From contig JBHPHA010000001.1 in assembly GCA_042569905.1 (NCBI GenBank), positions 8,515 through 72,514 of the forward strand: a stretch of DNA of 64,000 nt, in the 5' to 3' direction. The DNA comes from Patescibacteria group bacterium (GTDB lineage Bacteria; Patescibacteriota; Minisyncoccia; Moranbacterales; UBA9337). Both the position numbers and the translations under genes were made by a program. The notes beneath the pieces are model-generated. The model had not been told where the DNA came from, ran no database searches, and saw only the letters and a program-made list of their open reading frames with translations. This document shows positions 1 through 64,000 of the stretch, piece after piece; the first letter of the stretch is position 1; each line of letters opens with the position of its first letter.

Positions 1-131
1 TAATAGAGATATAATATCACTAAACCGCCTCCTTTGCAATGGTTTTTAACATTCATTTACTTTTTTAAAAAACCATTCTACAATGAATTATCAAATGTTG
101 CACCTTAAAAGTATATCAAAAGGAGCTTATT

Positions 132-548
132 ATGTTTATTCCAAACATAAATTTACCTTACTACTGCTATAAATGCGGCGAGCAATTAAACTCGGAGAAT
201 TATGAAATCTTTCCGTTTCAAAAATTTCATGTATGTCACAACTGCTACGGTATGTTCTTAGTTATATTTAACTTAGAACAAACAAGCGTAATCATTTCCT
301 GTATTCCTAAAAACAAACTCATTAAAATTCCAGGTAACTTAGAAAAGGATATTGTTTTTTGTCGCTATTGCGGAGAGCAGATGAAGTTCTTAAGAAAACA
401 TATTCGACGCGAAAATGACCATTTTTTTGGATGCTTTAATTGCGACTCAATAGTTATTAAATCCAAACACACAAAAAATGAAACAATGACCTACTCAATA
501 CCTATAAGACTAAAAAGGTTCTTAAGGCCATCCACTAAGAAAAGATAG
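132..548 (+). CDS. Cys-rich hypothetical protein with an internally duplicated zinc-ribbon unit
   Basis: Two repeats of C-[YR]-[KY]-C-G-E-Q-[LM]...F-x-C-x-N-C. AAGGAG SD lies 7 nt upstream of the ATG. Confidence 0.4.
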   Translation: MFIPNINLPYYCYKCGEQLNSENYEIFPFQKFHVCHNCYGMFLVIFNLEQTSVIISCIPKNKLIKIPGNLEKDIVFCRYCGEQMKFLRKHIRRENDHFFGCFNCDSIVIKSKHTKNETMTYSIPIRLKRFLRPSTKKR

Positions 549-634
549 TTAAACCCCTCTCAATCAAAAAAGATTGGAAGGGGTTTTAAAGTCCATCATC
601 ATACCAATTGACTTACAAACTACAAATCAATGAA

Positions 635-1015
635 TTATTCGCTCCAAAGTCCGTGAAGATTACAATATGCCCTTGCAATAACATCACCTTCAACCATAAA
701 TTCTGCATTTGGAGTATCTCCGGGTTTCAAATATTTCCTTAATATTTTTCCACCTCCAATAACCTCAATCCATTCGATATAATGATCCGCCTCCATTGGA
801 TGATTCACCTCACCAACCATCACCCTCACACCACCTTCAATTTTTTCAATTACTGGCACATGTTTCTCAGTCGCAGCATCCACCGTATTTTCACTTTGGA
901 GAATCATTGGTTTTTCACAACACACCAATTCTCCACCACCAACATGCACCACCTCGACAATATTTCCACAAACATTACATTTGTAAATTTCATTTAGATT
1001 TTTTACATTCGACAT
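635..1015 (-). CDS. dfx: desulfoferrodoxin (superoxide reductase, 2Fe-SOR)
   Basis: N-terminal desulforedoxin motif CNVCGN...CCEKPM. C-terminal neelaredoxin domain (HxxxxH, EWIEV..GG, AxxYCNxHGLW). 126 aa. Confidence 0.85.
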
Positions 1016-1182
1016 AATTTTATATTTAGTAATTAATACATTATTTTAAATTCAATTCACCACCTCAATTTTTCCTCCCTATATCTACTTTCATTATAAC
1101 AGATTAAAATGAATTTTTTATGAAATAAAAAAACCAAGCAGATACGTGTACCTACTCGGGTGTATTTTAATCAATATATCCG

Positions 1183-2040
1183 CTATTTACTTTTTGAGGG
1201 AAGAAACATTACATTTTTCATCAGGTAGCCTAGTCCAATTGCAATACTTACAACTATTAACATGACTCTATAAAAATCATCCATTGAACCCTGATAAACA
1301 CCAGAAATATAAATATTCCCCATTAACCCAAAAGAGACTAGTGAAATAGGCACATTAGCAAGCCAACGAAATCGCCTTAAGAGCTCAATAGTATTGTAGC
1401 CATTTCTCATTACTAAAAATGCAAAGTAAGCTATTAACGTAAAGAACTGAATAACTATTGCACCTGGATAATCTGGCAACAACTCTGAAAAATAAATACC
1501 ACCAAAGCAAATAGCTACAAATCCTATCGCGTGATAATTTTTCAGTTTTTCGCTTGAAAAAATAAAAAATGACATACTCCCTACCAAAAGAAAGCCGAAC
1601 ACTATTACCGATAATGCAGACTCATCTACAATATATGATATCTCTTGACCTTCCCTAACAGAAGATAAGATACCTTCATTAAGCGAAACTACCTCAATAA
1701 ACACTTCCTCAGCTACATATGGAATCAGAAAATACTTCCATTCAGTATGTATATTGGAGTCAATTTCTCTGGGTAATACTTCCTTATCTGGATTATTAAA
1801 TAAGAATAATATTTCCGCATCACTTACTTGAATCTTATTAGGATTTTTAATTTCTCCAATATTTCTAGTTTTCACAATTTCGCCCATAGTGACTTCCTGA
1901 ACAATACAATTCCCATTCTCATCGCAAACCACATCCTGCGTCTTTGAAATTTGTTGCTCTGAAGGATTTGTAGCATATCCAAAAGCAAATCCCGCCAAAG
2001 TTAAAACCAACAAAATAACATAAGCAATTATTCTCTTCAT
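1183..2040 (-). CDS. membrane protein, function unknown
   Basis: N-terminal signal/TM and several C-terminal TM helices. Sits between dfx and rbr. Confidence 0.35.
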   Translation of the reverse strand: MKRIIAYVILLVLTLAGFAFGYATNPSEQQISKTQDVVCDENGNCIVQEVTMGEIVKTRNIGEIKNPNKIQVSDAEILFLFNNPDKEVLPREIDSNIHTEWKYFLIPYVAEEVFIEVVSLNEGILSSVREGQEISYIVDESALSVIVFGFLLVGSMSFFIFSSEKLKNYHAIGFVAICFGGIYFSELLPDYPGAIVIQFFTLIAYFAFLVMRNGYNTIELLRRFRWLANVPISLVSFGLMGNIYISGVYQGSMDDFYRVMLIVVSIAIGLGYLMKNVMFLPSKSK

Positions 2041-2187
2041 CCTTCTCCCTCCAACTGTTTTTTACAAATAGCCTCTCCTATCACTACATCAAAAGAACTT
2101 GGAATAAGCATATACTGTTTCAATGATTTTGTAAATAAAAAAACTCCCCGCACACAAAAACAAGGAGTTTTCTTACTTAACCTAATT

Positions 2188-2775
2188 TTAATATTCTTCA
2201 CATTTAACTTGATAATATGCCTTCACTTCATCACAAGCTGGACATTTCCCAGGAGCTCGCTCCCCTTCATACAAGTAACCACACTTTCTGCAAACCCAAT
2301 CTACTGGATTGCTCTTCTCAAAAATCTGATCACTATCTATTGATTTCATTATCTTTCTATAGCGCTCTTCATGATGAGCTTCAGCTTTTGCAATCGCCTT
2401 TAATCGAGCTGCGACTTTCCCTAAGCCTTCTTCATCAGCAATAGCTGCAAATTCTGGATACATTTGTTCAGACTCATAATTCTCACCAGTAGCTGCTGCT
2501 TCAAGATTTTCCATTGTTGTCCCCATCGCAGTAGGAGCACTAGCTTCCACCACAACCTCATCAAACTCCTCTCCACCCAACTCTTTTTTAACGTCGCTAA
2601 TCATCTTAAATAACCATCTTGCATGCTCCCTTTCTTGATCAGCAGTCTCCAAAAATACTGCCGAAATTTGCTCATACCCTTCCTCTTTTGCAATCTCTGC
2701 ATAGATAGTATACCTATTCCTCGCTTGAGATTCTCCAATAAACGCTTTTGTTAAATTTTCTAATGTCTTTTTCAT
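2188..2775 (-). CDS. rbr: rubrerythrin
   Basis: Ferritin-like diiron ExxH motifs. C-terminal rubredoxin-like CxxC...CxxC (WVCRKCG...CPAC). Confidence 0.85.
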   Translation of the reverse strand: MKKTLENLTKAFIGESQARNRYTIYAEIAKEEGYEQISAVFLETADQEREHARWLFKMISDVKKELGGEEFDEVVVEASAPTAMGTTMENLEAAATGENYESEQMYPEFAAIADEEGLGKVAARLKAIAKAEAHHEERYRKIMKSIDSDQIFEKSNPVDWVCRKCGYLYEGERAPGKCPACDEVKAYYQVKCEEY

Positions 2776-2826
2776 GATATTATAAACTACAATTTAATTA
2801 CAAATATACAAATTTCTTCTTCCTAC

Positions 2827-3204
2827 CTATTCCTTCGAGCATTTCTCACACACTCCATAGAAATAAACTCGATAATCTCTCACACTTCCAATGTCCTTGC
2901 AATGATCAGAAACATTTTTCATCCTGAACTCAGACTCGAAAAGATCAAAAGCCTTCCCGCATTTGTCGCAAATAAAATGCTGATGATCACTAACATCCCC
3001 ATCAAATCTCCTTACATCCCCATCGATTTCAAGCACCAAGCCTTGTTCACAAAAACTTTCCAAATTACGATACACTGTCGCAAGCCCAATACTTGGAAGA
3101 TTTTCGCAAACACCTTCAAAAATCTCCTCCGCTGTTGGATGAGTTTTCACGCTCCTTAGATATTCCAAAATTATTCTTTTTTGATTAGTGTTTCTTGATT
3201 TCAT
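2827..3204 (-). CDS. Fur family transcriptional regulator (PerR-like)
   Basis: Fur fold: winged-helix N-terminus, HHxxFxCxxCG and CxxC C-terminal metal sites. Adjacent to rbr and dfx. Confidence 0.7.
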   Translation of the reverse strand: MKSRNTNQKRIILEYLRSVKTHPTAEEIFEGVCENLPSIGLATVYRNLESFCEQGLVLEIDGDVRRFDGDVSDHQHFICDKCGKAFDLFESEFRMKNVSDHCKDIGSVRDYRVYFYGVCEKCSKE

Positions 3205-3342
3205 AAATTTTCTTATTGATAATCATTCTTATTTAGATTATATACTGTTTTGAAAATTTTGCAAATTAAACCCTTGCCAATTCCCTATTTTTAAGTAATA
3301 CTAGTTTAGATAAGCAAGGTTCTAAATATATAATTAAATTTT

Positions 3343-4506
3343 ATGATAATAATTTGCCATTACAATGAAATAGCTATTAAGGGTAAGAATAGAGGCTATT
3401 TTGAAAAGGTCTTAGTTCAGAATATAAAGAATAGATTTCAAAAAGAATCTCCTGATAATCTGGAGTGGGTCAAAAAAATCTCAGGAAGAATTCTAATCAA
3501 AACTTCAGACAATAAAGAGTCTTTGATTGTGGCTGAAAAAATATTATCCTGCACACCAGGTATTGCTAATTTTTCATTTGCAAAAGAATCTAGTCAGGAT
3601 TTGGAAATACTTAAAAAAGATTGCTGGGAAATGATGGAAAAAGAAACCTTTGAAACTTTCCGGATTACAACTAAACGATCAAATAAAGAATTTCCAATGA
3701 CTAGCGAGGAGATTAATCGAGAAGTTGGGGCCTATGTATTCGAGAAGGCAAATAAACCCGCAAAAATGAAAGGGGCTGACTTGGAATGCTTCATTGAAAT
3801 TGCTAACGATTGGGCATTGATCTATACTCAGAAAATAAAAGGACTTGGAGGGCTTCCAGTTGGCTCTAGCGGAAAAGCACTTACAATGCTTTCAGGTGGA
3901 ATTGATTCCCCTGTGGCTGCGTACTATGGAGTTAAGAGGGGGGTTAAGATGGACTTTGTTCACTTCCATTCTGTTCCCTACACTAGCCCTGCTTCAAATG
4001 AGAAAGTTAGGGAACTTGCTGCATTACTACTTCAATTCCAAGCAAATGCAAAAATATTCATGGTTCCCTTTGCAAAAATTCAACAAGAAATTGTCATGAA
4101 TACTCCAGAAAAACTTCGTGTAGTACTTTACCGAAGAATGATGCTGAGAATTGCTGAAAGATTAGCTGAAGACAACAAATATCTTGCATTATATTCAGGA
4201 GAATCAGTTGGACAAGTTGCATCACAAACATTAGAAAATATTAAAGCAACAGAGGAGTCTGTTACTATCCCAGTACTGCGACCGCTCATCGGATTCAATA
4301 AAGATGAAATCATTGAGATTGCTCAAAAGATTGGAACATTTGAAACATCAATTCTTCCCCATGAAGATTGCTGCACGAGATTCATTCCAAAACACCCTGA
4401 GACAAAATCAAAACTTGAAGATGTCAAAAAGGCTGAAGAAAATTTAGATATTGAAAAAATGATTGAATCAGCTCTAGAAGAAATGGATATTGAGAAAATA
4501 AAATAA
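3343..4506 (+). CDS. thiI: tRNA 4-thiouridine synthase ThiI (THUMP + PP-loop ATPase)
   Basis: PP-loop SGGIDSPVA motif and an N-terminal THUMP-like region. 387 aa. Confidence 0.8.
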   Translation: MIIICHYNEIAIKGKNRGYFEKVLVQNIKNRFQKESPDNLEWVKKISGRILIKTSDNKESLIVAEKILSCTPGIANFSFAKESSQDLEILKKDCWEMMEKETFETFRITTKRSNKEFPMTSEEINREVGAYVFEKANKPAKMKGADLECFIEIANDWALIYTQKIKGLGGLPVGSSGKALTMLSGGIDSPVAAYYGVKRGVKMDFVHFHSVPYTSPASNEKVRELAALLLQFQANAKIFMVPFAKIQQEIVMNTPEKLRVVLYRRMMLRIAERLAEDNKYLALYSGESVGQVASQTLENIKATEESVTIPVLRPLIGFNKDEIIEIAQKIGTFETSILPHEDCCTRFIPKHPETKSKLEDVKKAEENLDIEKMIESALEEMDIEKIK

Positions 4507-4519
4507 TTAGGCAAAATAA

Positions 4520-4558
4520 AAAGACGTATGAATGTTTCAAACATACGTCTTTTTTTAT
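4520..4558. terminator. Rho-independent terminator, bidirectional
   Basis: Hairpin agacgtatg...catacgtct followed by a T7 run. An A-run precedes it, so it can also serve the convergent minus-strand gene. Confidence 0.6.
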
Positions 4559-4574
4559 TCCCCATCAAAGTCCG

Positions 4575-5138
4575 TTAAGCTGCTGCGGAATCTTCTCGAT
4601 CAACAAGCCTAATATCCCCCACAATATAACACATCAGTGCTATTGCAGCAGTTGCAGTAGCGCTCATAAGAATAAGTGAGGCAATCATTTCGCTTATACC
4701 GTAAGTTAAATTAAAATAAACCGCCATCACGCCAATGAAATACAAAACCATCTTAAGCTTACCAAACTCATTCACTTTCATTCGAAGAAAGAAAAGAGTA
4801 AGTACAGTAAGTATTTCAATTGTCAAAATCAATCCTAATAGGATTGGATTAACCAATCCATTCACGTAGAAAAAAATTATGAATGAAAATGTAACTATCT
4901 TGTCCATAAGAGGATCAAGATATTTTCCAATTCCATCCGTGTTTCCAATCCATCTTGCCACTAATCCATCGACAATATCCGTTGGCAACAACAATAGTGC
5001 CCACAAAAATCTCTGTTCAATCGGCCAATCCCCCATCCAGAAAAATACTCCGGGGAAAAGCAGGATAAATGGAACAGCAACTCTTGTTAGAGTTATGATA
5101 TTTGCCGCATTCCAAATCAACCAATTCTTTTTCTTCAT
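4575..5138 (-). CDS. CDP-alcohol phosphatidyltransferase family protein
   Basis: Signature D-x2-D-G-x2-A-R...G-x3-D-x3-D (DIVDGLVARWIGNTDGIGKYLDPLMDK). Multi-TM. Confidence 0.6.
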   Translation of the reverse strand: MKKKNWLIWNAANIITLTRVAVPFILLFPGVFFWMGDWPIEQRFLWALLLLPTDIVDGLVARWIGNTDGIGKYLDPLMDKIVTFSFIIFFYVNGLVNPILLGLILTIEILTVLTLFFLRMKVNEFGKLKMVLYFIGVMAVYFNLTYGISEMIASLILMSATATAAIALMCYIVGDIRLVDREDSAAA

Positions 5139-5231
5139 AGCTTATCTCCTTGTTTTTATTAGTTATATATCCCTTTTTTAAAACAACTACATTGACTACT
5201 CATTATACACAAAACACAGGATTAGTCAATA

Positions 5232-5270
5232 AAAAAACGGACTTCTATTCAGAAATCCGTTTTAATTTTT
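5232..5270 (-). terminator. Rho-independent terminator
   Basis: Hairpin aaaacggacttc/gaaatccgtttt with a T-run on the minus strand, downstream of the 5285..5644 gene. Confidence 0.5.
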
Positions 5271-5284
5271 ATTGGCTTTTAAAA

Positions 5285-5644
5285 TTACGCTATTTGATGA
5301 TTGAATAAACTCCCCCTAAAATCAACAAAAACGCAATTAAGCGCCACACTCACTGAATGCACCACAAACGCCATGAGAATAAGATGTAGCTCGGGAATCA
5401 CTCCTATCAAACAGCTAGTTGATACAATAACGCTCAGAAAAGATCCGTACAAAAATACCTTATTCATACTAATACTCTTTCTTGCACTAATCATTATCAA
5501 CGTATTGAGCATAACACACAACCCCATAACTACCACCAAATTGGCCGCTACCCATGGGCCAAATTCACGAAATACATCAAACAAAAACACACTAGTCATA
5601 GCCACGACAAACACTTGAAATCCGACTTTCCTACGATCAACCAT
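5285..5644 (-). CDS. small multi-TM membrane protein, unknown function
   Basis: Hydrophobic throughout. 119 aa. Confidence 0.3.
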   Translation of the reverse strand: MVDRRKVGFQVFVVAMTSVFLFDVFREFGPWVAANLVVVMGLCVMLNTLIMISARKSISMNKVFLYGSFLSVIVSTSCLIGVIPELHLILMAFVVHSVSVALNCVFVDFRGSLFNHQIA

Positions 5645-5769
5645 TTCTGATTCTCCTTATTGAGTTTAAAGCAAATGAACCATCTAAAACGTACTATACA
5701 TAACCAACTCTGTCAAGTCGTTTGCTTTTTTAGAATTCCCTTCGAATCCCTAGTTATTTTCTCAAAACA

Positions 5770-5836
5770 AAAAACACTTCCAGTAAAGAAAGCGCTTTTG
5801 TTTATCTTGTCGGAACACAGGGATTCCTCTTCGCTC
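5770..5836. repeat. direct repeat copy C: tRNA 3'-end fragment plus 3' flank
   Basis: About 85% identical to 5920..5986 (acaaaaaacac.t..agtaaa...gcttttgtttatcttgtcgga.cacagggattc). Confidence 0.6.
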
Positions 5837-5919
5837 CGACTCAGAGCCTGGGCGCTACACACAGAATACTCGCACTTGCTCGCATCCTACTCACGTCCTT
5901 CGAATCCCTGATTTTAAAA

Positions 5920-5986
5920 AAACAAAAAACACCTTAGTAAAAAGATGCTTTTGTTTATCTTGTCGGAGCACAGGGATTCGAACCCT
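5920..5986. repeat. direct repeat copy A, overlapping the 3' end of tRNA-Pro
   Basis: See 5770..5836. Includes the tRNA acceptor 3' strand and the T-arm 3' half. Confidence 0.6.
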
Positions 5987-6034
5987 GTCTACATGTACCC
6001 AAAACATGCGTGCTAGCCGTTGACACCATGCTCC
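5962..6034 (-). tRNA. tRNA-Pro (anticodon TGG)
   Basis: Hand-folded: acceptor CGGAGCA/TGCTCCG, anticodon stem CATGT/ACATG, loop TTTGGGT, T-arm CAGGG-TTCGAAT-CCCTG. 73 nt. CCA not encoded. Confidence 0.8.
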
Positions 6035-6282
6035 GTTATTATTTTATATTAACCGCTATCCATCTTCTACCTTTCCCGGTTTTTAATTCTTTTTCAAATT
6101 GCATTGCTTTAGCTCTGGTACTAAATTCCTTTCCATATACCAATCTCCACGGACCCTTTCCTTTTGTATATTTCGATATTCCGTTATTGTGCTGAAATAA
6201 TCGTCGCTCAATGTTATTTGTTTGACCAACATAAGTTTTGTCTTTTTCGTTTTTTAAATATAAACAAAAAACATAATCTTAT

Positions 6283-6345
6283 CAGGGATTCGAACCCTGT
6301 CTATTCGCCCAAGGCGAACGTGCTAGCCGTTGACACCATGCTCCG
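6283..6345 (-). pseudogene. truncated tRNA-like copy (pseudo-tRNA)
   Basis: The 5' 27 nt and the T-arm are identical to tRNA-Pro. The anticodon arm is 2 nt shorter (TTCG-CCTTGGG-CGAA, possible TTG anticodon with C33). The 3' acceptor strand is absent. Confidence 0.45.
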
Positions 6346-6474
6346 TATTCATTTATCAGTAACTAACAAGTATAATACTCCCTAAAATTAATTCTGTCAA
6401 TAACAGTTGTAAATAAAAAATTACCTTAACACACTAAGGCAATTTTCAATACTAAAAACAGCTTGTCCTATTCC

Positions 6475-7389
6475 CTAAAAATTCATATTTTTTCGATCTT
6501 TTTCAATTTCCTGATCTATTGTTCTCATTGCATTTATTGCTTCAGATGGCAAAACACCACCTTGCTGAGAATTTATTAATACACCTCCAATACTCTTACC
6601 TAAGCCATAAGTTTTAATATAATTAACGACATTTGGAGATAGTTTACTTCCATACTTAGATAATGCTATATTGGCATCTAAACTACTATTAAGTGACATT
6701 GCGATCATCTTATTTACATTCTCCAATGACATTCCTACACCACCTTCAGCACCTTTTTGCGCCATCTCACTCTCCGAAGGCATTGCATATTTTGACTGCC
6801 CCATCTGCGACATAGAAGAAGACAATGCGTCTCTCAATGCATCTTCCGCTTTATTCCCGGCTTCTGCACTACTAACACCACCCGTAATTGCAGGACCCAC
6901 AATCATCAATAATGATGCCGCCACAACTATTCTTTTTTGACCTTGAAATAAATTTAAAATCTTTCCACCTAATTCTTTTACTACCTCACTCAGCACACCA
7001 GGATCAATCTTAATATTCTCAATATCCATACCTAATTTTTCAATCTCCTCATCGGGAAGACCTTCCAGTTCACTTATAATATTCATTCTTGCCTCCTCAA
7101 TATCAATGCTCTCATATATCTCCATAATCTCACCATCTCCAACACCAAGAAGTCCCTCTAATCTATCTATATCCTTCTCAATCTGAGAAATTTTTTCCAT
7201 AGACTCACCAAAAACCTTTTCATCCTCAACTTCCTTAGCACGCTCAGCTCGCATACTTTCAGCCTCGAGATCCAGAGATTCCTTCTTAATCTCCTCTACT
7301 TTTTCACTATCCACAGAATCTTCCTGCTTTTTTTCAACTGGTGGTTGTTTAAAGAATTCAAACATATTATTAGAAATGATTTTATTCAA
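6475..7389 (-). CDS. acidic coiled-coil protein with one TM segment, unknown function
   Basis: Very E/D-rich N-terminal half, one hydrophobic helix, Ser/Gly-rich C-terminus. Confidence 0.3.
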   Translation of the reverse strand: MNKIISNNMFEFFKQPPVEKKQEDSVDSEKVEEIKKESLDLEAESMRAERAKEVEDEKVFGESMEKISQIEKDIDRLEGLLGVGDGEIMEIYESIDIEEARMNIISELEGLPDEEIEKLGMDIENIKIDPGVLSEVVKELGGKILNLFQGQKRIVVAASLLMIVGPAITGGVSSAEAGNKAEDALRDALSSSMSQMGQSKYAMPSESEMAQKGAEGGVGMSLENVNKMIAMSLNSSLDANIALSKYGSKLSPNVVNYIKTYGLGKSIGGVLINSQQGGVLPSEAINAMRTIDQEIEKDRKNMNF

Positions 7390-7453
7390 CTATTACATAG
7401 GCATTATACCACAAAAAAGCTATCTCTACTTGAGATAGCTTTTTTACAATAAT

Positions 7454-7927
7454 TTATTTTTTCAAATTTTCTGCCACTCTTCTCAATTCTTCTTCATCAG
7501 CCTTAGGCCCGTCATTAGATGAAATGTAACCCTCATATTTCTCATAGAAGTCATCCTTATTACTCGCAACAGGCCTCCATTCTCCTCTCTTCATATATTC
7601 AGTCCCATGCATCGGAATAAGCTTAATGTGAGCATGATCAATTCCTGTTCCCTCCATCACTAGTCCTACTCTTCCAACATCATCAAAATGACTCAATAGA
7701 ATATTAGAAACTTTTTTCGCAGCCAAAACAAATTCACTCAAGTCATCCTCAGTCATTGCCAAAACATCACTATCATAATGTTTTTTCGGAATCACAACAG
7801 TGAACCCATTCACGCTTGGAAAAGTAGACAGAAAAGCCATAAATTTTTCATCCTCCCAAAAAATTCCAGGAGTCTCAATCTTCCCATTTATAATCCCACA
7901 AAAAATACATCCTTCTTTATTATCCAT
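7454..7927 (-). CDS. HIT family hydrolase
   Basis: Histidine triad DHAHIKLIPMH. Approximately 157 aa. Confidence 0.75.
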   Translation of the reverse strand: MDNKEGCIFCGIINGKIETPGIFWEDEKFMAFLSTFPSVNGFTVVIPKKHYDSDVLAMTEDDLSEFVLAAKKVSNILLSHFDDVGRVGLVMEGTGIDHAHIKLIPMHGTEYMKRGEWRPVASNKDDFYEKYEGYISSNDGPKADEEELRRVAENLKK

Positions 7928-7963
7928 AATTTTATTTTTATTGATTAGTAATTCTCCTGATTA

Positions 7964-8686
7964 TTATTTCTTTCCAATCAAGACAACATTCCGCCCATCA
8001 ACCACTTCACATTTCTCAATCTTAAATCCAGCTTTTGAAAAAAGATTTCTCAAGTCTCCAACAGTAAATGCATGATGGAAACGATTAAACTTCTTTCCTT
8101 CATTATCAGTAAAACTAATATAACAATCATTCCAATCCAAATCACTTTTTCCAATCATTTTCCTAAACCAATTTTTATATATCTCTTTTTTATACCTTGG
8201 TTGCCACAAATTCCATGCTGTCACAACAATTCGTCCTCCCGACTTCACAGACCTAAACAACTCCCTTGCCAACTTTAATCTAAATTCACCACTAGGGATA
8301 TGATGGAACACTGCTATAGAATAGACGCTATTGAAATATTCGTCAGAAAATGGTAGAATTTCTTGACTAGGGTCTAGTTTCACAAACTCTCTGTTTTCAT
8401 ATTTCCTCCTAGCAAACTCAATTAAATTTCCCGAAATATCCGCTCCGATATATTCAATTTCCTTATCCAGAAAAAGCTCCAAGAGTCTCCCATTTCCACA
8501 ACCGTAATCCAATACATTATCTCCGTCTTTGACATAATCCTTAATAGACTCTAATTCACCCCAAAATCTATTTCGAGTCTGTGAGAATTTTTCCGAGATC
8601 AAATCATAGCCCACTTCTGTTTCAGATAATATTTTTTTAACTAAAGGTTTTTTCATAATAAATAATAATTCAATAATTTCACACAA
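7964..8686 (-). CDS. class I SAM-dependent methyltransferase
   Basis: Motif I VLDYGCGNGRL. Confidence 0.7.
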   Translation of the reverse strand: MCEIIELLFIMKKPLVKKILSETEVGYDLISEKFSQTRNRFWGELESIKDYVKDGDNVLDYGCGNGRLLELFLDKEIEYIGADISGNLIEFARRKYENREFVKLDPSQEILPFSDEYFNSVYSIAVFHHIPSGEFRLKLARELFRSVKSGGRIVVTAWNLWQPRYKKEIYKNWFRKMIGKSDLDWNDCYISFTDNEGKKFNRFHHAFTVGDLRNLFSKAGFKIEKCEVVDGRNVVLIGKK

Positions 8687-8763
8687 AGAAACTTTAATAC
8701 CATTTCAATAAAAAATCAAGTAAGCTCTAAATAGAAATGCTACCTATTTTTTAATTATATTAC

Positions 8764-10371
8764 ATGCAGACAATTCATCAAAATTTAATAATAGAAGTAA
8801 TGAAAAATAAAGTAGATAATCCTGCTGATTTTTTGAACTTCAAGAAAAAATTCTGCTCACAGGAAAAAATTCCTCAGCCAACTAATGCGGACCTCAGAGA
8901 CTTGTACAATAAAATGCTAGCCAAAAAGATAATAAAAAGAAGCGAGCTCACTGAAAAAGCAATGCTTTCTCGAGCTGTTAGAACTCAGTCAGGTGTAGCT
9001 GTTGTTGCAGTTCTCACAAAGCCATCTGACTGTCCAGGAAAGTGTATTTTTTGCCCTACAGAGAAAGGGATGCCAAAAAGCTACCTTTCCAATGAACCTG
9101 CTGTGATGCGTGCAATTATGAACAAATTCAATCCATACAGACAAGTTCAAAGCAGAATCAAAGCGCTAGAACTCAACGGACATTCTACTGAAAAAATTGA
9201 ACTCATTGTTATGGGTGGAACTTTTTCCTATTTCCCAAAGTCATATCAAAAAAAATTCATCAAAGAATGCTTCAGGGCCTGTAATGATTATCCGAGAAAC
9301 AACGAGACTATTCGAGATTCAGAAAAGAAATTAACTATAGCTAAAGAACTAGCCAAAGAACAAACTAGAAACGAGCTAATTAAGCATAGAATAATTGGAC
9401 TCACACTTGAAACTCGCCCAGACTACATCGACGAAAAAGAGATTGTTAATTTCAGAAATCTAGGATGCACACGAGTTGAGCTTGGAATTCAGTCAATATT
9501 TGATGATGTTTTAGAGAAAAATAATCGTGGACACGGAGTAAAGGAGATCACAGAAGCCACCAAACTACTTAAGGATAGTGGTTTTAAGATTAATTATCAC
9601 ATGATGCCAGGACTCCTTGGAAGTACTCCAGAGAGAGATTTTGAGATGTTTGAGATACTTTTTTCAGACCCACGTTTTCAACCTGATATGCTTAAGATAT
9701 ACCCACTTGTTGTTGTGAAGAATAGCGAACTATACAAAATATGGAAAGACGGGAAATATAAAGCATTAACAGACCAGCAATTTGAAAGATTGGTTATTAA
9801 AATTAAAAACAAAGTCATTCCTCCATACACCAGAATTCAAAGACTAGTTCGAGATGTACCCGTCCCATCAATTGAAGCTGGACCAAAAGTTTCCAATATA
9901 AGACAAATCATCGAAAAAGAATCTCAGTGCAAATGTATTCGCTGCCGTGAAGTAAAAGGGGGATTCGAGAAGAAAGAATCAATTATCCTAGATAGAATTG
10001 ACTACCCTGCATCAGATGGTACGGAAATATTTCTTCAATTTGTATCCCCTGATAAAAAAAAACTTTTCGCGCTTTTAAGACTACGCATACCCAAAAATCA
10101 TAACGATGATCATTTTATTCCAGCACTAAAAAATTCTGTTCTCATTAGAGAAGTGCACACCTACGGAAAACTTACAAGAATAGATAAGAAAGACGCAAGC
10201 TCTCCTCAACATATTGGCCTTGGTAAAAAGATACTTAAAAAAGCTGAAAAAATCGCTAAAGAAGAATTTGGCGCAAAAAAAATAGCAATTATATCTGGAG
10301 TAGGTGTCAGAAGTTACTACCGAAAAAATGGTTATCGACTACAGAATACATACCTGACAAAAAAAATATAA
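8764..10371 (+). CDS. Elp3-like radical SAM + GNAT acetyltransferase (tRNA U34 modification family)
   Basis: Radical SAM CxxxCxxC (CPGKCIFC). Approximately 535 aa with a C-terminal GNAT-like segment (HTYGKL...GLGKKILKKAEKIAKEE). Confidence 0.7.
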   Translation: MQTIHQNLIIEVMKNKVDNPADFLNFKKKFCSQEKIPQPTNADLRDLYNKMLAKKIIKRSELTEKAMLSRAVRTQSGVAVVAVLTKPSDCPGKCIFCPTEKGMPKSYLSNEPAVMRAIMNKFNPYRQVQSRIKALELNGHSTEKIELIVMGGTFSYFPKSYQKKFIKECFRACNDYPRNNETIRDSEKKLTIAKELAKEQTRNELIKHRIIGLTLETRPDYIDEKEIVNFRNLGCTRVELGIQSIFDDVLEKNNRGHGVKEITEATKLLKDSGFKINYHMMPGLLGSTPERDFEMFEILFSDPRFQPDMLKIYPLVVVKNSELYKIWKDGKYKALTDQQFERLVIKIKNKVIPPYTRIQRLVRDVPVPSIEAGPKVSNIRQIIEKESQCKCIRCREVKGGFEKKESIILDRIDYPASDGTEIFLQFVSPDKKKLFALLRLRIPKNHNDDHFIPALKNSVLIREVHTYGKLTRIDKKDASSPQHIGLGKKILKKAEKIAKEEFGAKKIAIISGVGVRSYYRKNGYRLQNTYLTKKI

Positions 10372-10482
10372 AAATATCTTTCTGGAAACTTTTCTTATTC
10401 AAAAAACCTGCTATAATAAAACCAGTGTTGCAACATCCAAAAATACAAAGAAAAGCACAAAAATAAAAGATAGATTAAAAAC

Positions 10483-10505
10483 TCTGGCAATTGCCAGAGT
10501 TTTTA
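10483..10505 (+). terminator. Rho-independent terminator
   Basis: ctctggcaa/ttgccagag hairpin followed by TTTTT. Confidence 0.5.
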
Positions 10506-10536
10506 ATTTGCGCTCCTTTTTTACTTCAATAAATGC

Positions 10537-11154
10537 CTAGTTAAAAAATCCTGCTATTTGTCTCACGATTATCATAGAAGCTAAAGCAATAACAATTCCA
10601 ATAATTGCCCACTTTGTCATACCTTTAGCTGTCTCAATCCTACTATCATCACCAGCTGAGAAAAAGTACATTATTCCAGAAGAAACAAGCATAATGATTC
10701 CCAAGATACCCACTACACCAAGAAGGAAATTCAAAAGGTTCAATAATATCTGTGCTAAACTCAATGATTTACCAAATGCATCAGTATCCTGTCCCCATCC
10801 TAAAATATCAGCAATTTCCTTCAAAAAAGAAGGAGCTGCAATTCCAATTGCAAGTCCTACCATTGACGCAACAATCGCCCCCTTTGCAAGAGTCATTCTG
10901 CCCTCATTACCAGCAGAGGTGATATACAAAATTGCCCCAATAACAATGAATATAATAGAAAGAACTACAATAATTCCCTGCAGAGTACTCAGTATTGACC
11001 CCACTAATTCATTAACGGTCTCATATTCTAGAGGATTACAAAATTGCGTATCACCACCACATTCCTTAGCTAATGAAACATTTGATAGACCAAATGTGGC
11101 CATAACAGCAATAAATACGGATAATACTATTTTGCTAAAAAATTTTATTTTCAT
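10537..11154 (-). CDS. T4SS pilin-like (TrbC/VirB2-like) protein, tandem two-domain form
   Basis: Signal peptide, then two repeats of TM-helix - Y.TSAG[ND].......AK - TM-helix. Confidence 0.6.
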   Translation of the reverse strand: MKIKFFSKIVLSVFIAVMATFGLSNVSLAKECGGDTQFCNPLEYETVNELVGSILSTLQGIIVVLSIIFIVIGAILYITSAGNEGRMTLAKGAIVASMVGLAIGIAAPSFLKEIADILGWGQDTDAFGKSLSLAQILLNLLNFLLGVVGILGIIMLVSSGIMYFFSAGDDSRIETAKGMTKWAIIGIVIALASMIIVRQIAGFFN

Positions 11155-11178
11155 TTTTTTGTTATTACATTTTAAAAA

Positions 11179-11628
11179 TTAAAAACCAGCAGAAGCATTC
11201 AAAAGATTATCAATCGCCTGAATAACCACAAATCCGATTAGACCTACCACTACTCCTATAATTGACCATATCATATGCTTTTTCGCTTTTTCCATAGAAG
11301 TATCATCCCCAGCAGCCATAAAGTATTGAAGCCCTGCCAATGCAAAAGACACTACTGCTAAAACTCCGAAAATTCCCAGTATCCATTGCATGAAGTTAAA
11401 AATAATTGTTGTCACTGGATCCTCTCCACCTGGATCTGGAAGCCCTGTCTCAAATGGTATACACACGCCTGAATATTCATCAACCTCTAATCCAGTTGGG
11501 CAAACAATAGCATCAGCAAAATTAGTGCCTCCCAAAAAAATAAAAACTGCCAACATCGCAACTGGCAAATATACTGCTCTTAAAAAAAATTTATTCATAT
11601 TTTTATTGAAAAAATTAATACCACCCAA
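11179..11628 (-). CDS. T4SS pilin-like (TrbC/VirB2-like) protein
   Basis: Signal peptide plus ...WILGIFGVLAVVSFALAGLQYFMAAGDDTSMEKAKK...IQAIDNLLNASAGF. The C-terminus and 3' nucleotide sequence are near-identical to the 11705 paralog. Confidence 0.6.
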   Translation of the reverse strand: MGGINFFNKNMNKFFLRAVYLPVAMLAVFIFLGGTNFADAIVCPTGLEVDEYSGVCIPFETGLPDPGGEDPVTTIIFNFMQWILGIFGVLAVVSFALAGLQYFMAAGDDTSMEKAKKHMIWSIIGVVVGLIGFVVIQAIDNLLNASAGF

Positions 11629-11650
11629 TAATATATTTACATTATACCAT

Positions 11651-11686
11651 AAAAAAACAAACGACCTAAATCGTTTGTTTTTTTAT
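11651..11686. terminator. bidirectional Rho-independent terminator
   Basis: aaacaaacga-cctaaa-tcgtttgttt flanked by an A-run and a T-run. Confidence 0.55.
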
Positions 11687-11704
11687 AATTTAGATCACAT
11701 ATCA

Positions 11705-12076
11705 CTAGAAACCAGCAGAAGCATTCAATAGATTATCAACGGCTTGAATAATCACGAATCCCATCAAAGCAACAATTACTCCAATAATAGACCATATCAT
11801 AGAATTCTTTCCCTTTTCCATCTTACTATCATCACCTGCTGCTGTTAGATACCAAATACCTGCGATAGCAAAACCAATTATACCAAACACGCCTACTAGT
11901 CCCAATATCCAGTTCATTACATTCGTCACAATTTCTGATACTCCTCCAGATGGCAATCCTGCGCCACTAGCTGCGCTCTTTCCAGTGCCCCATTGTGCAA
12001 AAGACACACTAGGAGAAAGCAGGATAGCTCCTAGAATACCGAAAAACAGACCTTTAAATTTATTTTTTATTTTCAT
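11705..12076 (-). CDS. T4SS pilin-like (TrbC/VirB2-like) protein
   Basis: Start trimmed to the internal ATG at 12074-12076 (MKIKNKFKG...) to remove overlap with the upstream paralog. Same two-helix AAGDD...KxK core. Confidence 0.6.
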   Translation of the reverse strand: MKIKNKFKGLFFGILGAILLSPSVSFAQWGTGKSAASGAGLPSGGVSEIVTNVMNWILGLVGVFGIIGFAIAGIWYLTAAGDDSKMEKGKNSMIWSIIGVIVALMGFVIIQAVDNLLNASAGF

Positions 12077-12092
12077 ATTTTTTTTACTTTGT

Positions 12093-12446
12093 CTAAAAAT
12101 CTGCAGCCTCTCCTCCGAGCATTGAATTAACCGCTTGAATAATAACAACACCTAACAACGCAACGACAACACCTACAATAGACCATACCATCGCTCGCTT
12201 AGCTGTATCGATTCTAGTTTCATCACCAGCAGCTGTTAGATACAAAATACCCGCGATAGCAAAACCAATAACACCAAAAAGTCCGACTAATCCCAGTAGC
12301 CACTGCATAATCTGCTCAATAATTCCAAAAATACTTCCCTTTGGTAAATCAACACCAGACGGCGCATCATAAGCTGACGCCATCACTGGAGCAACTATTA
12401 CTAAAGAAATTAATCCGTAAGCAATTTTTTTAATTTTTGTTTTCAT
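12093..12446 (-). CDS. T4SS pilin-like (TrbC/VirB2-like) protein
   Basis: Start at the ATG 12444-12446 with an AAGGAGGTG SD immediately upstream. Core ...LYLTAAGDETRIDTAKRAMVWSIVGVVVAL. Confidence 0.6.
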   Translation of the reverse strand: MKTKIKKIAYGLISLVIVAPVMASAYDAPSGVDLPKGSIFGIIEQIMQWLLGLVGLFGVIGFAIAGILYLTAAGDETRIDTAKRAMVWSIVGVVVALLGVVIIQAVNSMLGGEAADF

Positions 12447-12495
12447 ATAAACACCTCCTTTCATTATTTGTTTTTATTTTTTGTTTTTTCTTCCG

Positions 12496-12777
12496 TTATA
12501 CTAAAAATTTAATAATTTGACGTACGATTATCATAGACCCCAACACAACAGCAATTCCTACAACAATATACACAGTCATTTTTTTCGCCGCGTCTGTTTT
12601 TCTCTCATCTCCTGCAGCAAAAAAATACAAGACTCCCGTAACAACTAATGCTATTATACCAAGAATTCCAGAAACTCGCAACAAAAAATTAAGCACATTT
12701 AGAAAAACTTCAGCAAAACTAGGAGCATCCTCAATAACACCCGCATGTGCAATATTTATTAAATTAAATAAATCCAT
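12496..12777 (-). CDS. T4SS pilin-like (TrbC/VirB2-like) protein, short form
   Basis: 93 aa with a single two-helix unit (FFAAGDERKTDAAKK). Confidence 0.5.
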   Translation of the reverse strand: MDLFNLINIAHAGVIEDAPSFAEVFLNVLNFLLRVSGILGIIALVVTGVLYFFAAGDERKTDAAKKMTVYIVVGIAVVLGSMIIVRQIIKFLV

Positions 12778-12814
12778 CCTTTTAAAAAATATGTTTAAAA
12801 AATTTCCCTACTTT

Positions 12815-13927
12815 CTACAATTTACATTCAAATTTACTCCAACTTGTCGCATTCACTCCTAGTCCCTCTCTCGTTGCAATCAAATTCATAGCAATATTTA
12901 CTATTAACCAAGCACCTAATACTACAGCAAAACCAGTCAATGCCCTTTTCAATACTCCTTTAGCGCTTTCCATAGACTGCTGATTTCCAGCAGAAGTAAT
13001 GTACATTATTCCAGCAACAACAATTACCAGGAACGCGACTGATACCAAAATATTTCTCCCCCAAGCCAATATGTTATTTATACCAACAAATAAGTGACAT
13101 AATGTACAGGGAGTCCCTTCGTTACCGCAAGGAACTAATCCTCCAGAACCACTTGCCATATCTGTTGGTGCATATGTTCCAAAAGGATCTTTAAATCTAC
13201 TTTTAGCATCGTCTGTGGTATATTCCTTACCAGTGTTGGCGTTTTTCCATGAGTCCGCTTCAGGATTATAATTATAATCCGAGTTGACCATTTCTCCAGA
13301 AAACAAAACCTCATCAAATGTATCTTCGTTCCAACCACCCGCCTGTTCGGTTGTAAATTCGTTATATTCATCCATCCCTCTATCACCATTTTCATGTTCC
13401 CAGTTAACATTGGAATCATCATGATCATAACCAGCATGAATTAATTTATCAGATCTCGTAAACCCATTATATTCATCGTCTGATAAATTAGCTATATCAT
13501 TATCGCTCAAAGCCATAGTATCGTAACCATTTGAAAATCTCTCATCTTCATATGTCCAACCATGCTCACCAACTAACTCCCCTGTTCTCATATATCCGTC
13601 AAAATCTTTATCAGATGCACCAAGTAACTGATCGTATGTGCGATTATAACCCGAGGCACCATCAATATAATAGCTATCGCCCTCAGAAACCCACCCGTAA
13701 TGAGTAACAACATTTTTCCTAAATTCAGATTCACTCATTTGATTAACAAACTTTACGTTCATAATCACACCTGTTTCACTATGAACCCACCTATTGTCCC
13801 TTAATTCATACCCCATCTTTTCCATTCCAGCATTACGATCCACCCCCGCACTAACAACATAGCTAGAACATATCAGCAACATGAATAAAAAAATGAAACT
13901 TACTTTTCTTCCTAAACTAAAAGACAT
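12815..13927 (-). CDS. T4SS pilin-like protein with a long acidic D/N/E/Y-rich N-terminal extension
   Basis: Signal peptide, then ~230 aa of low-complexity acidic region, a Cys cluster (CGNEGTPCTLC), then the pilin core YITSAGNQQSMESAKG. Confidence 0.5.
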   Translation of the reverse strand: MSFSLGRKVSFIFLFMLLICSSYVVSAGVDRNAGMEKMGYELRDNRWVHSETGVIMNVKFVNQMSESEFRKNVVTHYGWVSEGDSYYIDGASGYNRTYDQLLGASDKDFDGYMRTGELVGEHGWTYEDERFSNGYDTMALSDNDIANLSDDEYNGFTRSDKLIHAGYDHDDSNVNWEHENGDRGMDEYNEFTTEQAGGWNEDTFDEVLFSGEMVNSDYNYNPEADSWKNANTGKEYTTDDAKSRFKDPFGTYAPTDMASGSGGLVPCGNEGTPCTLCHLFVGINNILAWGRNILVSVAFLVIVVAGIMYITSAGNQQSMESAKGVLKRALTGFAVVLGAWLIVNIAMNLIATREGLGVNATSWSKFECKL

Positions 13928-13932
13928 ATATT

Positions 13933-15333
13933 TTACTTTAATAATCTATTTATTCTATTTCGAAGCACATCAACACTCTGTCCAACACTAATATTTCCCC
14001 TATTAATATCCCCTATCACACTAGCCCAAACTCCTTCGATTAATTCAGGATTCATTCTTATCCAACTCTTAGCTATTAAATTGCCCTCCGCAAATGAACC
14101 CAAGAATGGATCACTTTTTTGCTCCTCAATTAAATCTCTCCTTGCTGCAGGCTTGTTTGTGTTTTCAAGATAAGCTTTGGCTGGGTCAATTTCAACCTTA
14201 AACGGCTTCACTGCACCAGTAACAGGACTTATGATATTAAAGCTTCCGTTGTTTCTAGTAGTTAAGAATTTTAAAAACTGCCAAGCCTCATGTACCCTAG
14301 TTTCATTACTAACAAGTTTATTTTTGATTATTTTATTCTTACTTACCGCAAAACCCCAGTAATTAGCAATATTGACGGGATTATTCACATTCAACTGAGG
14401 AACTGGCGCAATAGCAAAATTGAGCTTAGAATTCTTACTCTTAATTGTTTCATAGTGCCATGAAAAATTAATCATCATAGCTAAATCTCCTTCATAGAAC
14501 TCATCCAGTGAATAATGCGTAGACTCATCAATACTCCATGAATAGGTCGGGGTACTTGGATTAGCAAATCTTGTGTAAAAATCTATAGCGTTAGATCCAC
14601 TAGATACAGCAGATCCATCAGACTGCGCTGTTCTTGTTAGATTAATCATCTGATTTTCTCTAGTAGGCATATCTACTCCATTTTGAAAAAGTAGCAAGTT
14701 GATAATATCGGTTGAGCGATTGATATTATTTACAGAACCCATAGCTGCTCCTGATTGAACAATATCACCAAACTCATTTATCCTAGTAGTTTTTCTTGCC
14801 ACATCAATAAACTCATCCCAATCCTTAGGAGGGGAGGTTATTCCATTTGCATTAAATATATCTTTGTTATAATACAGAGCTAGTGAATCTGCACTAAGGG
14901 GAGTTGCCAAAACTTTACGTTCGGCGCTCAAGAAATCGATTGCGACTGCATCAACAAAATTCTCTCTAAACTGTTTCTCAGCTAGAACACTATCTGGCGC
15001 AACTGATACCTTATTTTCAAACTCAGCTATCCAAGAATTATTAATCATAAATACATCCGGACCACTACCGGCAGCCAATGCATCGATTAATTCTTTTTTA
15101 TATTCAGCGGTAGAAAACTTCCTGTATCGTATATCACCTACAAAAGGATTTGTTTCCCTATAAGCTCTAAATATATCGGAATAGTCAACTGTTTCATCAA
15201 AAACACCCCAAACCTCCAAATCCACCTTAACAGTTGGTGTAGTATCCTTAAATATACACCCAGAAAAATTAAAAGTCATCAAAAAAACAAGACTGAGTAG
15301 GGATATTTTTTTTATTTTAGTGCTAAATTTCAT
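13933..15333 (-). CDS. extracellular solute-binding lipoprotein (ABC transporter, family 1-like)
   Basis: Lipobox FSGC at the N-terminus. Approximately 466 aa with overall SBP-like composition. Confidence 0.5.
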   Translation of the reverse strand: MKFSTKIKKISLLSLVFLMTFNFSGCIFKDTTPTVKVDLEVWGVFDETVDYSDIFRAYRETNPFVGDIRYRKFSTAEYKKELIDALAAGSGPDVFMINNSWIAEFENKVSVAPDSVLAEKQFRENFVDAVAIDFLSAERKVLATPLSADSLALYYNKDIFNANGITSPPKDWDEFIDVARKTTRINEFGDIVQSGAAMGSVNNINRSTDIINLLLFQNGVDMPTRENQMINLTRTAQSDGSAVSSGSNAIDFYTRFANPSTPTYSWSIDESTHYSLDEFYEGDLAMMINFSWHYETIKSKNSKLNFAIAPVPQLNVNNPVNIANYWGFAVSKNKIIKNKLVSNETRVHEAWQFLKFLTTRNNGSFNIISPVTGAVKPFKVEIDPAKAYLENTNKPAARRDLIEEQKSDPFLGSFAEGNLIAKSWIRMNPELIEGVWASVIGDINRGNISVGQSVDVLRNRINRLLK

Positions 15334-15352
15334 TGTCTTTAAAAAAATTTAA

Positions 15353-15910
15353 TTATTTACTTGCTACAACAACATAGTGAAAATCTCCGGCATCAAAGCT
15401 TTCATCTACGACAAATCCGATTTTTTCTAACATACTCTTCACGTCTTCAATATCAACTCTTAACTCAGCCTCCGGACCAAACATCAAGTTACTCTTATTC
15501 CACTCCATAATCAAAACCTTTCCATCATCTTTAAGTACCCTGAAGGCCTCCCTTAGAATAATCTCCTTATCATTATTTTGAAATAAAACATTTTTTACAA
15601 TAACTACGTCAGCCATTCCGCTATCCAACCCAGAACCACCATCTTTTTCAATATTAGCTCGCTTTGTTGTGATATTATAGATACCCTTAGTCTTGGCTTG
15701 ACTGTTCACACTGGTCAAAACCTCTTCTAGTACGTCCAGAGCGTAAACATGTCCTTCACCACCAACCAATTCAGCCACTGGAATCGTAAAAAAACCTGGA
15801 CCACAACCAAAATCAGCTACCACCTGACCCTTCGTTAACTCAACATGACCTAGGATTTCCATTGGATCAACAAATTTAGATGCTACTTGACTACCAGATT
15901 GATATTCCAT
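15353..15910 (-). CDS. class I SAM-dependent methyltransferase
   Basis: Motif I VADFGCGPGFF. Start trimmed to the internal ATG at 15908-15910, because the track ORF N-terminus looks like read-through of non-coding sequence. Confidence 0.6.
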   Translation of the reverse strand: MEYQSGSQVASKFVDPMEILGHVELTKGQVVADFGCGPGFFTIPVAELVGGEGHVYALDVLEEVLTSVNSQAKTKGIYNITTKRANIEKDGGSGLDSGMADVVIVKNVLFQNNDKEIILREAFRVLKDDGKVLIMEWNKSNLMFGPEAELRVDIEDVKSMLEKIGFVVDESFDAGDFHYVVVASK

Positions 15911-16051
15911 ATTTTTAACCAAAAGCTTAATAATAAAATACTTGTATCTATATTTTACAACAAATATAGCCAAACAACAAATATTAAAATAAAAAAGGAC
16001 TATTAATGCCAATCTTAAATCTATCCTTTTATTTTCACTGCTAAGTATACA

Positions 16052-16086
16052 TAAAAAACACCCCGACAAATCGGGGTGTTTTTTAC
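16052..16086. terminator. bidirectional Rho-independent terminator
   Basis: aacaccccga-caaa-tcggggtgtt with an A-run before and a T-run after. Confidence 0.6.
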
Positions 16087-16107
16087 TAAAAGATATTATT
16101 ACCAATA

Positions 16108-17925
16108 TTAAACTTCAATAACATTAGGCAATACCATTGGCCTTCTTTCAGTTTTTTTGTATAAGAATTTTCCAACCTCTTCTCTGATACTATTCTTCAC
16201 AAAATTCCAATTAATACTTGTATCTGGAGAAGTCTTCTTTTGTATAACCTTCTTCACAACAAGCTTAGTAGCATTTACTAAATCAAAATTCTCTTTCACG
16301 AAAATAAACCCTCTTGAAGTAATTTGTATATTCCCTACAATCTTTTTTGTTTTACTATCAATGATAACAGTAATCATAAACATTCCATCCTCTGCTAACA
16401 CTTGTCTGTCGCGCAAAACAACCTGACCAACGTCACCAACACCTAAACCATCAATGAAGACATAGTCTGTTTTCACTTTCTTTGGTAATATTTTTGCCTT
16501 CTTCTTGTCAATTTCCAAGACAGAACCATTATCTAATATAAATATATTGTCATTCTTAAATCCAGTTTCTACAGCTAACTTAGCAGCTTCCTTCAAAAAG
16601 AAATGATTTGCATATACTGGAATATAGAAATCAGGCTTCACTTGCTTGATAACTTCCTGAATGTCTGATGCACTACAATGCCCACTAACATGAACGTCCA
16701 TTATATCAGTGTGATATACATAATCACTCCTTCTATAGATATTGTCCTTCAATCTTTGAACTGTTCTCTCATTACCAGGAACAACTGAAGATGAAAATAT
16801 AACAGTATCTTTTTTATTAATAGTAATGTATTTATGATCATTATTCACGATCCTAGATAACACAGCATTACCCTCACCTTGAGCACCAGTACAAATAACA
16901 ACGATATTTTTATCTGGGTATTTATTGGCATCTTTTATGTCAATCAAAATACTCTTATCTATTTTGACATATCCTAATTCTCTTGCTATTTCCATATTCA
17001 TCTTCATACTATAACCATCCAATGCAACCTTTTTTCCAACTTTTCCAGCATACTCCATTATTTGACCAATACGCCTAATCTGCGATGAGAATGTTCCAAT
17101 AATAACCTTTCCTTGTGCTTGATCAATTAGCTTCTGGATATTCCTATACATCTCAGACTCTGATTTAGGTTCACCATGATCAGTTGCACCTAGACTTTCC
17201 AACATCAATGTTATTGGGCGAGGTAACTTGGACAATGCCTCATAAGACACAATGCTTTTTCCACTCGCATCTCGCTCTAAAGTCCAATCACCCGGATGAA
17301 TAACTGTTCCTTCTGGAGTAGTAAGCGTAACACCCACAGCATCCATAACTGAATGTTCTACATCAAAAAATCCAATTTCAAAATTACCCATTCTCATCTT
17401 TTGATCCAGTGATTTTACAAAAACTGTTTTCAAGAATTTGGTAGACCTCTTCTCATAGTCCTCCATCTTTTTCTTTACTAACGCTATTGTCAAATCACGA
17501 CCAATAACTGGTGGGTACCCCAATTCTTTCAGCAAAATTGGTGCTGCACCGATATGATCTAGATGACCATGACTCAAAATAACACCTCTAACGTTCTTTT
17601 CCTTTCCTTTCAGATAGGATATGTCTGGGATAATATAATCCACACCTGGCATATCCTCCTCTGGAAACTGCATTCCCATATCCAAAAGCACAATATCTTC
17701 TCCATACTCAAAGATTGTCATATTTCTACCAACCTCCTCTTGTCCTCCCAATGGGATAATTTTCAACTTATTCTCAAATTTTCCAAAGCTTGTTTGCTTA
17801 GCCTTGTAATTTCTTTTTTTAGCAGCAAAACCTTGATTAGGCTTACCACCTCTTTCATTTCTTTTTTCCATTTTTTTACCACTCCTACTATCCGTAGAAG
17901 CTTTATTATCATTCTTCTTAAACAT
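16108..17925 (-). CDS. rnj: ribonuclease J
   Basis: Metallo-beta-lactamase HGHLDHIG motif with beta-CASP/RMMBL architecture. 605 aa with a basic N-terminal extension. Confidence 0.85.
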   Translation of the reverse strand: MFKKNDNKASTDSRSGKKMEKRNERGGKPNQGFAAKKRNYKAKQTSFGKFENKLKIIPLGGQEEVGRNMTIFEYGEDIVLLDMGMQFPEEDMPGVDYIIPDISYLKGKEKNVRGVILSHGHLDHIGAAPILLKELGYPPVIGRDLTIALVKKKMEDYEKRSTKFLKTVFVKSLDQKMRMGNFEIGFFDVEHSVMDAVGVTLTTPEGTVIHPGDWTLERDASGKSIVSYEALSKLPRPITLMLESLGATDHGEPKSESEMYRNIQKLIDQAQGKVIIGTFSSQIRRIGQIMEYAGKVGKKVALDGYSMKMNMEIARELGYVKIDKSILIDIKDANKYPDKNIVVICTGAQGEGNAVLSRIVNNDHKYITINKKDTVIFSSSVVPGNERTVQRLKDNIYRRSDYVYHTDIMDVHVSGHCSASDIQEVIKQVKPDFYIPVYANHFFLKEAAKLAVETGFKNDNIFILDNGSVLEIDKKKAKILPKKVKTDYVFIDGLGVGDVGQVVLRDRQVLAEDGMFMITVIIDSKTKKIVGNIQITSRGFIFVKENFDLVNATKLVVKKVIQKKTSPDTSINWNFVKNSIREEVGKFLYKKTERRPMVLPNVIEV

Positions 17926-18108
17926 CTAACTTTTTTCTAAAGACTAACTATATATTTAATTTATAGTTATACTTTTTAATTATTACTTATTTTTAAAAGA
18001 TTTATTTTCCACCAAACACCAAAACAATAACAAATCTGCTAACAGATTATTACTTAAGCAAATTGCCTTGCATTTGTATTAGGTAAAAACTAAATTTTAT
18101 TCTATTTT

Positions 18109-19125
18109 TTAACCAATCATACTCTTAAAATCCTCCACCATATCAACTGGATTTGGATCTTGCTTGTATTCTAACGCTAAATAATATGAAACCCAATCTC
18201 CAAGATAAAGTGCTTCGAATAATTTCGCAAAAACACTTCCATCTTTTAAATCAACGATTTCGACTTCCATACCCTTCTCATTCATAAGATTAGCCATAAC
18301 CTCAAATCTCTTAATGTTTTGAGGATTATCATCTAAATCTCTAATCATGACAAAGAAAAACTTTGACTGAGGATTAGTAAACCCAACCATTTCATTATGG
18401 TTAAGTTCAGGAAAATAATTCCAAAAAGCTGGCGTTTTAGCATTTTCATTAATCTTTATTTTCCATATCATAGCTAAAGAGCGAAACTTATCAGTGCTAT
18501 AAATCACTGGGGTTTTCCCTACTATTCTCTTAGCTATCCTTTCCCCTGTCTCTTCCATCTCTGCAATCTCAGCTTCGAATTCTACAGATTCATCCACAAT
18601 CTCTTTTGTAATATCATCAATCATTCCCTCATTGATTAATAATTTCAAAATAATCGCAAAAAAATATCCAGTAGCCATTCTCGGCTGAAAATTCTCCTCT
18701 AAATTTTTAATCTTGATATGAGCTATCTTGTTCTTCAAACAAATCTCCTCAAGCTTACCGCCAGCAGAAACACCAACGGTTGGTAGCTTGTTCTCAATAG
18801 CCTCATTTAAAGCAGAAATTGATTCTTCTGTATTTCCAGAAAAAGAGCAAATAACATTCAAAGATTCATCGTAAGCTTCGTTCGGAAGCTTATAGAAACG
18901 ATTTAGATAAACCATTAAATCACTCTTTGCTTTTTTCCTTTTAATTAAATCTCTAATGAATACATCAAGAGCATCTGCAGGTAGCGCTGAACCACCCATT
19001 CCAGAAATAGTAATAGTCTTAAATTTACTCCCCGAGTTAGTATCTCCTGTGAACTCAAAACCTTTCTCAAATTGAATAAACTCACTCAGAATAACACCTC
19101 TAACATTAGATTTATCTATATTCAT
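18109..19125 (-). CDS. SIS-domain protein, bifunctional phosphoglucose/phosphomannose isomerase-like
   Basis: ISGMGGSA SIS motif. Approximately 338 aa. Confidence 0.5.
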   Translation of the reverse strand: MNIDKSNVRGVILSEFIQFEKGFEFTGDTNSGSKFKTITISGMGGSALPADALDVFIRDLIKRKKAKSDLMVYLNRFYKLPNEAYDESLNVICSFSGNTEESISALNEAIENKLPTVGVSAGGKLEEICLKNKIAHIKIKNLEENFQPRMATGYFFAIILKLLINEGMIDDITKEIVDESVEFEAEIAEMEETGERIAKRIVGKTPVIYSTDKFRSLAMIWKIKINENAKTPAFWNYFPELNHNEMVGFTNPQSKFFFVMIRDLDDNPQNIKRFEVMANLMNEKGMEVEIVDLKDGSVFAKLFEALYLGDWVSYYLALEYKQDPNPVDMVEDFKSMIG

Positions 19126-19177
19126 TTTTATTTTAAGACTCTATCTGAATAAAATTACTCAAATATACTGCCTGTTT

Positions 19178-20860
19178 TTATTTATTTTTTAAAACCCTCT
19201 TTGTTTTCGTATACCAACCTGAAGCATTAGCGAATCGATGTTGAATCTCATTTAGATTATTCAATTCGACTCCTTTAATATTCTTATTTATAACATATAA
19301 ATACTTAGGCGTATATAGAAATACTGCCGGATTTTCTTGAGACAAGATCTCTTTAAATCTATTATAACTCTCTCTTCTCTTTCCTCCATTAAGTTCTTCC
19401 CTTGATTCTAGTAAAATCTTATCTGATTCTTCATTTTCAAAAACTGACAAATTGATACCTGGGTCCTTCTTCTGACTAGAGTGCCAAAGGAAATATGGAT
19501 CTGAATCAAATGACGTAGCTTGTCCATACAAGATAGCATCATACTCTCTTGGTCTAATATAGTTCTGATTCAAATCTGAACTTCCGAGCGTATTAACATT
19601 CACCGATACGCCCAAGTTACCCCATTGTTCTTTCAGTATCTCAGATGTCCGTGAAAGCTCCGTCCAGTCTATGGTTAGTAAGTTAAACTCAAGACGCACA
19701 TCGTCTTTAATTCTAATGCCATCATCTCCCACTTTCCACCCTTCTTCATCTAAAATTCTTTTAGCTTCTTCTAAATTGAATAATGAATTATATTCAGGAC
19801 TCTCGCAATCCTTCGCATCATCTAGAAACGGATTATTTAGACAACTAGCTTTTCCATAAAGAACATCTCTAACAATCTCTTTATTATCAACACCTATCGC
19901 CAGCGCCTTCCTCACATTCGCATTAGCAAGAGGAACGCTTTTGTTCTTATTAAGAAAAACTGCAAAATACCTTGAGAGATTTAATTCATAAATATTAGTA
20001 TTTTTTCCCCATTCACCTTCAATCATTTTATTTGGAGAAATACCATTAATACTATTTATCTCCTTTTTCCTATACGCATCTATTAATACATCTTCATTAT
20101 CATAAAAAATAAATGAGAAGTCAGATATATATGGCTTACCGCTAAAATATTCATCGAAAGATTTTAACTCATAAGAAACAACATATCCAGATGAATCCTT
20201 TTGCATACCCGCAAATTGATATGGACCTGAGCCAATTGGTTTTAAATTATATTCGGTCAACAGAAATCTTTCTGCTGAAATAGTCTCCCAAATATGTTTT
20301 GGTAATATTGAAATAGTTAAGCTATTTAGAAATCTAAAATATGGCTTATCTATTGTAAATTTTACAGTGTAATCATCAATCTTTTCAACACCAACACCTT
20401 TCCAATTCTTCCTCAATGGACTCTTATAAAGAGGATCATTAATAACGTTAACAGTAAAAACAACGTCATCGGCAGTTAATATTTCACCATCGTGCCACAT
20501 AACCCCTTGCTTCAACTTAACAGTATAGCTTTTTTTATCCTCTGAAATTTCATAACTTTCAGCTAAATCATTTACCAAGCTCCCATTCTTATCGTATTTA
20601 AAAATCCCACTATACATCAATTGAACTAACCCAGAATCAACCTCACTTGTTTGAGATAAAACGGGATTAATGTATGATGGTTGACCCAACATACCCTCCT
20701 TATAGCCTCCACCAAAATCAGCTACTGGCTTAGTGAAATACAAGTAGATTCCTATCATCCAAGAAACAAAGGCTACAACAAATACAAAAGCCAAAAAAAA
20801 TAAAATAATTTTTTCCTTGGTATTTAAAACATTATTAATATATTGCCAATTGTTTGGCAA
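19178..20860 (-). CDS. ABC transporter substrate-binding protein, family 5 (peptide/nickel-like)
   Basis: N-terminal TM anchor. Approximately 560 aa with family-5 SBP-like features. Confidence 0.55.
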   Translation of the reverse strand: MPNNWQYINNVLNTKEKIILFFLAFVFVVAFVSWMIGIYLYFTKPVADFGGGYKEGMLGQPSYINPVLSQTSEVDSGLVQLMYSGIFKYDKNGSLVNDLAESYEISEDKKSYTVKLKQGVMWHDGEILTADDVVFTVNVINDPLYKSPLRKNWKGVGVEKIDDYTVKFTIDKPYFRFLNSLTISILPKHIWETISAERFLLTEYNLKPIGSGPYQFAGMQKDSSGYVVSYELKSFDEYFSGKPYISDFSFIFYDNEDVLIDAYRKKEINSINGISPNKMIEGEWGKNTNIYELNLSRYFAVFLNKNKSVPLANANVRKALAIGVDNKEIVRDVLYGKASCLNNPFLDDAKDCESPEYNSLFNLEEAKRILDEEGWKVGDDGIRIKDDVRLEFNLLTIDWTELSRTSEILKEQWGNLGVSVNVNTLGSSDLNQNYIRPREYDAILYGQATSFDSDPYFLWHSSQKKDPGINLSVFENEESDKILLESREELNGGKRRESYNRFKEILSQENPAVFLYTPKYLYVINKNIKGVELNNLNEIQHRFANASGWYTKTKRVLKNK

Positions 20861-20904
20861 AAGTAATCTTAATATCCTTTTACTGATATGTTTTTCATTA
20901 ATTC

Positions 20905-21120
20905 TTAAGAAGATATAATACTAACCAAAGCAATGCCTATAAAAAGACTCGCCAATATAATAGAAGAATATGATAAAAATTTCTCAAAACCTCTCTTTGT
21001 GTGATAACCACCCATGTCTCCTCCAAAAACAGAACCCAAACCAGACCCTCTACTTTGAAGTAGGATCGATAAGATCAGTAAGACTGATACAATAACATGA
21101 ATTAAGCTAATAGTTTTCAT
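20905..21120 (-). CDS. secG: preprotein translocase subunit SecG
   Basis: 71 aa, two TM helices, LLQSRGSGLGSVFGG motif. Confidence 0.7.
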   Translation of the reverse strand: MKTISLIHVIVSVLLILSILLQSRGSGLGSVFGGDMGGYHTKRGFEKFLSYSSIILASLFIGIALVSIISS

Positions 21121-21213
21121 AATAGTTTCAAATCAATAACTAAAGAAATATTACACTATTACTGACTAAAAGTCAATAGCTCTATCCGAAAAACTCTTTT
21201 TTTACGAAATTTA

Positions 21214-22248
21214 TTACTTCTTAGCAAATTTTAATATTTTTTTTAATTTCTGCAATAACAGGTATGCTTTGTATTTCAAAGGACTTAGAATTAAATCGTA
21301 ACTCCCTAGATACTCAACAGGATCTGTATTCTTTGAAAAACCGAGCTTAAACCTCGTCACCCCTTCTAATGAGGACTTGCTAATATTAGTCTTGCCCTCA
21401 ACTTTGGAGACATCAATGCCTCCAAAATCATATTTCATACAACCTCTCTCCCTTGCGTCTAGTATTGCAATCCACTGAAGAAGAAACGGGGCCATCACAT
21501 TCCTATATTCATCATCCGATGCTCCGTGAAGGTACGTCGCCATTTCTCCATAAAAAATGACTAGCGCCGAAGTAATAATTTTACCCTCATATTTTGCAAC
21601 GTACAGCTTCACTTGTTCAGATGAAATACTTTCCACCATTTTCCTATAATAAGCATCTGGGTGTGGAGTAATTTTACTTCTTTTTGCCATTACTTTTGTT
21701 AGCCTTAGAAATTCCTCCAAGTGCTCTTCAAATTTTTCATGATTCTTATCAAAGCTCTCAACTTCCACTCCCTTTTTCTTAGCAAGTCGAATATTATACC
21801 TAGTCTTTGGCTTCATACTAGACATAATACCTTCCTCATCATCACTAATATCAATCACAAAAATCTGCTTCGGCTGCGTATTATGCGGAGCTTTTTTGAT
21901 ATTCACATCCAAACTCTCAATAAATTTCAGCTGCTCTCGACTCAATGCATCAATTCTAAGCCATCCCAATCCGTTCTTTTTTGACTCACCTATCAATTCC
22001 AAAAATTTCTCACTCACGTCTTCAATGCATCCCTCTTTTTTCAAATCAAAAACTGGTCCCCTTGGAACATATCCATAGCCACCTACAATTGGCAATTTAT
22101 GCAAAACAACCTTTGCACAAAAACAATCCGAAACAATGCCAAAAACGTTCTTTCCAGTATTCTCTTGAAAACCAATCCAATCCTCAGACTGCAAAAAACC
22201 TCCGTCCGGAGAATTTCTTTGCACAAATTTTTCTTGTTCAATATTCAT
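21214..22248 (-). CDS. FemAB-family peptidoglycan interpeptide-bridge peptidyltransferase-like protein
   Basis: N-terminal ...GFLQSEDWIGF..., typical of FemABX/aminoacyltransferases. Approximately 344 aa. Confidence 0.45.
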   Translation of the reverse strand: MNIEQEKFVQRNSPDGGFLQSEDWIGFQENTGKNVFGIVSDCFCAKVVLHKLPIVGGYGYVPRGPVFDLKKEGCIEDVSEKFLELIGESKKNGLGWLRIDALSREQLKFIESLDVNIKKAPHNTQPKQIFVIDISDDEEGIMSSMKPKTRYNIRLAKKKGVEVESFDKNHEKFEEHLEEFLRLTKVMAKRSKITPHPDAYYRKMVESISSEQVKLYVAKYEGKIITSALVIFYGEMATYLHGASDDEYRNVMAPFLLQWIAILDARERGCMKYDFGGIDVSKVEGKTNISKSSLEGVTRFKLGFSKNTDPVEYLGSYDLILSPLKYKAYLLLQKLKKILKFAKK

Positions 22249-22331
22249 ATTAGAAATTATATTTACCTAGTTGTTGATTTTTATTTCTTAATTTATAATA
22301 CTTCAAAATATTAACTCTATTATTCTAGCTA

Positions 22332-22901
22332 CTATTTCCCGACATTTTTTAGGGCGTTTTTGATTTTCTCGCCAACATCAGTAATATCATTATCAACCGA
22401 CTTCAATGCATCTCGTGCCTCAGATATTGAATAACCCATAGTAACTAATGCCTCTAAAGCTTCAGTATCTACAACAACTTGCTCGCTATCCTCAATATCT
22501 AAATCCTTAACTTTATTTTGAAGCTCCAAAATAACTCTCTCTGCAGTCTTTTTTCCTACTCCTGACACTTGAGTCAGAATAGAAGAATCTTCATTTACAA
22601 TAGCCGCTTTGATAGTCTTAGGTTCAGCAATTGATAAGATACTAAGTCCGGCCTTTGGACCAATTCCAGAGATTGAAATCAGAAGCTCAAACATTTCCTT
22701 TTCTGCTAATTCCAAAAATCCATACAAAGCTAACGTGTCTTCACGAACATGCGTATAAACAAAAACACTCACATCTCTTGTTCCTGCAATTTTTCCAAAA
22801 GTAAAATCAGTGATATTCACTTGATACCCAACTCCATTCACATCAATCACAGCATAACCATCTTTCATGTAATCAATTTTTCCACTTAACTTTGCAATCA
22901 T
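22332..22901 (-). CDS. ruvA: Holliday junction DNA helicase RuvA
   Basis: MIAKLSGKI...VIDVNGVGYQV N-terminus. HhH region ISGIGPKAG. 189 aa. Confidence 0.85.
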   Translation of the reverse strand: MIAKLSGKIDYMKDGYAVIDVNGVGYQVNITDFTFGKIAGTRDVSVFVYTHVREDTLALYGFLELAEKEMFELLISISGIGPKAGLSILSIAEPKTIKAAIVNEDSSILTQVSGVGKKTAERVILELQNKVKDLDIEDSEQVVVDTEALEALVTMGYSISEARDALKSVDNDITDVGEKIKNALKNVGK

Positions 22902-23080
22902 ATTTTAAATTCTACTCAAAAGATCGTTGATAAACTCCACTAAACCGCTCAAGTCATCTGGCATCCCCGTCTTTGGTGTATATAAATTTATTCTTACTTA
23001 AATATACCACCAAAAAACATTCTTGGACACAAAAAAACCGATACTTAGTTCAAATATCGGCATTATCTTCACCTGTAAAA

Positions 23081-23371
23081 CTACCTATTAATCAGCAAAT
23101 CATTTTCAGCAATTCCATTAATTGTTTCGAATAATTTACCAATGCAATCCCAATCCGAATCGCCCCTATCGATTTCCTTAATCAATAATTCAGCCTTCTC
23201 AAGTAAATCGCGTTTATCATTATCGCTGTCAATGTAGCGATTAAACATAAGAAAGTCGTCAATTTTATTATCTTTGAGACATTCTAAAATCTCTTTGGAT
23301 ATTTCTTCACCGAAAATCTTTCTAAGAAGACGTTTCAAGTCAACAATAGCTAACGTTTTTCGATTCTCCAT
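23081..23371 (-). CDS. hypothetical protein
   Basis: ORF only. Charged and helical. Confidence 0.3.
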   Translation of the reverse strand: MENRKTLAIVDLKRLLRKIFGEEISKEILECLKDNKIDDFLMFNRYIDSDNDKRDLLEKAELLIKEIDRGDSDWDCIGKLFETINGIAENDLLINR

Positions 23372-23501
23372 CAGATCCTCCTTGTTGTAGGAAATAAATT
23401 AAATCAGACATCGTTAAATTTGATGTCTAATTAGAATACACTAATATTCTTTGCTTGTCAAGAAGAAAGAGGCTTCATCGAGGCCTCTTTTGTATACTAT
23501 T

Positions 23502-23708
23502 TTATTTTTTCAATTTGTCCACCATAATCGCCATCGGACAAAATCCTGTTAGAGCAAAGATGATTAACATTCCTCCAACAAACATTGCGAAATAGAAAAA
23601 TCCATAAGCAATAGTCATTGAGAGAATCAATGCGCCAAGAATAAAAATTCCCGCAATTAAAAACATTATTCTTTCTACAGTCCAGTTTGTTGTGTCTAGT
23701 TTATACAT
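23502..23708 (-). CDS. small 2-TM membrane protein, last gene of the efflux operon
   Basis: 68 aa with two hydrophobic helices. 35 nt downstream of the RND gene. Confidence 0.35.
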   Translation of the reverse strand: MYKLDTTNWTVERIMFLIAGIFILGALILSMTIAYGFFYFAMFVGGMLIIFALTGFCPMAIMVDKLKK

Positions 23709-23740
23709 AGTTTATTTATAATTATTAATTATTAACTTTT

Positions 23741-26700
23741 TTATTTCCACTTTTTTTCCTCAAATATGAAATACAAAATTGGGAAAATAATCAAAGTTAA
23801 GAATGATGAGAGAGAGAGCCCGAGAGCAATTGCCCAAGCAAGACCCGCCCACACTGGATCACTGATAATAGTTAGTGACCCTAGGATTGTAGTTGCTGAC
23901 GTCAAAAGAATCGGCATAAACCTTGTCTCTCCTGCTTCCAAAAGAGCACTCTTGATGTCCATTCCTTCTTTTCGCAAATCACCAAGATATTCCAAAAGAA
24001 TAATCGCATTATTCACAACAATACCCGAAAGTGCAATCACCCCAATCATTGAAGTTGCGTTGAAATAAATTCCTTTCACAAAACCAAGAATCGCAAATCC
24101 AGGAAGAACACCAATCATCGCCAAAGGAATTGTTCCCATAACCAACAACGGAACAGTTGCTGATTTAAATTGTGCTACTAACACAAAATAAATCAAAAAT
24201 ATTGCAACGGCCATCGCAGTACCCAAGTCCCTAAAAACTTCTAAAGTCAATTTCCATTCACCATCAATACTAATCTCAAACACCTCTCCAGTTTCCACAT
24301 CGCGATACGCAACACCAAACAATGACCAAGAAACTAATTCGCCCTTACCATCTGGCAAACGATACCTGACCAGTTCCTTAAGTCCATCAATGGCTCCATA
24401 TGTCACACTTCGGTCCCCCATTTCTGCAGAAACATAAACAGTTTTTCTTCTTTGATTTGAATAAATTGAAAAAGAATCTTGGAAGTCTTTTTTAACAAGC
24501 AATTCGGAAAGTGGGATTTTTTCTCCGCCTCTATTAGTAACAAAGATTTTATCAAAATCACTCTTTTCATTTCTGTCCTCATCTTCAAATTTTACGACAA
24601 TAAATTCTCTTTCAGATTTTCTAACTTCATCATTTTCATTTTCATGATACAAGCCAACTGGAACCTCATCAAAAACAACTTGCAATGTCTGGATTATTTC
24701 ATATGAAGAAATTCCTGAAAGATTAGCTTTTTCCTTGTTAATCTCATATGAGTAATTCAACCCTTTTTCATTCAAGGAATTGTCCACATCAACAACTTCA
24801 TCAATTGAAAGAGCCATATTCTCAATATCAAGTGCAATATCTTTAACCTTCTCATCATTATTTCCCTGAACCTTAATCAGGAAAGTAGAAAGCACTGGAG
24901 GTCCAGGAGGATCCTCAATGAGTTTAATTCTAAGATTCGGATATTTCTCTATATCACGAACAAGTTTTTTCCTGAGTTCAATAACCAATCTCTCTGACTT
25001 AATTTCCCGTTCATCTGGGTGTGTGATGTTGACTCTTAGAGTTGCTTGATTTTCTCCGGTTCTTGAATCACTACCCTTGAACAATCCATTAAAATCAATC
25101 ACTTGAGACTCTCCAATAAAACTCTGAATACTCACAACTTCTTCTTCCTCAAAAATCATTCCCTCAACATCACTAACAATTCTATTAGTCTCTTCCACAG
25201 AAGTGTATTCGGGTAAATCTAAATAAACATAAAACTGTTCCTTGTCAGCTTTTGGAAGCATTCTGAATTTAACAATTCCCACAGCAGGTAAAATAATTGA
25301 GACAGCAAAGAGAACCAGTGTTACAACTAGAATTTTTCTTCTTAACTTCTCTGAGCCTAATATTTTTTTCAAAGCTCTTCCGTATAAATTTCTTAATTTA
25401 TCAGAAGTCTTAATAAACAGATTCTTTTTACCACTCTCAGCACTTTTTCTCTTAGCAAGAAAGCTTGCCAAGAAAGGATTGATTGTAAACGCAATCACAG
25501 TTGATGCAATCAAAGCAGCAGGGACAAAGAATGGTATTGGTCCCATATATGGCCCCATCATTCCCGTCACAAATGCCATTGGATAGAAAGCCAACACAGT
25601 GGTAAGCGTAGACATAATGAGTCCATTTCCAACCTCATCCACCGCTCTCACAGCTATAGTATCTTTGTCTCCTTCGTTATCCTTATCAATCATCCTGAAA
25701 ATATTCTCCACCACAACAGTCGCACTATCCACCAAAAGACCCAGGGACAAAATAAGTGCAAACAAAGTAATCCTGTTCACTGTCTGACCTGCCAAACTAC
25801 CTATTCCAAAAACAGCGGCTAAGGTCAACGGAATTGCAATAGCCACAACAAGGGCACTTCTCCATCCCAGAAACAGAAACAACACGAGAGAAACAATTGC
25901 CACAGATACAAACAAGTTAATTGTAAGTTTTTTCACTTCCTCTCCTGCAACTTTCCCATCATTTCTCAAAGCTAAAACAACAACATCGCCAGGAATCACT
26001 CCACTGTCTCGCAACTCTTCAGTCTTTAATTCTATACTATTTGAAACCTTTGTCGCATTTGTTCCTTTTATTTTAGAAATTGCAACATATACAGCATCCG
26101 ATGAATCTTCTCTATCTGAAAAACGGACAATTCTGTCCAGATCTTCACTCACATAACCAATTATCGAAACATCCTCCAGATACACAACCACGCCGTTGGC
26201 ATTTCCAACCACAATCTTACCTAGATCTTTTTCACCAACAATTCCCCCGTCCACACTAATCTCACTATTCAATTCATTACCATCAATTGTTCCACTTTTA
26301 AAGCTGACGTTGTTTGCTCCAATATTCTCAATCACATCGTTAACAGCAATGCCATAAAATGACATTCTTTCCTCATCCAAAGAAACTCTAAGCTCTTTCT
26401 TAGATCCACCCTTAACATCAACCCTAGACACTCCGTCAATCAGCTTTAACTCATCTTTAACATCCATTGCCAGTGCTCTCAAGGATTCTTTTGAAAGATT
26501 TTTTGAAGTAATTCCAAGAGTTACAATTGGAACATCATTAGGGTCAATTGACTTGATAATTGGATCATTTGCACCTAAAGGCTTTAGATCAATATTTCCA
26601 TCAATTTTTCTTGATATTTCAGTTTTTGCATTCTCTAAATTTTCGCCAATATAATATTGAACTGTCACAACACTAACACCCCCGCTCTTAGACTGAGACA

Positions 26701-26968
26701 TAATCTTATCCACGCGCGGAAGTTCACGAACCTTATCCTCCATAGGACGCGTAATCAACTCATACACTTCACTACTGCTCGCACCTGGAAACTCCGTCAC
26801 AATATTAAAAGCCGGAGCAACAATCTCTGGATTATATTGCTTTGGCATAATCGCAAAACTAAATATCCCCCAAGCAAACAGCGCAATAATTGTAATCACA
26901 CTAAGCTCTTTATTGGTAATAAATATTTTTGCCAACTTTCCAGCTATTCCTAATTTATCATTTTTCAT
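23741..26968 (-). CDS. RND family efflux transporter permease
   Basis: 1075 aa with the 12-TM AcrB/CzcA-like architecture and two large periplasmic loops. Confidence 0.85.
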   Translation of the reverse strand: MKNDKLGIAGKLAKIFITNKELSVITIIALFAWGIFSFAIMPKQYNPEIVAPAFNIVTEFPGASSSEVYELITRPMEDKVRELPRVDKIMSQSKSGGVSVVTVQYYIGENLENAKTEISRKIDGNIDLKPLGANDPIIKSIDPNDVPIVTLGITSKNLSKESLRALAMDVKDELKLIDGVSRVDVKGGSKKELRVSLDEERMSFYGIAVNDVIENIGANNVSFKSGTIDGNELNSEISVDGGIVGEKDLGKIVVGNANGVVVYLEDVSIIGYVSEDLDRIVRFSDREDSSDAVYVAISKIKGTNATKVSNSIELKTEELRDSGVIPGDVVVLALRNDGKVAGEEVKKLTINLFVSVAIVSLVLFLFLGWRSALVVAIAIPLTLAAVFGIGSLAGQTVNRITLFALILSLGLLVDSATVVVENIFRMIDKDNEGDKDTIAVRAVDEVGNGLIMSTLTTVLAFYPMAFVTGMMGPYMGPIPFFVPAALIASTVIAFTINPFLASFLAKRKSAESGKKNLFIKTSDKLRNLYGRALKKILGSEKLRRKILVVTLVLFAVSIILPAVGIVKFRMLPKADKEQFYVYLDLPEYTSVEETNRIVSDVEGMIFEEEEVVSIQSFIGESQVIDFNGLFKGSDSRTGENQATLRVNITHPDEREIKSERLVIELRKKLVRDIEKYPNLRIKLIEDPPGPPVLSTFLIKVQGNNDEKVKDIALDIENMALSIDEVVDVDNSLNEKGLNYSYEINKEKANLSGISSYEIIQTLQVVFDEVPVGLYHENENDEVRKSEREFIVVKFEDEDRNEKSDFDKIFVTNRGGEKIPLSELLVKKDFQDSFSIYSNQRRKTVYVSAEMGDRSVTYGAIDGLKELVRYRLPDGKGELVSWSLFGVAYRDVETGEVFEISIDGEWKLTLEVFRDLGTAMAVAIFLIYFVLVAQFKSATVPLLVMGTIPLAMIGVLPGFAILGFVKGIYFNATSMIGVIALSGIVVNNAIILLEYLGDLRKEGMDIKSALLEAGETRFMPILLTSATTILGSLTIISDPVWAGLAWAIALGLSLSSFLTLIIFPILYFIFEEKKWK

Positions 26969-26983
26969 AACTTATTTTTACAA

Positions 26984-28156
26984 CTACAGACTATTTAATT
27001 TGTCTCCATCTTTAAGATAGAATTGACCTTCAACAATAACGTTTTCTCCACCCTTCAATCCTTCTGCAACCTCCACAAACTCACCACTTTCATTTCCGAG
27101 GCTCACTCTAACCTTCTTTGCAATTCCATTGTCATTCACAAAAACAAACTTATCATAATATTCACTAACAATAGATTCTACTGAGACAACAACTGCCTTG
27201 ACATTACCAGTAATTGGAAGCTCGACTACTACAAACTCACCTAGACTTAACTCACTATCCACTGATAGTCTTACAAGTGCTTTTCTAGAAACACGATCAG
27301 ACGACGGACTAATCGAAGTAATTATTCCATTTAGCTTTTCTTCATTATCTTCTGAAACTAATTTAACGCTTTGACCAACATTAAGTTTTGTAGAAACAAT
27401 AGCTGGAATATGAATCTCAACCTCCTTTTTTTCACCAGCAGCAATTTCATACAGTACTAAACTCGGAGAAACCATTTCCCCAACACTCACCATTTTCCGA
27501 GTCACAACTCCGGAATAAGGAGCCACTACATTTCTATTACTAGAGTAGCTCTTGGCAACTCTAGATTGACCAATAGCTTCAACTATTTTTGCTTCAGCCC
27601 CTTGCAATTGTAAATCCCTGGCTTTTTTTGAACTCTCCAAAGACTCCTTTGCTTGTGCGTATCCCTTTTTTGCAATAGAGATTTCCGAGTCACTAGAAGA
27701 ACTGTCATTTCTCACTGACAAATATTCTTTTCTCGCTTTAGAAATTACTGCTTCTGTTTCATCCACAAGTTGATCATAATAATCCCTCGTTTCCTTCAAA
27801 ACACTTTTAAGAGAATTTACTCCATCTACTGCAGCCTTGTCCTGAGCTAGCAATTCACTTCCGTCCACAATCGCCAACACTTCTCCTTTTTTTACATACT
27901 CTCCTTCTTTTTTCCTCATCTCCAAAACATATCCAGAAATCTTCGGAGAAATCCTAGCCTCTTTTTCAGCTTTAACCACACCAGAAAAATGTCTAATGCT
28001 TAGGGTCTCGCTAAATTCAACTTTTTCAATTTTCACATTCTTTAGGATACCTTCCGCATCATCCCCACCTTTTTCATCAGAAAAAGTTTGGGCGATAAAA
28101 TATCCTCCAACCAACGTTACAATCGCTACTAACGATAAAGTTATTTTCTTGTTCAT
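26984..28156 (-). CDS. efflux RND periplasmic adaptor (MFP/HlyD family)
   Basis: N-terminal TM, coiled-coil hairpin and beta-barrel composition. 16 nt upstream of the RND gene. Confidence 0.65.
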   Translation of the reverse strand: MNKKITLSLVAIVTLVGGYFIAQTFSDEKGGDDAEGILKNVKIEKVEFSETLSIRHFSGVVKAEKEARISPKISGYVLEMRKKEGEYVKKGEVLAIVDGSELLAQDKAAVDGVNSLKSVLKETRDYYDQLVDETEAVISKARKEYLSVRNDSSSSDSEISIAKKGYAQAKESLESSKKARDLQLQGAEAKIVEAIGQSRVAKSYSSNRNVVAPYSGVVTRKMVSVGEMVSPSLVLYEIAAGEKKEVEIHIPAIVSTKLNVGQSVKLVSEDNEEKLNGIITSISPSSDRVSRKALVRLSVDSELSLGEFVVVELPITGNVKAVVVSVESIVSEYYDKFVFVNDNGIAKKVRVSLGNESGEFVEVAEGLKGGENVIVEGQFYLKDGDKLNSL

Positions 28157-28278
28157 AATTTTTTCTTAAAGCTCTAGAGCACTGATTAATATGTTTTTTC
28201 GCAGCCCGTACCCACTGGAACGAATGCAAGAAAAAATACATTAATCAATGCTCTCCACTACAGCTTCCATCAATTTAT

Positions 28279-28557
28279 CTATTTACTTTGCGCAGTCTTC
28301 ACTACATTTAAAATATCCTTTGCAAGCTCTCTGCTTTTTCTGGTTGATTGAAGAGCTTCACATTCATTCAAATGCCCCTCTAAAATCCCCAGATTAGCAG
28401 ATTTCAAAAGACCAATAACTGCTAGGTTCTGCTGAATAACATCAAAACACTTTTTATCATCTTCAAGCATTAAGATAATCTTATCCAAGCTGGTCCTAGC
28501 TTTTTTAAGAGCAATTACAACTTTTTGTTTTTCCGCTGCTTGCTTTTTAGTAGTCAT
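28279..28557 (-). CDS. CsoR/RcnR-family metal-sensing transcriptional repressor
   Basis: 92 aa all-helical with the C...H...C pattern (KKCFDVIQQ...HLNEC). Confidence 0.55.
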   Translation of the reverse strand: MTTKKQAAEKQKVVIALKKARTSLDKIILMLEDDKKCFDVIQQNLAVIGLLKSANLGILEGHLNECEALQSTRKSRELAKDILNVVKTAQSK

Positions 28558-28737
28558 ATTTTTTATGTAAAAAAATTATTTACCTAAATTACTTACTTCA
28601 CCATACCTACACCATAGGTATTGGTATTATATCAAACATCTAAAATTTGTCAATAGCCACCAATCAAAAAACCAGGTGCTTAAAATTAAACATCTGGTTA
28701 CTATTTTTTTCTTTACTCATTCTCCTTATACATACAA

Positions 28738-29586
28738 CTACTCTTCCAAATCGGAATAATTTCGAAGCATACGCCTCTTAAGGCTCTTGATGGCTTTTGC
28801 TTCAATTTGACGAATTCGTTCTCTGGATACTCCATACTCCTTTCCTATTTTATCCAAAGTCATCGACCCCTTACGTCCAATTCCAAATCGCTTTTTGATA
28901 ATGTCGCGATCTCTTTCCTTGAGAAAAGATAATGCTTCCTCTATTTTATCATTTCTACTTGAGATAATCAGCGCCATTTCAGGGTCGACAGCATTCTCAT
29001 CCTCTATGAAATCCACTATAGCACTGAAATCACCATCATAGCCCTTGGCTATATAATACAAAGAGCTAACGTTGCGCATTCCAGCCATATACCACTCTAT
29101 AAATTCTGCACTGAACTCAGAGAATTCAATGATCTCACCTGTAGTTGGATTTCTTTTGAATCGCCTTTCTAAGTCGAGAATCTTATCTCTTAGCCTTATC
29201 GCGCTCTCCTGGAAGTGAACTGGGATTCTAATTGTCTCTGATTTATCAAGTATCGACCTGTAAACAGCTTGCCTAATCCACCACGTAGCATAAGTAGAGA
29301 ACCTATTTCCCCTCTTATAGTCATACTTATTTGCTGCTATGATAAGTCCAAGAACACCGTACTGAATCAAATCCTCAAGCACTAAAGACCCTTTTGAGCT
29401 TTTAGGCTTTTTTGCAATTGACACCACTAGTCTCATATTGTGCTTGACTAGCTTATCTCTGGCCGCCTCACTTCCCTCCTCCAATATTTGTCGACTTAAC
29501 TCAAATTCCTCCTCTTTTGATAAAAGTTTGAATTTCCCAATTTCACTCAAAAAGAGTTTCAAAGATTCTTTCGCCTCCATAAGCAT
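28738..29586 (-). CDS. RNA polymerase sigma-70 family factor
   Basis: Region 2 (YATWWIRQAV) and region 4 HTH (TLDKIGKEYGVSRERIRQIE). Confidence 0.8.
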   Translation of the reverse strand: MLMEAKESLKLFLSEIGKFKLLSKEEEFELSRQILEEGSEAARDKLVKHNMRLVVSIAKKPKSSKGSLVLEDLIQYGVLGLIIAANKYDYKRGNRFSTYATWWIRQAVYRSILDKSETIRIPVHFQESAIRLRDKILDLERRFKRNPTTGEIIEFSEFSAEFIEWYMAGMRNVSSLYYIAKGYDGDFSAIVDFIEDENAVDPEMALIISSRNDKIEEALSFLKERDRDIIKKRFGIGRKGSMTLDKIGKEYGVSRERIRQIEAKAIKSLKRRMLRNYSDLEE

Positions 29587-30028
29587 AACCCCTTATATGA
29601 AAATTTCTATTTGCAAAAACTATCAAGATATTCTTTATTTATCACAACTTCACGCCGTTATCAATCAATGTCTCAAAACACCCAAATACCTATATTCAGA
29701 TAATCCTTTCTTTGAATCATTAAACACGGAAATCTCCTTGGTTGTATATTTTTTATTATTAATGTTAAAGATCTATTTCAGCTTTAATATATAACACATA
29801 TACCAGATTATAGCAATAGCTCACATAGTAAATCCTCGCACTCCAGTATAAAATCACATATACTAATATTTTTTATTTAATTACTATTTACAAAAAATAG
29901 ATACTATGTTAATAATATAGGAAGACCTGTTAGTCTCTCAGTACATGCTCTATTAAACATTTTAAATTATTTTCAGTTGTAATCTTGCACATACAAGTTA
30001 TTTGCATACTACAATTGAGTTCAAAAAC

Positions 30029-30301
30029 GTGCCAATCAAAGATTCAGCTAAAAAATACATGAGGGTTACTGTAAAGAATACTCTTAAGAATAAAAAAATT
30101 AAAGGAGCTTACAGAAGCGCAATCAAAAAAACTCGTGATGCAATCGCAGCTAAGGATGTTAAGAATGTTTCAGAGTTTTTAAAAAGCGCAATCAAAGCAC
30201 TTGATAAAGCTGCTCAAAAGAATGTTCTAAAAAAGAATACCGTTGCAAGATACAAATCAAGACTAAACAAAGCTGTTAAAGCTATTGTGAAGAAAAAATA
30301 A
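30029..30301 (+). CDS. rpsT: 30S ribosomal protein S20
   Basis: Ends KKNTVARYKSRLNKAVKAI. N-terminus MPIKDSAKK if the in-frame GTG at 30029 is used; the track ORF uses a TTG at 30002. Confidence 0.65.
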   Translation: MPIKDSAKKYMRVTVKNTLKNKKIKGAYRSAIKKTRDAIAAKDVKNVSEFLKSAIKALDKAAQKNVLKKNTVARYKSRLNKAVKAIVKKK

Positions 30302-30310
30302 GTATCACTA

Positions 30311-30345
30311 AAAAAACAGGCTCTAAAAAGCCTGTTTTTTGTTTT
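30311..30345. terminator. bidirectional Rho-independent terminator
   Basis: aaacaggct-ctaaaa-agcctgttt plus a T-run. Confidence 0.6.
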
Positions 30346-31302
30346 CTAAATTTCTACAATAAACCTATCTAGCGCAAGTAAGATATCAATCTCACCAATC
30401 TTTACTTTCGAATCCAACTCTTCTAGTCTCCTATAAATTTCTTTCAACTTAGCTGATGACAATCGATTCAATTGACCCATTCCCTTCTGAACTACGAACG
30501 GATGAAGCTTTGCAATCTTTGCCACTTCATAATGATTCCTAAGTCCTCCAAAATAAAAATTACTAATCTTCAAAAGATTTCTAAATTGATAAACATACAT
30601 CGATAAGATGTAGAAAGGGTCGTCACCAGACTCTATTTGATTATGCAACAATCTCAATGCACCGGCTTTATCTCCAGCAGCTAAGGCTTCAATTGTTTTA
30701 AAAATATCAGACTTAATCTTAGGCTTCACAGTTAATTCAACACTCTCAACATCAATCTCTTTTCCGTCCATCATACAAGTCAGCTTTTCAATTTCATTTT
30801 TCATTTGCCACAAATCCCCATCCACAAAAATAGCTAAATTATTCACTGCTTCTTTTGAAATTTTTCCATCCAATTTTTTAACTCTATCAATAATCCATTT
30901 CTGCAAAGCTACTCTGGACAATATATCAAATTGTTTGCACTCAGCATTTTTATCCAAGATCTTAAAAAGCTTGGTATTTTTTTTAGGCTTACCTCTTTCC
31001 CAGAAAACCACAATATTATCATTGTCGCCAAATATGTATTCGTTGGACTTTAAGAATTCAACAACCCTTTCCTGATAGGATTTATCTGTACTGGAAAAAA
31101 TATTTCTGACTATTACTAACTTACTTGCAGAAAATAATCCACCTGAACCAATCACATCCCTCAATTCATCTTTTACGCTCTCGTCAAAATCCAAAATACT
31201 CAAGACAGAGCCTTGAGCATTTTTCTCTAAAAAATCATTCCTGATTTTACTTAATTTTTCAGAAGAAGAAAAATCATCTTCACCATACAGAAAATAAACC
31301 AT
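30346..31302 (-). CDS. holA: DNA polymerase III delta subunit
   Basis: MVYFLYGEDDF... start, the typical HolA N-terminus, at the internal ATG; this avoids overlap with the upstream gene. Approximately 318 aa. Confidence 0.6.
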   Translation of the reverse strand: MVYFLYGEDDFSSSEKLSKIRNDFLEKNAQGSVLSILDFDESVKDELRDVIGSGGLFSASKLVIVRNIFSSTDKSYQERVVEFLKSNEYIFGDNDNIVVFWERGKPKKNTKLFKILDKNAECKQFDILSRVALQKWIIDRVKKLDGKISKEAVNNLAIFVDGDLWQMKNEIEKLTCMMDGKEIDVESVELTVKPKIKSDIFKTIEALAAGDKAGALRLLHNQIESGDDPFYILSMYVYQFRNLLKISNFYFGGLRNHYEVAKIAKLHPFVVQKGMGQLNRLSSAKLKEIYRRLEELDSKVKIGEIDILLALDRFIVEI

Positions 31303-31312
31303 GTCTTTAAAT

Positions 31313-32491
31313 TTATTCAACTGACCATTTAAGCGCCTGTCCTGGCTCAAGAATTTCTACCCAAACCTGACCAGGGACAAACTTGATCTCATCTCCACTT
31401 TGGTCATAGAAGAAAAGCTTGCTTCCCATGTCTGACTTATCTTTCTTCCATGTTCCACGATAATCCTTACCATTAAAATAGTAATGCGCTTCACCACTAT
31501 CAGAAACATCAAACCAAGGGTCTCCTATTTGAACGTCATTGTACCTAAAATCAATTGACTGATCTCCAGTCTTTTTCACTTCTGGAACAATATCCCACGG
31601 ATCATCAACACCTCTTGCATCATAGTCAGTATCCAATGCAATTTGCTCTGACTTAGCAATCATCACCACAACATTCTTTGGAGCGATTCTTTCTCCATTA
31701 TTCCTATCAACATCATCTTTATCTCCCCAAATTCTCAAATAAGAATTACTGTTTTTATCATAATCATATTCTGCTTCATATGGACCAGCAAATCCTACGC
31801 GAAGATGTCCTTTTTCAGGTCTCTTTTCTATTGGTGCGTCAATTTGATGAGGATAGCGCTCCAATTGACTCTCAGTTCTGTAACCCAAATCGCTTATAGC
31901 AGCCATCAATTTCTCCTTCTTTACATGACTTGAATCTTCTTTTCTCATTCCAGCAATATTTTTGTAATCCCATCTATCACAATATTTTCCTGAATAAACA
32001 AGACATTCGATGTTGTCTATTATATGCCCCTTTAATTTATCAAGAGCAAAAATTGATCCTCCCCAATGAACAAACACAGCATCCAATCCCTTAGCAAGAG
32101 GGATATAGTCATGACGAGCACTTCTAATCGCTCCAATTTCATCTGGAACATCACAGATATAAACACCCATAAGCCTCGTTACAGACGAAGTAAATGCAGG
32201 CATTTCAAACACCATATCTGCAGCAGAAAAACCTGCTGCTGGACGAGCCTGCACATCAGCTGGCTGCATCACTGCAATTGGTCTTTTGTTCCAATTTTCA
32301 CAAGATATTCCTGAAATAGGACTAACGTTCTTGTCATCTAATGCCTGAGCTTCATCGCTCATCTGAGCCTGCTCTTTTACCTTTTCAACCCTATCAACCA
32401 TCCTTTGATCTCTTGTTGAAAAAAAATAAATAGCAATTATAGCTACCACCAAAGCAACAACTGCTACTATTATTTTATGCTTCTTTTCCAT
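31313..32491 (-). CDS. DUF3048-domain membrane-anchored protein
   Basis: N-terminal TM. RPIAVMQPADVQARPAAGFSAADMVFEMPAF matches the DUF3048 N-terminal signature (recalled from memory). Confidence 0.5.
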   Translation of the reverse strand: MEKKHKIIVAVVALVVAIIAIYFFSTRDQRMVDRVEKVKEQAQMSDEAQALDDKNVSPISGISCENWNKRPIAVMQPADVQARPAAGFSAADMVFEMPAFTSSVTRLMGVYICDVPDEIGAIRSARHDYIPLAKGLDAVFVHWGGSIFALDKLKGHIIDNIECLVYSGKYCDRWDYKNIAGMRKEDSSHVKKEKLMAAISDLGYRTESQLERYPHQIDAPIEKRPEKGHLRVGFAGPYEAEYDYDKNSNSYLRIWGDKDDVDRNNGERIAPKNVVVMIAKSEQIALDTDYDARGVDDPWDIVPEVKKTGDQSIDFRYNDVQIGDPWFDVSDSGEAHYYFNGKDYRGTWKKDKSDMGSKLFFYDQSGDEIKFVPGQVWVEILEPGQALKWSVE

Positions 32492-32516
32492 AGTTTTTTA
32501 ACTTAAATTCTTAAAT

Positions 32517-33389
32517 TTATTTTTGACACGAAGCACAATAAAACACACTTCGCTGATTTATCTTCTCTCTTTTTACCATTGTATCACACTTCTCACATTT
32601 TTCACCTTCCTTATTATACACCTTTAAGTGTTTATGCATTTCGCCAGGCGCACCAGATGTATCCCTATAATCACTATCAGATGTTCCTCTATACCTTATA
32701 GCCTTCTTAATTACCTTTAGTATGTTCTCATGAATCACTTCGACTTCTTCATCATTCAACTCACTAATTTTTCTTTTTGGATTAATTCCAGACTCAAAAA
32801 GAATTTCGCTTCTATAAATATTTCCAATTCCAGAAATCAGTGACTGATCCATTAAAACATTTCCGATAACACTCCTCTGTTTCTTCTTAAGTAAGTTTCT
32901 GAAAAATTCCAATGTAAACCGCCTATCCATCACATCCACTCCTAATTTAGAAATTTCAGGTAATTCATCTATCTTACTTGTATCCACTAACATGATCTTT
33001 CCAAATTTTCTCAAATCAGAAAATTCCAAAGTTTTTCGATTTCCATCACTATTCTCCAATGTCCATATATGACGAATATATCCATTTACCTTTTCATCAA
33101 AATATCCTACTTTGTCACCGTTTTTTTCTCGATACTCCTTGACCAACAAATGTCCTGTCATTTTCAGATGAATATAAATTGCTTTTCCGCCTGACAAGAT
33201 AATGAAAATATTTTTTCCAAGCCGCCCTGCATTCAAAATTTCTCTTCCAATAATTCCTTTTTTAAACTCATTCAAAGAATTATTCTTAATCGATTTCTCC
33301 CAAAAACTTTCAAAGTTAATAATCTTATCACCTTTAATCTTTCTATTTAAATCATCCACAATCGTTTGAACCTCTGGTAATTCAGGCAT
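32517..33389 (-). CDS. mutM: formamidopyrimidine-DNA glycosylase
   Basis: MPELPEVQT N-terminus with catalytic Pro2/Glu3. H2TH region. C-terminal CxxC...CxxC zinc finger. Confidence 0.85.
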   Translation of the reverse strand: MPELPEVQTIVDDLNRKIKGDKIINFESFWEKSIKNNSLNEFKKGIIGREILNAGRLGKNIFIILSGGKAIYIHLKMTGHLLVKEYREKNGDKVGYFDEKVNGYIRHIWTLENSDGNRKTLEFSDLRKFGKIMLVDTSKIDELPEISKLGVDVMDRRFTLEFFRNLLKKKQRSVIGNVLMDQSLISGIGNIYRSEILFESGINPKRKISELNDEEVEVIHENILKVIKKAIRYRGTSDSDYRDTSGAPGEMHKHLKVYNKEGEKCEKCDTMVKREKINQRSVFYCASCQK

Positions 33390-33515
33390 TTTTATTATGT
33401 AATTTTATAATTTAAATTTTCAATTTTGCAATGAATTTTTACTTACTAAGTTTAAAACAAAAAAACTCCACAAATATTACTTAAATTTTACATTAGAAGT
33501 ATTATCGCCGCAACT

Positions 33516-33556
33516 AAAAAACGAATGAAAAATATTATTTTCATTCGCTTTATTTT
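33516..33556. terminator. Rho-independent terminator, paralog of the one at 34011
   Basis: cgaatgaaaa-atattat-tttcattcg with A- and T-runs on either side. Confidence 0.6.
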
Positions 33557-33578
33557 ACACATTATTCATTCATGCGAA

Positions 33579-33926
33579 TTACAAAGAATCAGTTTCTGTG
33601 AAGTGCTTAGCACCACACACCTCGCAAACATATGTAGTTTCTTCTATTTGATTGATAACATCATCTCGACTGGAACTTTTTTTCATCTTCCCATAACAAC
33701 TCACGCACGTCTTTTTTCTTTCAAAGATAATATTACTTTGACACTTACTACAATAAGCTTCGAAAAATTCCACATGAACCTCGCCAACCGCAACATTCAG
33801 ATGATCCTTAGGATGATCACATTTAGCTTGAAGTGCTTCAATTTTTTTCCCAAGCAATTCAATAACCTTCTTAAGATTTGAAATATACCCCTTAATCAAC
33901 ATAACTTCAATTCCTACATCACACAT
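33579..33926 (-). CDS. Cys-rich zinc-ribbon protein, paralog 1 of a 3-member family
   Basis: Motif KCDHPKDHL plus three CxxC pairs. AAGGAG SD. Confidence 0.45.
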   Translation of the reverse strand: MCDVGIEVMLIKGYISNLKKVIELLGKKIEALQAKCDHPKDHLNVAVGEVHVEFFEAYCSKCQSNIIFERKKTCVSCYGKMKKSSSRDDVINQIEETTYVCEVCGAKHFTETDSL

Positions 33927-34010
33927 GCGAATACTCCTTTTGTAAATATGAATACTTAAGAGTGAAAAGAACTTGTCAGCATACTAGCAGAATTATCAGT
34001 TTTTGTAAAC

Positions 34011-34050
34011 AAAAAAACGAATGAAAAACTTTGTTTTCATTCGTTATATT
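34011..34050 (-). terminator. Rho-independent terminator
   Basis: aacgaatgaaaa-actttg-ttttcattcgtt with a T-run on the minus strand. Confidence 0.6.
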
Positions 34051-34057
34051 TATCATA

Positions 34058-34396
34058 TTACTTCTTTATGATACTCGCTGTTTTTGTGCGATCATCTACC
34101 TTGTATCGAGTTTTGCACTGCTCGCAAAAATAGACAGAATCACCCTCGTCATTCACACCACTCAGACACTCAACGCACCACTGCCTTCTCGAAAGTAAAC
34201 GAGTTGATAAGCACCGCTTACAAAAAGCGTGCATATTTGCGTAAGTATTACTTCTTTGATCAATTTCCAAGTCTTCCCTAGGATGAGAACATTCCTCTTG
34301 AAGTAGAGCTATTCTTTTTTCATGATCAGAGATATTTCCTTTCTCGTCGCGAATCGCCCCTTTCCTCAACGAGATTTCTCTTGTAATTTCATCCAT
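34058..34396 (-). CDS. Cys-rich zinc-ribbon protein, paralog 2
   Basis: ECSHPREDL plus CxxC pairs. AGGAG SD. Confidence 0.45.
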   Translation of the reverse strand: MDEITREISLRKGAIRDEKGNISDHEKRIALLQEECSHPREDLEIDQRSNTYANMHAFCKRCLSTRLLSRRQWCVECLSGVNDEGDSVYFCEQCKTRYKVDDRTKTASIIKK

Positions 34397-34422
34397 AACT
34401 ATTCACTCCTAAAAATGATTCA

Positions 34423-34748
34423 CTAAACATGGGTGATGTCTGAATACACATAGCTACACGCAGAACACGCATATTTTTCCTCACCTTCAATACCACTCTT
34501 AATCTGTCCCATCTCATTGAAGCAACTTGGACAAGTATCTTTTCTTGATGTCGCTATTTTTGATGAGCACTCACGACAAGTCATTTCAAAAGATGCCCCG
34601 CAAATCCCATCTTCAACATAAAGACTATCTCTGGGATGATCACACTTTGACTGCACCTCTTGAATAAATTTTTGACACTTTTTTTCATGTTATCCAAGCC
34701 AGAAATAACTTCATTAATCATTTCTATTGTTTTTCTTGTCTTTGACAT
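34423..34748 (-). pseudogene. Cys-rich zinc-ribbon paralog 3, frameshifted or recoded
   Basis: The frame-A N-terminus (ATG 34746-34748, MSKTRKTIEMINEVISGLDNMKK) aligns to the paralog N-termini. The frame-B body (34423..34656, KCDHPRDSL...) follows. The frames join at the A7 run at 34679-34685 through a -1 shift. Confidence 0.5.
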
Positions 34749-35257
34749 ACATCCTCCCGCTTATTTAACGATTCATCGATAACATCAACAGTAATACCGC
34801 TTTCTCGTAAAAGTTCTATTGCCGCTTCACCTTCGCCATTACTTTTTTTATACAATTCACCATAAACCAATCTATTAATCTCCAGATTAATCAAGTGTTT
34901 TGCAGAGTGCATACAGGGACTCATACTGCAGTAGGCTGTCGAACCTACAAGATCTTCTTTATTCTTCAATGCATCCAGCGTAGCATTCATCTCAGAATAC
35001 GCACCAACACACCATTCGGTTTTAAAAAAATCCTTATTGCACCTACCATAATCAATACAATGGTCAGATCCAATTGGAGCTCCATTGTACCCATAAGACA
35101 GCAACCTGTTATCTCGAATAAATATTGATCCGAGTTCGTTCTTCATGCAAGTTGATCTTTTTCCGAACACTTTGGCCACCTCTAACCACATTTCATCCCA
35201 ACCCAATCTTTCTTTACGCATATCATCGCATCCTTCAGTATCAGAAGTTTTTTTCAA
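34724..35257 (-). CDS. cytidine/dCMP deaminase-fold protein with non-canonical zinc ligands
   Basis: Aligns from memory to ComEB-type dCMP deaminases (RSTC, GYNG, HCIDYG, SEMNATL, SPC). H of HAE is replaced by Y and the second Cys of PCxxC by S. Confidence 0.5.
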   Translation of the reverse strand: MKKTSDTEGCDDMRKERLGWDEMWLEVAKVFGKRSTCMKNELGSIFIRDNRLLSYGYNGAPIGSDHCIDYGRCNKDFFKTEWCVGAYSEMNATLDALKNKEDLVGSTAYCSMSPCMHSAKHLINLEINRLVYGELYKKSNGEGEAAIELLRESGITVDVIDESLNKREDVCQRQEKQ

Positions 35258-35275
35258 ACAGCTATCAAGAGATTA

Positions 35276-36790
35276 TCAGCTCATCTTCTTATTGTCAATA
35301 TAAACTAAGCCTAAGATTAGCCAAAAAAACAACATTCCATAATGACTCGTCCAAAGCCAATGATCAAGCATCATGAAAATAAATAACGCTACAAAAATTG
35401 GAAGTGCTTTGATTCCAGTTTTCATGATAAGTAAAACAAGCATTGTGCTAAACAAAACAAATCCCACCAATCCAAGTTCAGAAAAAATTAAAAGAAAAAT
35501 ATTGTGCACTGGTTGATATTCCCAAACAGGTCTCTGCAGCCTGTCATTTTTCATAACCTCAAGGGTGTAATTCCCTGCACCCACTCCCACAAAAAAATCA
35601 TCTTGGATAACCTGACTTGCTTCTGTAACATAGCTCACTCGATCCATTACTGACTTTTGTTCCAACCTTGCACTTCCATCAAACCGAGAAAAAAAGTTTT
35701 CGTGATTTATCCCGACAATCAGCGTAGCGAAAACAATCATCGCTACAAACCACCCCACTTTGTCATTTTTTTTATTTTTCTGTTTGAAAATTTCACCACT
35801 AAAAATTGACTTTAAATTGAAAAATTTAAATTGAAAAATTACAATAATAGCCAGCGCCAGCCAGGCACTCCTCGAAAAAGAAAAAAGTAAGCCAGTAATT
35901 AATAAGCAGCAACCGACAATCAACAATCCATATGAAATATATTTTTTTCGTTTGAAAATTTCATAATTTAAAATTGAATTTAAATTGAAAATTTTAAATT
36001 TTAAATTCAACCCACTAATCACAAGCATTACCAAAGCCAAATATCCCCCAAACATATTCGGATGAGAAAAACCTCCATAAGCCCGAAGCCATCTTCCAGT
36101 TTCATTTTCCAAAACACTCACACCTCCGATTGAAGCCACATACTCACTCATCCCCAACCACTTACTCGAGAAAGTCTCCTGGCTCAAATACTGCCAAGTC
36201 CCAAGTCCAGATTGAATCACTGCACCAACAAGCAAAACAAAGATCAACTTTCGAAAATCAAATTTAATTTTCTGAACCGCAAAAAATAATCCTACACCCA
36301 AAAACATTTTAAAAGAAAAATACAAAGCCAAAAATCTGTCATCCGCCCAAACAATTGACAACACCATCCAAAGCAAAAAAAGAATTACTAAACCATTTGC
36401 ATTGTCATCTCGAGTACAGTTGAATGGTTCGCCACGGCGAAGAACGAAACGTAGTCGAGAGATCTCACCCTGAATATAGCCCCAGGACTTTGTAATGTTG
36501 AGATTTCTCCACTCTCCGCCTAGGCGGATTCGGTCGAAATGACACATTAAAATACCTTTCAATTTTTCCACCACAATCAACACCAAAAGAAATACTAAAA
36601 TAAAATCTGAAAAATAAACCCCAACTGTCCCATACTGCCACTTCTCACCTCCAACAAAAATTTCCCGCACCAAAAAAACAGTCTGCCATGGTAGTAAAAA
36701 TACAAAACCATAAAAAAGATATTCAATTACTCGCCCCCTTCCCTTCTTTGCATTCAAAGGGAGGATCGAGGATCGGTTTTCATCCTTCAT
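35276..36790 (-). CDS. O-antigen ligase-like polytopic membrane protein
   Basis: More than 10 TM segments. FSRSAWLAL motif typical of the Wzy_C/O-antigen ligase family. Contains an internal 60-nt direct repeat. Confidence 0.4.
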   Translation of the reverse strand: MKDENRSSILPLNAKKGRGRVIEYLFYGFVFLLPWQTVFLVREIFVGGEKWQYGTVGVYFSDFILVFLLVLIVVEKLKGILMCHFDRIRLGGEWRNLNITKSWGYIQGEISRLRFVLRRGEPFNCTRDDNANGLVILFLLWMVLSIVWADDRFLALYFSFKMFLGVGLFFAVQKIKFDFRKLIFVLLVGAVIQSGLGTWQYLSQETFSSKWLGMSEYVASIGGVSVLENETGRWLRAYGGFSHPNMFGGYLALVMLVISGLNLKFKIFNLNSILNYEIFKRKKYISYGLLIVGCCLLITGLLFSFSRSAWLALAIIVIFQFKFFNLKSIFSGEIFKQKNKKNDKVGWFVAMIVFATLIVGINHENFFSRFDGSARLEQKSVMDRVSYVTEASQVIQDDFFVGVGAGNYTLEVMKNDRLQRPVWEYQPVHNIFLLIFSELGLVGFVLFSTMLVLLIMKTGIKALPIFVALFIFMMLDHWLWTSHYGMLFFWLILGLVYIDNKKMS

Positions 36791-36906
36791 ATCACAAACA
36801 AATTACATACATTACTATATTTAACTTATCATAAACTAATACTAAAAATAAGTACAAAAAAATCCCAGGCAGTCATTCGACCACCTGGGATTATATAATT
36901 CTCATT

Positions 36907-37227
36907 TTACACCAAATATTCTTTACAGTGAGGACACTGATACTGTGGCTCCTTGTAACTTTGATTACAATATTCACAAAAAACTACTTGTCCAGTTCCT
37001 AATTCCACACCCTCAAAAGGTAACGGGAAAATAGACTTAATTGTAACCCTTTCTCCCATCTCCGCGTCAGCTCGATCTAAGGTCTCCTTATTGATGATAG
37101 GAAATGAAAATGAAACGACCTTACTATGATCATAATCGACTCTTCCCGAAAAACAGCTCGGACCTCCTTCATAAGTAGCGTAATGCACCAAATAGGCCCA
37201 GGTTCTTTTTACTTTAGGATCACTCAT
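36907..37227 (-). CDS. hypothetical protein with a C-terminal CxxC...CxxC zinc ribbon
   Basis: GGGGGA SD. Overlaps the upstream gene by 8 nt. Confidence 0.3.
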   Translation of the reverse strand: MSDPKVKRTWAYLVHYATYEGGPSCFSGRVDYDHSKVVSFSFPIINKETLDRADAEMGERVTIKSIFPLPFEGVELGTGQVVFCEYCNQSYKEPQYQCPHCKEYLV

Positions 37228-37774
37228 GACACTTCCCCCTTATTGAATCTCTGCAATGATCAAAATACCCTGCATCATTTAGTTTTTTGACAGCCATATC
37301 TAGAATAGAATCACTCAATTTCTGGCCGATAAGATAAGCTACGGTGCATTTAAACACCCTGCAAACAGCTGGTCTACGATCATAGACCCCGCAACCATCT
37401 CTACAATAGACACACTTACCCGTAGACTTATCTTTTAATAAGTAATTCTCATAGTCTACATTAAAACTCTGCTCGAATTCCCAATCAATAAGTTTAACAT
37501 TAAAACTTTCACCACAGCATTCCGAGCAATCTCCACAGTTCATGTTCTCCATCCCAACTTTCTCAAAAAATTCTTTTTCTCGAGAGTTTTCGGGATCATC
37601 TCGAAATCGAGGAGACTCCTGGATTTCTTTAATAACAAAAAAATCAGAACTAAATCTTGAAACATCAAGTGTTTTTTGCATCTTATTTCTGCTCTCAGCA
37701 AGCCAAACGAATGAAAATGGAACTCCATTTTTCGACTCAATCAAAACCAGAAATATTTTCTCATTTTTACTCAT
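37220..37774 (-). CDS. YkgJ-family (CxxCxxCC zinc/iron-chelating domain) protein with an N-terminal extension
   Basis: CGDCSECC...CVYCRDGCGVYDRRPAVCRVFKC matches the YkgJ signature. GGGGGA SD. Confidence 0.5.
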   Translation of the reverse strand: MSKNEKIFLVLIESKNGVPFSFVWLAESRNKMQKTLDVSRFSSDFFVIKEIQESPRFRDDPENSREKEFFEKVGMENMNCGDCSECCGESFNVKLIDWEFEQSFNVDYENYLLKDKSTGKCVYCRDGCGVYDRRPAVCRVFKCTVAYLIGQKLSDSILDMAVKKLNDAGYFDHCRDSIRGKCHE

Positions 37775-38207
37775 TTCAATCCCCCATGCATATAAAATTC
37801 GGTATTTTTTAAATAAAAGAACTTCTTCAATTCAACTAGACAGTATAGCTTATTCCTAACAAAAAGTCAAGATGCGTAACAAAAAAATCGCCTCAAATTT
37901 GCAGAGCAAGCTAGATTAATGTTTTGAAATAAGGAGAGAGAATAAGCTTCAAAAATGAAACTCATAAAATATTTCAGAACTCTAGTTTTTACCCTGCAAA
38001 TTCAAGACGACTTAACAGACTCTCATTATTTATTTTTCAATAATAAAGAGATTTTTGATTGCAAATTATTTTTCACAATTCAATCTATCTTTTGATTATT
38101 CTTTTTCATCTCAAATCTGATTTCCAAACTATAAACCTTCGAAAAATTCAAAAGTTTAATTGTTTGGCGGAGCGCTGATACGATGATCAACACTCTGCAC
38201 ATTTTTC

Positions 38208-38714
38208 TTATCTCACATACCATACCATGCGAGTTTTTTCCGATTGATTTAATAATGGATTCAATTGCACAAGAGCCATATCCTTAAAAAACATACACCG
38301 CGGTACAACTTCTACTTCAACTCCGCGACTATCTCTTCCGAAGAATCTCCACCCGTCGCCCTTCAGCTGTTCCCTAAGGCGATTCGATTTTATTTCAATG
38401 ACCTCCTCCCGTATAACCTTAGTCACACGATAGGAAAATTGTCTTGAGATCGACCTTTTGGCGATCAGACTCTTAAAGCACTCTACCTCCCAAAAGCCAC
38501 CATCTTTCAAAAACAACTCAGTGAAGATCCGTCTGCCCCCCTTCTTCTTTCTTTTACTTATCTTCATCCTCCGTCCCGGCGCCTGAGGAATTCGCATCCA
38601 ATACCAATGATGACTATCACTGAATCCTGTTATAGCATCCAGTGCTGCATCCTCAACCAATTCTCTTTTTATTTCAACCAATTCTTTCACTATCCCATTG
38701 GCCATTTGGGGCAT
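38208..38714 (-). CDS. basic hypothetical protein (island gene A)
   Basis: 168 aa with KISKRKKKGGRR. GGAGGG SD and the promoter module shared with the 40308 gene. GC-rich relative to the genome. Confidence 0.35.
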   Translation of the reverse strand: MPQMANGIVKELVEIKRELVEDAALDAITGFSDSHHWYWMRIPQAPGRRMKISKRKKKGGRRIFTELFLKDGGFWEVECFKSLIAKRSISRQFSYRVTKVIREEVIEIKSNRLREQLKGDGWRFFGRDSRGVEVEVVPRCMFFKDMALVQLNPLLNQSEKTRMVWYVR

Positions 38715-38819
38715 AATTTTCCCTCCGCTTCACTTAAGAAGTTTTGTGTTTTTGTTGTATAAATAAATGAACTTTTTCTCTTCATCTCAAACCTCATTCA
38801 CATAAGATTTGAGAAAAGG

Positions 38820-38852
38820 GATGGAACAGACAAGCGTATTGCCTGTTCCATC
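38820..38852 (-). terminator. hairpin/terminator module, copy 1
   Basis: gatggaacag...ctgttccatc 10-bp stem. CCCUUUUCUC follows on the minus strand. Confidence 0.5.
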
Positions 38853-38902
38853 AGCTGTGAGCGAGTTTTATTATAGGCACTCTCTCGAAAAACCTTTATT
38901 TA

Positions 38903-39808
38903 CTAACCGAGAACTTCTTCAATTGTCTGGATTTTTTCACCAGTCAAAACGATCCGACTGGGATTTCCAGATCCGAGACCGAAAGCCTGGAGCAAATCCA
39001 AATTCCGGTCGCTCGTCCCGATCAATGCCAGCGGCTGACCGTCATCGGCAGCCGTGGTCAATATAACAATGGTCGGGAATTTTTTGTACCCCCGTATCAT
39101 CACTTCTGTGACATCAATAGAGCCCTGTCCACCCAAAATCGATACAGAACCAACTCCAGAAACCAACTCTCTTAAGCCGGCAATAGCTGTATCAGTTGCC
39201 TCCTCTGGATATGCTTTCGCCCGCTCACTTACCAGTCTCGATTCAATTCCAGTAATCAACTCTCTAATAAATAGCATTTGCGTTTCAATAACCGCTCTAC
39301 TGTCACCGCTTTGCATCATAGCCAATGAAGCCTTGAAAGCGTGATTATAACGCCTACTCAATGGCGTCGGTCTATACTGCGTTGGATTATCAGCTGCATT
39401 AGCTGCCATGACCCAGTTTCCTGGGATGATGAAACCATGCCGGAGCATCAGCTTCGGACAACTCGGAGCCTTGGGATCATAAATAAACCGTTCCCCTAAA
39501 ACCTCCTGCAACTGCTCCCCTCCCAAATGGTGATCCACCCAAAGTAAAATACTCTCCTCGTTGCGCCGAGCCCAATCCAGAGTTGCCTCCGGATTACGAC
39601 CATCCACGGCCATATCTAGAATCACCGTCAGAGCCGTAAGATCTGTAAGTTTGTGCAGCAAAAACGGCTGCGTTACTGTGATGTTTCCATCAGCTCCACT
39701 CTTTCGCATGACGGCGGCGGCAATCGTGCCGTCGCAATCGCCATGCGTAATTATATCAACGGTACGGATCTCAGAAACAGCAGTAATAAATTTAGCGATA
39801 TTCAACAT
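38903..39808 (-). CDS. DHH-family phosphoesterase (NrnA/RecJ-like catalytic core)
   Basis: Motif I HGDCDG, motif III WVDHH, Gly-rich DHHA1-like C-terminus (ILGGQGS). 301 aa at approximately 55-60% GC. Confidence 0.6.
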   Translation of the reverse strand: MLNIAKFITAVSEIRTVDIITHGDCDGTIAAAVMRKSGADGNITVTQPFLLHKLTDLTALTVILDMAVDGRNPEATLDWARRNEESILLWVDHHLGGEQLQEVLGERFIYDPKAPSCPKLMLRHGFIIPGNWVMAANAADNPTQYRPTPLSRRYNHAFKASLAMMQSGDSRAVIETQMLFIRELITGIESRLVSERAKAYPEEATDTAIAGLRELVSGVGSVSILGGQGSIDVTEVMIRGYKKFPTIVILTTAADDGQPLALIGTSDRNLDLLQAFGLGSGNPSRIVLTGEKIQTIEEVLG

Positions 39809-40051
39809 GACTTTCTCCTCAGAAATTTTAGCCCAGAATAGGCTTGTGATCCACTCAGCTTGAGCATTTTAATTGACCAACATAGACTAGCTTCCTAGCC
39901 ACCCTAAGTCAGTCAATTAAAATAAAGAAGAAAATATATGCTTTTCTTGAATAAATATTTTTCTAAATGAACTTTTCTCTTCATCTCAAACTTCATTTGA
40001 TATTCGAACTACAGATACAATACGAATTTACAAATAAAGATTGAGAAAAGG

Positions 40052-40079
40052 GATGGAGCTGGAAATTGCCTGCTCCATC
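40052..40079 (-). terminator. hairpin/terminator module, copy 2
   Basis: gatggagctgg...cctgctccatc. Pairs preserved by compensatory changes relative to copy 1. Confidence 0.5.
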
Positions 40080-40307
40080 ATTCATAAAAAAACTAGGACT
40101 GATATGCCTCCCAACACTGAGAGCATATTGCTGGAAATTGTTTTGTTGGTAGTGTTTTGCATGTGCACTTGTAGCACATCCTCTCTTTATCATCACTCTT
40201 TTTTTTCATCTCTTTTTTGACATCGATACTAGACATGTGGCACTCCTATTTTAGCTTTTGAATAAATTATTGATAAAGAGTTTTATTTAGGTACTCTCTC
40301 GGAAAAC

Positions 40308-40685
40308 CTACCCGCAGAAGTCATCAGTAGCCGAACATGAAGTGTTCGGTTGTCCAGACCCACACTGGCAACTTGTCCCGAAAAATCGGGACTCTACTTC
40401 CTCGCCCTGGAGATCAGGGGGACATGAGACGCATTCGCGCTTTCGAGCCTCCTCTCGAGCCTCGCGACCCGAAGGAAACCACTGATCTTCATAAGACTGA
40501 GTGCCACAATTCTGACACCACGTCCGTGCGCGAAACTCGCGCAAGTGGCAGTCGCACACTACTCGAGGACCGCCGCACTCGACGCAAACCTCACTGAAAA
40601 TTGGCTTACCATCCAAACGAGCAAGCTCGCTATTGTGGTAAGAGTTCCATTTTCCATTAATCTTTACAAAAAATTTCTTTGCCAT
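40308..40685 (-). CDS. Cys-rich hypothetical protein (island gene C)
   Basis: 125 aa. CVECGG...CDCH...CQNCG, CVSC, CQCGSG. Same GGAGGG SD/promoter module as gene A. Confidence 0.35.
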   Translation of the reverse strand: MAKKFFVKINGKWNSYHNSELARLDGKPIFSEVCVECGGPRVVCDCHLREFRARTWCQNCGTQSYEDQWFPSGREAREEARKRECVSCPPDLQGEEVESRFFGTSCQCGSGQPNTSCSATDDFCG

Positions 40686-41344
40686 AATTTTCCCTCCGCT
40701 TCACTTAAGAAGTTTTGTGTTTTTGTTGTATAAATAAATGAACTTTTTTTATTACTCTCTCTTGAGAAAGAGAATTGTGAAGTAGATTTTTGAGATTAAG
40801 TCATCAGGCCAATATATATTTTTGCCTTGAGTTAATTTCAAAGATTCTCTCTCCTTCACAATTCTTTTTCCCAATCTCCTAGTCCTATTTGCATATTCGT
40901 AATAGATTCGTAATTTGTATACAAAAAAAGACAATTATTGGAATATTATGGTTCTATCGTGGAGACTAGTTTTAAAAACTAATCTCACATGTGGGTGTAT
41001 AGAGACATAATAAACCAATAATTGTCCTCTTGGTGTATATGTATTGTTGTCTAAATGCCTCTCCAAACATTTTTCTAACTTATTCAGTTGTAAGGTACTT
41101 TCTTAACTTGATAGTCCAGTATAGCATATTATAATCATTTTGTCAATAGCTGTATCTTGTTTTCATTTCAACTCCCTTCCTAGATTGATATTACATCGTA
41201 GCATATTTTAACTATTTTGTCAATACTCAGCTTCAACCTATTTCCACTTTTACATTCTCCATTCTCCATCTCAAATCTAATTCAGCTTGCATATTTTAAA
41301 AATATGCTATACTTTAGATATCTAATACTTTTTTATTTTAAAAA

Positions 41345-42349
41345 ATGGCATACTTTTTAGTAATTTTTCTAGTTCTCTTATCAGGGCTTTTTTCTGGTTT
41401 AACCCTAGGTCTACTTGGCCTTAATAAAACCGATCTTGAAAGAAAAATCAAACTAGGTAACAAAGAAGCTAAGAAGGTTTATTCGGTGAGAAAAAATGGA
41501 AATCTTTTACTGGTAACCCTTTTAATTGGAAACGTAGCTGTCAATTCAACAATCAGTATTTTTCTTGGAAGTATTGCTGGTGGACTTATGGCTGGAATCA
41601 TAGCTACTGGATTAATTGTTATTTTTGGAGAAATCATTCCTCAAGCCACATTTTCACGCCACGCACTTGCAATCGGCGCCAAGTCAGTATGGATTGTGAG
41701 ACTCTTTACTTTCATCTTCTATCCTGTTTGCTTCCCTATCGCATGGACGCTAAACAAAACACTTGGGGAAGAAATGCCCACGATCTGGAGCAAAGATGAG
41801 CTTAGAGAGATTGTGAAGCTTCACGAAGATTCACCTGATTCCGACATTGATTCAGATGAAGAAAGAATAATCCTTGGAGCACTTTCTTTTTCTCACAAAA
41901 AAGCAGAGGATGTGATGACGCCTCGCTCTGTCCTTTTTTCTCTCGATTCCGAAACTATCCTGAGTCACGAAATTTTAGAAAAAGTTAAAGAAAAAGGATT
42001 CACTCGAATTCCTATATTCGAAGGAGATATCGACAATATCAATGGCCTACTTTACTCAAAAGACTTAATTGGAATTTGTGAAGACAGAAAAATATCTTCA
42101 TTAGTTAGAGAGGACAAGCTAATCAAGATTTCTGGTGACAAAAAACTCGACTCTCTTCTTTCAGAATTTATCAAGAAAAAAAGTCATTTCGCATTTGTTT
42201 ACAATGAATATGGAGAACTTGAAGGAGCAATTACTCTTGAAGACATCATCGAAGAAGTGCTTCGTGTTGAAATTGTAGATGAAAACGACACTATCATTGA
42301 CATGAGAAAAGAAGCCCAGAAAAAACTTTCAGAACTAAACCTGTCATAG
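41345..42349 (+). CDS. CNNM/CorC-HlyC family transporter (DUF21 + CBS pair)
   Basis: N-terminal DUF21 TM domain (LLSGLFSGLTLGLL) followed by CBS domains. Confidence 0.8.
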   Translation: MAYFLVIFLVLLSGLFSGLTLGLLGLNKTDLERKIKLGNKEAKKVYSVRKNGNLLLVTLLIGNVAVNSTISIFLGSIAGGLMAGIIATGLIVIFGEIIPQATFSRHALAIGAKSVWIVRLFTFIFYPVCFPIAWTLNKTLGEEMPTIWSKDELREIVKLHEDSPDSDIDSDEERIILGALSFSHKKAEDVMTPRSVLFSLDSETILSHEILEKVKEKGFTRIPIFEGDIDNINGLLYSKDLIGICEDRKISSLVREDKLIKISGDKKLDSLLSEFIKKKSHFAFVYNEYGELEGAITLEDIIEEVLRVEIVDENDTIIDMRKEAQKKLSELNLS

Positions 42350-42373
42350 CATATATGGACTACAAATAAACAA

Positions 42374-42406
42374 AAAGCACCCTGTTACATCAGGGTGTTT
42401 TTATTA
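42374..42406 (+). terminator. Rho-independent terminator
   Basis: aagcaccctg-ttacat-cagggtgttt plus a T-run. Confidence 0.6.
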
Positions 42407-42707
42407 TTCTAGATTTCACTAACACAAGAGTCCTCCCTTTCATTGTCATCCCAGAAGGTATAATTTCTTAAACGACCCGCCACGGCGGAGAGTTTTTTTA
42501 GAACTGGCAGTATGCTCACTTAGGAGAAGATTCATTCTTAATATAACTCCAGACCATATTCATTCACCATGACTAATTAAGGATGGATTCCGGATAGACT
42601 ATTTTACTAAAGCTCATTCTTCGCTTTGTAAAATATGTCTTCCAGAATGACAGATTATGTTTGCATTATTTTATTCATATTCACCGCTAAACATAGACAC
42701 GAGTTAA

Positions 42708-45377
42708 CTATACTTCGCTCCAATTCTTCCCAACTTCCACATCAGCAACTAAAGGAACATTGAGCTTATATATATTCTCCATAAGTTCTCTAACTTTATC
42801 AGAAACCTCATCAGCCAACTCCTCTTTTGCCTCTAGAATGATTTCATCATGAATCTGAAGAATCATTTTTACATCAGGATTATTCTTATATTCCTTATAA
42901 ACCGCAAGCATAGCCAACTTCATAATATCCGCCGCAAAACCTTGAGCTGGCATATTTATCGCCATTCTTTCAGCTGTACTCCGCACCATAAAATTAGACG
43001 AATTTATTTCAGGTAAATACCTTCTTCTTCCAGTTCGTGTTTCAACAAATTCATTTTTCTTCACAAAATCTTTCGTATCTTCAATATATTTTGCAACACC
43101 TGGAAAATTTTCCATATAACTTTTAATGTACTCCTTGGCTTCTTTTTGACTAATACCTGCTGATTCGGAAAAACCATATGAACCCATTCCGTATATAACA
43201 CCAAAATTAAGCGCCTTAGCCTCACTTCTCATCTGCTTAGTCACTTCATCCAAGGAAGTCTTATTCACCTCAGCAGCTGTCTTTTTATGGATATCTGCGC
43301 CTTCATTAAAAGCTTCGATTAACTTCTCATCTCCACTAATGTGAGCCATGACCCTAAGTTCAATTTGAGAATAATCAGCCGCAATAAAAACTTTTCCTTC
43401 TTCGGCCTCGAAAGCAGTTCGGATCATCTTTCCTGCCTCAGTTCGAATTGGAATATTTTGAAGATTTGGATTTTCGGATGAAAGTCTTCCTGTTGCAGTA
43501 ACTGTTTGATTGAAAGTTGTGTGAAGACGAGAACTCTCATCTACCAACTTCGGAAGTGCATCAATGTACGTACTTCTTAATTTAAAAACCTCCCTATATT
43601 TCTCAATCTTTCCGATAATCTCATGCTTATCTTTCATTTTTGCCAACTCGCTAGCAGCCGTTGAATAACCGGTTTTCGTCTTCTTAATCCCTTCAGTTGG
43701 AATATTCAGATCATCAAAAAGAATTTCCGCGAGTTGCTTTGGGGAATTAATATTAAAATCTCTTCCAGCTGCATCATGTATTTCTTCTTCAAGTGCTCCA
43801 ATTTCTTTTCCGATTTTTTCAGACATATCTCCCAGCAAATCAACATTCAGCTTAACCCCATTTTTTTCCATTTCCAAAAGAACCCTCATCAACGGTGTTT
43901 CTATTTTTTCAAAAACATCCATGATAGTTCGTCCTTTCTCTTGATCCTTTTCAATCTCCTTCAATCTTTTTTCAAAAATTTCCTTAAGCCTTAAGAAAAA
44001 CATCGCTCGCCTACACCCTTTTATAGCTAACTCACCCTCACTCTCCATTCCAAGGCTCAGTTGCCCGCCATTTTGCTTCTCAACTTCTTCACCTAACTCT
44101 TCTAGAATAACCTTTTCAAGTTCAATCTTTCTCCCAGAGTTCAAAAGATAACTTGCTAGCTTAGTGTCCCACAATTCACCCTTGAGAGAAATTCCAAAAC
44201 TATTTTCCAAGTCCTTAAGAAGAGTTTTAAAATCAAAACTAACCTTTCTGTTTGCTTCATTTTCAAAAAAAGATTTCAGCTTCAATACAGCGTCATCATT
44301 TAGTTCTAAGAAATATCCCTTTTCTTTTCCCCAAAAAAAGAACATCGACTGAATCTTTCCATCCACACTTTTCCAATCTACTGAAACTTCTTCTTGCTTT
44401 TCTAAGTCAACAACAAATTCATCTATCCCGTCACTACTAATCACATCACAAGAAATTTCATCCATCTTCGCCATCTCCTCCTTTTTCGATAAATCTGTAT
44501 CTCCGCCAGGAAGTCTTTTCAAAAGACTATTAAAACTCAGTTCGTGAAATAGCTCAGCAACCTTTTTTCGGTCAAACTCATGTGTCGCACAAGCCTCTAA
44601 ATCAAAATCAATCTCCACCTCAGTGTGAATTGTTCCAAGATCCTTAGAAAGAAATGCCGACGCTTTTCCATCCTCAAGCTTCTTCTTCATTGCTCCTTTC
44701 AAGTTTTCAATATTTTCATATACACCTTCTAACGTATTGTACTCCTGAAGAAGTGTAATTGCTCCTTTTTCTCCAATTCCCTTTACTCCAGGAATATTAT
44801 CAGATGCATCCCCTCGAAGACCTTTGTAATCTTTCAGTTGTTCAGGACTAAGACCATATCGGTCAAAGACAGCTTTTTCATCATAAATCACAGCCTTGCT
44901 AATCCCCCTACTCATCGTATAAACACTCACATCATCATTCACGAGCTGAAGAGCATCGAGGTCGCCAGTAACAATGATCACGTCCATATCATCACTAGGA
45001 TCAAAAACAATTTTCGACATTGTCCCAATAATATCATCAGCTTCAAATCCTTCCTTCTCAAAGATTGGGATATTGAAAGTTTTCACCATATCTTTCACCC
45101 TATCAATCTGTTGGTACAAATCATCTGGAGCTTTTTTTCTTGTCGCCTTATACTCTGCAAATTTCTTATGCCTGAAAGTAGGCGCCTTCAAATCAAATGA
45201 AGCTACAATATACTCTGGATCAAACTTTTCAATCACAGCTAAAAGCGTTGAAGTAAAACCATAAACAGCATTAACCAACTCACCTTTTTTAGTTGTCAGT
45301 GGCGGAATCGCATGATATGACCGGTGAATAATCGCATTCCCATCAATCAAAATTATCTTTTTTCTTTTCATATACAA
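42708..45377 (-). CDS. polA: DNA polymerase I
   Basis: 889 aa. N-terminal 5'-3' exonuclease (GNAIIHRSYHA...), C-terminal family A polymerase motifs (DYSQIELR, QIHDE). Confidence 0.9.
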   Translation of the reverse strand: MYMKRKKIILIDGNAIIHRSYHAIPPLTTKKGELVNAVYGFTSTLLAVIEKFDPEYIVASFDLKAPTFRHKKFAEYKATRKKAPDDLYQQIDRVKDMVKTFNIPIFEKEGFEADDIIGTMSKIVFDPSDDMDVIIVTGDLDALQLVNDDVSVYTMSRGISKAVIYDEKAVFDRYGLSPEQLKDYKGLRGDASDNIPGVKGIGEKGAITLLQEYNTLEGVYENIENLKGAMKKKLEDGKASAFLSKDLGTIHTEVEIDFDLEACATHEFDRKKVAELFHELSFNSLLKRLPGGDTDLSKKEEMAKMDEISCDVISSDGIDEFVVDLEKQEEVSVDWKSVDGKIQSMFFFWGKEKGYFLELNDDAVLKLKSFFENEANRKVSFDFKTLLKDLENSFGISLKGELWDTKLASYLLNSGRKIELEKVILEELGEEVEKQNGGQLSLGMESEGELAIKGCRRAMFFLRLKEIFEKRLKEIEKDQEKGRTIMDVFEKIETPLMRVLLEMEKNGVKLNVDLLGDMSEKIGKEIGALEEEIHDAAGRDFNINSPKQLAEILFDDLNIPTEGIKKTKTGYSTAASELAKMKDKHEIIGKIEKYREVFKLRSTYIDALPKLVDESSRLHTTFNQTVTATGRLSSENPNLQNIPIRTEAGKMIRTAFEAEEGKVFIAADYSQIELRVMAHISGDEKLIEAFNEGADIHKKTAAEVNKTSLDEVTKQMRSEAKALNFGVIYGMGSYGFSESAGISQKEAKEYIKSYMENFPGVAKYIEDTKDFVKKNEFVETRTGRRRYLPEINSSNFMVRSTAERMAINMPAQGFAADIMKLAMLAVYKEYKNNPDVKMILQIHDEIILEAKEELADEVSDKVRELMENIYKLNVPLVADVEVGKNWSEV

Positions 45378-45444
45378 ATTACAAATACATAAATCATTTA
45401 TTCTTAATTACTAAAACAATTATACCTTTTATAAGAAAACAATA

Positions 45445-45492
45445 CAAAAAAACCGCAAGGTTTCATTATGAAACCTTGCGGTATATTTTTTT
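45445..45492. terminator. bidirectional Rho-independent terminator
   Basis: 13-bp stem accgcaaggtttc/gaaaccttgcggt with flanking A- and T-runs. Confidence 0.65.
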
Positions 45493-46180
45493 ATTTAAAC
45501 ATTGTGATTGCGACTATTGCCTTTATGGCACTTGTTGACACATGACAACCTTTACTAAAGTCCTTTACTTTACTCATTAAATCAAGGTCTTTCTTTTCAA
45601 TTGCTATTGAAAGAATTTCCTCTAACACTTTTATCCTAAAAGCTCTAAGATCATAATCATGATATAGTCCCCATAACAATGGGATACATTTTCTCGAAAC
45701 AGCCTCATCGAATAGGTCATCGTAATATTTAGTAATTTCCGCATAAGCTAGATCATAAATAGTCACACTATGCGGCACCACTGAGCAAATTCTTTTCATC
45801 AGAAAAATATCTTTTTCTTCACTTTCATAGAGCTTCTTTCCGCCCCATTCTTCAATAAGCTCGTTAACCCTATCTCGAATATCTGCAAAATTGCATAAGT
45901 TAATTTCACTAACTAACAAGACTAACTCGATATTAACACTACTGCCAGAAGTACATTCTTCCAATCTCTTCCATAGGTAACCTTCAATAGCCTTCTCAAA
46001 CTTTGATGCAAAGTGACTGAAAGGATCCAAAACATCATACACTTCACGCATTAGCTTAATATCATCATTCTCAACAGCCTTTTTAAAATCCTCTTCGAGC
46101 CACTGATCGAATATCCCCCCTAACTTTTCATCACCCTCAGCAACAGTCTCTCCCTCAATAAACCCAAGCATCTCACGCAC
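45491..46180 (-). CDS. hypothetical protein
   Basis: ORF only. An in-frame TGA at 46184-46186 separates it from a 46-codon upstream ORF that starts at 46324. Confidence 0.3.
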   Translation of the reverse strand: MREMLGFIEGETVAEGDEKLGGIFDQWLEEDFKKAVENDDIKLMREVYDVLDPFSHFASKFEKAIEGYLWKRLEECTSGSSVNIELVLLVSEINLCNFADIRDRVNELIEEWGGKKLYESEEKDIFLMKRICSVVPHSVTIYDLAYAEITKYYDDLFDEAVSRKCIPLLWGLYHDYDLRAFRIKVLEEILSIAIEKKDLDLMSKVKDFSKGCHVSTSAIKAIVAITMFK

Positions 46181-46423
46181 ATCTCAATTCCCTATAATCT
46201 CCCTCAATTTCATCCATTGCTTATTACTCATACGAATATCACAAGTATTTCCCACGTCTCGATCGGTTAATGATGATCGATCACTTACTGCAAAAATCTC
46301 CAGAAATAATGTTATCGCATCCATCTTTCATCTCCTTTTTTAATGTTCTTTACAAAAAATGAGTCACTTAACCCATATCCTCGCAACGAATTAAGATACT
46401 ATACTCACATCAATAAGTCAAAT

Positions 46424-46459
46424 GAAAAAACCGCAAGACTTGGTCATCAAGTCTTGCGA
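46424..46459 (-). terminator. Rho-independent terminator
   Basis: cgcaagacttg-gtcat-caagtcttgcg with a T-run on the minus strand. Shares aaaaaaccgcaag with the 45445 element. Confidence 0.55.
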
Positions 46460-46473
46460 TGTATCTATTACAA

Positions 46474-46701
46474 TTATTCCCCTATCTTGAGTGTCTCGTT
46501 TAACCTCTCATTCTCCTTATCAACAGCATCTTGAATTTTTACTTTTGAATCCTCATAGACATCTACCATGCTACCTGGGTCTAGAGGGTTAATTGTTGTT
46601 CCCGCGTCATCACCCTCTATACTTTTCGCTACTCTATCACAACCACTTAATGAAATGACCATAAATAAAATTGGGATCATTAAAAAATATCTTTTATTCA
46701 T
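46474..46701 (-). CDS. small lipoprotein
   Basis: Lipobox LSGC after a hydrophobic signal. 75 aa. Confidence 0.4.
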   Translation of the reverse strand: MNKRYFLMIPILFMVISLSGCDRVAKSIEGDDAGTTINPLDPGSMVDVYEDSKVKIQDAVDKENERLNETLKIGE

Positions 46702-46791
46702 TTTACTTTTAAATTTAAACTTTATCTTTACTATATTTTAGCATATAATCTACTCAGCATCTTCACGAACCTAAAAAGGAGAATACAGAAA

Positions 46792-47187
46792 ATGCTTTAT
46801 ACAAAGTCAATTCTTCTGCCCAAAGAAAAGAGTGATGGAATAAGAATTTCTGTTATGTCGAGGCATACATATGATGATGGGAAAACTCCACATCCTCAAA
46901 TAACTGATGAATCATATGACAGGTGGCTCAAAAAACTAGCCCCTCCAGATACTTTGGTTGGAAAATATCTTCGAAAGGAAATATCGTGGGGACAATACAG
47001 GGACCAATATCTTCTATTTCTACAAGGCAGAGACCAGAAAAAACTAATTAGATACATTGCCAAAAAAGCTCTATGAAGAAACGTTACAATTCTCTGTATT
47101 GAGAATAAAGCTAACTTTTGTCATAGAAGAATTCTGGCCGAGGAGTGCAAAAGATACGAACCTCGCCTTAAAATCAGGCATAAATAA
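46792..47187 (+). pseudogene. DUF488 (YeaO-like) family gene interrupted by an in-frame TGA
   Basis: The N-terminal 94 aa match the DUF488 pattern (GIRISVMSRH...WLKKLAPPDTL...W..YRDQYL). After TGA at 47074-47076 the same frame continues RNVTILCIENKANFCHRRILAEE..., which is DUF488 C-terminal-like, to TAA at 47185. Confidence 0.4.
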
Positions 47188-47223
47188 AACCCAGTGCGGA
47201 TAATTTTCCGCCCTGGGATTTTT
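47187..47223. repeat. 37-nt hairpin element, copy 1 (terminator-like)
   Basis: aaaacccagtgcggataattttccgccctgggatttt. Near-identical copy at 48059. Confidence 0.6.
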
Positions 47224-47229
47224 AATTGA

Positions 47230-47946
47230 TCAAGAAATCGCCTTAACAAAGTTAGCAACTTTTTTTGGATCAAAAGTGTAGAAATCACTACTGATTCCAG
47301 TTGAAACCAAGAAACAATCAACTAAACTAATAAAGTCATTAACATTTTCAGGCGTCATCCCACTAGCTACAGCCAGTGGGAAGCCTCCAATCGCCTCCCT
47401 TATAACAGAGACCTTCTCAATACTCGGTGGCTCACCGGTTTGGTCACCACTAGTTGTAATCACATCCATACATTGAGTAGCGGCTTTAGAGACATAAGAA
47501 AGATCACTAGGTTGAGCTTGATACTTGAAAGCCACTCCACCAAAATAAAGACCTTTCCAATCATTCCTCATTGTTTTTCTAAAATTCCAAATATCCCGAG
47601 AAAAATTATTCTCCTTATCAACAAAGCTATCCACTATTCCAGCATTATCCTCCCAAAGACCATCCGACTCCAAAGGAGTGTAAAGAAAAGAGTTCTTAAT
47701 TAAGGAGACGTCTAAAAAATTCAAGCCCATCCAGAAATTAGGATTTTTGTCTTTTACTGCCATTAAAAGCCCGGATAAGTAAGTATAGCCAATCTGACCA
47801 TGACTAATCAAAAATGCACCATCAACACCTTCATCAACCAAAACATTGATACTCTCAAATGCTTGATGATAATCTTTAACATGGACAACTGCTAATAATG
47901 TGTTTTTTTTCGGAAAAACCTCTTTGTATCCTGGATATGTAGCCAC
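47230..47946 (-). CDS. BtpA/SgcQ-family TIM-barrel protein
   Basis: LLAVVHV...VDEGVDGAFL and C-terminal GGFPLAVASGMTPENV resemble BtpA family signatures (from memory). Confidence 0.45.
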   Translation of the reverse strand: MATYPGYKEVFPKKNTLLAVVHVKDYHQAFESINVLVDEGVDGAFLISHGQIGYTYLSGLLMAVKDKNPNFWMGLNFLDVSLIKNSFLYTPLESDGLWEDNAGIVDSFVDKENNFSRDIWNFRKTMRNDWKGLYFGGVAFKYQAQPSDLSYVSKAATQCMDVITTSGDQTGEPPSIEKVSVIREAIGGFPLAVASGMTPENVNDFISLVDCFLVSTGISSDFYTFDPKKVANFVKAIS

Positions 47947-48058
47947 AATAACACCTCCTGCATAAACATTTTTTAAATTAATTACTTTCTATTTCAAGTA
48001 ACTACTTTTCTTAAATTAACCCCATGCCCTAAAAATGTCAAACTCGCCAATCGATAAT

Positions 48059-48095
48059 AAAACCCAGTGCGGATAATTTTCCACTCTGGGTTTTT
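48059..48095. repeat. 37-nt hairpin element, copy 2
   Basis: aaaacccagtgcggataattttccactctgggttttt. Confidence 0.6.
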
Positions 48096-48116
48096 CTTTT
48101 TTCACCTACATTACTA

Positions 48117-48200
48117 CCAACAACCGAACATTCTTCCTGCAATAACTATTGCTATTGCGGTACATGTCAAACCAGCCACTACTTTTGCACTCATCTCATA
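48117..48200 (-). CDS. candidate 27-aa hydrophobic micro-protein
   Basis: ATG with a GGAGTATGAG upstream context. Peptide MSAKVVAGLTCTAIAIVIAGRMFGCW. Followed by hairpin copy 2. Confidence 0.25.
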
Positions 48201-48293
48201 CTCCTTCTTTTGAATTTCATAAAAAAGAAACACGCTAACACGCTTAAACTAGCCCCATCATCCAAAAGTGTCAAGATTCTTACAACAAAAAAA

Positions 48294-49025
48294 CTATTTC
48301 AATTCAATTTTTTCAATCGCGACATCTTCAAGCGGATGATCACTTTGATTAGTCTTTGCTCCTTCGATTTTTTCAACCACGTCCATTCCACTAACAATCT
48401 TTCCAAAATTAGTATGCTTTCCATCAAGCCAAGGAGTGGACTCAGCAGTTACAATAAAGAATTGTGACCCATTAGTTCCTGGTCCTGAGTTTGCCATAGC
48501 CAATGAACCTCTCACAAGTGGATGCTTGTTAAACTCATCCTTAAATGTGTATCCTGGACCACCCATTCCATGTGTTGACCAATCACTACTCTTTGAATTC
48601 GGATCTCCTCCTTGAATCATAAACTCAGTGATCACTCGATGAAACAACGTCCCATCATAAAATCCCTCTTCAGCTAAGCGAAGGAAGTTTCCTACTGTCA
48701 CAGGAGAATCTTCTCCAAAAAACTCAACTTCAATCGAACCATAATTGGTCACTAGAGTTGCAGTCTTGTATTTGTTTGAATATGCCAAACTCTCTTTCTC
48801 AACATCAATCATATTTTTTTCAGAAACATTATTTTTATTATTTAATTCTTCCTTAGAAATGCTGTCCTTAGTGGCACCCTTATCCTTTTCTTGCTCACTA
48901 ACATTTAACAACTTCCCCCTAGAAGACTTCCCACTCATAGGATCATCTGGGGTAAATAAACCACATCCGCTAATAAAAATGACCACAAAAAAAATAGTCA
49001 CTCCTTGAAAAATTTTCTTCCTCAT
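48294..49025 (-). CDS. peptidyl-prolyl cis-trans isomerase, cyclophilin type, lipoprotein
   Basis: HRVITEFMIQGGDP cyclophilin core. N-terminal lipobox ISGCG. Confidence 0.8.
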   Translation of the reverse strand: MRKKIFQGVTIFFVVIFISGCGLFTPDDPMSGKSSRGKLLNVSEQEKDKGATKDSISKEELNNKNNVSEKNMIDVEKESLAYSNKYKTATLVTNYGSIEVEFFGEDSPVTVGNFLRLAEEGFYDGTLFHRVITEFMIQGGDPNSKSSDWSTHGMGGPGYTFKDEFNKHPLVRGSLAMANSGPGTNGSQFFIVTAESTPWLDGKHTNFGKIVSGMDVVEKIEGAKTNQSDHPLEDVAIEKIELK

Positions 49026-49043
49026 TACTTTAAATAAAACTAA

Positions 49044-49496
49044 TTACAATAAACTGTCTTCATCAAAAACAATCTCCCTACTGTTTTCATTTAACCATGA
49101 GAATCTAATCCACAAAGCATCTTCAGGAAGAGCCCTTTTGATTTTCTCTGGCCACTCAACAATCACAACACTTTTTTTGTCTCCAGCAAATTCCTCCCAT
49201 CCCAATTCCAATATATCTCCGGCATTGATCCTGTATGCATCAACATGATACACATTCCTTATATCACATTCTCCATCACAATCCTCCAAAAGATCATAAT
49301 GCTTCATCACAACAAATGTCGGACTAGTGTATGGACCCTTTGCACCTATTCCCTCAAGCAATCCTTGAGTAAAAGTTGTTTTTCCACCACCCAATTGTCC
49401 ATCCAAACAAATCACCTCTCCTCCTCTTAATTTCTTAGCGACATCATTCCCAAGATTTCTTGTCTCCTTATCGCTATCTGTTATTATTCTTTTCAT
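49044..49496 (-). CDS. tsaE: tRNA threonylcarbamoyladenosine biosynthesis ATPase TsaE
   Basis: Walker A GQLGGGKTTFTQG. 150 aa. Confidence 0.75.
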   Translation of the reverse strand: MKRIITDSDKETRNLGNDVAKKLRGGEVICLDGQLGGGKTTFTQGLLEGIGAKGPYTSPTFVVMKHYDLLEDCDGECDIRNVYHVDAYRINAGDILELGWEEFAGDKKSVVIVEWPEKIKRALPEDALWIRFSWLNENSREIVFDEDSLL

Positions 49497-49794
49497 AAGA
49501 TAATTCTTTCTTGAATTATAAATTTAAGGCTTTTATAAGTCCACAAAAATAATTCTTTATTAAGCTCTTTCCTTACTTATAGATTACCATTATTTGAAAA
49601 AGTGTCAAAATAAAAAAGCTCATCTCTATCACCAACAACCCTCTTAAAATTTGAACTAAGACTTAAAAACCTCCTAACTTCTAATCATTATATATGAATA
49701 CAACTTGCTTTTCGCTTACATCCTACTAACTGTTATTGATTTTTAGCCAATAAAATACTATGATACAGAATAATAATCTAGTTAATATTTTCAT

Positions 49795-50871
49795 ATGATC
49801 ATTCTTGGAATCGAAACATCTTGTGATGAAACAGCTGTTTCATTAATTAAAAAAACTTCAGATAACGTTGAGGTTCTTTCTAACGCAGTTTCATCACAGG
49901 TAGAACTTCATGCAGCCTGGGGTGGAGTTGTTCCAAATCTGGCTGCTAGAGAACACCTTAAAAACATCCTTCCAGTTCTAGAGGAATCACTATCAGAGGC
50001 TCAACTCACAAAAGACGATGTAGATTTGATTTCTGTGACCCAAGGGCCAGGACTTATTCCAGCGCTCCTTGTTGGAACAAATTTTGCAAAAACACTTTCC
50101 TATCTATGGAAAAAACCCTTAATAGGTATTCACCATATAGAAGGACATATTTATGCCAACTTCATTGGAAGATCTGACATTAACTTCCCAGTACTTGCAC
50201 TAGTGGTTTCCGGAGGACACACTCAATTAGTGCTGATGAGAGATCACCTAAACTATGAAGTAGTTGGCGAAACTCAAGATGATGCTGTTGGTGAAGCTTT
50301 TGACAAAGTAGCTAGAACCCTTGACCTCGGATATCCAGGAGGCCCTATCGTGTCTCAAAAAGCAGAAGAGTTCAAATCATCACAAACCTCAAATCCTGAA
50401 TCTCAAATCTCACTCCCCCGCCCGATGCTCAATTCTCCAAATTTTAACTTTTCATTTTCAGGACTGAAAACCGCTGTTCTATATAAAGTGAAAGAACTGA
50501 AAAAAAGTCTATCTGCAGATGAATTTCAAAGATTAATCCCAGAAATCTGTCACGAATTCCAACAAGCTTGCATTGATGTTTTGATTCATAAAACACTGAA
50601 AGCTACAAAAAAATATTCACCAAAGTCAATTGTTATTGCTGGAGGAGTTTCAGCCAACACAGAGTTAAAAAAACAATTAGAAGAATCGGTCTACGAAAAG
50701 TTTCCAGAAATTACCTATAGCAATCCAGATTTCACATATTCGCTAGACAACGCCGCAATGATTGCCAGTGCGGCAAGTTTTCGATGGGGAAAAATGACTG
50801 AGGAGCAAAAAGCTGAAGCTACTACCAATTGGAAAACTCTTCAAGCCAATGCAGGCTTATCAATGAATTAG
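49795..50871 (+). CDS. tsaD: tRNA N6-adenosine threonylcarbamoyltransferase TsaD
   Basis: MIILGIETSCDETAVSL N-terminus with HxxxH metal motif (HHIEGH). Confidence 0.85.
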   Translation: MIILGIETSCDETAVSLIKKTSDNVEVLSNAVSSQVELHAAWGGVVPNLAAREHLKNILPVLEESLSEAQLTKDDVDLISVTQGPGLIPALLVGTNFAKTLSYLWKKPLIGIHHIEGHIYANFIGRSDINFPVLALVVSGGHTQLVLMRDHLNYEVVGETQDDAVGEAFDKVARTLDLGYPGGPIVSQKAEEFKSSQTSNPESQISLPRPMLNSPNFNFSFSGLKTAVLYKVKELKKSLSADEFQRLIPEICHEFQQACIDVLIHKTLKATKKYSPKSIVIAGGVSANTELKKQLEESVYEKFPEITYSNPDFTYSLDNAAMIASAASFRWGKMTEEQKAEATTNWKTLQANAGLSMN

Positions 50872-50957
50872 TCTCTTGACAACCTAGTGCATCTAGATTA
50901 ATCTATAATGTTGTTCATTAAAAATCAAACTTCAACAATCAAAAAATAGGAGGACTT

Positions 50958-51233
50958 ATGACAACCAATGTTTATGTTCGGAAACCAGAACGATCAACTA
51001 TCAACAGAAGAGTTATTGTGAAGCAGGCCTGCGTACGTATAGTTAAAGGTTCAAGTATTATTGTTATTGCTAATATTCCCCCAAGAAAACTGCATACTGT
51101 TTTCAGTTTATCTGTCTTATTCAGTAATGATGAGATCGATGCATTGAATCTCAAAAGAACACTGAAGGCTATTATAAGCAGGCATTATCAGGAAAACAAC
51201 GTATTGGGAGATATACTCTCTGAATCATACTAA
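50958..51233 (+). CDS. small hypothetical protein (SD-bearing cassette, gene 1)
   Basis: TAGGAGGA SD 7 nt upstream of the ATG. 91 aa. Confidence 0.4.
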   Translation: MTTNVYVRKPERSTINRRVIVKQACVRIVKGSSIIVIANIPPRKLHTVFSLSVLFSNDEIDALNLKRTLKAIISRHYQENNVLGDILSESY

Positions 51234-51260
51234 TAGACTTCAATAATGGAGGAATGACTG

Positions 51261-51527
51261 ATGTCCGCCATATACGTGAGTATATTAAACGGGGAAAAAC
51301 GAACTCACATCTCTACCAAATTCAATCCCACGGAAACAAGTCGCCTACTCAGAATGGCCCAAGGAAAACTTATATTCTATTTTACTGATGTTCCATCTGA
51401 GATGATCACTAGCGTCTTTCAATTGTGTCAAAAATTTTCACGTGAAGAAATTACACCAAGAGATTTTCGAAAAACAGCTGTTGGATTAGAAATTCAATCT
51501 AATCTCAAGCCAAATCAAGTCAACTAA
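51261..51527 (+). CDS. small hypothetical protein (cassette gene 2)
   Basis: GGAGGA SD at -7. 88 aa. Confidence 0.4.
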   Translation: MSAIYVSILNGEKRTHISTKFNPTETSRLLRMAQGKLIFYFTDVPSEMITSVFQLCQKFSREEITPRDFRKTAVGLEIQSNLKPNQVN

Positions 51528-51547
51528 CAACACACGGAGGATTGCAT

Positions 51548-51850
51548 ATGAGACTTTATTTCGTTTATATCACTGAGCATGAGAATACTGGAGAGAAAAC
51601 TACTCGAATCAGAGAGGGTCTGGATGATTTTTCCGATGATATAGCACGCGGGAATAGAGTGGGATCGAATATTATTCAAGCGTTTCAATTCGCAGAAGAA
51701 GATAATAGTAGTAAATACGCAGGAGCATTGTTGATTTGCAATAATTATATCAATAAACAAATGACAGAAGAGGATTTACTCAAAGAAATATCTGCATTGG
51801 GCGGAATAATAATAACCATAGATGAAGGCATAGAAATAGATTTTACATAA
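51548..51850 (+). CDS. small acidic hypothetical protein (cassette gene 3)
   Basis: GGAGG SD at -7 of the ATG at 51548. Approximately 100 aa. Confidence 0.4.
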   Translation: MRLYFVYITEHENTGEKTTRIREGLDDFSDDIARGNRVGSNIIQAFQFAEEDNSSKYAGALLICNNYINKQMTEEDLLKEISALGGIIITIDEGIEIDFT

Positions 51851-52081
51851 AAGAATACTTCAAAAAGAAGATTCACTTTCGATTATCGTTCATCATGGAT
51901 TCAATTGGAAAAAATTCCAAAACAAATTAGTGAGCAAGTATTCTTAATAAGTTTTAACAAGCAGTCAAGCAATCTTGGCTGCTTTTTTATTGACAATTTT
52001 TATTTTTTACTATAAACTAAAGCCAATTGAAAATCTGTTCAAGTGCATAAACAACCTATATAGAAAAAAGGAGGTCATAAA

Positions 52082-52318
52082 ATGGATTGGAAGATTGCAC
52101 ATGTTTGTTGTATTTGCAGCGAACTTTTTGCCTGCAAATTTGATACTCAAACACGATATTGTTGCGATGAGTGTGAAAATGAAAAAGTATGTACATTGAA
52201 ATCTTTTTCAAACATTCAAATCGATCGCTATGGGCTTTGCCTATACTGCGAAATCGAAGCAATGATTGAAAGAGAAGAGATACGAGAAGCAAAGAAAAAA
52301 CTAACCTTAGTCCGCTAA
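52082..52318 (+). CDS. small Cys-rich zinc-finger-like protein (cassette gene 4)
   Basis: AAGGAGG SD at -7. 78 aa. CCICS...CKF...CCDEC...C...CLYC. Confidence 0.4.
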   Translation: MDWKIAHVCCICSELFACKFDTQTRYCCDECENEKVCTLKSFSNIQIDRYGLCLYCEIEAMIEREEIREAKKKLTLVR

Positions 52319-52409
52319 TCACTAAATTATTTGTGATAGCGGATTTTTTCTTGAAAAATAAGCACAATACTGCTAAGATATCATTATTAAGATTAAAAAA
52401 CTTACAAAT

Positions 52410-55154
52410 ATGTCAAACAAGGAAATACCAAAAAATTACGAACCAAAAAAAACAGAGGATGCTATTTACAAAGCATGGAAAGAGTCTGGATTTTTTAATC
52501 CAGATAATCTTGATGGTGAGCCATATTCAATTATGATGCCACCGCCAAATGTAACTGGAATTCTTCATCTTGGTCACGCCCTTGAAAATTCAATCATGGA
52601 TACAATGGCAAGATATCAAAGACTTCAAGGCAAAAAAGTTCTTTTGCTTCCCGGAACAGATCACGCTGCAGTTGCTACTCAAGCAAAGGTTGAAAAGCTT
52701 CTAGTTGAACAAGGTCACGCAAACCCAAGGGAAGAATTCGGACGAGAAGGACTTCTCGAAAAAATCAGAGAATATGCGGAACAATCAAAGTCGACTATTC
52801 TTTCTCAGGTTCAAAAAATGGGAACTAGCTGCGATTGGGACCGTTTGGCATATACCTTTGACGAAGAAAGAAGTAAAATGGTAAACACTGTTTTTGAAAA
52901 AATGTACAATGATGGATTAATTTACCGCGGACATAAAGTTGTGAATTGGTCAGTCAAGGGGCAATCAACTTGTAGTGATGACGAACTTGAGCATGCAGAA
53001 AGAGTTGGAAAACTATATACTTTCAAATATTCAAAAGACTTCCCTATTACAATTGCAACCACTCGCCCAGAAACTAAATTAGGTGACACTGCAGTAGCAG
53101 TAAACCCGACTGACAAAAGATATCAAGAATTCATTGGAAAAACTTTCACAGTAGATATTGGAGCAGCGAGACCACTTGGAATCAAGGTAATTGCCAATGA
53201 TGAGGTTGACCCTGAATTTGGAACAGGTGCAGTTGGAGTTACTCCAGCCCACAGTCCAGTTGACTTTGAGATGTATGAAGTTCAAAAAGCCAAACAGGAT
53301 CCAATTGAACTTATTCAAGTTATTGGTGAAGACGGAAAGATGACATCCACAGCTGGTGAAAAATATGCAGGACTACCAGTCCTTGAAGCCAGAGAAAAAT
53401 TCGTTGAATTCTTACAAGAGAATAATCTCTTAGAAAAAGAAGAAGATGTAACTCAAAACGTTGGAACATCAGACAGATTCGGTGATGTCGTTGAAGCGCT
53501 TCCAAAAACTCAATGGTTTATTGATGTGAACAAAAAAATCCCTGGACGTGAAAAAAGCCTCAAGGAGCTTATGATCGCAGCAGTAAAAACTGGACACAAC
53601 GGTGATGCAGCTCAAAAAGTCACTATCAACCCAGATAGATTTGAAAAGATATATTTCAATTGGATTGAAAACCTTCGTGACTGGTGTATCTCTCGTCAAG
53701 TCTGGTGGGGTCATCAAATTCCTGTTTGGTATCGACTTAAATCTGGGAAACTAACCAGAGGAGAAATAGGTACGCTTACAGACCATGTTGAAATATATTG
53801 CGGATCAAACCCTCCCACTCCAATACAGGAAGATCCCGATGTTAAAGACGATAAAAGCTGGACTCAAGACCCTGATACACTAGATACCTGGTTTTCTAGT
53901 GGACTCTGGACTTTCTCAACACTCACAGAAGAAGAGCGAAAAACTTTTCATCCAACCAATTGGATGCAGATGGGTCACGAAATTCTTTTTTTCTGGATGG
54001 CAAGAATGATTCTTATGAGCACATACTTTATGGATGAAATTCCTTTTAAGGAGGTTTATATCCACGGAATGCTTCGAGATGAAAAAGGGAATAAGTTTTC
54101 AAAATCAGCTGGAAACAATCTTGACCCAATTGAAATGATTGAAAAATATGGAACAGATGCTCTCCGACTAGGACTAATCACAGGAATTGCTCCTGGAAAT
54201 GACTCCAAATTCTATGAAGAAAAAGTTGAGAGCTCTCGAAACTTCGTAAATAAACTTTGGAATATTTCAAGATATATCCTACAAAAAGAATCTATTACTG
54301 AAGAAATTTCAATCAACAAAAATAACCTTACCATCGCTGACAGATGGATTACTCGAAAAATGTCTGTTTTGATTGAAGATGTTACCAAAGATTTGGATAG
54401 AGCTAGATTTTCTCAAGCTAGTGAAAAAATTCATGAGTTCACAAAAAATGATTTTGCAGATTGGTATCTTGAAATTTCAAAATTCAAAGATAACACAAGC
54501 GAAAAAAATATCATTCTTCTCACAATACTCAAGGACTTATTGAAACTTTGGCACCCATTCATTCCTTTTGTAACTGAAACTATTTGGAAAGAAATTGAAG
54601 GAAATGACTTATTGCTAATTCAAAAATGGCCAAAAAAGGAATATTATTTGGATACATTTGACATAGCATCCCAATCTGACGAAATAAACTTTGAACCAAT
54701 TGTTGAAATCATTCAAGCAGTAAGGAACATAAAAACTGAAAACAAGATTGAGCCTGCTAAAAAAATAAAGCTATTCATCAATACAGGAAGCTCATCTATT
54801 CAAAGCTTCGATGAAATTATCAAAACTCAAGAGAATCTAATCAAGAGCCTCAGAACTGGAGTTGAAGAAATTTCATATGGGTCAACTACTGAAAAATCAA
54901 TTTCAAAAACCACTTCCTACGGAATAACAGTATCAATTCCACTTGAAGGACTAATCGACACAGAAAAAGAGCGAGCTGAAAAAGAAAAAGAAGTTAAAAA
55001 CTTAGAAGGCTACATCAATTCACTTGAAGGTAAACTGACTAATGAGCAATTCATTTCCAGAGCACCAGAAGAAGTTATTGCTCGAGAAAAAGAAAGTCTT
55101 AAAAAAGCAAAATCCCAGTTATCTGAGATCGAAAAATATTTGAAATCATTATAA
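52410..55154 (+). CDS. valS: valine--tRNA ligase
   Basis: HIGH motif PPPNVTGILHLGHA, KMSKS-like KFSKSAGN, C-terminal coiled coil. 914 aa. Confidence 0.9.
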   Translation: MSNKEIPKNYEPKKTEDAIYKAWKESGFFNPDNLDGEPYSIMMPPPNVTGILHLGHALENSIMDTMARYQRLQGKKVLLLPGTDHAAVATQAKVEKLLVEQGHANPREEFGREGLLEKIREYAEQSKSTILSQVQKMGTSCDWDRLAYTFDEERSKMVNTVFEKMYNDGLIYRGHKVVNWSVKGQSTCSDDELEHAERVGKLYTFKYSKDFPITIATTRPETKLGDTAVAVNPTDKRYQEFIGKTFTVDIGAARPLGIKVIANDEVDPEFGTGAVGVTPAHSPVDFEMYEVQKAKQDPIELIQVIGEDGKMTSTAGEKYAGLPVLEAREKFVEFLQENNLLEKEEDVTQNVGTSDRFGDVVEALPKTQWFIDVNKKIPGREKSLKELMIAAVKTGHNGDAAQKVTINPDRFEKIYFNWIENLRDWCISRQVWWGHQIPVWYRLKSGKLTRGEIGTLTDHVEIYCGSNPPTPIQEDPDVKDDKSWTQDPDTLDTWFSSGLWTFSTLTEEERKTFHPTNWMQMGHEILFFWMARMILMSTYFMDEIPFKEVYIHGMLRDEKGNKFSKSAGNNLDPIEMIEKYGTDALRLGLITGIAPGNDSKFYEEKVESSRNFVNKLWNISRYILQKESITEEISINKNNLTIADRWITRKMSVLIEDVTKDLDRARFSQASEKIHEFTKNDFADWYLEISKFKDNTSEKNIILLTILKDLLKLWHPFIPFVTETIWKEIEGNDLLLIQKWPKKEYYLDTFDIASQSDEINFEPIVEIIQAVRNIKTENKIEPAKKIKLFINTGSSSIQSFDEIIKTQENLIKSLRTGVEEISYGSTTEKSISKTTSYGITVSIPLEGLIDTEKERAEKEKEVKNLEGYINSLEGKLTNEQFISRAPEEVIAREKESLKKAKSQLSEIEKYLKSL

Positions 55155-55158
55155 TTTA

Positions 55159-55190
55159 AAAAGGGCCTAGTGCCCTTTTTATTTTTTTCT
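55159..55190 (+). terminator. Rho-independent terminator
   Basis: aaagggc-ctagt-gcccttt followed by a T-rich run. Confidence 0.6.
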
Positions 55191-55241
55191 CATAGTTCTG
55201 TATACTAAGTAGTATAATAAATAAATTTTAAAATTTACATA

Positions 55242-55826
55242 ATGAAATCAATAATTCAATCCCTTATTTACGGAATGTTTTGTGCAATAGCTGCACTACT
55301 GCTTCAGTTCACACTATCCATATTTTTAATTGATTTTACTAGACCAGAAGACTTTCTTCTGATTCAAAACTCTGCACTGTTTATTTTTGCAGCTGTTCTG
55401 AGTGAGGAGTTTTCTAAGTTCATATTCACCTATAAAGTCATTAAGTCTTTTTCTATCAGCGGGTCTGACTTGATTGCAAACTCTTTTATTGCTGGAATTG
55501 GATTCTCAGCCATTGAGTTAACGCTCTTTATCTATAAATATGAGACGATCACCCAAGTTGATTTCTCAGAAATAGTCAAAGTCACACTTCTTCATATATT
55601 AACATTCGGAATAATTGGATACATCAGTTCATTTCCAAAAAAACCACTTACGATTTTCACCCAAGCTATCATAGTCACAACTGGATTACATTTTGCGTTC
55701 AACTTTTCCAACATCAAGGAGGGAATCTTATTCGAATACACATCAGTTGGTATTATACTACTACTTATACTTTTAAATATTTACAACCTAAGCACTATTA
55801 AAAACAGGCTTGCGAATTCACAATAA
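55242..55826 (+). CDS. PrsW/CPBP-like intramembrane metalloprotease family membrane protein
   Basis: Multi-TM with EExxK (SEEFSK) and HxxxN (GLHFAFN) motifs. Tentative. Confidence 0.35.
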   Translation: MKSIIQSLIYGMFCAIAALLLQFTLSIFLIDFTRPEDFLLIQNSALFIFAAVLSEEFSKFIFTYKVIKSFSISGSDLIANSFIAGIGFSAIELTLFIYKYETITQVDFSEIVKVTLLHILTFGIIGYISSFPKKPLTIFTQAIIVTTGLHFAFNFSNIKEGILFEYTSVGIILLLILLNIYNLSTIKNRLANSQ

Positions 55827-55937
55827 TTATTATATAATTATTGTGAATTAATAAAGTTATATACAATAGTATTTTGAGGTTATTTTCTGACGATTTTAAG
55901 CAAAAAACCAAAAACTACTATCTTTAATAAAGATCAT

Positions 55938-56465
55938 ATGACAAAGCAAAAAAAATCATTTATGGAACGATTAACTGGTTCTAAAAAGATTGAAGAAATG
56001 GAAGAAGAAAATTTGGAGCATATGAATGTAGCATCTGAAGATACTGCACCTGTTTCAATTCCAGCTTCTCCAGAATTAAATTATGATGAATCATCTGACC
56101 AAAATTGGATGACAAATAAGGAAGAAGCTGATGATGATGGACAGTTAACCATCGATGTCTATCAAACTGACACTGAAGTTGTCATCAAATCAACCATCGC
56201 AGGAGTCAAGCCAGAAGACTTGGACGTTTCAATCAATAACGATATGGTTGTTATTAAGGGAGAAAGAACAAATGAAGAAGAAATAAAAGAAGAAGATTTT
56301 TATTACCAAGAATGTTATTGGGGATCTTTCTCAAGATCGATTGTACTTCCTGTTGATGTTTTATCTGAAAAGGCTGAAGCTTCTCTAAAAAACGGAATAC
56401 TTACTCTTAGACTTCCTAAAGCAGAAACAAACAAAATTAAAAAAATTCAAGTTCGTGGCTTCTAG
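55938..56465 (+). CDS. Hsp20/alpha-crystallin small heat shock protein
   Basis: ACD core: LTIDVYQTD...KPEDLDVS...GSFSRSIVLP...NGILTLRLPK. Confidence 0.8.
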   Translation: MTKQKKSFMERLTGSKKIEEMEEENLEHMNVASEDTAPVSIPASPELNYDESSDQNWMTNKEEADDDGQLTIDVYQTDTEVVIKSTIAGVKPEDLDVSINNDMVVIKGERTNEEEIKEEDFYYQECYWGSFSRSIVLPVDVLSEKAEASLKNGILTLRLPKAETNKIKKIQVRGF

Positions 56466-56487
56466 TAAATCTCAGAAGCAATTCTAA

Positions 56488-56520
56488 ACAAAATCCCGCC
56501 AAGTTAAGCGGGTTTTTGTT
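56488..56520 (+). terminator. Rho-independent terminator
   Basis: aaatcccgc-caagttaa-gcgggtttt plus a T-run. Confidence 0.6.
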
Positions 56521-56608
56521 TAGAGTTTATTCACGACACCTCATATCTAGCATCAGACAATCCCCTACAGAACTTGTTTGAAAAACGTTTTTCCATTATT
56601 CTTTAATT

Positions 56609-57880
56609 ATGCTTAAAAAAATATTACTATCAATATCAGTAATTATAACTTGTGGTATGCCCACAGGGTATCTTTTAGCATCTGGAAGCAGTGATATGCT
56701 TATCCTAAAAATAGATGGACAGCAAGATATAACTATTTATAGCGAGGAGATCAATAATTGGATTAATTACAATCCCGAACTTCAATACAACAAAAACTAT
56801 CATTCATCCGTAGAAAACACAGAATATTGCCCAGAGAATATCATTATTTGCAACTTGTCTAAAAGAATAATCGATGGATTACATATCCAAAAAGTCGACA
56901 AAGTAAACATCGACAAAAAAAAGATTGAATTATTTCTAGAAGACTTAGCTAGTAAAGTAAATCAAGACCCTATTGATGCTACATTTACTATTACAGGTAG
57001 CAGAGTTTCAGCTTTTTCAACAGAAAAAGAAGGGATGCAGCTAAACGTCAAAAAGAGCGCAGAGGCAATATATTCCAAATTACAGGACAATTACACTAGT
57101 ACGCCAACAATAAACCTCACAATTGAAAAAATTAGTCCTGAGGTGACATCAAAAGATGTTAATAAGCTTGGAGTTGAAACATTAATCGGAGAAGGTAAAT
57201 CAAATTTCTACGGCTCAACAAGTAGCAGGATTCATAACATCGCAGTAGCTACCAGTCGCTTTGACGGACTACTCATTAAGCCTGGTGAAGAATTTTCATT
57301 CATAGAAAATCTTGGCCCAGTTGACGGAGAAAGTGGATACAAACAGGAACTCGTTATTAAAAAGGATAAAACTGAGCTCGATTATGGCGGAGGAGTTTGC
57401 CAGGTCTCGACCACAGCATTTCGGGCTGCAATCTATAGCGGCCTCGAGATAACTGCCAGAAGAAATCATGCCTACGCTGTTAGCTACTATAATCCTCAAG
57501 GTATGGATGCAACGGTCTACATTCCAAGACCTGATTTAAAATTCATCAACAACACACCGGGATATATACTCATACAAACAGAAATAAACATACCTAAAAG
57601 AGAGTTGATTTTCAGATTTTATGGAACTGACATAGAGAGGAAAACAGAAGTTGATGGACCATACATAACGTCAAGAGAACCAGATGGCTCGATGAAGGCC
57701 ACCTTTACTCAAATTGTTTATGATAAAGACAGTAACGTAATCATTAAAGATATTTTCAATAGCAGTTACGACTCACCAAACAACTACCCTCACCCAGGAG
57801 ACGAGAAAAAATTAACAAAAAAACCAAAAGATTGGTCCAATAAGCAATGGAAAGATTACAGGAGAGCTAATGGAATATAA
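56609..57880 (+). CDS. VanW-family protein
   Basis: PGEEFSF...GY..ELVI...GGGVCQVSTTAFRAA...NHAY...GMDATV...DLKFINNT matches the VanW domain pattern. N-terminal signal/TM. Confidence 0.7.
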   Translation: MLKKILLSISVIITCGMPTGYLLASGSSDMLILKIDGQQDITIYSEEINNWINYNPELQYNKNYHSSVENTEYCPENIIICNLSKRIIDGLHIQKVDKVNIDKKKIELFLEDLASKVNQDPIDATFTITGSRVSAFSTEKEGMQLNVKKSAEAIYSKLQDNYTSTPTINLTIEKISPEVTSKDVNKLGVETLIGEGKSNFYGSTSSRIHNIAVATSRFDGLLIKPGEEFSFIENLGPVDGESGYKQELVIKKDKTELDYGGGVCQVSTTAFRAAIYSGLEITARRNHAYAVSYYNPQGMDATVYIPRPDLKFINNTPGYILIQTEINIPKRELIFRFYGTDIERKTEVDGPYITSREPDGSMKATFTQIVYDKDSNVIIKDIFNSSYDSPNNYPHPGDEKKLTKKPKDWSNKQWKDYRRANGI

Positions 57881-57931
57881 AAACAGCATTTACCATATTA
57901 GGTAATTGCTGTTTTCTTATTTTTCGACACG

Positions 57932-58456
57932 CTATTTCGCATTGCCAAATGAATTCTCGAGCTCTTCGCATTCTCCTATTATTCTGTTAATTCTGGCTTC
58001 GATTTTTTTATGATTACGAAAAAATAATCTTTCCCCGTATTTGTCCAGGAATGCCAAGTGCTGTATTAATCTAAACTTAATAACGCGCAACTTCTTTTTT
58101 TCCCGATTGGAAATTTCATTTTTTTCCAATATCTGCTCAATAATGCCAATCAACTTTCTGTTTATCTTAATGCTAGGAGGTTGACAGAAATACGCAGTCA
58201 CTGATTGATTCCAATCAACCTGCTGATCAGGACTTCCCAAGTGAGCATAGCGATCCAAAATCAATCCCACGACAGTTCTAGTAAACATGAATGTGTTTAT
58301 TTTTAGGTAAGTCTTCAGAACATTATTCCTGGACCATCGTTTGACAATAAACGCAATTAAACCTATTGAAATCACTCCAATCAACATAATAAGCATACCA
58401 TAACCTCCGTAATTTGTATTTTTAAAAAAACTACTTAGAACTAAGTATATTAGCAT
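57932..58456 (-). CDS. hypothetical protein with an N-terminal TM helix
   Basis: ORF only. Confidence 0.3.
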   Translation of the reverse strand: MLIYLVLSSFFKNTNYGGYGMLIMLIGVISIGLIAFIVKRWSRNNVLKTYLKINTFMFTRTVVGLILDRYAHLGSPDQQVDWNQSVTAYFCQPPSIKINRKLIGIIEQILEKNEISNREKKKLRVIKFRLIQHLAFLDKYGERLFFRNHKKIEARINRIIGECEELENSFGNAK

Positions 58457-58525
58457 AATTAAAATAATCTGTCAAGCTACTTACTCCAGATATATGCACC
58501 ACGTAGTGCGTTACCAGAGGATATC

Positions 58526-59086
58526 CTATTTATTATGAATACTCTCCATGAACTCATCCACCCTATCAGTTCTAATAATAATCGCATCAGCAATATTAAC
58601 AAATTCAATACTGTTATCTTCTGTGTCGTAAATGATAAAAGTCGCCTCCCTAGAAATATTTCCTGCAATCTCTCCAGGATTTGCTACTAAGCAATCACCA
58701 ATCATCTTCTCTTCTTTAAAGTGAGTATGCCCAAAAAATACCGCATCAAACTCACCAGACTTCGCAATTGGCTCAGCCAATTCAGGATAATGACTTAAGA
58801 ACAGCCTTTTTCCATCAACTTCAACTGAGTCATAAGTTCGTTCACTTAATTTTAGATTACTACCATCTTCTAGAGATATTTTCATTACCACTGCCTTATC
58901 TCCAATATTATTTCCCCACACAGAAAAAACTGGCACGTTAAAGTTGGCTAGAATCTTTGCTACAGTCCCCATCACCAAATCACCCAAACAAAGAACCTGC
59001 TCCACCTCACGCACCTTCGCTTCATCCAAAGCGCAGATTAAATTATGAGTATTGTCATGTATATCTGAAATAATTGCTACTTTCAT
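58526..59086 (-). CDS. metallophosphoesterase (YfcE/MJ0936 family)
   Basis: MKVAIISDIHDN...GDLV...GNN...GHTH motifs. 186 aa. Confidence 0.7.
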   Translation of the reverse strand: MKVAIISDIHDNTHNLICALDEAKVREVEQVLCLGDLVMGTVAKILANFNVPVFSVWGNNIGDKAVVMKISLEDGSNLKLSERTYDSVEVDGKRLFLSHYPELAEPIAKSGEFDAVFFGHTHFKEEKMIGDCLVANPGEIAGNISREATFIIYDTEDNSIEFVNIADAIIIRTDRVDEFMESIHNK

Positions 59087-59226
59087 TTTGTTTATCTAAA
59101 AAATAAATTACTTACCAATTCTAACACACGCACACATGAAATAAAAAACCACCCAATTACTCGAGGTGATTTTAACATATATTCAAATAGCACCAACTAT
59201 CTTTCTTCTTATTTTTTAGGATACCC

Positions 59227-59811
59227 CTACTCCACATTCTTTCTTCTTAAAAATTCTGAGGCCATCTCTAAATCCTTTTCAGATCCCAGTACGTGAATAT
59301 TATCTTCCTCAAAAATAACAATCTCCGAATAGTCATATTCCCCCTCACCTTTTTCCCTAGCAGCATACACCGCATCAACACTCTCTCTCCCTAACTCCTC
59401 ATAATCACCTTTTTTAAACAAGACAATCTCCAGAGCGTCTAATTCTTTTCCTTTGGAAACATTAATTTTTACTGGGTGTATGCTTTCTCCGTATATTGAA
59501 TTTGGGACATCTGACATATAAAAACCATATTGATCAGATTGAATTCCCTCATTATAATTAACAACATTAGGTTTTTCTATTTTCTCAGCACCAGACGTAT
59601 GGTACAAAACATCTTGCACCTTACTATCTGGAAAAATACCATCCAAATACTCCTGAAATAATTCCCGATCACCCCCAAACAACTCCTCCAGTTCAGGCTT
59701 AAACTGAAATGCAAAATCTATATTCTCTATTTTTTCTGGCGCAAGAACGCTTTCAGTCTTGTTCACTTCTTCCTTTGTTGCATCTAACGGTTGCGGAAAT
59801 TTTTCACTCAT
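59227..59811 (-). CDS. acidic hypothetical protein
   Basis: ORF only. Confidence 0.3.
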   Translation of the reverse strand: MSEKFPQPLDATKEEVNKTESVLAPEKIENIDFAFQFKPELEELFGGDRELFQEYLDGIFPDSKVQDVLYHTSGAEKIEKPNVVNYNEGIQSDQYGFYMSDVPNSIYGESIHPVKINVSKGKELDALEIVLFKKGDYEELGRESVDAVYAAREKGEGEYDYSEIVIFEEDNIHVLGSEKDLEMASEFLRRKNVE

Positions 59812-59911
59812 AGCTAAATAATTTTAAATCTTTTATATCTGCTATTATAGCATAACAAAAAACCACCTCAACACGTCGAGATGGTTTTTGCCATGAACTA
59901 CAAGACATAAT

Positions 59912-60157
59912 TTACATACCCATCATTGTCTTAGTGAAATTCAAAATAATCGTTAGTATAAGAGAACTAGCAATAATGATAAAAGGAAGAAGTACAAATA
60001 TAATTCCTTTTTTCTTTAGTGCTTTTTTTCTGTCAACTTCTTGATCATTCGCACTTGCTGCTTTTATTAAAAAAACAATTCCAATAGGAATAAATATAAA
60101 AATCCCTACGACTCCAATTATTCCCGCTAAACCAAGTAACCATCCTATAAGTGCCAT
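59912..60157 (-). CDS. small 2-TM membrane protein
   Basis: 81 aa. Two hydrophobic helices separated by a KKALKKKG loop. Confidence 0.35.
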   Translation of the reverse strand: MALIGWLLGLAGIIGVVGIFIFIPIGIVFLIKAASANDQEVDRKKALKKKGIIFVLLPFIIIASSLILTIILNFTKTMMGM

Positions 60158-60485
60158 TTTTTTATTTTAACTAATAATTATTTCCTATTTATATCATACC
60201 ACAAAGCTATATATTGTTTTCAAAAAGTCTCCTGCAAAAATTTTATTTCTTATGACTTCCTCCATAAAATATCAGTGACTTCTTCTTCATAATTCTATTA
60301 AGAAGAGCTATTCCAAGAATTATCATCGCTACAAAAATTTCCCCAAACAATCTCAAGTCTTCAGAAAGTCTATCTGGCAATGATACGAGAACATAAAAAA
60401 TAAAACTACTACCTAACTGAAAAGCTTCCAATTAAAAAAGTCTGTATGAATTTATCATACAGACTTTTGATTTATTTAAACTATT

Positions 60486-61784
60486 TTAGATTTCAAATGC
60501 ACCATAGCATCCCAAACCATAAGCCACACCAGTAAAAGCATTTTTGTGAACAACCTCCTTTCCAGGAAACATCCTAGTAAATACACTTTTAACACACGGG
60601 ATATGTGACGACCCGCCAGTTAGAACTACAGTATCAATCTGATCCCTTTTGACTCCAGCACTCAGAATCACTTCCTCTACACAAGACCTCACACTATCAA
60701 TCTTCGAAGCGATTATTGCCTCAAATTCGCTTCTAGACATCGCCTCATCTATTACCAAATTCCTTTCTTTGAAAATAACTCTAGTATTTTCCAACATAGA
60801 AAGATCTTGCTTTGCAGTCTCAATTGACCTAAACAGCATATATCCATAGTTATCATCTATCAAATTCTCCAGATTCTCAATCAACTGCTTTTCATGATCG
60901 TCTGCCAAGTATTTGCACCGCTTAATCTGATCCATTATTTTAGGAGTTCTCAGTCTCGGTATTTGATGCCATTCACAAAGCTTCTTATAGAGCATAGGCG
61001 ACATATCTACTCTTTCATCTGTTTTCCTTATTATAGAATCCATTGTCCTGAGCCTTGTAAATCTACCAAAATACCTAGTTAATTTCTCCCACATAATCAA
61101 AGAATCAAAATCATCTCCGCCTATGTGCACTCCAGAAACTGCCAAGATACTCGGCTCATTGGAAATCACCACTCTTTCATTATTCATTCCAACTCTTGCA
61201 ATTGCAAAATCAGATGTTCCTCCGCCTAAATCACCTACGAGAATATTTTTTTCTCCTTTTAAATCACTCGATTTTTCATATGCGACAGCAGCTGCAATAG
61301 GTTCCTCCTGAAGATAAATCTCTTTAAATCCTGCTATCTTAGCAGCAGATATCAATCTCTCCTCTGCTAATTTATCAGCTTTAGGATCTTCAGAAAAAAC
61401 AACAGGCCTACCTATGACAACCCTATCAACCCTTCTTCCAACATCTAATTCTCCTCGAGACTTTATCTCTCTGAAAATAATCGCAACCACTTCGTCCAGC
61501 TTATAAGCTTTTGACCCAAACGATGTACTACTGAAAGTTTTATCTGGAAGAAAACTTTTTATTGACTGAACATATCTCCCGAAAGCATCATTTTCGATAT
61601 ATGCATCAACTGCCTCCTGACCAAAATAAAATCTTCTGTCATCATCATCAAAATAAATCACCGTTTTCATAGTAGGGCCACTAATATTAGCCTTGTCTAT
61701 ATCGATAACCCTCACAATTCCATTAATATTCACAGATAACACAGAATTGGATGTTCCAAAATCTAAACCAAAAAAATCACTCAT
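60486..61784 (-). CDS. Hsp70-family ATPase, nucleotide-binding domain only (YegD-like)
   Basis: GLDFGTSNS phosphate-1, DLGGGTSD phosphate-2, LTGGSSHIP adenosine motif. 432 aa with no substrate-binding domain. Confidence 0.7.
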   Translation of the reverse strand: MSDFFGLDFGTSNSVLSVNINGIVRVIDIDKANISGPTMKTVIYFDDDDRRFYFGQEAVDAYIENDAFGRYVQSIKSFLPDKTFSSTSFGSKAYKLDEVVAIIFREIKSRGELDVGRRVDRVVIGRPVVFSEDPKADKLAEERLISAAKIAGFKEIYLQEEPIAAAVAYEKSSDLKGEKNILVGDLGGGTSDFAIARVGMNNERVVISNEPSILAVSGVHIGGDDFDSLIMWEKLTRYFGRFTRLRTMDSIIRKTDERVDMSPMLYKKLCEWHQIPRLRTPKIMDQIKRCKYLADDHEKQLIENLENLIDDNYGYMLFRSIETAKQDLSMLENTRVIFKERNLVIDEAMSRSEFEAIIASKIDSVRSCVEEVILSAGVKRDQIDTVVLTGGSSHIPCVKSVFTRMFPGKEVVHKNAFTGVAYGLGCYGAFEI

Positions 61785-61831
61785 CAGGCTCTCCTACTCA
61801 GAAAATTCAAAAAAATAATAGTTTCCATTAC

Positions 61832-62899
61832 TTATCTTGGACTGACTATCGTGGTACACAAATAACCATCATGAACCAGATCGCGATCATCCACATAATC
61901 TAACTCAATTTTAGATATATAATCCATAGAAACCTCGGATAATCTTGGACAATAATCATCTGGAGTATTAATACCTCCATTATGCAAAAAAGCTCTCGTA
62001 ACACACCCACTACTGCAGGTATCTACAAAATCACAATCCTTGCAATATGATACACTTCTCTCCCTGACTCGCCTAAATCCTGAGGAGTTATATACATCAT
62101 TTAAGCTAATTTTAGGATTCAACAAGTTTCCACCAGACCACTGAGCTCCTTTCAAAAATGGATAACAGCTCGTTTCCATATTTTCATGAATTCTACAAGA
62201 AAAATGTCCCGCAGGACAAGAACCCGACTCTATACCTAAAGGTCCCGCAAAAACACTGTCTAAACAATGAAAAGTTACTTTATCCGAAAGAAATTGAATT
62301 ATTTCCCAAGCACGCTTGCCTGAAATTCTCAATTTCTCATCACCTCTACCAACACACCTGAACCAATTTATTCTCCAATTGGCTTCATATTTTCTTGCTA
62401 TATCTATCAATTTAACAATATCATCATTTGTAGTCTCCGAGTTAACACAAGTCACTACACTTCTAGAAATATTCCTAGAAGCCAATATCTCCAAAGCATC
62501 CGTTGCCCATTGCCAAGCCTTCTTGTGATTACGAAAATCACAATGTCTTTTTTCTTCCGGGAAATCCAGAGAGATGTCAACATCGTGAAATAATCTCCCT
62601 ATCTTTTCAGGTCTCATCATCACGATAGTAGACCCATTAGAAGTTATAGCTTGCTTTATACGAGGATAGCTATCCGTAATATACTCACATAAATCCACAG
62701 AATTCGGGTTTATAAAAAATTCTCCCGTACCATAATTAATCTCATCCACATAAGAGCAAATCTTGTCAGCAACAAACTTCAACTGAGCAAATGTATACTC
62801 AGGAGCACGACTACTGCTAGCATTATAACAATGCTTACAAAATTGATTACATCGTCCAAATCCCCAGCCGATTTTTTTGATCTCACTTACACTCTTCAA
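61832..62899 (-). CDS. radical SAM protein with a C-terminal SPASM/twitch-like Cys cluster
   Basis: CNQFCKHC (CxxxCxxC) N-terminus. C-terminal CKDCDFVDTCSSGC...DDYCP. Confidence 0.65.
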   Translation of the reverse strand: MKSVSEIKKIGWGFGRCNQFCKHCYNASSSRAPEYTFAQLKFVADKICSYVDEINYGTGEFFINPNSVDLCEYITDSYPRIKQAITSNGSTIVMMRPEKIGRLFHDVDISLDFPEEKRHCDFRNHKKAWQWATDALEILASRNISRSVVTCVNSETTNDDIVKLIDIARKYEANWRINWFRCVGRGDEKLRISGKRAWEIIQFLSDKVTFHCLDSVFAGPLGIESGSCPAGHFSCRIHENMETSCYPFLKGAQWSGGNLLNPKISLNDVYNSSGFRRVRERSVSYCKDCDFVDTCSSGCVTRAFLHNGGINTPDDYCPRLSEVSMDYISKIELDYVDDRDLVHDGYLCTTIVSPR

Positions 62900-62909
62900 C
62901 TTACACCTC

Positions 62910-63308
62910 CTAGCAATTGTCTAGTTCTAAAAATTCATTTTTCAACCACTCAGGATATTCTCCTGATTGAATCTCTTCTTTGGTTACCCACTTATAGCTT
63001 TCATGCTCCGAACTGAGATTGATTTCACCTCCAATAACTTCGGCTAAAAAAGTTATGCCAACCAGGTGAAGACTTTGCTTTACAAAACCCCACACTCTGG
63101 TTGGCTCTTTAATTTTGACACTCAAGCCAACTTCTTCAGAAACTTCTCGCGCTAAGCAATCCTTAATATCCTCGCCAAATTCCAATCTTCCTCCTGGAAT
63201 ATCAGCCTCATTAGGATTCACATCTTCTAGGTCACTTTTATGTAAAATAAGGTAGCGACCATCGCCATCTTTAATTATAGCCTTAGCAGCGACTCCGAAT
63301 TCGTTCAT
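62910..63308 (-). CDS. NUDIX hydrolase
   Basis: Nudix box GGRLEFGEDIKDCLAREVSEEVGL. Confidence 0.75.
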   Translation of the reverse strand: MNEFGVAAKAIIKDGDGRYLILHKSDLEDVNPNEADIPGGRLEFGEDIKDCLAREVSEEVGLSVKIKEPTRVWGFVKQSLHLVGITFLAEVIGGEINLSSEHESYKWVTKEEIQSGEYPEWLKNEFLELDNC

Positions 63309-63353
63309 ATATTTTAATTTATTAATTCTTTATTAGTATGATTAATAATATCG

Positions 63354-63992
63354 CTAAATCGATAATAAATCAAACTTATTAGCTATCTCTTGCCAAGCAA
63401 TGCAATGTTCATCCTTCAGTATGCGCAATTTTTCGGATATCTCAGTATCAGAAAAATCATCATGGATCATGCTCATAACAACCTCGTAAATACTCAAGTC
63501 GATTTTTCTCATCTCCTTATGAAGATCAAGAAGTACTAACTCCTTATCTCGAGCAACAATCCTTGGAGCAGTCAACGGCTCAGATACTCTATAATAAAGC
63601 GCACTATTGAAGCCATTCCATGCTTTCAAGTGCCTAAAAACTCTTCTTGCACGATCATCCTTTATCTCGTACTTATAATTTGGATAATCTCGACCACCAA
63701 TCAAGCCTTCCTCCAATAACTTAAATGTTATGGGGTCTCCAGCGTGTACGAAAAGTGGCTTACTAACAATATCAGTGAGGCAAAACTCGGCATCCTTCAG
63801 AAAAATGAGATTTTGACGCAGTTCATCCATATTCACATACGGATCAAAACCAATAAACCCCATTAGTGTTATTATGCCTAACTTCTTCAATACACCTAGT
63901 GCATCCATATTCACATCAACAGTTGTACCTTTTTTGAATGTATCCAGTTGCCTCTGGCACCCAGATTCTATTCCAACGCTTACTGCGTACAA
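63354..63992 (-). CDS. radical SAM-like protein, C-terminal portion
   Basis: AVSVGIESGCQRQLDTFKKG resembles the mid-region of the radical-SAM barrel. The CxxxCxxC N-terminus would lie beyond the window. Confidence 0.4.
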   Translation of the reverse strand: MYAVSVGIESGCQRQLDTFKKGTTVDVNMDALGVLKKLGIITLMGFIGFDPYVNMDELRQNLIFLKDAEFCLTDIVSKPLFVHAGDPITFKLLEEGLIGGRDYPNYKYEIKDDRARRVFRHLKAWNGFNSALYYRVSEPLTAPRIVARDKELVLLDLHKEMRKIDLSIYEVVMSMIHDDFSDTEISEKLRILKDEHCIAWQEIANKFDLLSI

Positions 63993-64000
63993 GCCAGCTT

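What the first reader, a model, noticed from the sequence alone, without database searches (positions are those of the whole stretch)
60243..63992. Radical SAM / NUDIX / radical SAM-SPASM / Hsp70-NBD gene cluster with small membrane proteins, at the window edge
The co-oriented minus-strand run reads, in order:
- a partial radical-SAM-like gene (N-terminus outside the window);
- a NUDIX hydrolase;
- a 355-aa radical SAM enzyme with CxxxCxxC and a C-terminal SPASM/twitch-like Cys cluster;
- a 432-aa Hsp70-family ATPase consisting only of the nucleotide-binding domain;
- two small membrane proteins (62 and 81 aa).

SPASM radical SAM enzymes usually mature peptides or cofactors. A truncated Hsp70 ATPase and a NUDIX enzyme are not standard partners.

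This combination may be an uncharacterised modification or biosynthetic pathway, or a conflict system. No obvious Cys/Ser-rich precursor peptide is seen.
Basis: partly seen in the sequence, partly recalled or inferred. Interest (0 to 1): 0.6.

Follow-up and report, generated by a model that had tools for sequence, protein, structure and literature searches.

The report
Uncharacterised nucleotide-modifying radical SAM operon
A four-gene operon in a Patescibacteria genome combines two radical SAM enzymes, a MutT-like NUDIX hydrolase and an Hsp70 protein that is only the ATPase domain; its relatives sit among nucleotide kinases and pyrophosphatases, so it most likely builds or remodels a modified nucleotide rather than a peptide, by chemistry nobody has characterised.

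Summary
The large ORFs are real and correctly identified. An intrinsic terminator 18 nt after the Hsp70 gene ends the unit at four genes: partial radical SAM (rSAM), NUDIX, rSAM/SPASM, Hsp70 nucleotide-binding domain (NBD). The 62-aa ORF is probably spurious. Neither small membrane ORF has a homologue in related loci.

The 355-aa enzyme belongs to a rare SPASM family with a C-terminal VHxxYLCT signature. It occurs in Patescibacteria, DPANN archaea and gut Clostridia.

- In 55 of 64 related loci it lies within six genes of nucleotide- or phosphate-handling genes, such as thymidylate-kinase-like kinases, pyrophosphatase, NUDIX and phosphatases.
- It is found fused to NUDIX, pyrophosphatase, a methyltransferase and an SDR (short-chain dehydrogenase/reductase) epimerase/dehydratase. 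Its paralogue is fused to a thymidylate-kinase-like kinase.
- The partial gene belongs to a family whose profile matches OxsB best among solved structures (E 2e-37). OxsB is the B12 rSAM enzyme that remodels deoxyadenosine phosphates in oxetanocin biosynthesis.
- There is no precursor peptide, no peptide-recognition domain, no curated family membership and no viral copies.

The Hsp70-NBD (YegD-like) link recurs but is facultative, and it always comes with the OxsB-like gene.

Best reading: an uncharacterised small-molecule pathway that modifies a nucleotide. Substrate, product and biological role are inferred, not shown.

The parts
63354..64000 (-). 3' part (214 codons) of a large OxsB-like, B12-type radical SAM gene (cluster 'c1'). 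The N-terminus, the CxxxCxxC motif and any cobalamin domain lie outside the window.
   Evidence: tblastn gives 26-34% identity over about 130-217 aa to 500-600-aa genes next to the SPASM enzyme in about 30 loci. The full-length Staskawiczbacteria homologues (L003, L004) carry PF02310 B12-binding at 61-75 bits plus PF04055; the gut L029 homologue scores 66.2. A family profile that includes this fragment hits OxsB (5ul2) at 131.9 bits, E 2.3e-37.
62910..63308 (-). MutT-type NUDIX hydrolase, 132 aa, with an intact Nudix box.
   Evidence: PF00293 scores 59.6 bits. The nearest solved structure is the MutT-related protein 3grn. It is 47-53% identical to NUDIX genes that directly follow or flank the OxsB-like gene in archaeal L023 and L067 and in L140.
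61832..62899 (-). Radical SAM/SPASM enzyme, 355 aa (cluster 'c0'). It belongs to a rare family with the C-terminal motif (L/K)VH(D/E/N)xYLCT.
   Evidence: Pfam and NCBIfam. Invariant Cys motifs across 26 homologues. AlphaFold2 model at pLDDT 94.8, aligning full-length to the SPASM enzyme anSME at TM 0.69. Only 33 representatives at E<=1e-30 among 1.84 billion.
60486..61784 (-). NBD-only Hsp70 (YegD-like) ATPase, 432 aa, with ATPase motifs intact.
   Evidence: PF00012 scores 112.8 bits. NF008673 scores 172.9 bits, below its 331 cutoff. Invariant DFGTSN, IK, EP, DxGGGTxD and GGS motifs in the five cluster-linked homologues. Adjacent to the OxsB-like gene in L003, L004, L022, L023, L103 and L140.
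60436..60468 (-). Intrinsic terminator that closes the four-gene unit.
   Evidence: 14-bp perfect stem, 5-nt loop, U6 tail on the minus strand. dG -18.3 kcal/mol, z -6.09, 0 of 200 shuffles fold as well.

Best explanation
The unit is a four-gene operon (OxsB-like B12-type radical SAM, MutT-like NUDIX, SPASM radical SAM, YegD-like Hsp70 ATPase domain). It acts on a free nucleotide, not on a peptide.

Inferred mechanism:
1. The SPASM enzyme uses the 5'-deoxyadenosyl radical to abstract a hydrogen from the sugar or base of a phosphorylated nucleoside. Its auxiliary clusters supply or accept an electron, giving a dehydration, deoxygenation, oxidation or similar step.
2. The OxsB-like enzyme performs a second, cobalamin-assisted radical step on the same scaffold, either a rearrangement or a C-methylation.
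3. The NUDIX enzyme cleaves the (d)NTP form to NMP plus PPi. This either matures the product or keeps the analogue out of the cell's own nucleotide pool.
4. In related loci, thymidylate-kinase-like kinases, pyrophosphatase, CYTH and phosphatases set the phosphorylation state.
5. The Hsp70 ATPase domain is an accessory ATP-dependent helper tied to the OxsB-like/NUDIX module. Its role is unknown.

Shown: the gene identities, the operon boundary, the conserved neighbourhoods and the fusions. Inferred: the substrate class. Speculative: the individual chemical steps and the biological role (antimetabolite, antiviral or other).
For: 1. Neighbourhood. Of 64 loci carrying a motif-bearing family member, 55 have at least one nucleotide- or phosphate-handling gene within six genes. 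Counts: OxsB-like rSAM 34 (35 with the window), thymidylate-kinase-like 31, His-phosphatase 24, pyrophosphatase 14, amidohydrolase of the nucleobase/5'-deoxyadenosine-deaminase group 14, NUDIX 6.
2. Fusions. NUDIX::c0 (P0096, also L021), c0::NUDIX (P0221), c0::pyrophosphatase (L001/P0008), SDR NAD-epimerase/dehydratase::c0 (P0142), c0::methyltransferase (P0149, P0160), thymidylate-kinase-like::paralogous SPASM rSAM (L073, L075, archaeal L017), amidohydrolase::OxsB-like rSAM (L022).
3. The c1 family profile matches OxsB at 131.9 bits, E 2.3e-37, over about 400 residues. The next solved structure scores 75.9, and the class B methylases TokK, CysS and TsrM score 39, 35 and 25. OxsB remodels dAMP/dADP/dATP together with a phosphohydrolase (PMC7074753).
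4. Closest synteny. Staskawiczbacteria L003 and L004 read c0, TMK (84.9 bits in L003), B12-rSAM, PPase, Hsp70-NBD; L003 continues with CYTH (74.6 bits). Archaeal L023 reads c0, amidohydrolase, rSAM, NUDIX, TMK, with Hsp70-NBD on the opposite strand.
5. Peptide route disfavoured. The enzyme starts directly at the rSAM core with no RiPP recognition element. No PqqD-like partner appears among the genes scanned. The gaps are too short for a precursor.
6. The cluster kinases all score below the dTMP-kinase equivalog cutoff (46.8-82.0 against 83.25). This fits dedicated paralogues acting on an unusual nucleotide.
7. The family alignment has invariant or near-invariant Arg at 123, 176, 236, 281 and 302, which is compatible with an anionic substrate (inference).
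Against: - No substrate, product or activity is known for any member.
- The fold and sequence of the SPASM enzyme resemble peptide-modifying enzymes (anSME, SuiB, SkfB, CteB) at least as much as nucleotide enzymes (BlsE, viperin, MoaA).
- The window itself shows no kinase or pyrophosphatase. The upstream genes are off the edge.
- The window's own OxsB-like gene is seen only as a C-terminal fragment, about 29% identical to the Staskawiczbacteria homologues in which a B12 domain was detected. It has only two database homologues above 40% identity.
- The locus counts are inflated by about 40 closely related gut Clostridia MAGs with one shared gene order.
- NDP-sugars rather than plain nucleotides would also fit the SDR fusion, NUDIX and pyrophosphatase.
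- The Hsp70-NBD is present in only 5 of 64 loci.
Confidence: 0.6

Rival explanations
1. Viperin-like immunity. The pathway makes a chain-terminating or otherwise toxic nucleotide analogue inside the cell as an anti-phage measure. Kinases charge it to the triphosphate and NUDIX limits self-poisoning. This is a role-level variant of the best explanation.
For: - Weak rSAM-core similarity to prokaryotic viperins (PADLOC pVip 35.7 bits; viperin structures among fold hits).
- The NUDIX hits the defence-candidate model PDC-S07 at 64 bits.
- The kinase-plus-rSAM arrangement parallels kinase-associated pVips (PADLOC model name).
- The second rSAM partner is swapped within one >50%-identity clade at a syntenic chromosomal site, a sign of diversification.
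- Gut versions are flanked by a TnpX-like serine recombinase.
- The distribution across bacteria and archaea is patchy.
Against: - Not a viperin family member (NF038283 scores 26.8 against a cutoff of 180).
- No known defence genes nearby. The window neighbours are ValRS, PrsW, Hsp20, VanW, TsaD/E and PolA.
- No PADLOC system match.
- A constitutive NUDIX and several phosphatases would work against accumulation of a triphosphate.
- No phage-challenge data exist.
Confidence: 0.2
2. Housekeeping or salvage function in reduced genomes. The rSAM enzymes supply an essential nucleotide or nucleotide-derived cofactor. Examples would be an oxygen-independent deoxygenation or methylation route to a deoxynucleotide, or a cofactor precursor that Patescibacteria, DPANN archaea and small-genome Clostridia cannot otherwise make.
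For: - Enriched in ultra-small symbionts.
- Embedded among core genes in the window and in L074 and L076.
- Repeated pairing with thymidylate-kinase-like genes, one scoring 82.0 against the 83.25 cutoff.
- The SDR::rSAM fusion recalls the dehydratase-plus-reductase logic of AprD4/AprD3 deoxygenation (AprD4 is among the PDB hits; the AprD3 pairing is from my own knowledge).
- TrmB-type regulators lie next to the cluster.
Against: - The family is rare: 33 representatives at E<=1e-30 and 212 at E<=1e-10 among 1.84 billion. It is far from universal in these phyla.
- Partner sets vary greatly between close relatives.
- There is mobile-element flanking in gut loci.
- The kinases are divergent paralogues rather than clear Tmk orthologues.
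Confidence: 0.13
3. Peptide or protein maturation. This would be the classical SPASM role, as in a RiPP maturase or an anSME-like enzyme acting on a protein.
For: The best sequence and fold matches are anSME, SuiB, SkfB and CteB. The best NCBIfam match is the mycofactocin maturase MftC (95.8 bits).
Against: - MftC scores far below its cutoff of 265.
- No RiPP recognition element, no PqqD/MftB-like partner and no room for a precursor gene in the operon.
- No conserved small ORF in 76 related loci.
- The small ORFs in the window lie after a terminator and are unconserved.
- All recurrent partners and fusions are nucleotide or phosphate enzymes.
Confidence: 0.05
4. The Hsp70-NBD gene is a bystander. 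It is co-transcribed by accident and has no role in the pathway.
For: - About 70 of 80 metagenome loci anchored on this Hsp70-NBD family have unrelated neighbours, including most of the closest relatives at 42-49% identity; L077 (49%) is an exception.
- Only 5 of 64 SPASM-family loci contain it.
Against: - It lies next to the rare OxsB-like gene in the window, L003, L004, L022, L023/L146, L103 and L140, and within 4 kb in L100. This spans bacteria and archaea and different gene orders.
- All five SPASM-family loci that have it also have the OxsB-like gene.
- The same NUDIX blast cluster lies near it in 7 loci. NMP-kinase-like genes lie near it in L077, L097 and L140 (the L140 gene has only a P-loop motif by eye, no Pfam hit).
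- In the window it is inside the unit, 47 nt after the SPASM gene and before the terminator.
Confidence: 0.15

Closest known systems
Oxetanocin A and albucidin biosynthesis (OxsB with the OxsA HD phosphohydrolase; AlbA rSAM with the OxsB-like AlbB)
   Same: - A B12-type rSAM most similar to OxsB among solved structures (131.9 bits).
- A second rSAM in the same cluster, as in albucidin.
- A phosphohydrolase partner acting on nucleotide phosphates.
- Substrates there are dAMP/dADP/dATP (PMC7074753).
   Different: - The second rSAM here is a SPASM enzyme, not biotin-synthase-like.
- The phosphohydrolase is a NUDIX, not an HD protein. HD proteins occur only in some gut loci.
- OxsB's N-terminal domain I is absent; the alignment starts at OxsB residue 137.
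- The similarity is remote.
- The hosts are Patescibacteria, DPANN archaea and gut Clostridia, not Bacillus or Streptomyces.
- No product is known.
Viperin and prokaryotic viperins (pVips) with adjacent nucleotide kinases
   Same: An rSAM acting on an NTP, with a neighbouring NMP kinase supplying or charging the substrate. The rSAM cores are weakly similar.
   Different: - Viperins have no SPASM domain.
- The viperin family model is not met (26.8 against 180).
- Here there are two rSAM enzymes plus NUDIX or pyrophosphatase.
SPASM/twitch rSAM enzymes acting on small molecules (BlsE, BtrN, DesII, AprD4, MoaA)
   Same: An rSAM with one or more auxiliary clusters acting on a sugar or nucleoside scaffold. 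BlsE, BtrN, DesII and MoaA appear among the fold hits for the SPASM enzyme. AprD4 is a sequence hit of the OxsB-like family, not of the SPASM enzyme. The SDR fusion (P0142) echoes the AprD4/AprD3 dehydratase-reductase pair.
   Different: Sequence identity is 12-16%. The family-specific C-terminal VHxxYLCT motif is not a feature I know from these enzymes. The AprD3 pairing comes from my own knowledge and was not tested here.
Peptide-modifying SPASM maturases (anSME, MftC, SuiB, CteB, SkfB)
   Same: They share the overall fold and the CX2CX5CX3C auxiliary-cluster motif. They are the best sequence and fold matches.
   Different: There is no RRE domain, no precursor and no partner chaperone. All the genomic context is nucleotide-related.
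YegD (E. coli NBD-only Hsp70)
   Same: The architecture is the same: an Hsp70 nucleotide-binding domain with no linker, basket or lid. The best NCBIfam match is the YegD-type model.
   Different: It scores below the equivalog cutoff (172.9 against 331). YegD has no assigned function and no reported link to rSAM or NUDIX genes; a search for 'YegD' plus 'radical SAM' returned 0 papers.

Membership tests
Radical SAM superfamily (355-aa gene) | CxxxCxxC cluster motif, a SAM-binding GGE-type motif, and PF04055 above its gathering score. | tested here: met
   C17/C21/C24 are invariant in 26 homologues. The GTGE motif is at residues 57-60. PF04055 scores 49.7 against 29.5.
SPASM subfamily | C-terminal CX2CX5CX3C plus a downstream Cys and upstream Cys ligands for two auxiliary [4Fe-4S] clusters; TIGR04085/PF13186. 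| tested here: met
   C286, C289, C295 and C317 are invariant and C299 is near-invariant. Upstream C229, C236 and C246 are present in the window protein but are not invariant across the family. TIGR04085 scores 27.3 against 27, which is marginal. Many homologues carry PF13186. The model aligns full-length to anSME at TM 0.69.
RiPP maturase (MftC, PqqE, AlbA type) | Family HMM above cutoff; an RRE domain or PqqD-like partner; an adjacent precursor peptide. | tested here: not met
   MftC scores 95.8 against 265, AlbA 37.1 against 850. The protein starts at the rSAM core. No PqqD-like hit appears among the neighbours scanned. No conserved small ORF was found.
Viperin / pVip | Viperin family HMM above cutoff, and no SPASM domain. 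| tested here: not met
   NF038283 scores 26.8 against 180. PADLOC pVip scores 35.7 bits over the rSAM core only.
OxsB-like / class B (cobalamin) radical SAM (partial gene) | N-terminal B12-binding Rossmann domain plus an rSAM core with CxxxCxxC; similarity to OxsB. | tested here: inconclusive
   The window holds only the C-terminal 214 residues. The Staskawiczbacteria (L003, L004) and gut (L029) homologues have PF02310 at 61-75 bits plus PF04055. The archaeal ones have Radical_SAM_N2 instead. The family profile hits OxsB at 131.9 bits. Cobalamin binding itself is not testable here.
NUDIX / MutT | Nudix box GX5EX7REUXEEXGU; PF00293; the MutT equivalog model. | tested here: met
   The Nudix box is intact and PF00293 scores 59.6 against 21.1, so superfamily membership is met. 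The MutT equivalog is not met (36 against 97.9), so the specific substrate is unknown.
YegD-type NBD-only Hsp70 | Hsp70 NBD with intact ATPase motifs and no substrate-binding domain; NF008673 above cutoff. | tested here: inconclusive
   The architecture and motifs are met. NF008673 scores 172.9 against 331, so it is not an equivalog member.
Known anti-phage defence systems (PADLOC 2.0) | Component HMMs of a defined system co-occurring. | tested here: not met
   Only isolated weak hits were found: PDC-S07 at 64 bits, pVip at 35.7 and PDC-M61B at 34.3. There is no system.

The most novel reading that the evidence does not exclude
The VHxxYLCT SPASM enzymes and their OxsB-like partners make a previously unknown class of sugar- or base-remodelled nucleotide, for example a ring-contracted, deoxygenated or C-methylated analogue. 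Ultra-small symbionts and gut Clostridia would use it as an antiviral or antibacterial chain terminator. The NBD-only Hsp70 would be repurposed as a dedicated ATP-driven helper of the B12 radical enzyme/NUDIX module, giving the YegD family its first function. A more extreme version is that the SPASM enzyme catalyses a ribonucleotide deoxygenation independent of ribonucleotide reductase.
Probability: 0.2. Interest if true: 0.85.

Novelty: new variant of a known kind. Interest (0 to 1): 0.6.

Why it matters
- Radical SAM enzymes that act on free nucleotides are few (viperin, MoaA, OxsB, QueE and similar), and each revealed new chemistry with antiviral or cofactor relevance.
- This is a compact, rare but widely transferred cassette. 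It joins a new SPASM clade to a new OxsB-like clade.
- Fusions to NUDIX, pyrophosphatase, a kinase, an SDR and a methyltransferase amount to a ready-made hypothesis for enzymologists.
- It occurs in Patescibacteria and DPANN archaea, where specialised metabolism is thought to be minimal, and in uncultured human-gut Clostridia.
- It offers the first genomic handle on the function of NBD-only Hsp70 (YegD-like) proteins, through their recurrent link with NUDIX, NMP-kinase and B12-rSAM genes.

Tried and rejected
- **Extending the contig.** Exact-sequence look-ups of the window's rSAM, Hsp70, NUDIX and the identical NCBI protein P0001 found nothing on record. The 13 kb missing from the 77-kb contig could not be recovered.
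- **Full-length version of the partial gene.** A homologue search gave only two partial relatives at 50% and 44% identity.
- **Curated family assignment.** No NCBIfam model reached its cutoff for any component.
- **Defence annotation.** PADLOC gave only weak single-domain hits.
- **Viral origin.** No relatives were found in IMG/VR.
- **Literature.** Seven searches combining radical SAM/SPASM with thymidylate kinase, NUDIX, CYTH, Patescibacteria/DPANN/CPR or YegD found no description of this family or neighbourhood. An eighth search found a review that covers YegD only.
- **Small membrane ORFs as partners or precursors.** Rejected on three grounds: the terminator, no homologues, and no conserved small or transmembrane ORF after the Hsp70 gene in 80 loci.
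- **The 219-aa gut-cluster protein as CYTH.** I guessed this from an ExExK-like motif. It has no Pfam hit and no BLAST similarity to the true CYTH of L003, so it is left as unknown.
- **The HD protein of some gut loci as an OxsA homologue.** No PDB hit by single-sequence search, so this is undecided.
- **Hsp70-NBD as an electron-transferring activase.** Not supported, because there is no conserved Cys.
- **Repeats or mobile-element boundaries around the window locus.** None found.

Full report
**What is in the sequence**

Profile searches confirm the four large ones.

- A 132-aa NUDIX (PF00293, 59.6 bits) with an intact Nudix box.
- A 355-aa radical SAM (rSAM) enzyme (PF04055, 49.7 bits). It has C17xxxC21xxC24 and a C-terminal C286xxC289x5C295x3C299...C317 block. 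The SPASM domain model is just met (27.3 against 27).
- A 432-aa Hsp70 protein that matches only the nucleotide-binding half of the Hsp70 profile. Its best curated match is the NBD-only 'YegD-type' model, at 172.9 bits and below its cutoff of 331.
- A 214-codon ORF open at the window edge, with weak matches to the C-terminal parts of B12-type rSAM families.

An AlphaFold2 model of the 355-aa enzyme is confident (pLDDT 94.8). It aligns along its full length with the SPASM enzyme anSME (TM 0.69).

**Operon boundary**

A perfect 14-bp hairpin followed by U6 lies 18 nt after the Hsp70 stop codon (dG -18.3 kcal/mol, z -6.1). The 62-aa TTG ORF starts 5 nt after the U-tract.

The transcription unit is therefore partial rSAM, NUDIX, rSAM/SPASM, Hsp70-NBD, with gaps of 45, 10 and 47 nt. 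The 62-aa ORF is probably spurious and the 81-aa ORF is a separate gene. Neither has a homologue in any related locus. No small or transmembrane ORF is conserved after the Hsp70 gene in 80 other loci.

**The SPASM family and its neighbours**

The enzyme is 100% identical to an NCBI protein from a 'Patescibacteria group bacterium' on a 77-kb contig. The family is rare. Among 1.84 billion representative proteins, 33 score E<=1e-30 and 212 score E<=1e-10.

An alignment of 26 members shows the invariant rSAM and SPASM cysteines. It also shows a family-specific C-terminal motif, (L/K)VH(D/E/N)xYLCT, and several invariant arginines. No curated NCBIfam model is met; the best is MftC at 95.8 against 265. 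The nearest solved structures are generic SPASM enzymes.

A scan of one genome per species returned 72 loci from Patescibacteria, DPANN archaea (Woese-, Micr- and Aenigmarchaeota), many uncultured gut Clostridia and a few other phyla. I called ORFs and clustered them by BLAST. I then annotated the recurrent clusters with Pfam and NCBIfam.

Of 64 loci with a motif-bearing member, 55 have at least one nucleotide- or phosphate-handling gene within six genes:

| Partner | Loci |
|---|---|
| Large B12-type rSAM | 34 (35 with the window) |
| Thymidylate-kinase-like kinase | 31 |
| His-phosphatase | 24 |
| Second SPASM paralogue | 17 |
| Inorganic pyrophosphatase-like | 14 |
| Amidohydrolase (nucleobase/5'-deoxyadenosine-deaminase group) | 14 |
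| NUDIX | 6 |

Guanylate-kinase-like, HprK-like, PHP, HAD and HD proteins also recur. About 40 of these loci are related gut MAGs with similar gene orders, so the counts are not independent.

**Fusions**

Independent gene fusions tie the same functions together:

- NUDIX fused N-terminally (P0096, L021) and C-terminally (P0221) to the SPASM enzyme.
- Pyrophosphatase fused to it (L001/P0008).
- An NAD-dependent SDR (short-chain dehydrogenase/reductase) epimerase/dehydratase fused to it (P0142).
- Class I methyltransferases fused to it (P0149, P0160).
- A thymidylate-kinase-like domain fused to the paralogous SPASM rSAM (L073, L075, archaeal L017).
- The amidohydrolase fused to the B12-type rSAM (L022).

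The cluster kinases all score below the dTMP-kinase equivalog cutoff (46.8-82.0 against 83.25). They look like dedicated paralogues.

**The partial gene**

Its 214 residues align at 26-34% identity with the C-termini of the large rSAM that neighbours the SPASM gene in about 30 loci. The full-length Staskawiczbacteria and gut homologues have a B12-binding domain (61-75 bits) plus the rSAM core. The archaeal ones have a Radical_SAM_N2 domain instead.

A profile of this family, with the window fragment included, matches OxsB far better than any other solved structure. OxsB scores 131.9 bits (E 2.3e-37) over about 400 residues. The next hit scores 75.9, and the class B methylases TokK, CysS and TsrM score 39, 35 and 25.

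OxsB is the cobalamin-dependent rSAM that contracts the deoxyribose ring of dAMP/dADP/dATP in oxetanocin A biosynthesis. It works together with a phosphohydrolase. The related albucidin cluster pairs an OxsB-like enzyme with a second rSAM (PMC7074753). The window's own N-terminus is off the edge, so its B12 domain cannot be checked. Its closest database relatives are only two fragments.

**The Hsp70-NBD**

It belongs to the known NBD-only YegD-like class, whose function is unknown (PMC13580251). Its ATPase motifs are intact, and it has no conserved cysteine.

In the forward direction it occurs in 5 of 64 SPASM-family loci: the window, two Staskawiczbacteria and two Woesearchaeota. All five also have the OxsB-like gene.

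In the reverse direction, I took 80 metagenome loci anchored on Hsp70-NBD relatives at 30-49% identity. About 70 have unrelated neighbours, so the link is facultative. The exceptions are consistent with one another:

- L140 has Hsp70-NBD, a NUDIX 53% identical to the window's, a P-loop protein and the OxsB-like rSAM.
- L103 has the OxsB-like rSAM adjacent.
- L100 has a B12-rSAM, three NUDIX genes, a His-phosphatase, an SDR and a CYTH.
- L097 has a TMK (84.8 bits) and a NUDIX.
- L077 has a guanylate-kinase-like gene and a NUDIX.

The OxsB-like family is rare, yet the adjacency recurs in both domains of life with different gene orders. Chance is therefore unlikely, but the role is unknown. ATP-driven Hsp70-fold reactivases of B12 enzymes (DdrA, EutA) are an analogy from my own knowledge, not a tested homology.

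**Context and mobility**

The window neighbours are core genes: ValRS, PrsW, Hsp20, VanW, TsaD, TsaE and PolA. The locus is syntenic with L074, which has ValRS and Hsp20 downstream of a 59%-identical SPASM gene. There, however, the partners are a second SPASM rSAM, a TMK-like kinase and TrmB rather than OxsB-like, NUDIX and Hsp70-NBD.

Partner swapping within one clade at one chromosomal site points to an accessory, diversifying function rather than a fixed housekeeping one. So do TnpX-like serine recombinases beside several gut clusters and the patchy cross-domain distribution. No relatives occur on viral contigs, and no defence system is recognised.

**Interpretation**

The evidence best supports a small-molecule pathway. 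Two radical enzymes remodel a phosphorylated nucleoside, or possibly an NDP-sugar. The NUDIX, and in related loci the kinases, pyrophosphatase, CYTH and phosphatases, control its phosphorylation state.

The status of each claim is as follows.

- Shown: gene identities, operon boundary, conserved neighbourhoods, fusions.
- Inferred: the substrate class.
- Speculative: the specific reactions and the biological role, whether antimetabolite, antiviral or essential metabolite.

The peptide-maturase reading is disfavoured. There is no RRE (RiPP recognition element), no partner chaperone, no precursor, and every partner is a nucleotide enzyme.

I rate this a new variant of a known kind: nucleotide-modifying rSAM clusters of the oxetanocin/albucidin and viperin type. 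Interest is 0.6.

Noticed in passing
window 60436-60468: Perfect 14-bp hairpin with a U6 tail directly after the Hsp70-NBD gene. It is a strong intrinsic terminator. The stem is flanked by A4 and T4, so it could work in both directions.
   Followed up: yes
window 60243-60431 and 59912-60157: The 62-aa TTG ORF starts 5 nt after the terminator U-tract and is probably not a gene. The 81-aa hydrophobic ORF has only a weak sub-threshold match to a Mycoplasma ICE pilin-like protein (21.7 bits against a cutoff of 40). Neither is conserved in related loci.
   Followed up: yes
window 58526-59086 (-): A YfcE-type metallophosphoesterase (Metallophos_2, 86.8 bits) lies on the same strand downstream of the operon. 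Phosphoesterases are common in related clusters, but this one is in a separate unit and is not conserved next to the family.
   Followed up: partly
window 52410-56465 versus L074 18025-21062: ValRS (36.5% identity) and Hsp20 (59.6%) lie downstream of the SPASM gene in both genomes. The chromosomal site is conserved while the partner genes of the SPASM enzyme have been exchanged.
   Followed up: partly
L030, L045, L058, L059, L062 (gut Clostridia) and L003 2869-4833: TnpX-like large serine recombinases (PDB 2mhc, 113.9 bits) lie a few kb from the cluster. Integrase-like ORFs lie upstream in L038, L040 and L047. The gut versions may ride on mobile elements.
   Followed up: partly
L077, L090, L097, L100 (metagenome loci anchored on Hsp70-NBD): NBD-only Hsp70 genes sit next to MutT-like NUDIX genes. 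NMP-kinase-like genes are also present in L077 (guanylate-kinase-like, 54 bits) and L097 (TMK, 84.8 bits); L090 has only the NUDIX. In L077, L090 and L097 no rSAM gene is in view. L100 has a B12-rSAM with three NUDIX genes, CYTH, a His-phosphatase and an SDR, but no SPASM enzyme. This may be a separate NUDIX/kinase/Hsp70-NBD module.
   Followed up: partly
L006-L011, L013, L014, L024 (Patescibacteria): A protein of about 720 aa, with a metallo-beta-lactamase domain plus two cyclic-nucleotide-binding domains, lies convergent to the SPASM gene in 8 loci. This hints at cyclic-nucleotide regulation or hydrolysis.
   Followed up: no
L018-L021: A more elaborate variant with three to four rSAM/SPASM paralogues, a NUDIX (fused in L021), an FkbM methyltransferase, a PTP-type phosphatase and an MBL-HEAT protein.
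   Followed up: no
window 57874-57921: A 21-nt inverted repeat (86% complementary, 6-nt loop) between the convergent VanW-like gene and the 174-aa ORF. It is probably a shared terminator.
   Followed up: no
window 1-64000: GC skew is strongly negative (-0.2 to -0.4) wherever genes are on the minus strand. It is near zero at 50-58 kb, where genes switch to the plus strand. GC rises to 0.42 at 38-40 kb. Rfam finds only one tRNA (5963-6035).
   Followed up: no
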